IMG/VR virus record: IMGVR_UViG_3300030330_005751
Location: 1 to 43,317 of that record
Length of the DNA: 43,317 bases
From: a virus
Lineage: Duplodnaviria > Caudoviricetes
Reading direction: 5' to 3' (one strand)
The position numbers were made by a program, and so were the translations under genes. Of this stretch, positions 1-43,317 are shown in pieces. The notes below the pieces were generated by a model. That model was not told the origin of the DNA. It did not search any database and worked only from the letters and a program-made list of their open reading frames with translations. How positions within the stretch are numbered: the stretch's first letter is position 1; every line of letters begins with the position of its first letter.

Positions 1-537
1 TCCGTTGAGATCTACCAAGGCATCGCATGTGCCTGAATGTCCCAGGGGGTGGTGGACGTTGAATTCGATGGCATGAATGGCCGTTACGTTGTCCGCTATG
101 TAGCTGCGGAGGCCTCGTGCATAGCCAGCAGCGCTCCAGGGGACCCTAGGAGCCCCTTGAATGGCTCTTTCGATACCCCAGCGGGTGATAGAGCCAGGGC
201 ATCTCTCTAAGCCGTCTGAGGACGTTTTCCAGCAGTTTCGTTTGTTTGCTGTTTGGCGGGCAAGTTTTACGCCGGTTTTAAGGATGTATTCCGCGTGGTT
301 ATGAGCCAAAGTTCCACGGGTGGCTGCCATGTCACGGTCTTCGCCTGATGAGGGGCGTTGCATCCACCGTTCCAGGGCTTCTTTCTGGTGTGGTGGTGCT
401 GTTTCTTTTAGTACATGTGTGACGCTATGGAAGATGTTTCCTTCGCTGTCTCTGTAGACCCGATGGGGTCCGGAGTTGTCTTGTACCAGGGCCGACCTGC
501 GGAGCTTTGCTAGCCGGGCGTGTACTTCAGAAGCCAT
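1..537 (-). CDS. PD-(D/E)XK-family exonuclease (Cas4/RecB-like), C-terminus truncated by the window start
   Basis: Not in the ORF track. Hand translation from ATG at 537: MASEVHARL...RVYRDSEGNIFHSVTHVL...AATRGTLAHNHAE...AIEFNVHHPLGHSGTCDALVDLNG, running off position 1. The SVT, RGT..H, E and GTCD motifs are typical of these phage exonucleases; the DxK motif would lie beyond the edge. Confidence 0.8.
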   Translation of the reverse strand, partial: MASEVHARLAKLRRSALVQDNSGPHRVYRDSEGNIFHSVTHVLKETAPPHQKEALERWMQRPSSGEDRDMAATRGTLAHNHAEYILKTGVKLARQTANKRNCWKTSSDGLERCPGSITRWGIERAIQGAPRVPWSAAGYARGLRSYIADNVTAIHAIEFNVHHPLGHSGTCDALVDLNG

Positions 538-719
538 TCCATGGTCAGCTGATGCACCGTTGGTTGCACCGGCTGAGTTGTACTAATACAGGCTATCTGG
601 TCTCCTACAGAAACACGTACCAATCCATCGTCGGTCTCTTCGACAACTGGGTCTGGGATATATACGTAGCCCTTAGCGCCAAGTACTTGTTGGGACTTTG
701 ACAGGTTCTCCGAGGCCAT
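510..719 (-). CDS. small hypothetical phage protein (69 aa)
   Basis: C-terminal part of ORF 510..845. The ATG at 719 (MASENLSK...) is preferred because it limits overlap with the upstream gene. Confidence 0.5.
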   Translation of the reverse strand: MASENLSKSQQVLGAKGYVYIPDPVVEETDDGLVRVSVGDQIACISTTQPVQPTVHQLTMEWLLKYTPG

Positions 720-870
720 ATGTTGAATGGTGTCGATACAGGTTGTATAGACCTGTGAACGTGCCATGGAAAGGGTGATCTTTCTTATTTCGCCCGTCTG
801 CGTAGTACCAACGCTCCAGGTTTTGCACCCTGGTTGTGCAGTCAACGATGTTCTCTGCCCCGTAGGTCAT
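673..870 (-). CDS. small hypothetical phage protein with a DGR..DHPFHGTFTGLY motif
   Basis: C-terminal part of ORF 673..969; ATG at 870 lies just downstream of a terminator and a TATATT hexamer. The motif resembles small cyanophage hypotheticals (from recall). Confidence 0.6.
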   Translation of the reverse strand: MTYGAENIVDCTTRVQNLERWYYADGRNKKDHPFHGTFTGLYNLYRHHSTYGLGEPVKVPTSTWR

Positions 871-902
871 GCAATTACTATTTCCCAGTTCAATATATCC
901 AA

Positions 903-933
903 TAAAAAAGCCACCGGCAACGACCAGTGGCTT
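903..933 (-). terminator. intrinsic terminator
   Basis: Minus strand reads AAGCCACTGG-TCGTTG-CCGGTGGCTT followed by a T run. Confidence 0.75.
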
Positions 934-972
934 GAGATGTTTACCCTCAGCGAGTGTACACCCAAGCACAAC

Positions 973-998
973 AAAACCCCTAGCCGAAGCCAGGGGTT
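973..998 (-). terminator. intrinsic terminator with a C(UUCG)G tetraloop
   Basis: Minus strand reads CCCCTGGC-TTCG-GCTAGGGG-TTTT; the stem contains a G-U pair only on the minus strand. Confidence 0.75.
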
Positions 999-999
999 C

Positions 1000-1165
1000 T
1001 GAAGCTCGTCAGGGGTTTAGTCCTAAACAGATGCCACACGTGGTGACCAGCCGGTGATCAAGCGGATGGATGTGTGATCACTGGACCTGCGTCCGTTTAC
1101 AGGTCTAGTGGTAATGGCGTTTCAAGGGCACAAAGTCCGCCGAAACGAAATTACCTGGCAACATT
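1000..1165. ncRNA. candidate multi-stem structured RNA (or ssDNA) element
   Basis: Intergenic with no credible ORF. Several nested inverted repeats are closed by GATGCCA/TGGCAAC; see findings. Confidence 0.5.
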
Positions 1166-1172
1166 ATCACGC

Positions 1173-1760
1173 TTAATCGCGTTTGAACGGGTTTCCACCT
1201 GTCATTAGGCGATTGATGTCGAAGCCGTCGTCGCAGGACTTGGCCCAGGCATCGTCGATCGCCTTTTGAGTTGCTTTTTTGCGAGGAACGATGCGAAGGC
1301 TGTAGACGGTGTTGAGGCCAGTGCCTTCTTTCTCCATCACGAAGTCCCAGGCAAGGATGTCTTCGTAATCTTCCAGTTGGGAAAGCTTGTCCATCTCGCG
1401 GATGAGACCTTTTTGGGTGAGGCTCATCACCTGGACGCTGCCGTTCTCGAAGTTATATACCGGAGCGGCCATCGCAAACTTTGCGGGGTCCACGTCGGTG
1501 CCTTCGCGGTTTAGGCGGCGCTCATAGTTTGGTCCCATCTCTGCCTCAACTTCTGAGGGGCTGGGATCGTCACTGAAGCGGAAGGGTTTTGCTTTGCCTT
1601 CCTGGTCTTCGCCCCAGCACTCGTAGAACTCAAGTGGTTGGTCTGTGAGGAGTGCAAATCGCACAGATGACCCTGATTGGATCTTGCTGGGGTTGAGGTA
1701 GCCTCCACCACCACCACCACCTGAAACTGCGCCTTGATTCTTTTTAGAAAGGAGACCCAT
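1173..1760 (-). CDS. putative single-stranded DNA-binding/annealing protein
   Basis: 195 aa with a Gly-rich N-terminus, a beta-rich core with aromatic residues and a C-terminal NPF. It sits upstream of the exonuclease and divergent from the primase, the usual SSB context. Confidence 0.6.
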   Translation of the reverse strand: MGLLSKKNQGAVSGGGGGGGYLNPSKIQSGSSVRFALLTDQPLEFYECWGEDQEGKAKPFRFSDDPSPSEVEAEMGPNYERRLNREGTDVDPAKFAMAAPVYNFENGSVQVMSLTQKGLIREMDKLSQLEDYEDILAWDFVMEKEGTGLNTVYSLRIVPRKKATQKAIDDAWAKSCDDGFDINRLMTGGNPFKRD

Positions 1761-1932
1761 AAGACTCTGTAGCTGTGGGCTGCTGTGCCCGTTGCCTACT
1801 CAGGCTAGTACAACTTTCGAAGTTGACAATCTCCCTAGAATGAAAAAAGTCCCTAGTGCCGGTCAGGGCTCTAAGGACTTCAGCGCAAGTCTCTGATGAG
1901 ACCTGTGCGGTTCTTCTATAGGAGTTTAACAA

Positions 1933-4416
1933 ATGACAAAGCTGAGCGGCTTTGTGCGCGGATTGCCTGAGTTTTGGGCTACATGCCCCATCTACGCGAA
2001 GGGGGTGGAGCTTCCGCCCGACAAAAACGGAAAAGTTCGCACCTCTGATGGCAAGGTTCCTCATGTGCGGTGGAAGAAGGACCACATCACACCTAGCCAC
2101 GCTGCTCAGATCATTGAATCTGCTCCGGATTCTTTTAAGGCGATTGGTGTTCGTACCGGTCCTGTCAGTCGGGGCCTAGTCATCCTCGACGTCGATAAAC
2201 GTCTGGGTGCCTTGAAGCGTGGATGGACTGACCTCGAAGGTGCTCCATTCGTTGAGTCGGGTCGTCGAAATGCTGGTAAATATCTCTTCTATGTCCCAGA
2301 GAAGATGTGGGATGAGGTTTCAGACCTCAGCCACACCGCTACTGAAAACCTGGGCTACGAGGTGCTGTGGGGGCGTCAGGGCATCATTTTTGGTGCTTAC
2401 GCCCACGGTGGTGATTACAAGTTCCAGGGGGATCTGAACAGTATTCCTGAGGCTCCAGCGTGGTTGCTGGCAGAGATGAAGGAAGGTTTTCGTCGTAAGG
2501 AAGCCTCAAAGAAAACTGCAACCGACCTGCTCGACCGTCGCTCCAGGGAGGAGAAGATCGACTTCGTCAAGGTCTGTCTTTCTGCGATCCCACCGCAAGG
2601 TGGTGAGGACCATTGGGTCAAGATCGGGATGATGATCCACAGCGGTCTTCCTGATGAGACTGGCCTGGATTTGTGGCGTGAGTGGAGCAAGAAAGATACC
2701 GATTACAGCCAGGACTGGGAAAACGGTGACCCTTGCGAGGAGCGTTGGAGTGCTGGTTTCAAGGCTGGTGGTGGCCTGACTTTTGGCACCCTTCTTTACC
2801 TAGCTAAGGAGGAGGATCCACGCGGTAACCGCTTCAAGTCTGAAGAAGGTAAGCGGGTCAAAGAGTGGGTCATGCGGATCCACGGCGAAGCTGACTATGA
2901 GAAAGATCGTTACGTCACTCCTCAGCAGAGTTACGAAACCATTCGTGAGGCAGTTCAAGACATATATGAGATCGACAACCCTGCCGAGCAGATGGTTGAG
3001 ATGCACTTCCTGGCGATTAAGACCGGCTGGAAGGTTGATCGCCTGGAGGAGATGTATGTCGCGGACCAGGAATACCGCGCAGCTGAGCACCAGGGGGAGA
3101 TCACACTCGCTGATTTGATGAAGATGGAGCTGGATCGGAAGTACCTGATTCCCGGTGTCCTTCCCAGCCCCTTCACCGTGTTGATCTACGGCGCTGGTGG
3201 TGACGGCAAGTCATCTGCTGCCTGGACCATCGCTAGGCACGTTGCAACTGGAGATCCATTCAAGGTCAAGGGCCAGTGTGAATCAGTCAACAAAGGCCCT
3301 GTACTGATCCTCAACGGCGATCAGCCGATGATTCAAATGCAGGACCAGTTGGCTGAAATCAATATTCCTGAAGACGCCATGCGGAACGTTGTCATCCGCA
3401 ACGGCTTTGATTTGACCCAGCAGGGGCGCTTCATCGACCTGATGAAGAAGTACAAGCCCTCCCTTGTAATCATCGACTCCCTGGTCGGTTGCTCGGGTGC
3501 CAGGGCAGCGGATGAGAACAAGTCCATATATGCCAGGCCGCTGTACTGGATCACCCGCAACAACGGTGTGACCTACCCAGCCACCACGGTGATGATCATC
3601 CATCACAGCAACAAGCAGGGCGGCTTCAGAGGCACCACAGCTATTCGTGACGCAGTGGATGAGGTATGGGCACTCCGCAAGCTTTCTGACGAGGAGCAGA
3701 AGCTTGAAATCGAAGCTGGTTCTGATGATCCAAGCCGTACCAGGTTGGTGACGGTGGAGAAAAGCCGTCAGGGACGCGAGCAGAACCACCTGTGGCTTCA
3801 TAAGAACCAGGACGAAACCTTCACCCTTGAAGAGCGGGCTAAGCCCCTTGCAAGCGATACAAGGCCTATGTCCAAGAAAGACAGGGCTTTGGAGTTTTTG
3901 CGTAAACAGCGTGGGAAGGGCTTCACGATCCAGGAGATCAACAACGCTGTTCACGGTGGTTTGCTTCGTAAGGAGTTTGAACCAGGGGTGAGAACAGCTA
4001 TTAACCGCCTGATTAAGGAAGGGTTGGTTGAGAAGGCAGGAGTCTCAGGTAAGTCTCATCTGTACAGAGCATTGCTTGCAGAAACAACCTCTCTCCTGCG
4101 GGGGGATCCATTAAATCTTGAAACAGTTGAAGTAGTTCCCTTGCAAGAGAAGGGAAGTGAAGTGTTTCAACCACCTGTTTCACCATGTGTGTCAAACCCT
4201 GATGAAACATTTGCAGAGGTAGGGATTACGTCGTCTCAACCCTCTCAACCCTTGGAACCCCCAACTGTTTCACCCCTTCTTGACACACTTCGTGAAACAG
4301 GTGCTGAAACACTTAAAGACCCCAGTGATACCAATGGATCTGACCCAAGTGTGTCAAAAGTTCCGAGGATCCCCGCGAGAATGCAACGTGGTCCCGGCAT
4401 GTGGAACGCCAGTTGA
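1933..4416 (+). CDS. primase-polymerase (AEP Prim-Pol) + PriCT-2 + RecA-like AAA_25 helicase fusion
   Basis: IGVRTG..SRGLVILDVD (Prim-Pol); WVKIGMMIH...WREWSKK...W (PriCT-2); Walker A GAGGDGKS; Walker B LVIIDS; IIHHSNK..GFRGTTA; C-terminal winged-helix-like segment. AGGAG ribosome-binding site upstream. Confidence 0.9.
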   Translation: MTKLSGFVRGLPEFWATCPIYAKGVELPPDKNGKVRTSDGKVPHVRWKKDHITPSHAAQIIESAPDSFKAIGVRTGPVSRGLVILDVDKRLGALKRGWTDLEGAPFVESGRRNAGKYLFYVPEKMWDEVSDLSHTATENLGYEVLWGRQGIIFGAYAHGGDYKFQGDLNSIPEAPAWLLAEMKEGFRRKEASKKTATDLLDRRSREEKIDFVKVCLSAIPPQGGEDHWVKIGMMIHSGLPDETGLDLWREWSKKDTDYSQDWENGDPCEERWSAGFKAGGGLTFGTLLYLAKEEDPRGNRFKSEEGKRVKEWVMRIHGEADYEKDRYVTPQQSYETIREAVQDIYEIDNPAEQMVEMHFLAIKTGWKVDRLEEMYVADQEYRAAEHQGEITLADLMKMELDRKYLIPGVLPSPFTVLIYGAGGDGKSSAAWTIARHVATGDPFKVKGQCESVNKGPVLILNGDQPMIQMQDQLAEINIPEDAMRNVVIRNGFDLTQQGRFIDLMKKYKPSLVIIDSLVGCSGARAADENKSIYARPLYWITRNNGVTYPATTVMIIHHSNKQGGFRGTTAIRDAVDEVWALRKLSDEEQKLEIEAGSDDPSRTRLVTVEKSRQGREQNHLWLHKNQDETFTLEERAKPLASDTRPMSKKDRALEFLRKQRGKGFTIQEINNAVHGGLLRKEFEPGVRTAINRLIKEGLVEKAGVSGKSHLYRALLAETTSLLRGDPLNLETVEVVPLQEKGSEVFQPPVSPCVSNPDETFAEVGITSSQPSQPLEPPTVSPLLDTLRETGAETLKDPSDTNGSDPSVSKVPRIPARMQRGPGMWNAS
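4119..4356. repeat. ten TGAMACA heptamers in both orientations (iteron-like; candidate replication origin)
   Basis: Copies start at 4119, 4163, 4176, 4188, 4203, 4266, 4281, 4293, 4305 and 4350. Confidence 0.7.
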
Positions 4417-4446
4417 CAGGCCGACCCACGATTTGGTAGCTATGGT

Positions 4447-4472
4447 GCTGAGGTCTTAAAGGCCTCAGCTTT
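4447..4472 (+). terminator. hairpin after the primase gene (terminator or 5' leader stem)
   Basis: GCTGAGGTCT-TAA-AGGCCTCAGC followed by only TTT. Confidence 0.45.
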
Positions 4473-4491
4473 ACTACCTAATTTCATTTCA

Positions 4492-4779
4492 ATGCCGTAC
4501 GACATCAGCATTCCTGAAAGTGCCCTGTCCAGCGCTGACAGGCTCACCCTTAAAGATCTTCTTGATTCACCGTCGTTCCAGTGCTTCGTAGTCAGTGCAC
4601 TTGGAAACGGAATTCAAAATGCTCATAAGTTCAATGAGGTCATGGATGAAAAGGACGAGTTCCTTCAGTTTCGGATGCACCAAATTATGAACGCTATTCC
4701 ATACGAAACTCGCCGCGCCTGTTTTGACGAGGTGGGTCGGATCTTTCGGGAACGCAAAGAGGAGCGTTACGACCGCTGA
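4492..4779 (+). CDS. hypothetical protein
   Basis: 95 aa ORF co-oriented with the replication module; no motif recognised. Confidence 0.65.
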   Translation: MPYDISIPESALSSADRLTLKDLLDSPSFQCFVVSALGNGIQNAHKFNEVMDEKDEFLQFRMHQIMNAIPYETRRACFDEVGRIFRERKEERYDR

Positions 4780-4949
4780 TCAAAGGCGTTGGGTAAAAAC
4801 CCTTCTTTGACCATCTTGTTGACAGTGTCTTGTTGCCGCAGATAAAGCTGCATCAGCTTGATTGACATGTCCTGGAGTTCCTTGACATCAGAGCATCTAC
4901 TGATGTCTTGCCGGAACCGCTGTAGTGCGAACTCACGGTGTGTGTCCAT
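4767..4949 (-). CDS. nblA: NblA-like phycobilisome degradation adaptor
   Basis: 60 aa with two predicted helices. REFALQRF...CSDVKELQDMSIKLMQLYLRQQDTVNKMVK follows the NblA pattern (E/Q-Q-F-x-L-R-x-F...S...L-x-x-L...Q...L/V-K) by eye. Confidence 0.6.
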   Translation of the reverse strand: MDTHREFALQRFRQDISRCSDVKELQDMSIKLMQLYLRQQDTVNKMVKEGFLPNAFDQRS

Positions 4950-5027
4950 GGATCTACGGACTACTACATTTCCATCATGGCTCTGTTAATAAAGGCGGGG
5001 CACATTGAGGGAGCGGTGTCACGTTCC

Positions 5028-5282
5028 ATGGACTTCACAACGATCACCTATTACAGCGTGAGTAAATCCGCAGATACACTCGCGGTTGTTCGCTATACGG
5101 CATATGACGACGTTGGTTCTCCCATAGCAGTTTGCGAAGATCATTATGGAGACACTCCTGAGGAATTTTGCCGCATCGAGAACGACATAGAAACTGCCTT
5201 AGTGGGCGGGATTGACGTCTCAGTCATGAGTCATTATGAATCGGAGATCTTTCCGGTCATTTCTGACTACTTGAATCTCTAA
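5028..5282 (+). CDS. hypothetical acidic protein
   Basis: Part of ORF 4938..5282; ATG at 5028 (MDFTTITYY) avoids overlap with the divergent gene. Confidence 0.6.
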   Translation: MDFTTITYYSVSKSADTLAVVRYTAYDDVGSPIAVCEDHYGDTPEEFCRIENDIETALVGGIDVSVMSHYESEIFPVISDYLNL

Positions 5283-5314
5283 CGTGCTACTTTATCAATG
5301 GTCCCTTTAGACCC

Positions 5315-5578
5315 ATGAGCCACTCTTCCATCATTTCACTTGACTACTACGAACTCTGCCATGAACCAGTCGGACGTGTCGTCTACTTCGAGGCAACCAT
5401 TGAAGACATCGTGCAAGTCTCTTGCGCCACACGCTGGGATCCAGCGGAATTTGCATCGGCTGCGTGCACAAGCGACTTACTACTCGATGAGGACGAAAAA
5501 ACTCCTGAAACGCTTGATGACTTCATGGCCCTCGCGGAACTGGTAGAAACATGGAATCCAGTACTTGACGACTATTGA
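5315..5578 (+). CDS. hypothetical acidic protein
   Basis: 87 aa ORF, with GCTACTTT 21 nt upstream. Confidence 0.65.
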   Translation: MSHSSIISLDYYELCHEPVGRVVYFEATIEDIVQVSCATRWDPAEFASAACTSDLLLDEDEKTPETLDDFMALAELVETWNPVLDDY

Positions 5579-5826
5579 TGCCTATCAACATGGCTGGCTA
5601 CTACCACCGTGCTATTTCACGCTTTGATCAGTTCCCGTTCCAGGTTCAAGCACTTCGCGACAACAAGTGGTGCGTAATTAGTTGCCACTCTTCTGAGAAA
5701 GCGGCAACCCGTGGACTCCACCAAATTCGTAAGTGCCGCCCAGGACGCCCAGACCTCTTTCGAATTGTTCCTCAATCAGATCGGGACCAGTACATCTGGG
5801 CCGACATTAAAAACAAACCTAACTAG
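5575..5826 (+). CDS. hypothetical protein
   Basis: 83 aa ORF overlapping the previous stop codon. Confidence 0.6.
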   Translation: MMPINMAGYYHRAISRFDQFPFQVQALRDNKWCVISCHSSEKAATRGLHQIRKCRPGRPDLFRIVPQSDRDQYIWADIKNKPN

Positions 5827-5830
5827 CACA

Positions 5831-6136
5831 ATGCACGTTTCTACTTACAAAGACGAAGGACCGTACTACGCAGCTTCTCGTGCTGTTATTGGAGTACGGA
5901 ATCTCAACGACCTCATCTTCAATGTTCGCGAGGCTATGGAAGGCAGCGCTGATTACATCGGTGTTTTTGGGGAAGATGGCCAATGCAAAGGCGTTTGGTC
6001 CCGAGAAACTGATGTGGAGTATGGCGAGGGCGAAGACTATGACCAGCTGTACGTTGTAGGTCAGTACTACGATCTGCTACGTGACCCAAGCACCTGGGAC
6101 TTCCGTAATGCCCTCAAATACCTCAAAGTCAGATGA
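5831..6136 (+). CDS. hypothetical protein
   Basis: Part of ORF 5711..6136; ATG at 5831 follows the previous stop by 4 nt. Confidence 0.6.
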   Translation: MHVSTYKDEGPYYAASRAVIGVRNLNDLIFNVREAMEGSADYIGVFGEDGQCKGVWSRETDVEYGEGEDYDQLYVVGQYYDLLRDPSTWDFRNALKYLKVR

Positions 6137-6419
6137 CTTAGTCAACTCACCGGCCCATTACACCCAGGGTCGGTTTGAGGCTATTGATGTAATAGAAGAT
6201 GTCATTCGAGATGCGCCAGATCCCATTACCGGTATGCTACTCGGGAACACTCTAAAGTACTTGCTTAGAGTGTGGCACAAAGATAACCCGATCCAGGATC
6301 TCAAAAAAGCCTGGTGGTATTTATCCCGTTTGATTGATCACCTCGAAGCTAAGGAAGCTCAAAGACTGCACCAGCGCCTTACTGATTGCCCACCTATTTT
6401 TGACGATCCACTCCGATGA
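6108..6419 (+). CDS. DUF3310 / SaV-like protein (family of the T7 gp1.7 nucleotide kinase)
   Basis: VNSPAHYTQGRFEAIDVI...GNTLKYLLRVWHKDNPIQDLKKAWWYL is the family signature. Confidence 0.85.
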   Translation: MPSNTSKSDDLVNSPAHYTQGRFEAIDVIEDVIRDAPDPITGMLLGNTLKYLLRVWHKDNPIQDLKKAWWYLSRLIDHLEAKEAQRLHQRLTDCPPIFDDPLR

Positions 6420-6580
6420 CCATTCCTGTACACGACAGCTCTGCGGAAGACGTAGAAAAGAAGATTTTCTTTGCCCGCACTGCGGCAGGTTGGTATCTTG
6501 ACGATTCTGGTTGGTACTCGCCTGAAGGCGTTCACGAGCAGGATTGGGAGGGTATCTTCCCCGAAGAGCATCTTTTCTAA
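6416..6580 (+). CDS. small hypothetical protein (54 aa)
   Basis: Not in the ORF track: MTIPVHDSSAEDVEKKIFFARTAAGWYLDDSGWYSPEGVHEQDWEGIFPEEHLF. ATGA overlap with DUF3310; it fills the gap to the polymerase. Confidence 0.65.
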   Translation: MTIPVHDSSAEDVEKKIFFARTAAGWYLDDSGWYSPEGVHEQDWEGIFPEEHLF

Positions 6581-6586
6581 GGGGAC

Positions 6587-8536
6587 GTGAGTTACAAAAC
6601 ATATTTCGGTATCGAGCACCTTGACCTGCTCGAACACGCGACTCTTATCGCGTTTGACACGGAGACCACGCAACTTCAACCCAAAAATGGCGGTCTTCGT
6701 TTGCTGCAGCTAGGCAGCGACACTTCTAAAACCGTTGTTGTTATTGACTTTTTTGATTTAGAGGAGTCGGACTTTCCTCGGCTGGAGCGGTTTTTTAATA
6801 ACGGTCCCAGGCATTGGTGGGCTCACAACGCCGTGTTTGACCTTGGCTGGTTGCAGGCACACAACCTCTATCCCAAGGGGCACGTTTTCTGCACCATGCT
6901 TGCCAGCAAGCTCCACAACAACGGCAAAGCACAGACCAAGCATCGCCTCGATGTATTAGCCAAACGGTATTTAGGCAAAACTCTATCCAAAGAGCAGCAG
7001 GCCTCTGACTGGAGTGCGGATCAGCTGTCCCAGGAGCAGTTGACCTATGCGGCTAAGGACGTTGAGGTTTTGCTGGATCTTGTGCCTCGGATCAATCATT
7101 TCCTGCGTAAGCATGATCTGTTTGATGCGTTCCACCTGGAGTGCGGGGCTCTTCCCGCCATGGCTCAAATGTGGCGGACCGGTCTTCCCTGGAACCGTGA
7201 TGCCCTCGAACAACTTCGCAAGGACTACGTCTATGAAATCGAACAACTTGGAAAAGAGTTCCTGTTGGAGCTCGACGAAGCATTGCCTGAGGGCCATAAG
7301 TTGCCCCGAGAGTCATCCGAGCGATTGGAGTATCTCAAAGACGAACTCAAAAGGATGGATCAGGACCCTGCTTACATCGCCAAGTGCGAAGCGGAGATCG
7401 AGGAACTTGAGACCCAGCCCGCTGTATTTAATCTGAGGGCAAAGGAGACGGGGAGTAAACGTCTCGGCACGAAAAAGCTTGCGGGCTTCAACATCAACAG
7501 CCCCAAGCAGCTCATCGAAAAGTTCAGTCTGGTCTTAGGGGAGCCGCCTAAAGATGAAAAAACCGACAAACCTAGTGCTAGTCGGTCTGCCCTGCAAAGC
7601 TACGCGGCGGACCATCACGTCGTGCAAACTTATTTGGCTTGGAAGAAGGCTGAAAAGCGCAGGCAAATGGTTGAATCTATACAGGACAAACTCGCCCCAG
7701 ACGGTTTCGTACGCGCCAGCTATCTACAGCTTGGAGCTGCCAGCGGACGGATGTCCTGCATCAACCCAAACAACCAACAAATCCCAAAAGATGAAGTCTT
7801 TCGTTCCTGTGTTGAAGCTCCTGAAGACTGGGTTCTTGTTGATGCTGATTTTTCTCAAATGGAACTACGACTCGCGGCGGCAGTCGCGGAAGACGAAACG
7901 ATGACCAAAGCCCTGCTCCAGGGCGGGGACTTGCACGAATTTACTGCGGAAGCAATGGGATATCCTACGCCGATCAGCAAAGAGCACCGGCAAATCGCAA
8001 AATCGGCAAATTTTGGTTTGCTGTATGGGTCTGGTCCTAAAGGTTTGCGGAACTACGCCGTCGGTTATGGGCTGAATTTGACGATCAAAGAGGCGACCGA
8101 TATTCGTGATAAGTGGCTCAAAACCTATTCCGGAATTAGTGAGTGGCAGAAAGCGAATGCCTCTGCTGCTGATAAAACGGCGCACAAAGCTTGGACTGAT
8201 ATTCGAATTCCCCTGAGTTTTATGCGGCGTCAGTTGTCGCGTGAATACAACAGACTGACGATTCGATGCAACACTCCGATCCAGGGTGCTGGTGCTGCCG
8301 TTTTGAAGTGTGCTCTGGGTCGCCTTTGGCCTCTGCTGTTTGCAGCTGGGGAGAATGAGGTCAAGCTTGCAGCGTGCGTGCATGACGAAATCCTGCTCCT
8401 AGTTAAAGAGCCCCACGGTGAAAAGTGGGCGCAGATTTTGAAAGAAGTGATGGAGAGTTCCGAGGCTTTGTGGCTTGGGGATATTCCGCCACTTGCTGAG
8501 CCTTGTATTGGTAAGCGTTGGTCTGAGATTCACTAA
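6587..8536 (+). CDS. polA: family A DNA polymerase with 3'-5' exonuclease (no 5'-3' exonuclease domain)
   Basis: ExoI DTET, ExoII HNAVFD, ExoIII YAAKD; motif A DADFSQMELR; motif B RQIAKSANFGLLYG; motif C VHDE. Confidence 0.95.
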   Translation: MSYKTYFGIEHLDLLEHATLIAFDTETTQLQPKNGGLRLLQLGSDTSKTVVVIDFFDLEESDFPRLERFFNNGPRHWWAHNAVFDLGWLQAHNLYPKGHVFCTMLASKLHNNGKAQTKHRLDVLAKRYLGKTLSKEQQASDWSADQLSQEQLTYAAKDVEVLLDLVPRINHFLRKHDLFDAFHLECGALPAMAQMWRTGLPWNRDALEQLRKDYVYEIEQLGKEFLLELDEALPEGHKLPRESSERLEYLKDELKRMDQDPAYIAKCEAEIEELETQPAVFNLRAKETGSKRLGTKKLAGFNINSPKQLIEKFSLVLGEPPKDEKTDKPSASRSALQSYAADHHVVQTYLAWKKAEKRRQMVESIQDKLAPDGFVRASYLQLGAASGRMSCINPNNQQIPKDEVFRSCVEAPEDWVLVDADFSQMELRLAAAVAEDETMTKALLQGGDLHEFTAEAMGYPTPISKEHRQIAKSANFGLLYGSGPKGLRNYAVGYGLNLTIKEATDIRDKWLKTYSGISEWQKANASAADKTAHKAWTDIRIPLSFMRRQLSREYNRLTIRCNTPIQGAGAAVLKCALGRLWPLLFAAGENEVKLAACVHDEILLLVKEPHGEKWAQILKEVMESSEALWLGDIPPLAEPCIGKRWSEIH

Positions 8537-8573
8537 CCGGTTACTACACTGCAGTAGCTCCAGCATCGATGTC

Positions 8574-8777
8574 TTGGCCAAAACCGGCAGACAAATCATG
8601 CTGGACTACTTGCGGTATGAAATTGCACGCGCCACCACAGCAGATTTGCAGCGTGCAGCTGAATTCTTGGAAGGCGCCAGGCAGATAAGAGCAGGTTGTC
8701 GTAAGCAACGAAATAAGTCTCGTAAGTCTCAGACGCAGGGCTGGCGAAAGCACGTCGACGACTCCATTGCCTGGTAA
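8574..8777 (+). CDS. hypothetical basic protein
   Basis: C-terminal part of ORF 8475..8777. The start is uncertain; TTG at 8574 lies 23 nt after TACACT. Confidence 0.55.
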   Translation: MAKTGRQIMLDYLRYEIARATTADLQRAAEFLEGARQIRAGCRKQRNKSRKSQTQGWRKHVDDSIAW

Positions 8778-8814
8778 TACACGGCTAGTATCTTTCTTAG
8801 CAACTACATAAAGA

Positions 8815-9078
8815 ATGGCAATTCGCCACGGCAATAAGACGTATATGCAGATTCTGCTTGACCCTAATCGCGCAGAATTACTGGCAAATTTGGCTGATGG
8901 GTTGAAGGTCCGTCCCACCGGTTGGATTCGTGATGTGATTTACAAAGAGCTTGAGCGGTGTGTGCCCTCTGATGCATATGCAGCTGCATTGGAGAAAGAT
9001 AAGCAGGCTTGGCAAGACTCGATCCAACGTCGCGTTGAGGGTCGCATGAGATCCAGAAAAGAAGCGTCAGAAGCGTGA
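8815..9078 (+). CDS. small putative DNA-binding protein (ribbon-helix-helix-like)
   Basis: Strand YMQILLD followed by two helices (RAELLANLA..; PTGWIRDVIYKEL). Confidence 0.55.
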   Translation: MAIRHGNKTYMQILLDPNRAELLANLADGLKVRPTGWIRDVIYKELERCVPSDAYAAALEKDKQAWQDSIQRRVEGRMRSRKEASEA

Positions 9079-9133
9079 CAAACGGTTGAATTAAGCTTTT
9101 ATCCTGATACTTTAAGGGGGCCTTACGGAACCC

Positions 9134-9331
9134 TTGATGCGGTACGCCCTTGCAATTCAAAATGACCTATATCTTGCGGCTTGCTATGAAGCCACAGGTA
9201 GCGGGATCATGGTTACCACTGTGGTAGAAGATGCTTGCTCATATGTAACAATCGAGAAAGCGATCAACGTTGCAATACAGGTGCGCCATAGCCTTGGCTC
9301 TGTTCCCGCTGTTATCGAAGTGGAGAATTGA
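9134..9331 (+). CDS. hypothetical protein
   Basis: 65 aa ORF directly abutting the sigma factor gene. Confidence 0.6.
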   Translation: MMRYALAIQNDLYLAACYEATGSGIMVTTVVEDACSYVTIEKAINVAIQVRHSLGSVPAVIEVEN

Positions 9332-10195
9332 GTGGAAACGTTTAGTCGTTATTTACGTGAAATAGCTAGGTATCCACTCCTGACTAAAGACCAGGAAATT
9401 ATCCTGGCGCGTTCTGTTCAAGCCTGGCTGCACACCGAAGATCCGACTAAACGTCAGATACGAGCGGGTGAAAGGGCGTACCAGAAATTGATCAACTGCA
9501 ATCTGCGGCTGGTTGTTTCTATCGCCAAGCGCTACAGCAATCGTTGCCGTCGGACTGAGATGTTCGACATTGTGCAGGAAGGCAACATGGGGCTTGCTCA
9601 CGGGATTAAAAAATTTGATCCTGAGCGGGGTTACGCCCTATCTACTTACGTTTATTGGTGGATCCGCCAAAGCATTACTCGCTACTTGAGCACCCACGAT
9701 CGGATGATTAGGTTGCCGTCCCACGCTGTTGAAATGATCGGCAAATTGCGGCATTGGAGACCTGAGTTTCAAGGCACGCATGGAAGGTTGCCGACGCTGG
9801 AAGAGTGCGCAGAGTACTGCAAAACAACCCCACACCGGTTGAAGGAGTATCTCGATAGATCAGATGACGCCATCAGTCTCGACGGGTTTGTGCGAGCTGC
9901 GGATGACGAGATCACATTGATGGACAGCGTCAGTGATGGGTATGACTTGTTTGACGATGTTCAATGGGGTATCGATGTCGAGCAGGTTGGTGCGTTGATG
10001 CGAAACCTCAACGACAAAGAAAAGTACATTGTTTCGGGCGCTTTCGCATTAGAGGGAGGTGATCCAAAAACGTTCCAGGCAATGGGACGGGAGCTCGGTA
10101 TCTCACGGGAACGGGCTCGTAATATTTACCACCGTGCTGTGAGGCAGATGCGCGTTAAAGCAAACACAAGCAAGAAGTTTTCCCATGAGCTGTGA
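9332..10195 (+). CDS. RNA polymerase sigma-70 factor (RpoD-like, lacking region 1.1; cyanobacterial group-2-like)
   Basis: Region 1.2 YLREIARYPLLT; region 2 NLRLVVSIAKRY...QEGNMGL...KFDPERGYALSTYVYWWIRQSITR; region 4 GRELGISRERARNI. Confidence 0.95.
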   Translation: METFSRYLREIARYPLLTKDQEIILARSVQAWLHTEDPTKRQIRAGERAYQKLINCNLRLVVSIAKRYSNRCRRTEMFDIVQEGNMGLAHGIKKFDPERGYALSTYVYWWIRQSITRYLSTHDRMIRLPSHAVEMIGKLRHWRPEFQGTHGRLPTLEECAEYCKTTPHRLKEYLDRSDDAISLDGFVRAADDEITLMDSVSDGYDLFDDVQWGIDVEQVGALMRNLNDKEKYIVSGAFALEGGDPKTFQAMGRELGISRERARNIYHRAVRQMRVKANTSKKFSHEL

Positions 10196-10400
10196 AAAGT
10201 GCGGATGCCGGCAGTCACGCGTTGTCATGGTTCGGTGTGACACGAACAACAATCGTTTGAGGCGTAGGCTTTGCAAGCACTGCGGGCACAGGTACTGGAC
10301 CGTCCAGGGACCAGAAAAAGTTATCTCGAAGTACCAGATCGATTGGTCAGGTTCTAGCAAGTCTCACACAGAAGAACTCACTTACAGAGGTGAACTATGA
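10185..10400 (+). CDS. NrdR N-terminal-like zinc ribbon protein (no ATP-cone)
   Basis: CEKCG...SRVV..R......LRRRLCKHCGHRYWTVQ matches the NrdR pattern CxxC...SRV..SR...RRRRxCxxCxxRFTTxE. Confidence 0.7.
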   Translation: MSCEKCGCRQSRVVMVRCDTNNNRLRRRLCKHCGHRYWTVQGPEKVISKYQIDWSGSSKSHTEELTYRGEL

Positions 10401-11026
10401 GCGTCTCACTTGTTTGGTCTACGCCAGATGCCGAGAAACTAGTTGTCAAGATGGCACGGGTGAGCAACCCGGCTAATGAGGACAATTGGGAGACTGGCCC
10501 AAAACTTCTCAAATATCTGCTCAAGCACAAGCATTGGTCGCCGTTCGAAATGGCCTCCATGTGCATCCAAATAGATACGGAGCGGGACATCGCCGCGCAA
10601 ATTTTGCGGCATCGGTCCTTCTCGTTCCAGGAATTTTCAACCCGTTACGCCAAGACTGCAGAGGCTGGAACTCCTTGGTTTCGTCGTCAGGACGAAAAGA
10701 ACAGGCAGAACAGCATCAATGACATCCACCCTTTTACACAGCAGGAGCTGCAGCACAAAGCTCAAAGGATTATTCGCGAAAGCTATGAGCTGTACGAGTT
10801 CATGATGAAGCGCGGGGTGGCTAAGGAAACGGCTCGTCGCATCCTGCCGTTATGTACGCCTACCTCGATGTATATGACCGGAACACTGCGAAGCTGGATT
10901 CACTACATCAGCATTCGTGCCAGTCATGAAACGCAGCACGAGCACCGTTTGATCGCACAGAAGTGCTTAACCATTTTCAAAAAGGAGTTTCCGATTATTG
11001 CTGAAGCCGCATTTGATAATTTGTAA
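10397..11026 (+). CDS. thyX: FAD-dependent thymidylate synthase
   Basis: HWSPFE, RHRSFSFQEFSTRY (RHRx7SxR motif), ETARRILP, GTLRSWIH. Confidence 0.95.
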   Translation: MSVSLVWSTPDAEKLVVKMARVSNPANEDNWETGPKLLKYLLKHKHWSPFEMASMCIQIDTERDIAAQILRHRSFSFQEFSTRYAKTAEAGTPWFRRQDEKNRQNSINDIHPFTQQELQHKAQRIIRESYELYEFMMKRGVAKETARRILPLCTPTSMYMTGTLRSWIHYISIRASHETQHEHRLIAQKCLTIFKKEFPIIAEAAFDNL

Positions 11027-11156
11027 CCATGGAACGACCCAGCTTGCCAATTGAATATTTGGGAAGGAATCGTTATCGCGTGTGTAATCCCGGTGGCGGC
11101 CTCTGTGTTGATAGCAATAACCCTTACCGTGCGGCAACTGTGGCCAAGGCGTTAGC

Positions 11157-11465
11157 TCAGTGTTCGAGCCATTCCTCAATAGTCATTTCGCGGCCTTCCG
11201 ACCAAAATTCTTGACGCCTGTACCACTTCTTCCAGTCGTTTGCTCCCTTGCGGCTGTTGCAAGAGAAGCAACAGGCGACCAAATTGTCGCGAGTGGTTAG
11301 TCCGCCTCGTGCCTTTGGCTCAACATGGTCGAGGGTGGGATTCCGTCCCAGAGGCTCTGCGCAGTAAGCGCAACAGTAGCCAAATGCTAAAAGGATGAAA
11401 TCACGGAAGCGGACCTTCTGACGCCGCTTCGAGACCAAAACAGTCTCATCTATCGTGTGATCCAT
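11157..11465 (-). CDS. HNH endonuclease
   Basis: CAYC...TLDHVEPKARGG..TRDNLVACCFSCNSRKG. Confidence 0.9.
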   Translation of the reverse strand: MDHTIDETVLVSKRRQKVRFRDFILLAFGYCCAYCAEPLGRNPTLDHVEPKARGGLTTRDNLVACCFSCNSRKGANDWKKWYRRQEFWSEGREMTIEEWLEH

Positions 11466-11527
11466 CGAGTTGCTTGATTGACGACAAAGACGTCTCCTGC
11501 AACTGTTCGGAGTGTACTTATCTAGCC

Positions 11528-12196
11528 TCAGTCTTTAACCACAATCATCCAACCTGTAGCTTTTCCTTCGATTTGCCATCGATCCAGGAATTGCTGGCGG
11601 GGGACTCTGTAATCTTTGCCGCCGCCACTTCTGTGACCACCTTTAAGCATGTTTGGTTCACCGGCGGGGTCGTGCATGATGAACTCGTCGCGGTTGTAGC
11701 CCACGATCACGCTCCAGTGGCCAAACCCCTTTGGTTCTTCAATTGGGCCACGATGAATCCAGCCGACTAAAACAGGCCGACCAGCACGGATTTCTGTTTC
11801 AACCATTTCGGCACTTCCGTCATATCGGAACGTCGCTTCAAGTCCGTAGCTTTCCAGTGTTTTGATGTGTGCAAAGATGTTGGTGGTATCTCCGTGGACT
11901 TTTAAGTCCCAGGCATACTCAACGTCGTTTTCAACGCGCTTATACTTCGCCGCGATCATCGCAGCAGAACTAGTCAGGCATTCTCGTAAAGGCTGAATTG
12001 GGTTATCTAGTTGGGTGAAGAAGGGCGTAAGCACCCACTGCTCCATGCCACTAGCAGCCCAAGCTTCGCGCCAGGCTGCATCCTCGCGTTTTAACTCCTC
12101 AGGAAGACTCTCCTGCAGTTGATGGATCGCAGCCATTTGATGAGGATTCCCGTAGCGGAAATACTCAAAGTATTGTAGTAGCGAAAAGTCGATCAT
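11528..12196 (-). CDS. C39-like cysteine peptidase, probable endolysin
   Basis: Start reassigned to MIDFSLL at 12196. Q(LDN)...RECLTSSAAM...GHWSVIVGY...HDP provides the Gln/Cys/His/Asp set; it lies next to small membrane proteins. Confidence 0.75.
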   Translation of the reverse strand: MIDFSLLQYFEYFRYGNPHQMAAIHQLQESLPEELKREDAAWREAWAASGMEQWVLTPFFTQLDNPIQPLRECLTSSAAMIAAKYKRVENDVEYAWDLKVHGDTTNIFAHIKTLESYGLEATFRYDGSAEMVETEIRAGRPVLVGWIHRGPIEEPKGFGHWSVIVGYNRDEFIMHDPAGEPNMLKGGHRSGGGKDYRVPRQQFLDRWQIEGKATGWMIVVKD

Positions 12197-12366
12197 TTTT
12201 CTGGCATAGAGCCGGGAAATAAGAGCTGTTCGATATAGCGCACGGCGTGGTCGTCTACCTGGTTGTCGCTTCTTTCGACCATGACTTTTAGAAGGTCGAC
12301 AATGAAGCGCTTGACTGTTTCGCTCTTCACGAAACTGATCAGGATTGGTTTGAAGAGAGCAATCAT
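12193..12366 (-). CDS. small amphipathic protein of the lysis cluster (57 aa)
   Basis: Not in the ORF track: MIALFKPILISFVKSETVKRFIVDLLKVMVERSDNQVDDHAVRYIEQLLFPGSMPEK. ATGA overlap with the peptidase. Confidence 0.75.
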   Translation of the reverse strand: MIALFKPILISFVKSETVKRFIVDLLKVMVERSDNQVDDHAVRYIEQLLFPGSMPEK

Positions 12367-12389
12367 CGTTCCAGGGTGTTTCTAGAAGT

Positions 12390-12641
12390 CTATGACTGCC
12401 TGTATTGTGCTTCAAGTTTTGCAGTTGTGCCTTCTAGTGTTCGCAACCTCTGGAAGATTTCAGAATTGTTTGCCCTCACGTCGCTATGGAATTCGTCTAG
12501 GCGGTCACTTAGGTTTTCTACTGCAGTAGCTAGTCGAACGATTGTTTCGCGTGTCTGGATGTTCTGTTTACCGGCTGCATTTATAGACATTGCAGCTGCA
12601 GTGATTGACGCGCCGGCAACGGCGGCTAATAATTCAAGCAT
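12390..12641 (-). CDS. N-terminal transmembrane + coiled-coil protein (holin/spanin-like lysis accessory)
   Basis: MLELLAAVAGASITAAAM hydrophobic segment followed by heptad-like repeats. Confidence 0.6.
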   Translation of the reverse strand: MLELLAAVAGASITAAAMSINAAGKQNIQTRETIVRLATAVENLSDRLDEFHSDVRANNSEIFQRLRTLEGTTAKLEAQYRQS

Positions 12642-12667
12642 GACCCCACCGTTGGCATACACCTATC

Positions 12668-12928
12668 ATGGCTGATCAAGTAGAGAAGAAAGTTGTAGAG
12701 GACGAAGAAGAGGACAAAAATAGTTGGCTGAGTCACTTCGTCCGCATTGCTCTAATGGTTTGGGCGTGCGCAATTATCACCAGCAACTACCTCGGTATAT
12801 TCAAGCAGTCTATTGATGTGACTTTTTCGGCGAGTTTGCTCTCCTCGATGGCCGCTTCCTACGGTCTTCAGGTTGGCAGAGGCACACCCAAAAAGAAAGA
12901 AGATCAAAAGAACGTTCCAGGTAAGTAG
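12668..12928 (+). CDS. two-transmembrane membrane protein (holin-like)
   Basis: Acidic N-terminus, two hydrophobic segments, basic C-terminus. Confidence 0.65.
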   Translation: MADQVEKKVVEDEEEDKNSWLSHFVRIALMVWACAIITSNYLGIFKQSIDVTFSASLLSSMAASYGLQVGRGTPKKKEDQKNVPGK

Positions 12929-12957
12929 GATTTAATCGATGCTTTGGTGCTACACCA

Positions 12958-13314
12958 ATGAAGTGGCTACTACTTTTGTTCCTCCTGCCTGTTAGTGCGC
13001 AAGCGCAACAGCTTCAGCAGCCCAGGTTTACCTCTGCAAGCGTTAATTCGACGACCACTACGACCCAGACCATTGACGAAGTGATCGCCCACGAAATTTT
13101 TGGTGGTGCGACTGCGACTTGGAGCGGTACTAACGTAAAGCCAAACACAGCTGACATCACCAACAGCAATACGACATGGGATATTGTCACCGCTGGCGAG
13201 GACTTTCAACTGGAGGTCACGAGCAGGGCAGCCGGGATTATCGAAACGATCGACATCGAACGCACCATCGAAACCGAATCCACCACTACTACCTTGTCGG
13301 TCTTCTCTCAATAA
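12958..13314 (+). CDS. exported Thr-rich protein
   Basis: Signal peptide MKWLLLLFLLPVSAQA followed by beta-strand-like Thr-rich sequence. Confidence 0.75.
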   Translation: MKWLLLLFLLPVSAQAQQLQQPRFTSASVNSTTTTTQTIDEVIAHEIFGGATATWSGTNVKPNTADITNSNTTWDIVTAGEDFQLEVTSRAAGIIETIDIERTIETESTTTTLSVFSQ

Positions 13315-13907
13315 GCGCTTTTTTTGCGCCTGCTAAAGCTGCTGAGGTTAGCAACATTGCTGGCCCCAGTGCCGGAGCTACAGCTAATAACACAAACCAG
13401 CAGGTTCAGATCAACAACAACGGAGCTCCCAGCCGGCAGTATTTCGGTAAAGGGATTTCTTGTAATGGGGCCACTTTGAACGTGACCCCGTTTTATATGG
13501 GTAACGATGTCATCGGTGACCCGTATGTTCGCGGGAACAACTGGGGTATCCAAATTGGTATCGCCGCTCCACTCGATGGGGGCGTCACCGAACTTTGTAA
13601 GGACGTGGCACGCAAACGCCTTTACAAAGAATCGTTGGATGCAATCCTGGTTCGCGCTCTGAAGTGTGCTGAGCTGGCGGACAAGGGATACATGTTTAAG
13701 CCGGGGACTGCTTCGTATGCTGTTTGTTCCGACGTTGTCTCAATCGCTGCCTACCAAAAGTTTCAGGGGCCGGACGACCGCGTAATTTTGCAAGACGCTT
13801 CACACCAATCTTTATTACAGGCTTTAGAAGAGGAACGAGCCGCTTTAAAAGAGCTGAGGCAACGAGCGTCCCAGCGACAGCAGCAACAGACGATGCCCCA
13901 GCAGTGA
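13176..13907 (+). CDS. exported/envelope protein with Cys pairs; start uncertain
   Basis: Signal-peptide-like YYLVGLLSISAFFAPAKA begins about 37 codons after the only upstream ATG. Confidence 0.65.
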   Translation: MGYCHRWRGLSTGGHEQGSRDYRNDRHRTHHRNRIHHYYLVGLLSISAFFAPAKAAEVSNIAGPSAGATANNTNQQVQINNNGAPSRQYFGKGISCNGATLNVTPFYMGNDVIGDPYVRGNNWGIQIGIAAPLDGGVTELCKDVARKRLYKESLDAILVRALKCAELADKGYMFKPGTASYAVCSDVVSIAAYQKFQGPDDRVILQDASHQSLLQALEEERAALKELRQRASQRQQQQTMPQQ

Positions 13908-14289
13908 CGATGGCAGTCGACAGAATTTCACCTCTTGGTACTGGAATTTCGATGTCCGTTCCAGGAATAGTTATTTCTGTGACTTCTTTAAATACAGGTT
14001 TTTCGGTGGTCAGTCTGTTAATTGGCTGGCCGTTCTTCTGTTGGCTTTGGGCCTCCTGACTACGTTGCTCTTCTTCTTCGCGCTCTTTTTCCTCCTCCTC
14101 CTCACGTTCAATCTGTGCCTCGGCGAGCTTTTTCGTTACGTCTTGCCGCATCTGCGCCGCAGATGGAAGCACAGGAGGTGGAGCCGCAATGCTCGGATAC
14201 TCAATGTTCAGCTGCGGAAGTTCAAGCTCTGGCGGTAGCTCGTTTACGTTCGGCAGTCGAATAACTGGGATTTTTGGAAACAGGTCCAT
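13696..14289 (-). CDS. Pro-rich membrane-anchored hypothetical protein
   Basis: Pro-rich N-terminus, Glu-rich coil, hydrophobic segment ILSTAIVTAGASSVAAVAGTLVASALL, basic tail. Confidence 0.7.
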   Translation of the reverse strand: MDLFPKIPVIRLPNVNELPPELELPQLNIEYPSIAAPPPVLPSAAQMRQDVTKKLAEAQIEREEEEEKEREEEEQRSQEAQSQQKNGQPINRLTTEKPVFKEVTEITIPGTDIEIPVPRGEILSTAIVTAGASSVAAVAGTLVASALLKRLVPLLKPVIKIGVKRLAKLRGRPAPETFGRQRLRQRRNKQHTKQSPA

Positions 14290-14300
14290 AAGTGCCCAAT

Positions 14301-14333
14301 AAAAAACCCTTCCTGGTGTGAGGACAGGAAGGG
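14301..14333 (-). terminator. intrinsic terminator whose 9-nt loop is UCCUCACAC (Yfr1/Yfr10-like motif)
   Basis: Minus strand reads CCCTTCCTG-TCCTCACAC-CAGGAAGGG-TTTTTT: a perfect 9-bp stem with the loop at 14316-14324. Confidence 0.85.
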
Positions 14334-14361
14334 CCGGATCTCCCCTTACAGAGACGTTAGA

Positions 14362-14721
14362 TCAAAAAGAGAATTTTGCACCAATCTTGGTACCAAAGGA
14401 ATTCTCGGTGTCGCCGGTAATTCCGCTGAGCTCCCCGTAGATTCCGAACGAATCTGAAAGAGCAATCGATCCACCGCCCTTGGCTGAGAACTCAACAGAA
14501 GATTCTTCTCCTGACGGGGCCACGAGGCTAGGGCCACCCTGCACGTACCAAGCAGCTGAGCCTGCGGTGCCTTCGATACCGATGTGCATGTCGGTAGCGG
14601 TGCCGCCGTAGCCGCTCTCACTTCCGAAACCGGTGTTGTTCTCGATGTTGACATATGGAGAGGCCACAGCGGCCGGACCAATTGCCAGAGCGGCACAAAC
14701 GCCGATAATTGATTTGAGCAT
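14362..14721 (-). CDS. small outer-membrane beta-barrel (porin-like) protein
   Basis: Signal peptide MLKSIIGVCAALAIGPAAVA, Gly/aromatic amphipathic strands and C-terminal GTKIGAKFSF with a terminal Phe (BamA-type signal). Confidence 0.75.
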   Translation of the reverse strand: MLKSIIGVCAALAIGPAAVASPYVNIENNTGFGSESGYGGTATDMHIGIEGTAGSAAWYVQGGPSLVAPSGEESSVEFSAKGGGSIALSDSFGIYGELSGITGDTENSFGTKIGAKFSF

Positions 14722-14746
14722 TGTATGAGAGAAAGACGAATTCAAT

Positions 14747-14872
14747 CTAGAGGGGATCTTTCTTTCCGGCCAAAATAATCAGCGCACGCTGGTAGTAGAA
14801 GGTGTCAGTTTTACCGGCGGCCTCAAGAGCCTCCTTCACCTTCTTCCAGTTTTCGAGTGTGCGCTTGTCCAT
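14747..14872 (-). CDS. small hypothetical protein (41 aa)
   Basis: Not in the ORF track: MDKRTLENWKKVKEALEAAGKTDTFYYQRALIILAGKKDPL. It fills the gap cleanly and resembles a conserved small cyanophage protein (from recall). Confidence 0.75.
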   Translation of the reverse strand: MDKRTLENWKKVKEALEAAGKTDTFYYQRALIILAGKKDPL

Positions 14873-14876
14873 ACCA

Positions 14877-15368
14877 TCATGCTGGTTCGGTAGGCCACTC
14901 CATGGTGTGTGGAAAACCTTCAGATGTTGGAAGGTTGCGGAGACTTTGTCTGTAACTAGTCCAAGCAGCCTTGTCAGTGTCGGACAAAGGACTGTCGGTT
15001 AAAACGGTCCAGTCGCAGGCAGCCAGCTTGCGGTTACGCTCTGCACGAACGCTGGCAGCAGCTTGGTTGTCGATCTTGGTGCGGTAAGCGGCTTCCTGTT
15101 CAGCAGCAGTCCCTTCTTCGTTGTCAGTGAACACCGGACCAACGATGAACTTGGTAAACCACTGGCCGTTGATTTCTTCAACACCGTCACGCACGCTGCG
15201 TTCATACGGTCCAGACGTACTTGCAGCAGGTCCATTCAGCACAGGGTCATAGCCGAACCCATCAAGAATGTCGGCTGTGATCTGCTTAGGGAATGACGTT
15301 CCAGGGTTATCAGCACGGAGCTGACTGTCGGTGATGACGGCACCAGTGGAGCGGTTGCGGATTTCCAT
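14877..15368 (-). CDS. tail fibre assembly chaperone-like protein
   Basis: VRAERNRKLAACDWTVLTDSPL...WTSYRQSLRNLP...WPTEP, downstream of the fibre genes. Confidence 0.8.
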   Translation of the reverse strand: MEIRNRSTGAVITDSQLRADNPGTSFPKQITADILDGFGYDPVLNGPAASTSGPYERSVRDGVEEINGQWFTKFIVGPVFTDNEEGTAAEQEAAYRTKIDNQAAASVRAERNRKLAACDWTVLTDSPLSDTDKAAWTSYRQSLRNLPTSEGFPHTMEWPTEPA

Positions 15369-15370
15369 GA

Positions 15371-17329
15371 TCAGGCGATGGCGAAGAAGAGATAGGTGTG
15401 GCCGCTTACGTTGAAGCCCTGAGCTGCGGCAGTTTCGTTCACCACTCTAAATCCAGAGCTAAGCGGATCAATTACGTCAAACTCGTAAGGGGCAAAGCTG
15501 TTATTAAGGGTGAAATACTTTTCAGTGCCGCTATTGATTCCGCGTGAGGTGTCAAACACGTTCCAATCCCCAACCTGGTTTATTTTTTTGATGATGACAA
15601 ACCGTGCACCATTTGTAAAGCCGCAATCTACGTCTACGTCAGTACTGCCGCCTGCCCCCGAATACGTACCGATTTTGGAAATGCCAGAAAGGCTGGCAAA
15701 CAAAAACGCGACATAGCTCCCACTGGAGCTGTTGACATCAGAAGCAGTGCCAACAGTAAAAACACTAGAGGTTGGGGCTGTATTGTTCCAGCGCGTGCTT
15801 GTTGTTGTTTCGGCAGCATTAGAGTCAAGCCTTAAATACTTACCCGCGCCTGTGCCTGAAGAATAAACACGCCAAGCCCCAGAAGCATCTCTTCTTTTTA
15901 CAATCATAAGTTCAGGCGTTGCAGCTAAATTATGGGTTACAGTTCGATTAGAACCTGTTCCATCGTAAAAAACAAGATCGGCAAATTCTGGCGCACGTCT
16001 GAACATGTATACATAATCGTTTGAGTCTGAGCTTGTTAAGTCGCCATAGCCATTGTTGTAATTAAATTTAGTCGTATTACTGCTATCAGAAACGCGTGCA
16101 GTATTCTCGTTGGCTTGTATGTATTCATTTGCGTGCCTATTTCTAAAACTAGGTCCTCCCGTGGCATGAACATTGAATCTATTCAACAGAAAATCGACAG
16201 GAAAGTTTGATGTGTACTGAGGAGTGTTTGTAGATGCTGGGCTTTTATTGTCAATAGCAAACACATCCGTTCCAGTCTCGGGCGGCTTATGCGGACGGCG
16301 AATTGCGATGTAGATGTAACTGGCACCATTTCCGTTTGCATCGCCATCAGAGCCTTCTACTTGAAAACCAGTTTCTGTGGGGCCTCCGTATTGATGCACA
16401 GAGGCTGCAGCGGAGGTGTTTGCGTGGATGTACTCGTCTACCTCGGCAGCAGTAGTAAACCCTCTCATTGTATCGAACATCAACCAGTTCCCATTAGCAC
16501 TGGTCTTTTTAATGATTACCCACTGAGGCTCAAAACCAAGTGTTATTTGGTTGCCATCCGATCCAGTGCCGGTATAGCTTCCACACTTAATAATCGACTG
16601 ATCACCATTCTCACCAAAGACTGGCTCATCGTGGGCAAATAAATACGCTACATAGGTTTCACCGTTTCCATTTAATTTAACGTTGCTTCCTATTGTAAAT
16701 ACGGAAGCAGTAGGAGCTGTGTCTGCAAACAAATCATTGTTACTTCTAGCATAGGGTTCATTCAAAAAAGTAACATAATCTTGTGGAGATGAAGAGTCTG
16801 TTCCTCGGTGATAGACAACCCAATCATCATTGCCGCTAAGCCGTTTAACCCAAACACTGCCTGGAACGCTACCTAAATTGTGGGAGATATTACGGGCATA
16901 ACTTCCGTCTCCGGTGTAGGTAACGATGTCAAAAAATCCAGGGCACTTGCGGAAGGTCCATCCTACGTGATCAGCGTTAGTGTCATTTTCGTTATTGAGA
17001 GCTGAGCCAAGAGAGAAGCCATTGTTGTTAAAACTTGTAAGACCGTAGGTTGTATAAATGCCAGTCATGGCAAATTGTGCCGCACTGCTATCGGTGCGCA
17101 GAAAACCAGCGTTTCTGCCTCTAGCAGTGTCATATACGCTGTATTGAGTAGAGCTATCTCTTCGTTTAAGCCATACCATTCCCCCTTCACCGCTTAAATC
17201 AATTCCGTTAGTAATCGTCTGAGCAGATCCAGTGCCGTCATACAAAAACGTTGAAAATACGTCGTCAACGTAAGTGCGGTCAGCAGCTGCATTGCCTGCA
17301 GCGGCCAAAGTAAGCTTTTGGCTAAGCAT
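15371..17329 (-). CDS. tail fibre / receptor-binding-like protein with duplicated beta domains
   Basis: Repeated Y(D/T)G(T/D)G...HNL...P...VKR...W.VY units and G(S/T)Y.G.G...GF...VIIK...W..FDT.RG units. Confidence 0.7.
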   Translation of the reverse strand: MLSQKLTLAAAGNAAADRTYVDDVFSTFLYDGTGSAQTITNGIDLSGEGGMVWLKRRDSSTQYSVYDTARGRNAGFLRTDSSAAQFAMTGIYTTYGLTSFNNNGFSLGSALNNENDTNADHVGWTFRKCPGFFDIVTYTGDGSYARNISHNLGSVPGSVWVKRLSGNDDWVVYHRGTDSSSPQDYVTFLNEPYARSNNDLFADTAPTASVFTIGSNVKLNGNGETYVAYLFAHDEPVFGENGDQSIIKCGSYTGTGSDGNQITLGFEPQWVIIKKTSANGNWLMFDTMRGFTTAAEVDEYIHANTSAAASVHQYGGPTETGFQVEGSDGDANGNGASYIYIAIRRPHKPPETGTDVFAIDNKSPASTNTPQYTSNFPVDFLLNRFNVHATGGPSFRNRHANEYIQANENTARVSDSSNTTKFNYNNGYGDLTSSDSNDYVYMFRRAPEFADLVFYDGTGSNRTVTHNLAATPELMIVKRRDASGAWRVYSSGTGAGKYLRLDSNAAETTTSTRWNNTAPTSSVFTVGTASDVNSSSGSYVAFLFASLSGISKIGTYSGAGGSTDVDVDCGFTNGARFVIIKKINQVGDWNVFDTSRGINSGTEKYFTLNNSFAPYEFDVIDPLSSGFRVVNETAAAQGFNVSGHTYLFFAIA

Positions 17330-17931
17330 TAGACGTAGCTCCCAACGTATGCAGCGTACAGCGCTGAACTAACTTTCCAGAACACTACAACGTCTTTTGC
17401 AGTCAGGGTCGGCGCAGCGTTACCTGAACCCGTAGTCCAGATTGTGCCGGTAGGCCATGTCACTGTGTTAGACGCACCAGCCTCAAGGTGCAGCACGATT
17501 GATTGGCCCGACTCAAGGGAATCGGTAAAGCTGGGGTTCCCGGTCAGGACTGAAACTTGAACAGAACCGTTGGCTGGATCGAGCGCAATCGTTCCAGTCG
17601 TTGCAAGAGTATGGACGCCCTCTTTAATTTCACCAAACGTCTGTTGTGCTGTAAACGTTTGAGCTACGTCAGTTTTGGCGGTGTCAGCGTCATATGCCTG
17701 GACAACGCTGCCAACATCTCCGTCAACGAGAATAGTGTTGCCTGCGGGCAGGTTGGCGTCGTATGCCTGGACTGAACTCCCGATGTCGCTGTCGACGACA
17801 ACGTTCGAGCCACCGTTTTGCAGGGTGCCGGTAAAGTTGGCAGTCGTTTGGGCCAGGGTGACGATGTCATCGACACTCAGCGTTTGGGTGCTACTGGTGA
17901 GCGTGTCAACTTTTACTGTTCCAAACGCCAT
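17329..17931 (-). CDS. tail fibre-associated structural protein
   Basis: D(I/V)GS.VQAYDA repeats and a beta-rich C-terminal domain; within the fibre cluster. Confidence 0.65.
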   Translation of the reverse strand: MAFGTVKVDTLTSSTQTLSVDDIVTLAQTTANFTGTLQNGGSNVVVDSDIGSSVQAYDANLPAGNTILVDGDVGSVVQAYDADTAKTDVAQTFTAQQTFGEIKEGVHTLATTGTIALDPANGSVQVSVLTGNPSFTDSLESGQSIVLHLEAGASNTVTWPTGTIWTTGSGNAAPTLTAKDVVVFWKVSSALYAAYVGSYV

Positions 17932-17975
17932 TGGTTGACTAGCAGTGGGGCAGTTGTATTAAGTGTAGGCCTTGT

Positions 17976-19895
17976 CTAGCCTTTCACGATCAGCTTGGTG
18001 GCGCTAACTGCTGTTCCAGCAACAACTGATGGGTTGGCAGCTCCAATATCCAGTCTTCCGTCTGTCTGAACGTAGTATTTCTTTCCGGGGGTTAGTCCAG
18101 ACTGAGCGTCATTGATTGACCCAACAATTTGAGCGGTTGCGGTCGCTCCATTTGAATACGCTGCATCTGCAATTCCGATGTAATTATCAGCTGTTAAGTT
18201 TGTTGAAATGTTAGTCATTTTAATTGTGTATCCAAAACCATACCCGTTGTTGACATCAGCTCCGGTCAAAATTACTCTTTCTGCAGCCTTGTGATATGTA
18301 AGTGAAACGGAATGGTTATGGGCATTTGTGCCTGTATCTCTTGGAGTCTCGGCAGTTGGGGTAGTTCCACTAATACTTACGCGCGTAAAATAGTAACTGC
18401 CAAGGTTGTCAACGTAACCAAGAACAGGCTTGCCTGCATCAGAGTCAAAGTCAATTGAAACAGTGGAAGTTTGACCGTTGCTGATGTCAATCGGGCTGCC
18501 AAATGTTACTGAGTCACCGCTTACATTTCCGACAACACATTTAGCCTCATTCGAGTCTCCTCCATCCTTGGTGATAAAGACTACTTTGTTATTTACTGAG
18601 TCAAAACAGCCTTGTGTATGTTCAGGATCGATAGTGGTGATGGTTGCGGCGCTAGACCCATAACTACCACTAGTACCGCTTACGGTGAACACCTTTGCCT
18701 CAAGATCGCCTGAGGAGTTTCTATATAGGTGAACGTGCTTTTGTGCGTTTGCGTCGTAGACGATCGAGTTATGCCTTCCTGCTGTGCTGACAGCATTTAC
18801 GATCGTACCAAACGTGATTGAGTTGTCGCTTGGGTTAACGGTTCCAACAGCAATATGAGGTCTTGTGTCTGAGCTGCCTCTGTAAACAACGACTACCTTG
18901 CCAGCGTTTACATCAAAAGTGGCGTCAAACGGTTCCTCATCGACACTTGTATCAATTTGAACTTCAGGGCCAAGCGTAATATTAGAGCTTGCAGTTGTCG
19001 GAATCGTACCAACTTTTGCGAATAAAGTATTAGCTGAGTTTAAATAAAAGAAAACAACTCGATCGTTAGTAGAGTCATACGCAATTGCATAATTCTCCTT
19101 GTTGCCGCCATCAACTGCCGCAACATTGCTGAAAGTATGTGTAGTTCCATCGACAAAAATTGCTCTTGCTTTTGTCTCGCTTGCGCTATTTTTTCGTGCC
19201 ACAAAAACAACGGCTTGTGATCCAGACGCATAACAAGCCTTGTAAGACGTCGAAGCTAGCTCAAGACAGTCACCTGAATTGGTTACAGTGCTATTGGCAG
19301 GAGTAATCTCTGTTACCGACTTGGCAACCGGCGCTAAATCCCCATTAGTTTTTACAATTAAAGTGTCACCATTAGCAATCGCACCTGAAGCAGTGGCGCT
19401 GTAACTAGGGCTTGCGTTAACAGTAGTCCAGGTAGTCGTTCCGAGACCGTCTGTAGAAAGTAGTTGCCCTGACGTTCCAGTGTCATTGGGCAGTGTCAGC
19501 GTGTAGCTAGCGCCTGCACTGTGCGGTGGGCCTTTGACAAGAATGCCGTGTGAGTTGTTCTCACAATTCAGCTTGATCGCACCAGAGCCGCGAGTTGAAT
19601 TGCCCTTAAAAACGACTTGACCAGAACCATTCGGGTCCAGATTTATATCACCGTTGCTGGTGCTAACAATATCGTTCCCGTCAACATCAAGGTCTCCTCC
19701 AAGTTGAGGAGTGGGATCAGTAACTAAATCAGTGCTTGCTGGAGTTGTAAACGACAGGTTGCCATTACCGTCGGTGGTCAGCATTTGACCGTTCGATCCA
19801 TTGCCGTTAGGCAACTTCAACGTATTGTCTGCGGCGGTAGCCGGGGCTTCAATTTCTACGAAGCCGGTTGTTTGGCCTTTGAGTCGGATTCCCAT
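17976..19895 (-). CDS. tail fibre protein
   Basis: TL.LP...G..GQ.L.TDG.G fibre modules, TPQLGGDLD, then propeller-like (Y/F)D....(K/R)VV...V.FG repeats. Confidence 0.75.
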   Translation of the reverse strand: MGIRLKGQTTGFVEIEAPATAADNTLKLPNGNGSNGQMLTTDGNGNLSFTTPASTDLVTDPTPQLGGDLDVDGNDIVSTSNGDINLDPNGSGQVVFKGNSTRGSGAIKLNCENNSHGILVKGPPHSAGASYTLTLPNDTGTSGQLLSTDGLGTTTWTTVNASPSYSATASGAIANGDTLIVKTNGDLAPVAKSVTEITPANSTVTNSGDCLELASTSYKACYASGSQAVVFVARKNSASETKARAIFVDGTTHTFSNVAAVDGGNKENYAIAYDSTNDRVVFFYLNSANTLFAKVGTIPTTASSNITLGPEVQIDTSVDEEPFDATFDVNAGKVVVVYRGSSDTRPHIAVGTVNPSDNSITFGTIVNAVSTAGRHNSIVYDANAQKHVHLYRNSSGDLEAKVFTVSGTSGSYGSSAATITTIDPEHTQGCFDSVNNKVVFITKDGGDSNEAKCVVGNVSGDSVTFGSPIDISNGQTSTVSIDFDSDAGKPVLGYVDNLGSYYFTRVSISGTTPTAETPRDTGTNAHNHSVSLTYHKAAERVILTGADVNNGYGFGYTIKMTNISTNLTADNYIGIADAAYSNGATATAQIVGSINDAQSGLTPGKKYYVQTDGRLDIGAANPSVVAGTAVSATKLIVKG

Positions 19896-22800
19896 CAGCT
19901 AATGACCCAGAAACTACCGCTCGGCACCGTAACTGTAGCAGCGGCGTTAACCGTCAAAGGACCTGCAGAAATGACGTTTTTGTTTGAACTGATTGTGTAA
20001 CTCGTTGTGATCGTATTGTCATGCTCAATAGCCCATTGATCGCTACCGCCACCGGTTGCGCCGGTTGCAGCGTCGGCCCAAGCAATAGCACCTGATGCGC
20101 CACCGCTCGTAAGAACTTGTCCACTGGTGCCGTAGTTTGCACCGGCGATACCGACCTGTCCAGCCGGACCAACGCGCAAGCGCTCGCTGCCCTCGGTTGT
20201 GACTTTGAAGTGACCGTTAGAACCGGTGTCAACAACTTCGGCTTCGCTGTTGCCTTCGACAATCTTGTCAGTGTCAGCAGCGGTGCCATTTGAAGCTGCG
20301 GTAATTCGACCTTGAGCGTCAACAGTGACGCTCGCCAAGGTGTAGCTGCCTGCAGTCACTGCGGTGTCTGCCAACTTGGCAGCAGTAACTGCATCATCGG
20401 CGATCTCGCTGGTGCCGATCGTTCCGGAGGCCGCAGCAGTGATTCGACCTTGAGCGTCGACAGTGATGTCAGCTGCGGTGTACGAACCAGCAGTTACAGC
20501 GGTGTTATCAAGGTCGACAGTGATAGAGCCGCTGCTAGTAACTGGCCCGCCTGATGCAGTGAGACCTGTTCCGCCGGTGACGTTGACGCTTGTAACCGTT
20601 CCAGGGTTTCCAGCTGTTCCGCTTGATGCGGCGGTGATACGTCCTTGCGCATCAACTGTGATGCTGGCGTTTGTGTAAGAAGCAGGTGTGACAGAGGTGT
20701 CCGCAAGTTTTGCTGCGGTAACTGCGTCATCAGCAATTGTTAGAGCGCCAGAGTTGCTGATGGTGGCATCACCCGTCATCGCAACGCCGGTCGGAACACC
20801 GCTGCTGTTAGCGACAATCATCTGACCAGCGGTCAGGTTTGCCAGCTTCGTCAGCGCAATGCTGCCAGCCAACATTGCATTGGTGACTGTTCCGGTATCC
20901 CCCGAAGTCACCAGGGTGCCAGAAATATCGGGGAAAGTGAGCTCGCGATCAGCGGTGGGGTTGACGAAGAGGAAGCGGGTTTCGTACTCGTCAGCAGAGC
21001 TCCCCTCGAATGTCAGTGTCGAGGCTGTACCGAGAACAACATCGCCGCTAAAGGTTGCCGTTCCAGAGAAGTTGGGGTTAGTGCCTGCAACCTTTTCAGT
21101 GTCAAGCTCCTCAATGGCCGCTTGGACATTTGTCGACCCGATATTGCCCGTAGCCGCAAAACTGACGTTGTTTGCAGTTGTTGCCGCAAGCGCAGCGGAC
21201 AAGTCAAGAACCTGCCAGCTTGAACCGGTTGACAGCAAAAAGTCCGGCGGGGCCAGAGCTTCAGCTGGAGCGTTACCTGATCCGGTGCCGCTAATGGAAA
21301 CGGTTACGTAGTGGTTGGAGTTAGAAGCAGCAGGTGCAATAAGAGGCTGGCCAACAGTCAGGCCAATCGCAGTTCCCTTTGGAGTTACGGAAGCAATTAA
21401 GTTAGTGCTTGCGTCGTACGTACCAGCGAAAACAATCTCGCCGCTAACGATGTCAATCGCTTTAAATGATGTACCTGTCCAAATGTACAAGTCATCGTGG
21501 AATTCATCGTATAGAAACTCTCCTGTGTAGTTAGCAGTTCCAAAGTTGACGACGCCGGCAGTGTCCGGAGCACCGGCAAAACGAACAGTTGACTGGTCTG
21601 CAAGTTTGTCACCCGTGACCGCATCGTTAGCAATTAATGCTGTTCCAATTGTTCCAGAAGTAATTTTTGCGGCGCTGATATTTGGAATATCGGCATCTGT
21701 AAGAACGGTTCCGCCGGTAATAATTCCCTTGGCGTTGACGGTAACTTTGGTGTGCGGTCCAGCGGCAACACCGCTTGCTGGAATATTGATGTTGCCGGCA
21801 ACGTCTACTTCCAAGCCCGATGTCGCGGGAATGCTGATTCCGCCGACACTGGTTGAGGTTGCAACTGGGAGATCAGTGCCAGAAAGTGCAACACTGCCGG
21901 TAATCAAACCGTCGGCGTTATATGTAATGCCGGCAGAGGTTGCTGGGGTAACCGTGTTGGCAATGCTCAGTTCGCCGGCTGCAGTTACAGACAGGCCAGA
22001 AGTCGTTGGAACAGAGACACCGCCAAGTGCGGTTGTTGTTGCTTCAGGTAAATCGCTTCCAGTGAGAGCTGTGGTACCGGTGATATGACCTTGTGCATCA
22101 AAGGTGATTCCCGAGGTCGTACCAGCAGTAACTGAATTGGTGTGACCAATTGCTCCGCCGACTTTGTCGAGGCCACGATCCAAAGAAGTGGACGGGACTT
22201 TTGCTGCAGTAACTGTGTTGTCGCTTAGTTTTGTTCCGTCAATACCAGAAGCTAGTTTTGCATCAGTAACGTTGCCGTCGGCAATTTTTGCAGTGGTTAC
22301 GTTGGCGTCTGCAATCTTGGTTGTGATTACTGAGTTAGCCGCCAGCTCAGTGCTCTCAATCGCATTGGCTGCAATCTCAGTATTTGTAATGCTGTTCAGC
22401 TCGATGTTGACCGCACCAACGGCTCGGTCAGCGATCTTGTCTTGCGTGACGCTGTCGGTTGCAAGCTTGCTAGCTGTAACGCTGCTATCGGTCAGCTTTG
22501 CACCAGGGATGCTGCCATCAGCAAAGTTGGTTTTCTCGTAACCAATCGTGCCACCAATGATCTTCGAGTTGCTAACTGACAGATCGGCCAGCTTGCTGTT
22601 GACGATTGACCCATCGGAAATTTTTGACGCGTTTACCGCGCTATCCGCAATCTTGGGTCGAGTAACTGCCCCGTCTTGAATATCTGCTGTTTGTACCGAG
22701 TCTGCGGCAAGCTTGTCGGTCGTAATTGCGTTGTCGGCGATCTCGGTCGTCCCAACGGCAGAAGGGGCGATCTTGGCGTTGGTTACGGCGTCGGCAGCAA

Positions 22801-23644
22801 TTTCGCTGGTACCAACAGAGCCAGTTGCAAGCTCAGTAGATGTGACGCTGCCGGAACTAAGTTTTGCTCCAGGAATGTCGCCATCAGTAAAATTAGTTTT
22901 TGCGTAAGTGACCGCACCGTCTGCAATCTTAGCGGTGGTTACAGCGTCGCTAGCAAGTTTGGCTCCCGTAACGTTTGCGTCATTAATTTTTGCGGTAGTT
23001 ACTGAAGAAGACGCAAGTTTTGCAGCAGTGACGTTTGCGTCAGCAATGTTTGCAGTTTCAACTGCGTTGTCCGCCAGTTTGGCATTCGTTACTGCATCTG
23101 CACCGAGCTCGCTTGTTGTTACAGCGCCGGCAGCAATTTCAGACGTACCAACGGCGTTGGCGGCGATGCTGTCGCTGTTTACTGCATCGGTGGCAATTTT
23201 TGCATTTGTAACCGCGTCATCTGCAATCTTTGCGGTGGTCACACCGCCGTCAGCCAAACTTGAGCTGGTGAGTGCGCCGCTAGCAAGCTTTGCTGCAGTT
23301 ACTGAACCGTCAGCAATTTTTGCAGTTGTGACTGCATCAGTTGCGAGTTTTGACTCAGTAATGTTGGCGTCAACAACCGACGCTGTTACGACTGCATTCG
23401 AAGCCAGTTGATCCGCACCAACTGCGTCATCCGCAATCTTGGCTTGGGTGATGCCATCGTCTGCAACTTTGGCTCCAGGAATTGAGCCGTCGTCAATTAA
23501 ACTGCTGACACCTTTTTGTACCAGACCTTTTGCTGTGATCCGCTTAGTTTCGGCAGCGGATACATCATTTAGGGGAATATCGTCGGTGGCTTCTGCATCG
23601 GCCTGTGCAAGAGCCGGAAGGTCTGAAATACGAAGGTCAGCCAC
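19895..23644 (-). CDS. long tail fibre protein with decapeptide repeats
   Basis: About 40 AVTTAKIAD-type 10-residue repeats, then (I/V)TVDAQGRITAAS units. Confidence 0.85.
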   Translation of the reverse strand: MADLRISDLPALAQADAEATDDIPLNDVSAAETKRITAKGLVQKGVSSLIDDGSIPGAKVADDGITQAKIADDAVGADQLASNAVVTASVVDANITESKLATDAVTTAKIADGSVTAAKLASGALTSSSLADGGVTTAKIADDAVTNAKIATDAVNSDSIAANAVGTSEIAAGAVTTSELGADAVTNAKLADNAVETANIADANVTAAKLASSSVTTAKINDANVTGAKLASDAVTTAKIADGAVTYAKTNFTDGDIPGAKLSSGSVTSTELATGSVGTSEIAADAVTNAKIAPSAVGTTEIADNAITTDKLAADSVQTADIQDGAVTRPKIADSAVNASKISDGSIVNSKLADLSVSNSKIIGGTIGYEKTNFADGSIPGAKLTDSSVTASKLATDSVTQDKIADRAVGAVNIELNSITNTEIAANAIESTELAANSVITTKIADANVTTAKIADGNVTDAKLASGIDGTKLSDNTVTAAKVPSTSLDRGLDKVGGAIGHTNSVTAGTTSGITFDAQGHITGTTALTGSDLPEATTTALGGVSVPTTSGLSVTAAGELSIANTVTPATSAGITYNADGLITGSVALSGTDLPVATSTSVGGISIPATSGLEVDVAGNINIPASGVAAGPHTKVTVNAKGIITGGTVLTDADIPNISAAKITSGTIGTALIANDAVTGDKLADQSTVRFAGAPDTAGVVNFGTANYTGEFLYDEFHDDLYIWTGTSFKAIDIVSGEIVFAGTYDASTNLIASVTPKGTAIGLTVGQPLIAPAASNSNHYVTVSISGTGSGNAPAEALAPPDFLLSTGSSWQVLDLSAALAATTANNVSFAATGNIGSTNVQAAIEELDTEKVAGTNPNFSGTATFSGDVVLGTASTLTFEGSSADEYETRFLFVNPTADRELTFPDISGTLVTSGDTGTVTNAMLAGSIALTKLANLTAGQMIVANSSGVPTGVAMTGDATISNSGALTIADDAVTAAKLADTSVTPASYTNASITVDAQGRITAASSGTAGNPGTVTSVNVTGGTGLTASGGPVTSSGSITVDLDNTAVTAGSYTAADITVDAQGRITAAASGTIGTSEIADDAVTAAKLADTAVTAGSYTLASVTVDAQGRITAASNGTAADTDKIVEGNSEAEVVDTGSNGHFKVTTEGSERLRVGPAGQVGIAGANYGTSGQVLTSGGASGAIAWADAATGATGGGSDQWAIEHDNTITTSYTISSNKNVISAGPLTVNAAATVTVPSGSFWVIS

Positions 23645-23680
23645 AGCTCTTGACTTCTAGTGTCTAGATGGATTCTAGAG

Positions 23681-24607
23681 TTAACTCTCTTGCTCTACCT
23701 CGAGGAAGCCGTCGCCAGTTGACTGATTAGATTCCAGGCGAATCTTGTCGTTATCCTCCTGCAATAGATAGTTAGTAATAAAGGCAGTCTTCAGTGCAAT
23801 TGGACCAGTGGTGACAAAATCCATAGTCACTCGCACTGGTTCTGTAGGAGAAAACTCCAAGCCTGCATTGGTGACGCGGCCTGTGACTTCGTACCAGACA
23901 GTGTCGTTTGTGTCACTGTTGTCTCCGTAAGGCTTTGGCCCCTCTCCGACCAAAGTAAATTTTGCGCCGAAAGTGCTGCCCGTTGTAGTACGTAAAACCA
24001 GCTGGTTGATGAAGATAGGGACCTCCGTTGCGCTTGGAGGCGTTCCACCAAAACGAGGATCGCCGTCTCTGTATTCGTAATCGAAGAAAGCTGTAAGGCG
24101 GCCACTTCCGCTAATCAGACCAGAAACGTTGCGACGAAAGTCGTCGGACAGTGCTGTAGTGTCGACGGACTCCCGTTCCGTATTCAACTCAAAGTTGGTG
24201 ACCTGGCCGAGCACTCGGTAGTCCGCGTCTTTCAAAGTTACGCGGATTGGAACAGGGTTCGTAATGTTGTCCAGGCTTTTGCGCCCGGCAGCTTCACCCG
24301 AGATTGCGTCATCGAAAGACCCAAACAGGCGGATACCGCCGGCCTCGTCGACGTTTACGTAAAACGTGCCGTCGGGGTGCTTTGTGTTGTCGGGCCAAGC
24401 AGACGCAGAAACGAACGCGAGGTTTGTGCCGTCGGTGTTGCGAATCTCGACGCGGTCTCCTGTGACCAACGCACCAGCGGGGAAGATAAAGCTGAACCTG
24501 TTGCGAGATCCGTTGACGTCAGAAGGCTGGACTTGGCCTGTAATGCTGAAGTCTTCGGAGGCTCTTTTCAGTTCAACTTTGCCGGTCTCGCCAAGGAGAA
24601 CTGCCAT
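23681..24607 (-). CDS. minor tail protein, tail-tube-like paralogue
   Basis: LGQVTNFELNTERESVDTT..GLISGSG aligns by eye with the major tail protein. Confidence 0.65.
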   Translation of the reverse strand: MAVLLGETGKVELKRASEDFSITGQVQPSDVNGSRNRFSFIFPAGALVTGDRVEIRNTDGTNLAFVSASAWPDNTKHPDGTFYVNVDEAGGIRLFGSFDDAISGEAAGRKSLDNITNPVPIRVTLKDADYRVLGQVTNFELNTERESVDTTALSDDFRRNVSGLISGSGRLTAFFDYEYRDGDPRFGGTPPSATEVPIFINQLVLRTTTGSTFGAKFTLVGEGPKPYGDNSDTNDTVWYEVTGRVTNAGLEFSPTEPVRVTMDFVTTGPIALKTAFITNYLLQEDNDKIRLESNQSTGDGFLEVEQES

Positions 24608-24999
24608 TACAGGTCAATATCCAAGTAGTCGCCGGTCATTTGGAAGCTAAGGTCAGCGGTCATAACTTCGCCGACGCTGCAAGTTACGTTGACACTGGTG
24701 ATAAAAGCGTTGAAGTCCAGGTCTTTATCGTCCCAGCGCAATTCGAGGCGGTGTGAGGTTGGGGTTGTGGTGCTTACGGCGGTGGCAAGAATGCTTTGTA
24801 GTGTGCTGTTGTCGTCGTGGTACATGATCGTGCAGGTAGCCGTTGCGGTCTTCAAACCTGCGCGGTAGCTACGTGCCCCATCACCAAGATCAGTTGTTTC
24901 CAGCGTGTCGACGTTGCTGGTAAAGGACCAGTTGCGAACGCGCACCTGCGTCTGACCGTTAAAAACAAGGACTCCGTCTTGTCCTGTAAAAACTGCCAT
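24607..24999 (-). CDS. minor tail protein, tail-tube-like paralogue
   Basis: VRNWSFTSNVDTLETTDLG..GLKTATAT aligns with VREWSFEITRDEIDVTTIG of the major tail protein. Confidence 0.7.
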   Translation of the reverse strand: MAVFTGQDGVLVFNGQTQVRVRNWSFTSNVDTLETTDLGDGARSYRAGLKTATATCTIMYHDDNSTLQSILATAVSTTTPTSHRLELRWDDKDLDFNAFITSVNVTCSVGEVMTADLSFQMTGDYLDIDL

Positions 25000-25032
25000 G
25001 ATGCGTGCCGATAGGTGGCCAGTAGTTCAATT

Positions 25033-25434
25033 CTAGCCGTCTAGATAGGCACAGAATTTACACTGAACGGTTGAGATACCGGGCTGCACGCTCTGTACTT
25101 TTGGGGCTTCCATATAACGCCATTTCAAACCTTCCGGTTCGTTAGCCAAGAAAGTTTTTAAGCTCCCGTCTAAGCCACTCAAAGCAGGATTATTGGTTTG
25201 GAACCGTACGTAGTTCCATTCGGAATTTACTAAAATGTAGTTGTTGACAATAGACTGTGCTTTGTCGTCGGTGATGTTTGCAAAGGTCATCGACAGCTTT
25301 GCATTGACGCGTTTGTTGCTATAGCGCACCACCGTGGTAGCGCCGTTCTGTGCTTCAAAAAGCGTTTGCGGATACGTACCAGGGTCGAATGACCTGCTCG
25401 TAGGCGCGATAGATGGGAAGTCCCTGGCGGCCAT
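25033..25434 (-). CDS. distal tail / minor tail protein (lambda gpM-like)
   Basis: Size, position in the tip cluster and beta-rich pattern. Confidence 0.55.
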   Translation of the reverse strand: MAARDFPSIAPTSRSFDPGTYPQTLFEAQNGATTVVRYSNKRVNAKLSMTFANITDDKAQSIVNNYILVNSEWNYVRFQTNNPALSGLDGSLKTFLANEPEGLKWRYMEAPKVQSVQPGISTVQCKFCAYLDG

Positions 25435-25436
25435 GT

Positions 25437-28400
25437 CTAAAGCGGTACAAACGAGCCTTCATTCCATTCTAAAACTTGCAGTGTTCCGTCATTTTTTAGA
25501 GGGACGTAGGAACCGCTGATTTCTACGAGGCCGTCGTCTGCGTACTGAAGAGTTTCAACTTTGTAGACACGCTTTTCTGTAGTAGTGTTTTTGACGCTAA
25601 ATACATGCCCGTTCAACGCACCACCGACGATCTTGTTGTTGGACACCGTAACGGTGGTCTCCAAGACTCGTTCAGTGCCGGGCTGCCAGTGATACAAAGT
25701 TTTAGAACCGTCAGTCAAGCCATCTTTAGAAACAATGTCGCCATTTTCTGTGACGCTGCCTGTTTGGAAGCGACTGGTGTGGCTAGCTTCGCTGACAACT
25801 CGGAAGTATTCACCGGGCTGTAAAGCCATGGCGGCTTGCGGTGTTGTTTCAAACCGGATGCCGTGATCGACGTACTTACGTACCAACAGGGCGTACTTAG
25901 CGAAATTTCGTGCGTGCTCAGGCGACTTGCAGAAACCGCTCATGTCAAAAACTTCTTCGGGCAGTTTTTCATAATCTTCGGTTGAGTATTGAGGGTCCGC
26001 GCAAGCAAGACTAAAGGTCTGCACTTCTGGAAATCCGTTAGGTACGTCTTTGCGGTACAGCACCGTGGCTTTAAAAAGTTGCCGTTCTTCAGGAGAAAGG
26101 AACGAAACCTGCATGTTTCGCATGTTGCCGTCAGTGAACAGCGCTTTGATGCTTGGTTTAGCTGCAGGATCAATCGTGAAGTTATTTCGATACGGGACAG
26201 AAGGGAAAAGGCTGAAACGTCCGCCTTTGATTGTGAAGTCAAGGAAGTTGTAACCAGCGTTTTGGAAAATAAACTCGCGCAAGTTTTGTTTCTCTGCAAC
26301 TACGCCGTCCCAAGCAAAACCGTTAGCTCTACAAAAATCTGCGGCTACACCCATTTCAGTGGCATCTACTTGATCAGAACCGATTGTGTCGCCGGCACCA
26401 AATTTTTTATTTGTTAGCAGTGCATATGCAATTTCAGCAAAATTGTTAGAGGCTTGCTCTGCTCCAGCTCCGTTAGAGGACAGACTAGGGATTTTGATCC
26501 CTTTTTTGATGTATGCCGAAATGTCGCTGAAATTTGCCCATTCTTTACTGCTATTGATGCGAATACCCGCTACAGCTAAGTCTCTATAAGGGGCTTCACC
26601 TTCTTGGTATTCGTTGACATAAGTAATGCTATGTTCAGGTCCGTCACCATGACTTGAACTCTCCGCATCAAACCTAAAGTAGTCTGCAGTTACATTGTTT
26701 TTGTTTAAATTCACTTCGACAGTAACTGGAATTCCACCTGTTTGATTAACATGCAATACAACCGGAGTTGTTTTACCGGGAATATTGAACTGTAAATATT
26801 GATCTGCTTGGTAACCTGAACCTCCATCAACAATTGCAGCAACCACTGCATCGTTACTGGCGTACCACTGCACGTTTATTACAAGACCTGTTCCGCCGCT
26901 ACCGGCAGGTTGCTGTGGCACAGTTATGTTGCCGTCAAAAGTCGGGGTTTCTGGAAGTAGCAGTAAGCGTTGTCTACCAATTTGATAATACTTGCTTGAA
27001 CCAACAGATTCCATCTCGATACCTTGTACATACCTAACATTTGGATCCGGAAAATTGTTTTTATTTTGTCCGTCCCAAATCGGGTGGTGATCACCTAAAG
27101 AGTCGACAATGTAGACATCATCCAAATCAGGTGTATCATCGTCAAGGTCGACGTTGTACCTTGTGGCGCCAGGTGGTAACGGATGAGGCTCCCACTGCAT
27201 AGACTGCGGTACGGGAATATTCTCCAAGTTGATATAGGAAACCGTGCCACCGGTAATATTTGGAGGTTCACCAAAAAACCACTCTTTGTTGTTAGTGTCA
27301 ATTTCAGTAAGAGTTTTTTGTTTTCCGTAGCAAAAGTATTGAAAGCTCATTCGAGAACCGTTATATAGGCCATCGTTTGTACCTTGCCAACCGATTAGTT
27401 GAACAACAGGGACATTTCTGCCTATCGTGCGTAAGACAAAATTACCGCCGAAAGGTACAAGCCTGTATTCATAAATGCCTGGAGAGGGCGTATAAATAGT
27501 AATAGAGTTGTAAATTTCGCGGGGTGACTGCCCTTCAACCATAAAAAAAGTTGATTGATTTTGTCTGTTGTAGGTAATGTCAGTCCAGTTACTTTCTCCA
27601 GCTTTACGAGCAAATAGTTTGAAGAAGCTCATTCTTCGCACATATTTGTTCATCGAGCCAAGTTGGATCGATCCGTTGTCGTCTTCGAATTCTATAATTA
27701 CATCGTTATCGGGTTTTGTATTAACGTTTTGAAATCCGTTGATGCGCCTCCAAACCGTCGATTTAATTCCAATTTCAGTTGCGATGCATTCACGGTTATT
27801 TGTTACCGCTCCAATGGCTACACGCATTGGGATAACGGCGTCTCCAGGTTCGCGCGTCTCAAAGATGCGCCCGTTATCTTGAAAATTAGGTTGTTTTGTA
27901 TTCGGCAAAAGCTCTTCGGATAAAGAAAAATCGTATCCCTTTTGTGATCCGGTAGTTGGCATCCAAACATCCTCGGTTTGTTGATTGGTGCATGTGTACA
28001 AAGCGCCGTCAATTAGATAGTGCTCACCGACAGCCAAAATTTCGTCAGCGTCAATACGCCGTCGCTCCACGGACTGCCGCACGTCCGTAGTTTTGTTTAG
28101 TGGGAATTCGTTATCGTTTTCTTCAGAACCGTCAATAGCGTAAAAAATTGCATTACCGGTAGAGGCTGTAATCGCTGCTCTAGACGGAAACGAGTGGACA
28201 ACTTTGCGTTGCTTCTCTCTAGCTGTGTCTTCAGCTTTACCTTCTAGACTTTTTTGGATAAGGATTAGTTCCCAATTTGGCTGGAACACACTACCGTTTG
28301 GAATGGGCGAGAAAACACCGAACTCTGTTTGCGTTGCGGGTGTTCGAGTACCGCTTGAATATTTTTTAAACGTTTGTTCTTTGTGGTCACGCACCATCAT

Positions 28401-29105
28401 TACATCATTGGGGTGCATTGACGGCAGATGCCGCATCGTGCTGCGGCTGTATTTTTGGCCTGCGTTTTCTAGGATCCGGTTTGAGCCCGGACCGCCGTTC
28501 GAAAAGTACAGCGCCAGCTTGTGGCCCGGATAGTTGTTTAAAAGGGTGTCGCCAATTGCAAAGCCTTCAAAATCAGGTTTTTGAGCAAGCTCGCCAAAGC
28601 TAAACAGCAAGACTGCGCGAAGCTCTTGGAAGTTTTTACGGCTGTTTAATTCAGACCACAGCAGCTGGGAACTGACTCGAACACCGTCATTGGTAAAAAC
28701 CAAGGGGATGGTCGAACCAATCGTTGCTAGTTCTTGGACGCTGCTAAAACTTGATTGTTTTGCAAATCGGGTACGGCCAGTTGCGTCGGCTGTTTCTAAA
28801 CGTTTTTGTTCTGGGGGAGCTTTTGGTTTTGGTGCGAGCAGCGTGCCGATATAAGTAAGCGCTATGCCGACAACTAAATTGACGACAAAAAGAGTTGTTG
28901 CATCATTTGTTACGTCAGGAACTAGCTCATATTCTTTGGCGCGTTGACCGTTATAAGCTGCTGCTTTGTCAACGAAATACCAGTACTCATCCTCGGTTAA
29001 ACCGATTGCGTTGCAGAGGTCGGCTTCGTACTGCAGTAAAACGCGACGACCTGCAGGTTTTCGATGGGGGACCATCTCACCGCCGACCCGACGAAGCTTA
29101 GACAT
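25437..29105 (-). CDS. tail tip attachment / central fibre protein (lambda gpJ-like)
   Basis: 1222 aa with IGSTIPLVF, SNNFAEIAYALLT...GAG and C-terminal ALQPGEYFRV; follows the gpL/gpK-like genes. Confidence 0.75.
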   Translation of the reverse strand: MSKLRRVGGEMVPHRKPAGRRVLLQYEADLCNAIGLTEDEYWYFVDKAAAYNGQRAKEYELVPDVTNDATTLFVVNLVVGIALTYIGTLLAPKPKAPPEQKRLETADATGRTRFAKQSSFSSVQELATIGSTIPLVFTNDGVRVSSQLLWSELNSRKNFQELRAVLLFSFGELAQKPDFEGFAIGDTLLNNYPGHKLALYFSNGGPGSNRILENAGQKYSRSTMRHLPSMHPNDVMMVRDHKEQTFKKYSSGTRTPATQTEFGVFSPIPNGSVFQPNWELILIQKSLEGKAEDTAREKQRKVVHSFPSRAAITASTGNAIFYAIDGSEENDNEFPLNKTTDVRQSVERRRIDADEILAVGEHYLIDGALYTCTNQQTEDVWMPTTGSQKGYDFSLSEELLPNTKQPNFQDNGRIFETREPGDAVIPMRVAIGAVTNNRECIATEIGIKSTVWRRINGFQNVNTKPDNDVIIEFEDDNGSIQLGSMNKYVRRMSFFKLFARKAGESNWTDITYNRQNQSTFFMVEGQSPREIYNSITIYTPSPGIYEYRLVPFGGNFVLRTIGRNVPVVQLIGWQGTNDGLYNGSRMSFQYFCYGKQKTLTEIDTNNKEWFFGEPPNITGGTVSYINLENIPVPQSMQWEPHPLPPGATRYNVDLDDDTPDLDDVYIVDSLGDHHPIWDGQNKNNFPDPNVRYVQGIEMESVGSSKYYQIGRQRLLLLPETPTFDGNITVPQQPAGSGGTGLVINVQWYASNDAVVAAIVDGGSGYQADQYLQFNIPGKTTPVVLHVNQTGGIPVTVEVNLNKNNVTADYFRFDAESSSHGDGPEHSITYVNEYQEGEAPYRDLAVAGIRINSSKEWANFSDISAYIKKGIKIPSLSSNGAGAEQASNNFAEIAYALLTNKKFGAGDTIGSDQVDATEMGVAADFCRANGFAWDGVVAEKQNLREFIFQNAGYNFLDFTIKGGRFSLFPSVPYRNNFTIDPAAKPSIKALFTDGNMRNMQVSFLSPEERQLFKATVLYRKDVPNGFPEVQTFSLACADPQYSTEDYEKLPEEVFDMSGFCKSPEHARNFAKYALLVRKYVDHGIRFETTPQAAMALQPGEYFRVVSEASHTSRFQTGSVTENGDIVSKDGLTDGSKTLYHWQPGTERVLETTVTVSNNKIVGGALNGHVFSVKNTTTEKRVYKVETLQYADDGLVEISGSYVPLKNDGTLQVLEWNEGSFVPL

Positions 29106-29392
29106 CCCTCTTCGAAATAAACCGCCAAGCCGTAACCCTCATCGGATTGGCAAAGCGCGACTGAACCTATTGTAGGTTCGAGGGTTTTTTCACCCCAACG
29201 CTCCAATTCTTCTTGAAAAACCGAATAATCTTTGTTTTTCAATCGGCGGTACCAACTTCTACGAGGTGGCGTTGACGGAATACCGTAAAAATCTAGGACT
29301 GTACGGGCGAGCGATAAGCAGTCTGCAGTGCCATGCTTTTGTGGGTCGCTGCCTAGTCGGTACTGCATACCGATTAGCTCATAGGGATTCAC
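28997..29392 (-). CDS. NlpC/P60-like tail tip assembly protein (gpK-like)
   Basis: LIGMQYRLG......ADCLSL..VL..YGI N-terminal pattern. Confidence 0.7.
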   Translation of the reverse strand: MNPYELIGMQYRLGSDPQKHGTADCLSLARTVLDFYGIPSTPPRRSWYRRLKNKDYSVFQEELERWGEKTLEPTIGSVALCQSDEGYGLAVYFEEGCLSFVGSAVRWSPIENLQVVAFYCSTKPTSATQSV

Positions 29393-29862
29393 GCGCTTTG
29401 AATTTGCCCGCTTGTCGGCAACGACCCGACATTCGAAGTTGTCAAAACTCGGTGAGGTACAGACGCCCCAACGGCATCGATGCTGCTGCTTAAAGTAACC
29501 TCAATAGTTTCAAAGTCATACACTAAAGAAGCAGCCAACCATTTTTCCGTTGTTAAAACGCGGGCAACAGTGAACTGCGGCAGCTGCATACTGCAGGTCG
29601 TTACTTCGATATTCCATTTGTTGACAACAGCCTGGTTGGCGTAACTCATTGATATTGGGTTGTTCGAAAGCACCAGCTGGGCTTCCATGTTGTCGCCAGT
29701 CCGGTTTTTGGCTGCACCTTGGTAGATAAAGGACAGGTACTTGTGGGGGACTCCCGCTCTAGAAATTGTTATGCCGGTCTGGCTGTTTTGAAAACGGTGG
29801 ATGACGGTGTTGTTAGAGTCCTTGATTACAAGGAAGGTTGTGATGCCGACGACGGTGCTCAT
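29389..29862 (-). CDS. minor tail protein (gpL-like position)
   Basis: Directly after the tape measure, with 4-nt overlaps on both sides. Confidence 0.65.
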   Translation of the reverse strand: MSTVVGITTFLVIKDSNNTVIHRFQNSQTGITISRAGVPHKYLSFIYQGAAKNRTGDNMEAQLVLSNNPISMSYANQAVVNKWNIEVTTCSMQLPQFTVARVLTTEKWLAASLVYDFETIEVTLSSSIDAVGASVPHRVLTTSNVGSLPTSGQIQSA

Positions 29863-32800
29863 AATCCGACCCTAGCCCGACTGGAACGAGAGTTCTTCAT
29901 TGTCTTGAACGTACCAGCTTCGCCCATTTTTGCGCCGTCTTTTGCTGCCTTGGTCATGCCGGCACGGAACTGGTCTTCAGTAACGAAGCGCATTCCGTTG
30001 ATGTCGGTGACGTTGTAGTTGACGCTGAGGTTTGCTGCGGTGCCACCTTGGTTCCCGCCATTGCGGTAGCGGTCCATTACTTCTGAGGTGTTGCGGTGGA
30101 CATAGCCAGGCTGGTTGCCCATACTGAGCAACTCGGGGCCTTGTTCGCCGACGAGGTAAGTTCCGTTGGGTCGTGTCGGACCACCTGTTGCCAGTTTTGG
30201 CGGTGTAAAGGAGCCGTATCGACCACCTGTGCCGTAGTAAGAATTTGGCTCCAGTCCGGGAACACCTGTACTGCCTTTAATGGGTGTGCCACCACCACCA
30301 CCCAAAATTCCGAGGGCTTTCATGATCAAAGCCTTGGCAATCATCTGGGTTGCCATGTCGATGAACGCTTTGCCGATGTTGGCGAACATCGTGCTCATGG
30401 CTTCTTGTACCGTTCCAGTGCCGGTGATGACGTTGGTGATGGCAGTGGACATTGCCGATCCAATCTCACCTTCAACTGTTCTCGCTAAATCAACGATTCG
30501 AGCTCTTGTGTCGTTGATGTATGTGTCAAGTTCCGTCATGTACTTTTTAATAGGGTCAGCAAGATCTTTTGCGTTAGTTTCAGCATTTTCAAAACCTTCG
30601 AGAAGTTTTCCGCGAAGTTTTGCGATTCGTTCAAGCTCTTTACGCTGTTTTTCCAGCTCTTCTGTGTTTTCTTTATCAATCTCCATGTTCCGTACTGCAA
30701 GCTCTAGATTGTCCAAACGAGCTAGGGCTATTTCTCTTTGTTTCTCAATTTGTTGTACGGCGATAGCGACTTGCTCTGACATACCGCCTTTCACCAGTTC
30801 AAGCACACGACTTTGGCTGGTCAACTGATCTTGTTGATTCCTAAGCAAGTTGTTGAGGTTTTGCTGGATGTCTAGACGAATATCGGAAGCCGTCGAGAAC
30901 CTTTTTAAATTTGCAATTTGCTGCTCGGTTTCAAGCCCATCAAGCTTTGCTTGTGTGATTAAGTCTTCAATTCTTAATTGCTCTTCAGCAGCTTCTGTAA
31001 CTCCAGAAATATCTACGCTGCTAAGAGCACCAACGGGATCTGCAGCCGATGGTAGTGCAGGGGATTGAGTTTCTTCAACTTGCTTCTGTGCTTCATTAAA
31101 CTCTTTTCTAATCTCTTTGAACGTCGACAACAAGTTTTCTACAGACTCAGTTTCAAGACCAGCTTGTTTTAGTTTTTCAGCAAGCAGCTTGAACTCAAGC
31201 TCAATAACGTCAAGTCGTATTTCAGCTGCAAGTTTTTCAGCCTCAAATTTAGCTTTACCTACCGCGCTATCCATTTCATTACGCTTCACTGTAATTCTAT
31301 CTATTTTTTGCTGTGTTTCAAGTTGTAGGTTAGAAATTCGTTTTTGCGTATCCTCAACAAAGCGAGCAGTGCGCAACTGAATTTTCAGAGTTTTGAATAC
31401 GGCTTCTTCCTGAATACGCTTTTTCTTGTTCTCTAGTTCCAGGCTCTTTTGGGCATATTCACTAAACGCTTGGTTCAATGCAAGCGTGTCTGAAGCTACT
31501 TCAGGTCTAGCGCCGGAGATAACTAAATTTTGTTTGAGAGATTGTTGTTTAATTTGGTTTTGAAGTTGCAGCTGTCGTAGTTCATTAGCACCCTGCTGTG
31601 CCCTCAACTGAATTTCTGACCTCAGATGTTGCATACGCATGTCTTGCACGCGCCTTTCCACTGAAATCCGAATGTCTTCTAAGCTCTTTTCAAGGCTTTT
31701 ACGCGCTTCAGCTTCTTGTCTGTCTAACTGTGCTCTTCTGTTAGCTAACTTTTCAAGACGGGCCATAGCATTGACGCCGCTCAATAGCAGCTCATTGCCT
31801 TTCAGCTCCAGCTGTAAATCTTCAATTTCTTGTTGTAGTTTTTGCTTTTCTGTCAGTTTGACCGGCAGAAGAATAGGGAACTCCCTTTCGATTTGTTTGA
31901 TAAGTGGTGCAAGCTGCTTTCTAACTTCAGACTCGTCAACACGTCCCAGTCGGTTTCTAGGTAAGCCTTGTCTAATTTCCTGCGAACGCTGCCGTAAGCG
32001 TTCATTGACTGATTCTGGAACAGCTCCTTCTTGGATTTGTTTATTTAAGCGTTGGCGAAAATCAAAAAGGTCTTTTAGGTCTTGGTCAACACTCTTTCCT
32101 CCAAAAGATGGTAGCTTTAAAATTAGTTCTATTAGTTGACCAACAGGACCGATTAAGGTAGACAAACTTGCACTTAAGCGCAAGAAATTAGCGCTAGCTT
32201 GTCGAATTAAGCTGTCAACAGCTTGGCCAGCTTCTGTTAACTCTCGTACGCCTGCTTTGCCTAAAACTTTTTCTAACTCTTGTCGTGCTGCCGTTTCAGC
32301 TCGAATGGAAAGACCCAGTTCCGATAATGTGTCTAATCTTTTTTGGTCGGCAAGGCTTGCTGCTAGGGACTTTTGGCTAACAAGATCTAAGGTTCCTTCA
32401 AGAGTCAGCAAAGACCTTGCAGTACGGGCCGTTTCAGCAACAAAGCTATCAACAGCTCCACCGACGGCACTACCGACAACGCCGCCGAGGTCGCCAAAAA
32501 GTTCGCCAATAACGCCGCCCACAACAGCACCGGGGCCGCCGCCAAACAGTAAGGGAAACGCACCACCGACTAAAGCCCTTCCACCGCCTCGCGGTCTTCT
32601 TCTTCCTGGAGGCTCTTTCGGGCCTTGTATTCTTCCTTCACCTTCGGCACCCCGGCCTAAAAGGATGTCAACTCGGCTGATTTCTTGGCCCAGTTTTCGA
32701 TAAGCTTGGCTGCCAATTTCAACCGTTTGTAGAAGGTCTTGTAGCTCAGCTTGATAGGTGTTTAAGCCGTTAATGCTCTTAGGTACTGTTTTATTAAGTG

Positions 32801-33272
32801 CAATAAAGTCGTCAACAAACCCTTCGCTAACGGCTGCTTCTACTTGCGCCGCCTTAAGCCTTTGGTTCAAAAACTCTCGCTGAATTTTAGTTGCAGCGTT
32901 TAAGGCATTAGAAAATCTGTCTGTTCCTACTTTTGCGTTAGCTGATAATGCTCGAAACGAATTTAATTGAGCGTTGAGGCCACCTAAAGTAGTAGAATAG
33001 ATTTGTACTTTTTGTTCTTGACCATTAACGGTTCTAGTAAAAGTTCTGGCAGTGTTATCTGCACCTGCAACGTTAGCAGTGTATTCGTTGACTTCTTTAG
33101 CTAATTTTTTAACCTTTTCTGTTCCAACTCTTGCATCTGCAAAGGGGCTTCTTATAGGTTTTATGTCAGTAAGAAGTTTCTGTACGGTTCTTGCAGAAGC
33201 CTCTAGTTTGTCTAATTTTTCTAGACCTTGAACGCTAAGGCGCAGGACTTGGTTGTAAGTCGAACCAGCCAC
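29859..33272 (-). CDS. tail tape measure protein
   Basis: 1137 aa helical/coiled-coil with a Gly-rich hydrophobic patch and C-terminal ATGG.....YLVGEQGPEL; follows the chaperone pair. Confidence 0.9.
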   Translation of the reverse strand: MAGSTYNQVLRLSVQGLEKLDKLEASARTVQKLLTDIKPIRSPFADARVGTEKVKKLAKEVNEYTANVAGADNTARTFTRTVNGQEQKVQIYSTTLGGLNAQLNSFRALSANAKVGTDRFSNALNAATKIQREFLNQRLKAAQVEAAVSEGFVDDFIALNKTVPKSINGLNTYQAELQDLLQTVEIGSQAYRKLGQEISRVDILLGRGAEGEGRIQGPKEPPGRRRPRGGGRALVGGAFPLLFGGGPGAVVGGVIGELFGDLGGVVGSAVGGAVDSFVAETARTARSLLTLEGTLDLVSQKSLAASLADQKRLDTLSELGLSIRAETAARQELEKVLGKAGVRELTEAGQAVDSLIRQASANFLRLSASLSTLIGPVGQLIELILKLPSFGGKSVDQDLKDLFDFRQRLNKQIQEGAVPESVNERLRQRSQEIRQGLPRNRLGRVDESEVRKQLAPLIKQIEREFPILLPVKLTEKQKLQQEIEDLQLELKGNELLLSGVNAMARLEKLANRRAQLDRQEAEARKSLEKSLEDIRISVERRVQDMRMQHLRSEIQLRAQQGANELRQLQLQNQIKQQSLKQNLVISGARPEVASDTLALNQAFSEYAQKSLELENKKKRIQEEAVFKTLKIQLRTARFVEDTQKRISNLQLETQQKIDRITVKRNEMDSAVGKAKFEAEKLAAEIRLDVIELEFKLLAEKLKQAGLETESVENLLSTFKEIRKEFNEAQKQVEETQSPALPSAADPVGALSSVDISGVTEAAEEQLRIEDLITQAKLDGLETEQQIANLKRFSTASDIRLDIQQNLNNLLRNQQDQLTSQSRVLELVKGGMSEQVAIAVQQIEKQREIALARLDNLELAVRNMEIDKENTEELEKQRKELERIAKLRGKLLEGFENAETNAKDLADPIKKYMTELDTYINDTRARIVDLARTVEGEIGSAMSTAITNVITGTGTVQEAMSTMFANIGKAFIDMATQMIAKALIMKALGILGGGGGTPIKGSTGVPGLEPNSYYGTGGRYGSFTPPKLATGGPTRPNGTYLVGEQGPELLSMGNQPGYVHRNTSEVMDRYRNGGNQGGTAANLSVNYNVTDINGMRFVTEDQFRAGMTKAAKDGAKMGEAGTFKTMKNSRSSRARVGL

Positions 33273-33299
33273 AGCACGCCTTAGATCCTACAAGTGAGT

Positions 33300-33497
33300 C
33301 TAGCGGCGTCGTTTTGCCTTCTCCATGGCTTTTTCTTGGTCCTCATTGAGTATTTGGAAATACGCGCTCCAGCCCAGCAACTCTTCCGGAGTCATTGAAG
33401 AACGGACTTCAGCAAGACTCATGCCTAGTTCTTTGGCGACAGCAAACTGAAGCATGAGCCAGCCGTCCTTTCTTAGCTGAGCGCTCAGGATTTTGGG
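33300..33497 (-). CDS. tail assembly chaperone GT extension reached by -1 frameshift
   Basis: Not in the ORF track. Slippery heptamer C CCA AAA at 33497-33491; the -1 frame reads PKILSAQLRKDGWLMLQFAVAKELGMSLAEVRSSMTPEELLGWSAYF...RRR to TAG at 33302-33300. Confidence 0.85.
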   Translation of the reverse strand, partial: PKILSAQLRKDGWLMLQFAVAKELGMSLAEVRSSMTPEELLGWSAYFQILNEDQEKAMEKAKRRR

Positions 33498-33835
33498 TCC
33501 ATAAGCTCTGACTCTTCTTGAGTCAGTACAGCCACCATCAAAGCCTGTAGATCTTTGTCCTTGACTTCGTGCTTAAGCACGTCAATTTCACCAGGGGCAA
33601 ACAGGTTATTACCGTTGGGATCCTGCGCTTTGGCAATCAGTAGCTGTAGTGCAAAAGCAGTTGCTTCTTCTGATTTGGCGTTGCGTTGGGCACGCTCACG
33701 CTCAGCCATAGTCAGAGGAGTGACGTACATCTCGAAGCTCGAACCATCGCTGAGTTCGACAATCTTTTTGATTGGCTCGAGGTTGGCTGCTTGACGGAGA
33801 CGATCGATTGCACGCAGAGATTTAGGAGCGGGCAT
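33485..33835 (-). CDS. tail assembly chaperone (gpG-like)
   Basis: Lies between the major tail and tape measure genes and ends at the slippery site. Confidence 0.85.
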   Translation of the reverse strand: MPAPKSLRAIDRLRQAANLEPIKKIVELSDGSSFEMYVTPLTMAERERAQRNAKSEEATAFALQLLIAKAQDPNGNNLFAPGEIDVLKHEVKDKDLQALMVAVLTQEESELMDPKS

Positions 33836-33876
33836 TAGTTTTGTGAGTTATGAAATTACTGTAGCGGCGTTGCAAT

Positions 33877-33906
33877 AAAAAAGACCCCGGTGTGGACCGA
33901 GGTCTT
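33877..33906 (-). terminator. intrinsic terminator after the major tail gene
   Basis: Minus strand reads AAGACCTCGG-TCCACA-CCGGGGTCTT-TTTT. Confidence 0.85.
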
Positions 33907-33929
33907 TGTCCCCTCTGAGTAGAAGGTTA

Positions 33930-34700
33930 TCAGGACTTAGCGAAGTCGAAAGTCGGGGTGTTGGTGGGGCGGAAGCTGATTTCGACGGACTGGGCGTCAT
34001 CAGGGTTGATGGCCAGGTTTGCAGAGATCAGGTTGGCTTCGAACTCGATAGACCGGGACTTGGTGTTATCGATGGAGCCGCTGGTGAACACCTGGTCGGT
34101 GTACAGCTTGAACTTGGCACCAGTTTGAATTCGTTGGATCACGTCCTCGACCATCCGGTTGCCCAGAGCGTCGTCGGTGTCGGTGAAGTAGACGGTTGCG
34201 CTACCGGAACCATCGGCAAAACCAGCGATGAACGTCTTGAACGGGACGTACTGGCCAGGAGTAGCGCCAATCGTGGTGACGTCGATTTCATCGCGGGTGA
34301 TCTCGAAGGACCACTCACGAACTTGTGAGACCGAGGTGAAAGCGTCGTACTCAACCTGGAACTTGTTGGGGGCGGTTGCCGTTCCAGCGTCGGTGATGTC
34401 GACTGCAGAGCCACCGCTGGTTGCAGACACTTGCAGCACGCCGGTGCTGGCGGTGTAAGCGATGACGTAGTAGGTGGTGCTGGTAGACAGGCCGGCAGGC
34501 AGGGTGCCGGTGCCGGCGCCGCCGGTGGTGGTGTTGACAACGCTGAACTGGACGGGGTCGCCGACCTTGAAGTTCAGGTAAGGAGCAACGGTAATGTCGT
34601 CACCGGTGGTATCAACATCGGTCGTTGCAAACTGGCCCAGGGTGCCAGCAGGTTTGTAATACAGGGCACCGGAAGTGCCGGACAGAACGGTGGCGGCCAT
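33930..34700 (-). CDS. major tail (tube) protein
   Basis: QVREWSFEITRDEIDVTT...FIAGFADGSGSA; position; strongly biased codon use; own terminator. Confidence 0.85.
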   Translation of the reverse strand: MAATVLSGTSGALYYKPAGTLGQFATTDVDTTGDDITVAPYLNFKVGDPVQFSVVNTTTGGAGTGTLPAGLSTSTTYYVIAYTASTGVLQVSATSGGSAVDITDAGTATAPNKFQVEYDAFTSVSQVREWSFEITRDEIDVTTIGATPGQYVPFKTFIAGFADGSGSATVYFTDTDDALGNRMVEDVIQRIQTGAKFKLYTDQVFTSGSIDNTKSRSIEFEANLISANLAINPDDAQSVEISFRPTNTPTFDFAKS

Positions 34701-34765
34701 TGGCGTACCAGAGAATGAGGTTTTCTGCGGGCACTGCCCGGCTTTCTATAGGGTAGCCGCTCTAA

Positions 34766-35197
34766 TTAAGAAAGAACTGTTGCTCTATAAGAGGTGTCTA
34801 TCTGCCCTACAAAATGAGGTGAAGCGTCGTCTGATGAAAACGACGGCCCATCAATATCGCCTACCCTAAAAAAGACCCCTGTGCCCGTTTTTGCAGTCTC
34901 GTTCAACGTCTCGAGAACGTTGACAGCTGTCGTGATCAAGCTTTGGTTCCGGGCTGGGCCTTGACCTTTTTCAGTAAACACTCGAATAACGACCGCACCT
35001 CTTGCGTTGTCCACGCTGCCAGTCAAGGTAGCTTCATTGGTTACCCCAAAAGTAACATTTACGCGGACGTACTCTGTTGTAGTGTTTTTGGGTGCAGCAG
35101 TAATGTTGTCGAAGAAGACAGGAACTGAAGGAGACAGGTTGTTGAACGCTGTTAGTAGCGGGTTTTCTACAGCAGCTCGAATTGCCTGATAGTTCAT
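34766..35197 (-). CDS. tail terminator / completion protein
   Basis: 143 aa directly upstream of the major tail gene; VPVFFDN...G.V.IRVFT.KGQG pattern. Confidence 0.7.
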   Translation of the reverse strand: MNYQAIRAAVENPLLTAFNNLSPSVPVFFDNITAAPKNTTTEYVRVNVTFGVTNEATLTGSVDNARGAVVIRVFTEKGQGPARNQSLITTAVNVLETLNETAKTGTGVFFRVGDIDGPSFSSDDASPHFVGQIDTSYRATVLS

Positions 35198-35748
35198 TTG
35201 CCTTGCTCCGCCAGTGTTACCCCTACTTCTAGAGCTTTTAAAGCTCCGCCACCACCTAAATAGGTTCGGTACCAGTCGAGAGGGGCAGTTGTAACGGCTC
35301 CTCCCTCTGCATCTGTAACTACGTCACCACGGATCATAGTTCTGCGGGTTCCTTGATTAGCGATTTGACCATCAGGCTCTGGTGTGGGCCAGAAATAGTA
35401 TTCACCTGGTGTTAGGTCCAAAGCAATTTCTGCATGAGGAGCCACGTTGTAAATGGTGTAACTAAAAATTTTTCCAATCAGCGCTGATCTAGACTCGGCG
35501 ATTGAAAGTCCGATTTCAGGAACACTGTTTTCGGAGTAAGGGTAACTTGTTTTACTGCCAGGTCCTCCGGTATAAGAGTCAGCAACCCAGGAATTTTGAA
35601 AGGTTCCGCGCCAATCTGGACCTTTTTCTGCCAGGTCGTTCATCATTTCTACGGCAGCCAGTTTGGCTGAACGACTGACTAAAGCTCTAATGTCCCGGCC
35701 AATGCGGCTGAAGTCTTTTTTACCGCTTTTCTTGAAACGTTTTGCCAT
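35194..35748 (-). CDS. neck/tail completion protein (HK97 gp10-like)
   Basis: GPDWRGTFQNSW resembles the P.DTG.LR.SW motif; position fits. Confidence 0.6.
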   Translation of the reverse strand: MAKRFKKSGKKDFSRIGRDIRALVSRSAKLAAVEMMNDLAEKGPDWRGTFQNSWVADSYTGGPGSKTSYPYSENSVPEIGLSIAESRSALIGKIFSYTIYNVAPHAEIALDLTPGEYYFWPTPEPDGQIANQGTRRTMIRGDVVTDAEGGAVTTAPLDWYRTYLGGGGALKALEVGVTLAEQGK

Positions 35749-36125
35749 TACTGTGGCCTCGCGATGATGCTGTGCATGACAGGCTTGTCGCCACGCTGAG
35801 TTTTGACGTCGAGGATCTTGGCTTCGCGGGTTTCGCCAGCTTGGGTGTACTGGATGCGGTCAGCTTGCGTTGGGTAGTAATCGCCTAGCTCTTTGTTGCC
35901 GAAGATGACCTTGAGGTCGGTGGTCTGGTACAAGCCCTCAGACTCGCTGACGTTGACGCTGCTGATAAACGCACGCACAGTTACGTTCGTGTCCGCCCCA
36001 GCCACGGTGCCGGTGGTTGGGTCGTAGGTGCGGGGTGTGGTGGTTTTGATGTAGGTGATGTCGCGGCCCCAGTCAGTTAGTAGTGCCTCGGGGATGGATC
36101 CGAAAATTTCGTCAATGAGTGCCAT
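35748..36125 (-). CDS. head closure (stopper) protein
   Basis: 125 aa with YDPTTG; follows the adaptor gene. Confidence 0.65.
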   Translation of the reverse strand: MALIDEIFGSIPEALLTDWGRDITYIKTTTPRTYDPTTGTVAGADTNVTVRAFISSVNVSESEGLYQTTDLKVIFGNKELGDYYPTQADRIQYTQAGETREAKILDVKTQRGDKPVMHSIIARPQ

Positions 36126-36126
36126 A

Positions 36127-36654
36127 TCAGCCTCGTTTCAGCTCCACCGCATAGTTCGTGGCTCCTGATTTCATGTAAGCGCCGAGGAATGATTCAAGCC
36201 AAGGATATACATCAAGGATGTTGTTGATAACACCGGGTGTTTGGCTGCTTTCTTTAAACTTGACTTTCAGATCACCTAATTCGACCCGGTCGTAAGTTCC
36301 CTGCGTTCCAGTGGTGCCGACGAGTGCTTCACCTTTGTACAGCAGTACATGAGCAAGCTCGAACGTGGCGTTTTTGACTTGCTCAGGGATGAAAGTGCAT
36401 TTGATTTCAACGCCGTCAACTTTGTAGTCCTTGCGCGGCCACTTCAGTGCTTGGGTTGTGGTGCAGCGGATGCCGTAATACTCAAAGTTGTCTAAATACC
36501 TTGTTGCTGTAATTAGCACGCGGTTTTTCTTATCGTCTGAGCCGGTCCAGTGCTCGTCGTGAGGTACCGTCTGAAAATATGCGTCGGCCTCGGCCAGCGT
36601 TACGTAGCTGTTGGCCGAAGCACCTTGAAGAGTAGCGTCGATTGTTGCGGCCAC
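36127..36654 (-). CDS. head-tail adaptor (DnaT-like family)
   Basis: ANSYVTLAEADAYF...LITATRYLD...QALKWPR...IPEQVKNATFELA. Confidence 0.85.
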   Translation of the reverse strand: MAATIDATLQGASANSYVTLAEADAYFQTVPHDEHWTGSDDKKNRVLITATRYLDNFEYYGIRCTTTQALKWPRKDYKVDGVEIKCTFIPEQVKNATFELAHVLLYKGEALVGTTGTQGTYDRVELGDLKVKFKESSQTPGVINNILDVYPWLESFLGAYMKSGATNYAVELKRG

Positions 36655-36657
36655 GGC

Positions 36658-36840
36658 CTAGTACAACCTTTTTCTGAGTCTAGCTTTGGTCTTCTTTGCG
36701 GGTTTGGGTAGTACGCAGGCGTGGTAAACCGTTCCGCCGGTTAGTTCGATTTGTGCTTGGTACTCGCCTAGATCGTTTTTTGGGACGTCTATAAAGCTTT
36801 TTGTGTTATTAGTCAGAATGAAGAGTCGCACTAATTCCAT
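36658..36840 (-). CDS. small hypothetical protein (60 aa)
   Basis: C-terminal half of ORF 36658..37020, from ATG at 36840. Confidence 0.5.
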   Translation of the reverse strand: MELVRLFILTNNTKSFIDVPKNDLGEYQAQIELTGGTVYHACVLPKPAKKTKARLRKRLY

Positions 36841-37123
36841 GACAGCCCAAAAATCTGATTCAGATGCCTGCAGCGTAAAGAAGCCGTCTACCAAGGCTTG
36901 CGGGTTGAAAAAACCTGCAGCCGACAAGCCTCGGAAGTGGTCCGACGTCAGCAAGCAAATTATGAAGCTGAGGTCCAATGGTTCGACTGTTCCGGAGATT
37001 GCGGCTGAGTTGAAACTCAATTACGCACTGGTAAACCAACACTGCCTGCGGTCGTACAAAATGACCGTCCGAAGTGAAGAAGTGTTCGATCGCTGGGAGA
37101 AGAACCGGCTGGGCCTGGCTTGA
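36839..37123 (+). CDS. putative helix-turn-helix protein, antisense to the structural operon
   Basis: IMKLRSNGSTVPEIAAELKLNYALVNQH HTH pattern; ATG at 36839. Confidence 0.65.
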   Translation: MTAQKSDSDACSVKKPSTKACGLKKPAADKPRKWSDVSKQIMKLRSNGSTVPEIAAELKLNYALVNQHCLRSYKMTVRSEEVFDRWEKNRLGLA

Positions 37124-37131
37124 TAGGCAAG

Positions 37132-37154
37132 AAAAAAGCCCCCTTTCGGGGGCT
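37132..37154 (-). terminator. intrinsic terminator after the capsid gene
   Basis: Minus strand reads AGCCCCC-GAAA-GGGGGCT-TTTTT. Confidence 0.85.
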
Positions 37155-37182
37155 AGCAGCTCCTGTTTCCTTTTTGAAATTA

Positions 37183-38292
37183 TCAGGAGTAAGCGGTGCT
37201 GTCGAACGGAGTGTTGACAAGCAGACGCACGATGGGCACCATCTTGGTGGTTGCGAACACCAAGCCCCAGCTGCTGGTGTTAGCCAGGTTGCCGGAGGTT
37301 GCGGCGTTGGTGGGGTTGTCGCCAGCGGCGGCCCACTTGGTGCCGGTGATGTGGAAACCGTAGTGGTAATCCACAGCCAGGATGTCCTGCATGGACAGGA
37401 TGTTCCGGTCGGCGGCGAGGCGCAGATCCTGTTGGATGCCCTCAGAGACAACGCCTGACTTGAACATGTAGACGGGGTACTTGACCGCGTGGGTTGAAGT
37501 ACCACCAGCCAGATAGGTCAGCTGGTCGTCGATCACAACGCGCAGACCCGCGAAGGTTGCGACTTGGGGATCGCCGATGCCAACACCGCCGCCACCCCAG
37601 GACACTGCGCCGCCAGCGGCCAGAGCAGAGGTAGAGAAGGTCAGCATTCCGATCTGTTGCAGGTAATAAGCAACAGCGGAGTGCATGGCGATCGTGTCGA
37701 TCTCTTCGCCACGCTCACCCAGCAGGTTCTTGGCTTCCAGGACGTTGCCAACGGAGATGTAGTTGGCTTCGGCTGGGGTTGCACCAGAGACGGTTGCGTC
37801 GTACTGGTTGGGTCCAAGGACGCCAGCGCCAGAGATACCACCAAACAGACCCAGCAGTTGGGCCTTCAGGGTGGCAGTCTTCAGCTTGTTGATTGCGGCG
37901 GTCAGCTGATTACGCACGTGGGCGAGAGGATCAGCGCCGGAACCAAGCTTGCTGAGGTCATCAGCGGCGTAGCTGAAGCCACGGTGCAGCAGAGTCATGA
38001 TCTGCTCGTCGGCTGAGGTTCCCTGAGGGGTCAGGTAACCAGCTCCACCGGTGCCCCAGGTGGCGTTGCTGAGGATTTGCTCCTCAGTGGGGTTGATGGG
38101 GTCATGGAACGGCACACGCACGCGGGTACCGCCGGCACGGGCGTCCAGAGCGGCGTTGCGCTGGATGATGCCGCTTTGCACCCACTTCGATTGCTCGAAG
38201 ATGCCTTCAGAGGTGTACTGAAGGAACTCGGGGCGGGTAACGAGATCCGACAGGAATGTTCCGCCGGAATAGTTTTCAGAAATAGCAGCCAT
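37183..38292 (-). CDS. major capsid protein
   Basis: 369 aa after the scaffold gene; IAMHS..YYL and GLRVVIDD patterns; strong codon bias; own terminator. Confidence 0.9.
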   Translation of the reverse strand: MAAISENYSGGTFLSDLVTRPEFLQYTSEGIFEQSKWVQSGIIQRNAALDARAGGTRVRVPFHDPINPTEEQILSNATWGTGGAGYLTPQGTSADEQIMTLLHRGFSYAADDLSKLGSGADPLAHVRNQLTAAINKLKTATLKAQLLGLFGGISGAGVLGPNQYDATVSGATPAEANYISVGNVLEAKNLLGERGEEIDTIAMHSAVAYYLQQIGMLTFSTSALAAGGAVSWGGGGVGIGDPQVATFAGLRVVIDDQLTYLAGGTSTHAVKYPVYMFKSGVVSEGIQQDLRLAADRNILSMQDILAVDYHYGFHITGTKWAAAGDNPTNAATSGNLANTSSWGLVFATTKMVPIVRLLVNTPFDSTAYS

Positions 38293-38328
38293 TTGACGGG
38301 CCTAAAAGAGGGTTTGCGGAGCGTCCCA

Positions 38329-39039
38329 CTAGGACATGCGGCCAGCTTCAGCTTTAAGTAGACGAGCCCTTTCCGGATCCTTATTGAGAAGAATCATCTG
38401 CTCGGTTACGTTAAAACTGTCCTTCAACCACGGGTTGGACTGGCCAGGAAGAGCGGTACTACGGGCACTACCCGCAACACCCATTCCGGCGGTATTTGTG
38501 GCTGCAAAGTGATGTTCGTAGCCACTGCCGGGATTTTTTAGGTTGGCCACATACTCGGCCACCGGAGTTTCTACGCCTCCGATAACAGCCACAGGCTGTC
38601 CATCTTTTGAACGCAGATTGTCCTCAACTAGACGATACAGCTGGTCCGGGGCTAATGCACCAGCACTCGACAACTGAGAGATAGCAGCCGCTTTAAGTTG
38701 CTCTTTTGAGTAACCCTGGCGGATGTGCTCTACTTCTGACTCTTTGTCAGTCAGTTGTTGCTTCAGTGTTGTAATCGTCTGTTGAGCGTCTTCCCACAGA
38801 GTCTTGTACTCGCCTGATTCGGCAAGTTTCGCTTCTTGGGCTTGTTTCTGAGCGGCTTGAACCGAATCAAGCTGTTGTTGCAGCTTTTCGCGGTTCTCTT
38901 TGTCCTTCCGACGCTCGTTGATGAGCTCGAAATTCTTTGCCTTCAGTGCCTCAAGTTGCGCAGAGAGGTCTTCAGTAACAGTCACAGACTGAGCAGATGC
39001 ATTCTCCACAGGAGGTTGCGCTTGCTGTTCTTCAGACAC
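38329..39039 (-). CDS. capsid scaffolding protein
   Basis: Coiled-coil with GEYKTLWE, a Gly-rich linker and an NPW C-terminal element; between portal and capsid. Confidence 0.8.
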   Translation of the reverse strand: MSEEQQAQPPVENASAQSVTVTEDLSAQLEALKAKNFELINERRKDKENREKLQQQLDSVQAAQKQAQEAKLAESGEYKTLWEDAQQTITTLKQQLTDKESEVEHIRQGYSKEQLKAAAISQLSSAGALAPDQLYRLVEDNLRSKDGQPVAVIGGVETPVAEYVANLKNPGSGYEHHFAATNTAGMGVAGSARSTALPGQSNPWLKDSFNVTEQMILLNKDPERARLLKAEAGRMS

Positions 39040-39061
39040 GTTGTTTAGTAATTAACCAGTA

Positions 39062-40504
39062 TTAGTCTACAGAATTCTCTTCAACTACATCTTGAGGTTG
39101 TTGTACTACAGGAGGCTCGGGTTTTTCGGCTTCGAACTGCTCAATTCGCGCTAGTTCTTGGTCCATGTCAACGTTGTCAGGCAAAATTTCGCCACGACGC
39201 AGTACTTCAAGCAGCATTTCGTCGCTGATCTTGCCGTTTTCGTTCAGGGCAGAAAGTACAGCGACATCTTGACCAATCAAGCGGTAGTAGTCAAAGTCGC
39301 GGTCCACCGTGATTGTTGGTGGCTCGATACCGACGTACTTGCCGGCCAATGCAAAGGCTTGATTGAGAGCGCTTTCAAGTTCTTGGCTGATAATCGCCAG
39401 CACTGAGTTGCTCTGCGCTTGATCAATGCGTTTGGCCTCAGCTGACTCGGCGACAAATTTCTGGCCGAAGAGTTTAGTGACGCCCAACGTTGACATTTGA
39501 CCCTCCAGTGACTGGAGTTCTTGCATCTGTGCGTCGAAGCTGGTGGCGTCGGCCTGCACGTAGTACGCCTTGTTGCCGGGCTGCATGGCGATGGCGTAGT
39601 TAACGCCCATTGATGCCGCGCCGGTTGTGTCATCCCAGCCCTCGAGGACCAGGGTTGGCATTGCAGCGATGTGTAGTGCGTGGATCAGGTCAGCTTGTCG
39701 CTGATAGTGGGTGATATTGAGGTTTGCGATGTCAAGCAGGGGCGGTTGAGAGCGCAACATGCCCCGGCGGTTGCTGTAAATGGGCACAACCGGAATTTCA
39801 TCCAGGCTGAATCCTCCGGTTTGGGAGAACTCGACGACATCCTCTCCCAGCGTGTACAAGTCATAGCGTCCCGGGTAAATGACCCGCATCTGTTCGACTT
39901 GTTCCTCGCCGAAGTCGTTTAGAGGCCGGGTGGTGTACTCATGAATTCTGATTTGGGTAAGGGGACTTCCAGGTTGGGTGTAGTCGGCTTGCCGCCAGCC
40001 CCAGATTTGAGGCGCTTCAACGTGGCAGAAGTAGGGGCGTCGACCCTCGGCACGCTCCTCTGCAAGATTTCGAGCACCAGTAGCGGCGGGATAGTCAACC
40101 AAGATAGCGCTATGGCCATAAGTAAGACTGCTAACGAGAGCACGACGCGCATATTCATTAATGTTGGAACCTATGCCATCAATATTCTCGCTCAGTTCTG
40201 TCCAGTACGCATCCCCCTCAATTTGGATGGGTTTGCGAAGAATTGCACCGGCCGCAGTTTCAATTAGGCGGCTGGTATAGGGCGATAGGACGCTGCGATC
40301 AACTCGAGTCTCATAAGCCTCATCATCTTCTCGGGGTTCTTGCGGCAAAAATTCATCGCTGCAATCGCGAATAAAGTTTGTTCCGCGAGTGACGGAAGCC
40401 ATCACCTTCCAGTCGGCCATCATCGCGATGACGTCTAGATCCCTGACGAACGGTGATTCGCTGACTACAGCGCCCGTTGGTGGAATGTTTGCGCTGTAGA
40501 CCAC
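39062..40504 (-). CDS. portal protein (DUF4055 family)
   Basis: LPQEPRED..AYETR, PPLLDIANLNITHYQRQAD, AESAEAKRID; 480 aa. Confidence 0.9.
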   Translation of the reverse strand: MVYSANIPPTGAVVSESPFVRDLDVIAMMADWKVMASVTRGTNFIRDCSDEFLPQEPREDDEAYETRVDRSVLSPYTSRLIETAAGAILRKPIQIEGDAYWTELSENIDGIGSNINEYARRALVSSLTYGHSAILVDYPAATGARNLAEERAEGRRPYFCHVEAPQIWGWRQADYTQPGSPLTQIRIHEYTTRPLNDFGEEQVEQMRVIYPGRYDLYTLGEDVVEFSQTGGFSLDEIPVVPIYSNRRGMLRSQPPLLDIANLNITHYQRQADLIHALHIAAMPTLVLEGWDDTTGAASMGVNYAIAMQPGNKAYYVQADATSFDAQMQELQSLEGQMSTLGVTKLFGQKFVAESAEAKRIDQAQSNSVLAIISQELESALNQAFALAGKYVGIEPPTITVDRDFDYYRLIGQDVAVLSALNENGKISDEMLLEVLRRGEILPDNVDMDQELARIEQFEAEKPEPPVVQQPQDVVEENSVD

Positions 40505-40540
40505 GGCTTTAGTTCTACTTTTTACTATTTTGGCAGAGGC

Positions 40541-40795
40541 TCACCACTTCACACGATTAGCCCAATAAGCCGCAGACATCTTTCCTTTCGCAATGTTCTT
40601 TGCATGGCGCGCTTTGAAAGACTTATTACGGGCGCTGCCTTTCGGGCTGCCCTTGACGCCTTGCTGTCCAAAACGAATAAGTTTTACTCGATCACCCTCT
40701 TTTGCAAGGACAGCATGTGACTTTTTGGGGTGGCCGGGTGTGCGTTTTGGCTTGTTGTAGCCACTAAATTTTTCGCCTCGACGCTCAATCGCCAT
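40541..40795 (-). CDS. small basic protein
   Basis: 84 aa with KLIRFGQQG...SFKARH...SAAYWANRVKW. Confidence 0.8.
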   Translation of the reverse strand: MAIERRGEKFSGYNKPKRTPGHPKKSHAVLAKEGDRVKLIRFGQQGVKGSPKGSARNKSFKARHAKNIAKGKMSAAYWANRVKW

Positions 40796-40964
40796 CGTCT
40801 TCGACCGAGATCATGACTTCTATACCGGATGCTAGGCGCACCATCAGCCCAGCGAAGTCTTCGACGTCGTTGGGGGTCATGAATGTGAAGGTCGCGATTG
40901 TGGTGTGGCTATCTGCATCCACGTCGATGTGTTTGCAGTAACCGGGAACAATCCGTGTACCCAT
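40785..40964 (-). CDS. small acidic protein (59 aa)
   Basis: Not in the ORF track: MGTRIVPGYCKHIDVDADSHTTIATFTFMTPNDVEDFAGLMVRLASGIEVMISVEDDGD. TAATG overlap with the upstream gene. Confidence 0.7.
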   Translation of the reverse strand: MGTRIVPGYCKHIDVDADSHTTIATFTFMTPNDVEDFAGLMVRLASGIEVMISVEDDGD

Positions 40965-41146
40965 TACTTCTTCTTGGGTTTGCGCTTTTTGGCGGTCTTG
41001 GCGGAGTCTTTGAAGTCTTTGGCGGTTGGTGCGCCTTTTGAACCAGGCTTACGCATTTTTTCGCCAGATCCAGCTGCAATACGTTTCCGTTTTGCATTGA
41101 TGTTGGCGTACAAGCCGCGCTTTTTACGCATGGTTCCAGCCGTCAA
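40964..41146 (-). CDS. small very basic protein
   Basis: KRGLYANINAKRKRIAAGSGEKMRKPGSKGAPTAKDFK... Confidence 0.8.
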   Translation of the reverse strand: MTAGTMRKKRGLYANINAKRKRIAAGSGEKMRKPGSKGAPTAKDFKDSAKTAKKRKPKKK

Positions 41147-41156
41147 TAATTAGATG

Positions 41157-41246
41157 CTACTTCTTTTTGCCGGTCTTCTTCATCGACTTTTTCTTTTTGG
41201 CTGGACGACCGCGTTTTGATCCGTAAGTTCCAGGGCCTTGGGGCAT
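41157..41246 (-). CDS. Lys-rich peptide (29 aa)
   Basis: Not in the ORF track: MPQGPGTYGSKRGRPAKKKKSMKKTGKKK; fills the gap between its neighbours. Confidence 0.75.
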   Translation of the reverse strand: MPQGPGTYGSKRGRPAKKKKSMKKTGKKK

Positions 41247-41253
41247 TGGTTCA

Positions 41254-41445
41254 CTAAGTCAGATGAGGCCAGCCTAGTTGGAAATCACGAAGCCACACGT
41301 CTTCATCTACAGGACGAGACCTGATAAACCTGGTCAACGTGGCCTTTAGCACGCTTAAAGGCATGTCAAGCTCCTTTGCTTTTACGGCGACGTTCGTTTG
41401 CCCTTTGTAGAGCTCGTACAAGGCTTCTTCTAGTTCTGGAGTCAC
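41254..41445 (-). CDS. small hypothetical protein, possible HTH
   Basis: ELYKGQTNVAVKAKELDMPLSVLK; GTGA overlap with the upstream gene. Confidence 0.6.
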   Translation of the reverse strand: MTPELEEALYELYKGQTNVAVKAKELDMPLSVLKATLTRFIRSRPVDEDVWLRDFQLGWPHLT

Positions 41446-41570
41446 TTCGAGCTTTTCTTTTTACCCTTCGCCAAAGATTTGAGATAGCCCTCGCACCGCG
41501 CCTTAGCAGGGTTTTTGCTCCCTTTGGCAGCAGGTTTCTTTTTCTTCGATGAACCCGACGAGCCACGCAT
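41442..41570 (-). CDS. Lys-rich peptide (42 aa)
   Basis: Not in the ORF track: MRGSSGSSKKKKPAAKGSKNPAKARCEGYLKSLAKGKKKSSK. Confidence 0.7.
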   Translation of the reverse strand: MRGSSGSSKKKKPAAKGSKNPAKARCEGYLKSLAKGKKKSSK

Positions 41571-41585
41571 AACTTGTTAGGACGC

Positions 41586-42836
41586 TTACCACACACGATA
41601 GTTCGTGGCCCCGATGTTCTCAGGTTTAGCCAGGTTGAATACTTGTAGGCATAAGTAGCCCAAAGCATCGAAAGCATGGTCAACACCGAGGTTTTTGTTG
41701 GGTAGGCCCGTCCCAGGGGCGTAGGTCAGGGTGCGAAGGGACTTAATTAGTTCTTTGCAGCGGGGGTGGATGAACAGGCGGCGGGTGCCGGTGGCGTCGA
41801 GGAGGGCGGTGTTGACGCAGGTGATCTTGTCGCGGATCTTCCAGGGGGCCTTGGGGGTCGACACGGTGAAGCCGGATTTGCGCAGGATGCTGTGGTCCGT
41901 TGTTCCGACGCCTTGGGTTTTGCGGGCACCGCCGGTGGGGTCAGGGCAGCTAATGATGCGGCGATCCACGCCGTAGCGGCGTTGGACCTCTTCGCAGAAA
42001 TCCCAGGTGGTTGCGCCGCCGGTCATGATAATTTCGTCGAAAACCCAGAGCACGTCGCCTTTTTTGACGGCGCAGATGCCGGACATGGGGTCAACGTTGA
42101 AGTCGACGCCTAGTAGGAGAGGGAGGACCGGGAGGTCTTGGACTTCCTTGGAGATGTTGGCGTCGGCGAAGCTGATGGCGACGAGGCCACTTAGGTTCTC
42201 GAATGACGCTTCGAATTCCTGGCGGAATGTGCGCGAGTCAAGTTGAGCTCTTGCGGCTTGAACCTCCTCTGGTGGTACGTTTCCGCCTTGGATGGTTGTG
42301 AAGCACCAGCGTTGCCAGTCGTTTGTTTTGTCTTCTGGGACATAGCACCACATGTCATAAAACCAACTTGCCGTACCGTCTGGGGTGCTAATGAAAAGCG
42401 CCCAGCCTTGTTTATCGGCGAGGGCAGGGCGGATGACTTCGAACCAGACGCTGGAGTCCATGAAGGCGGCCTCGTCGAGGACCACGCCTGAGAGGCTGCG
42501 GCCACGAAGAGCCATAGCGTTTTCGGTTCCTTTTAGTTCGATGGTGGAGTCGTTGATAAGTTCGATCTTGAGATCGGTTTCGTTTTTGCTGCGGATGTAT
42601 TGAGGTGGGATGATCTTTTTGAGGACTTTCCAGGCGATGTCTTTCGCCATGCGGTAAGTGGGGGCGCAGTAAAAGAAGGTTTCTCCGGAACGTGCCAGGG
42701 CTTTTGTGAATAGTTCTATGCAGGCAAGGTATGACTTGCCAAAGCGGCGGCCTGCGACAAGGACTCGGAAACGTTTTTTGCTGTAGAAAACTTCGGATTG
42801 CGCCTTTTTGAGGCTGATGTTAATCGTATTGCTCAT
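41586..42836 (-). CDS. terL: terminase large subunit
   Basis: Walker A VAGRRFGKS, Walker B VVLDEAA, ISTP, RQEFEASF, and nuclease motifs GVDFN and DHAFDALGY. Confidence 0.95.
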   Translation of the reverse strand: MSNTINISLKKAQSEVFYSKKRFRVLVAGRRFGKSYLACIELFTKALARSGETFFYCAPTYRMAKDIAWKVLKKIIPPQYIRSKNETDLKIELINDSTIELKGTENAMALRGRSLSGVVLDEAAFMDSSVWFEVIRPALADKQGWALFISTPDGTASWFYDMWCYVPEDKTNDWQRWCFTTIQGGNVPPEEVQAARAQLDSRTFRQEFEASFENLSGLVAISFADANISKEVQDLPVLPLLLGVDFNVDPMSGICAVKKGDVLWVFDEIIMTGGATTWDFCEEVQRRYGVDRRIISCPDPTGGARKTQGVGTTDHSILRKSGFTVSTPKAPWKIRDKITCVNTALLDATGTRRLFIHPRCKELIKSLRTLTYAPGTGLPNKNLGVDHAFDALGYLCLQVFNLAKPENIGATNYRVW

Positions 42837-43317
42837 TTTCGATGTCGATTACTTCGGCTTCGGGGAGTTGAGTGGCGTCTGATCCAGCAATTTCGGGCGG
42901 TGGTTCGACGGTGACGCGGATTTCGGGGAGGGAGCTGGTTTGTTCGGGCATGTCGCAGCCAACCTGACGTGCCAGGGAGTCGAGCACGTTGGCTGCGGTT
43001 TGCATTTGGCCGCGTTTCATGGCGGCGTTGAAGAGGCGTTGCCGTTGCATAAAGATGCGGCTTGCCATTTTGGTGCGTTCGCGCTCAAAATCTTCGGCAA
43101 CTAGGTCATAAACGCCTTTCCAGTCGCGCCAGGCCGTGGCGATGCCAATTTGTTCTTTGGCGGCGTGTTCCAGGACGAGTTGTCGGACGGGAAGACCTTC
43201 TAGTTGGCGTTTGTAGAGGCGTTGGATGCGGGCTTGTTGAGCTTCTTTGGTGCTTTTTGGCCCGTAAGGACGCTGTCTTTTTATCTCATCTTGCTTTTCT
43301 GCTTCGCCTTTAAAGCC
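42820..43317 (-). CDS. probable terminase small subunit, N-terminus truncated by the window end
   Basis: The frame of ORF 42820..43068 stays open to 43317 (GFKGEAEK...ARIQRLYKRQLEG...EQIGIATAWRDW, HTH-like) and overlaps the terL start. Confidence 0.7.
   Translation of the reverse strand, partial: GFKGEAEKQDEIKRQRPYGPKSTKEAQQARIQRLYKRQLEGLPVRQLVLEHAAKEQIGIATAWRDWKGVYDLVAEDFERERTKMASRIFMQRQRLFNAAMKRGQMQTAANVLDSLARQVGCDMPEQTSSLPEIRVTVEPPPEIAGSDATQLPEAEVIDIENEQYD

Follow-up and report, generated by a model that had tools for sequence, protein, structure and literature searches.

The cyanobacterial RNA Yfr1 (RF01116) carries the full 11-mer ACUCCUCACAC unpaired between two stem-loops, lies at guaB-trxA, and is 54-57 nt long in marine strains (PMC2190773, PMC2796815). 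Both som leaders of strain MED4 carry GTGTGAGG just before the ATG, the predicted Yfr1 site on the PMM1119 leader is UGUGUGAGGA, and Yfr1 represses som leaders about 3-fold in an E. coli reporter (PMC2796815). Mutation of the UCCU letters of the motif abolishes Yfr1 activity (PMC6778093, PMC2796815). Yfr10 is described as an RNA with its own transcript that presents the Yfr1-type motif in a loop atop a stem, its structure and position being otherwise poorly conserved (PMC2518516, PMC6778093). In E. coli, the DLP12 prophage encodes IpeX, a 167-nt small RNA that follows a phage porin gene, is processed from the porin transcript, and lowers the host porin OmpC in a manner that the source describes as not explained by complementarity alone (PMC12197685).

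The locus described here lies on the minus strand of a near-complete virus record of 43,317 bases (the window, meaning that whole stretch of DNA), at the end of the tail module (Table 1). Behind a Phage_OMP gene stands a terminator hairpin whose loop, UCCUCACAC, agrees with the Yfr1 motif given in PMC2190773 at 9 of 11 nt and has a computed unpaired probability of 0.96; two G-U pairs extend the 9-bp stem. These particulars (the hairpin, its loop sequence, the extent of the match, and the exposure of the loop) had been given by an earlier reading of the sequence, hereafter the original prediction, and proved exact. The phage unit has in common with Yfr1 the core CUCACAC, an intrinsic terminator, and a predicted som site, and at a predicted length of ~47 nt it would be similar in size. 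Unlike Yfr1, it holds in the window 9 of the 11 letters of ACUCCUCACAC, displays the motif across the family either within a hairpin loop or 5'-terminally, and is found between the Phage_OMP gene and a phage gene. The phage unit resembles Yfr10 as described in having the motif in a loop atop a stem and otherwise little constancy of structure and position, and differs from it in being phage-encoded, in keeping 7-10 rather than all 11 of the motif letters across the family, and in lacking an adjacent yfr2 gene; a transcript of its own is predicted from the promoter signature. Its layout, with the RNA directly 3' of the gene for a phage outer-membrane protein, is shared with IpeX, whereas the far shorter predicted length, the predicted promoter of its own, the seed apparently copied from a host small RNA, and the absence of a detectable tyrosine integrase set it apart. 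MicL and DapZ are 3'-UTR small RNAs with an internal promoter at the gene end and a terminator shared with the mRNA; both are enterobacterial, Hfq-dependent chromosomal RNAs, and the likeness to them is one of layout only (gene-end promoter, shared terminator). The coupling of a phage porin gene to a small RNA, of which the author of the original prediction knew no example, has a precedent in E. coli IpeX (PMC12197685). No report of a Yfr1-like RNA in cyanophages was found among the titles and abstract openings of the open-access literature, in which PMC10690425 may list one unnamed, and the phage unit is apparently undescribed.

Table 1. Features of the Phage_OMP gene and the candidate small-RNA unit behind it (window positions)
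Feature	Position	Strand	Remarks
Predicted +1 of the Phage_OMP gene	14737	-	16-nt leader; position inferred from the hexamer
Predicted -10 element TAGATT of the Phage_OMP gene	14744..14749	-	22 nt before the ATG
Phage_OMP gene (PF24653 / DUF680)	14362..14721	-	ATG 14721 to TGA 14362; 119 aa
Predicted -10 element TAACGT of the small RNA	14354..14359	-	2 nt after the OMP stop
Predicted stand-alone small RNA, ~47 nt	14301..14347	-	+1 A14347 to the U tract; ends predicted
Terminator hairpin, 9 Watson-Crick pairs	14307..14333	-	Stem 14333-14325 with 14315-14307
Loop UCCUCACAC, Yfr1/Yfr10-type seed	14316..14324	-	Core UCACAC
U6 tract of the intrinsic terminator	14301..14306	-	On this strand only

Within the window alone, the loop 9-mer could be a product of chance: it occurs once, against an expectation of 0.42, and at least one copy was present in 37 of 100 shuffled sequences. 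Only a comparison of homologous loci can therefore decide the matter, and three samples were assembled that overlap in part and come from related phages, so that the counts below do not represent independent events. In the sample found through the protein, 30 of 126 distinct OMP 3' regions hold CTCACAC. A tree of 180 distinct proteins (score of at least 120, at least 75 nt of downstream sequence) places the rows with this heptamer in a single 53-row clade, and exact copies are found in none of the 120 rows of its myovirus/podovirus part. Forty of the 42 protein-found loci of the clade carry the core (C)UCACAC (33 exactly, 7 as single-letter variants); the other two, L328 and L330, lack motif, hexamer, and terminator together. 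The window protein itself falls, at no definite position, outside the clade (SH-aLRT 88), yet it carries the RNA unit; because of this placement, and because the tree was built by a quick method from few columns, no order of events is claimed.

Searches that started from the DNA led to the same gene. A pattern describing loop and stem recovered, among the 120 matches listed, at least 21 units placed 32-38 nt past the stop of a Phage_OMP gene and all having a hairpin and a U tract; five others, which have a T run and no OMP gene, were dismissed as terminators on visual inspection. A second pattern yielded 51 matches that include 9 distinct real units, all behind Phage_OMP; here L540 was likewise dismissed by eye. 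The third sample was gathered through the next gene alone, blind to both OMP and motif, and its 80 loci reduce to 67 distinct ones, 63 with an OMP gene in reach and 4 cut ones that were set aside. The core is present in all 63 (53 CTCACAC, 6 TTCACAC, 2 GTCACAC, 1 ATCACAC, and 1 CTCGCAC), and 45 of these regions are new relative to the earlier samples. Over 54 distinct contexts the core letters are U53 C54 A52(G2) C54 A54 C54, within a consensus of U(35) Y(47) C(44) U(53) C(54) A(52) C(54) A(54) C(54) A(40). The downstream 197-aa gene, used as a query, returned no loci, and model R1 matched only the window copy, with none in KBS-S-2A, S-H1, MED4-184, S-2L, or 16 kb of Syn9. On this comparative evidence, the putative small-RNA unit is a conserved phage element strictly linked to the Phage_OMP gene.

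Three architectures can be distinguished. In type A, as in the window, the motif occupies the terminator loop; in type B, it lies in the loop of a separate 5' hairpin that precedes one of several unrelated terminators; and in type C, known from three higher-GC loci (L282, L314, and L326), it would be single-stranded at the 5' end. Across 20 type-A regions UCACAC is invariant, while all 8 consensus stem pairs show double-sided changes. Pairing is possible in 96.9% of stem cells, compared with 56-79% for slid partners, and none of 500 shuffles reached the observed score. The original prediction had proposed that a meaningful loop would stay constant over a covarying stem and that a meaningless one would vary freely among homologous loci; the loop core is conserved and the stem covaries. 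Because the stems covary and the motif moves between three architectures, selection appears to act on the motif letters and their exposure rather than on one hairpin. Near-identical OMP proteins are also found with different RNA architectures, A or B (L275/L317, L345/L354, and L325 with L280/L333), suggesting that recombination is frequent where the OMP gene ends.

The unit would work in the manner of Yfr1 and Yfr10, although by model score it belongs to neither. The family shares 6-7 core letters with the Yfr1 motif, five of the nine type-B units found by the second pattern reach 10 of 11, and the type-C core continues UCACACCACAC, as in Nostoc Yfr1. The type-C extension and the 10/11 type-B units argue for a tie to Yfr1 and against a chance 7-mer. 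In the covariance-model comparison that had been suggested, RF01116 has no match at the unit at E up to 10. A search of Rfam at E up to 10 gave seven weak matches and no Yfr family, and nothing reached a gathering score in the window or in 12 loci. A match to RF01116 at 1616-1662 on the minus strand (14.3 bits, cut-off 38) was rejected; it lies inside an open reading frame (1173-1760) and is taken as chance, while holding ten Yfr1 motif letters.

Several features indicate that the RNA might have its own promoter. In the type-A alignment, an invariant T, A, and T stand at -10-box spacing just past the OMP stop. TAnnnT is found right behind the stop in 47 of 60 distinct regions, and most regions that lack it read TATAAC instead; the corresponding counts are 20 of 108 for other Phage_OMP genes and 5 of 64 for open reading frames of the window. 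Counted over 59 regions, T-12 is present in 58, A-11 in 59, and T-7 in 48, these three letters being partly fixed by the search expression, and the inner three positions vary freely. All 63 regions of the third sample have a hexamer (36 TAnnnT, 27 TATAAC). The predicted +1, 7 nt past the hexamer, is a purine in 59 of 59 regions, in 63 of 63 of the third sample, and in all 45 new regions, against 12 of 18 controls, position -4 being purine-rich as well; a pyrimidine just precedes it in 45 of 59. The predicted RNAs are ~40-60 nt long with a median of 48, two rows having been mis-ended by the script, and in type B the predicted +1 is the first base of the motif hairpin. Cyanobacterial promoters commonly have a -10 element without a -35 element (PMC3219970). 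A scan of the window for consensus promoters and terminators missed the hexamer and the 9-nt-loop terminator alike.

The conserved -10 element and +1 purine behind the stop thus indicate a separate promoter and point to a stand-alone RNA, beyond a merely processed 3' end. The earlier proposal that one transcript supplies both protein and small RNA is disfavored for the same reason. Six sequencing runs showed small shares of this sequence, and contigs from four of them were aligned with it. The sole RNA contig that covers the unit (14198-14356, depth 2.1) crosses the terminator and begins 9 nt upstream of the predicted +1. Because a run of unspecified type also has a contig end close by, at 14354, the end at 14356 is uninformative on the start; as evidence on the predicted start, the contig is uninformative or mildly contrary. 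Overall, the unit quite probably encodes a real small RNA. Its reading as an antisense RNA, a sponge for Yfr1, was rejected because the hexamer and the U tract are on the minus strand.

The gene that precedes the unit is a clear member of the Phage_OMP family (DUF680, IPR056410), which is common in cyanophage isolates (465 records). As originally described, it encodes a 119-aa protein of outer-membrane type, and the protein matches PF24653 over positions 1-122 of 122 (E 2e-34, 118.7 bits, cut-off 27) as well as phrog_417. The label "porin" has fared less well. The AlphaFold model (pLDDT 78) has an N-terminal signal-like helix followed by six beta strands and a C-terminal Phe, and its closest structures in the PDB are OmpX-like barrels, none with E < 0.001. 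A porin is expected to form a closed barrel of at least eight strands per chain and to act as a channel; the monomer model has six strands, so that "porin" is only a guess. The family has been described as an incomplete barrel that may dimerise to twelve strands (preprint 10.64898/2026.10.24.761521), and the window protein may likewise be a half barrel, with a dimer possible. The TAGATT hexamer upstream of its start is exactly where it had been reported, and its TAG doubles as the stop of an upstream 41-aa open reading frame. In OMP leaders of the lineage, a TAnnnT hexamer occupies this place in 30 of 30 cases, with a purine at +1 in 26 of 30. A conserved ACYGTC lies ~16 nt upstream of the OMP -10 box in the leaders of L026, L153, L264, L275, L280, and others, often as part of a short GTC-n-GAC inverted repeat; it is a possible regulator site and is absent from the window leader.

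The carriers appear, from their sequences, to be one lineage of uncultured ~43-kb cyanosiphoviruses, of which no isolate was found. The window encodes siphovirus-type head, portal, terminase, and tape-measure proteins together with a DNA polymerase, ThyX, and a sigma-70 factor, and its capsid protein is 47% identical to that of AG-345-A17, 41% to that of S-2L, and ~30% to those of MED4-184, KBS-S-2A, and S-H1. A search for tyrosine integrases (PF00589, this type only) found none in the window or in any of the four relatives searched. Assignment to the integrase/nblA lineage of 10.1101/325100 was considered and rejected on the description given in that paper. The host is probably Synechococcus, given 50% GC and the siphovirus relatives. 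Two scans of genome contigs, weak because of their few seed patterns, gave no Phage_OMP relative, and a pattern scan of viral contigs for som starts gave seven matches, all unrelated.

The Phage_OMP genes of myoviruses and podoviruses have other 3' ends, the RNA unit being found only behind the gene of this siphovirus lineage. In podovirus-type loci (L206, L230, L322, L078, and others), the stop is followed by a conserved hairpin, present in 23 of 167 distinct 3' regions, that has an internal loop and a GUGAG-bearing apical loop and is located in the leader of a psbA-like gene. This loop could form a pseudoknot with a CUCA further downstream, or pair with the Yfr1 motif; Rfam has no match to the hairpin at E up to 0.5. 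A second short and conserved leader, the G-rich GGTGGGnGG, separates Phage_OMP from a psbA-like gene in 32 of 167 distinct regions (L204, L005, L020, and others) and gave no Rfam match in L204. Two of the podovirus-type loci also match the known Glutamine-II riboswitch motif (L322:3963-4015 and L230:4671-4725). In the myovirus-type loci L002, L235, L244, L268, L360, L375, and L379, an extended -10 element, TGCTATAAT or TGTTATAAT, abuts the terminator stem behind Phage_OMP, so that transcripts would start inside the hairpin. Syn9 has a late-promoter-to-terminator unit with the head GUGUGAAGG between gp134 and gp135 (L415:11411-11470), and upstream of gp134 a TGTGAGG just before the start codon (L415:11173-11190). 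The latter might be a Yfr1-type target in a myovirus mRNA; related leaders of S-SM1 and S-RIM2 depart from it at one letter.

If the RNA acts by base pairing, its target probably lies outside the phage. Neither the window nor five relatives have GTGTGAG at a gene start, and in two relatives the sole copy is the antisense of the unit itself. The Phage_OMP leaders are free of a complementary site in all 177 distinct cases, that of the window included, which agrees with the original observation that the leader lacks a GUGAGGA-type sequence; the phage gene would therefore escape repression. The family consensus U-Y-C-UCACAC-A is complementary to the PMM1119 site UGUGUGAGGA, and the most frequent substitutions, A to G and C to U, retain G-U pairing with the som site. 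The window loop is predicted to form 9 bp with the PMM1119 leader at -14.8 kcal/mol, compared with a bulged duplex at -11.2 kcal/mol with the 5' end of MED4 Yfr2. Over the 54 contexts, a som leader gave the best duplex in 49, the Syn9 unit in 5, and Yfr2 in none, in a test in which MED4 sequences stood in for the probable Synechococcus host, two som partners were offered, and the cost of opening the stem was ignored. The originally proposed silencing of host porins therefore stands as the best computed fit among the partners tested, and the alternative proposed with it, sponging of Yfr2, does not share this standing. Two features weigh against som targeting. The UCCU part is loosely kept (position -2 is U in 29 and C in 18 of 54 contexts and position -3 is U in 35 of 54, the window itself retaining UCCU), and the seed is a short one of 7-9 bp in a small loop.

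Other explanations would accommodate some of these observations. That the RNA serves to sponge host Yfr2, freeing Yfr1 and Yfr10 and shielding other Yfr2 targets, draws on the report that Yfr1 and Yfr10 have a stronger binding to Yfr2 than to the ppa mRNA (PMC6778093) and on the computed pairing of the window loop with MED4 Yfr2, and sponging could likewise lower porins. This is nonetheless distinctly unlikely, because the MED4 Yfr2 duplex has only five contiguous pairs before the bulge, none of the 54 contexts reaches seven, and the upstream UCC required beyond the bulge is the less conserved part of the motif. The loop might instead be a protein-binding site or a cis element at the 3' end of the OMP mRNA, with the hexamer serving the next gene or being a leftover. 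The real units among the pattern matches listed are all directly behind Phage_OMP and none stands alone, protein binding has been raised for the Yfr1 motif (PMC2190773), and the RNA contig reads through the terminator. Set against this, a promoter 12-25 nt before a strong terminator would serve the next gene poorly, the motif hairpin of type-B units begins with the predicted +1, a placement to be expected of a separate RNA, and the commonest loop substitutions are wobble-compatible, making a cis or protein-binding role unlikely.

The hairpin has also been considered as a mimic of the anticodon arm of tRNA-Val(CAC), a decoy that would divert an anticodon nuclease or, against competitors, anti-tRNA-Val RNAs. 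CUCACAC is exactly the 7-nt anticodon loop of the tRNA-Val(CAC) in L089, many type-B loops are 7 nt long, and Syn9 has a unit with a GUGUGA head. Loop sizes of 6-13 nt, with the 7-nt anticodon register (CAC at loop positions 3-5 on a 5-bp stem) in only 11 of 54 contexts and an off-centre 9-nt loop in the window, nevertheless fit this idea badly; type C has no hairpin, CGC variants would alter the anticodon, and the Syn9 head would place an A against the first C of the core, a letter conserved in 44 of 54 contexts. Such mimicry is judged quite improbable. A tRNA pattern scan gave no match, and none of five myovirus isolates has a GTGTGAG-headed unit. Inheritance of the loop without selection from one ancestral terminator is the least probable account, having only a very slight chance of being correct. 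All carriers do belong to one phage lineage, and the window region retains 47-78% similarity to those of the third sample, but the positions that flank the core hold almost no information, whereas five core positions are invariant or nearly so, and the motif persists in unrelated stems and places, observations that largely refute the absence of selection.

The preferred reading, to which a probability of roughly 0.55 is given on sequence grounds, is that the phage unit imitates Yfr1/Yfr10 and uses its seed to act on mRNAs of the host. A sigma70-type promoter at the OMP stop would yield the ~47-nt RNA ending at the terminator, and read-through from the OMP promoter would produce the same 3' end. 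The loop would then pair with GUGUGAG(G) at the ribosome-binding region of host mRNAs, som porins foremost, and block translation; the type-C RNA would be expected to prefer GUGUGGUGUGA sites. More weakly, outer-membrane assembly might be shifted from host porins toward the small barrel protein of the phage, which might serve to hinder competing phages from entering or to release capacity of the assembly machinery. The absence of an integrase and the abundance of Yfr1 argue against a large effect. In S. elongatus, Yfr1 reaches as many as 18,000 copies per cell, so that an extra copy may add little. Porins are usually long-lived and no tyrosine integrase was found, which would leave little time within a lytic cycle.

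A bolder version of the mimicry reading can be held only tentatively, at somewhat less than even odds. The lineage, which would be widespread, might carry in this unit an "auxiliary regulatory RNA" of ~47 nt with a promoter of its own, one that reproduces the seed of the most conserved small RNA of the host, has been rebuilt on three or more scaffolds, and is adapted to whichever Yfr1 variant a host group has. Such an RNA would take over the Yfr1 regulon (porins and carbon-metabolism mRNAs), swap host porins for the phage half-barrel, and exclude rival phages.

There are several reasons why this locus might merit experimental attention. The RNA is predicted to be shorter than 50 nt and would be cheap to test, and a MED4 som-GFP reporter with Yfr1 controls exists (PMC2796815). 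The natural variants would map which letters of the Yfr1 motif a target requires. The common but unexplained DUF680/Phage_OMP gene would gain a testable context. Finally, cyanophages are known for carrying host protein genes, and a copied host small-RNA seed, if true, would extend this copying to regulation.
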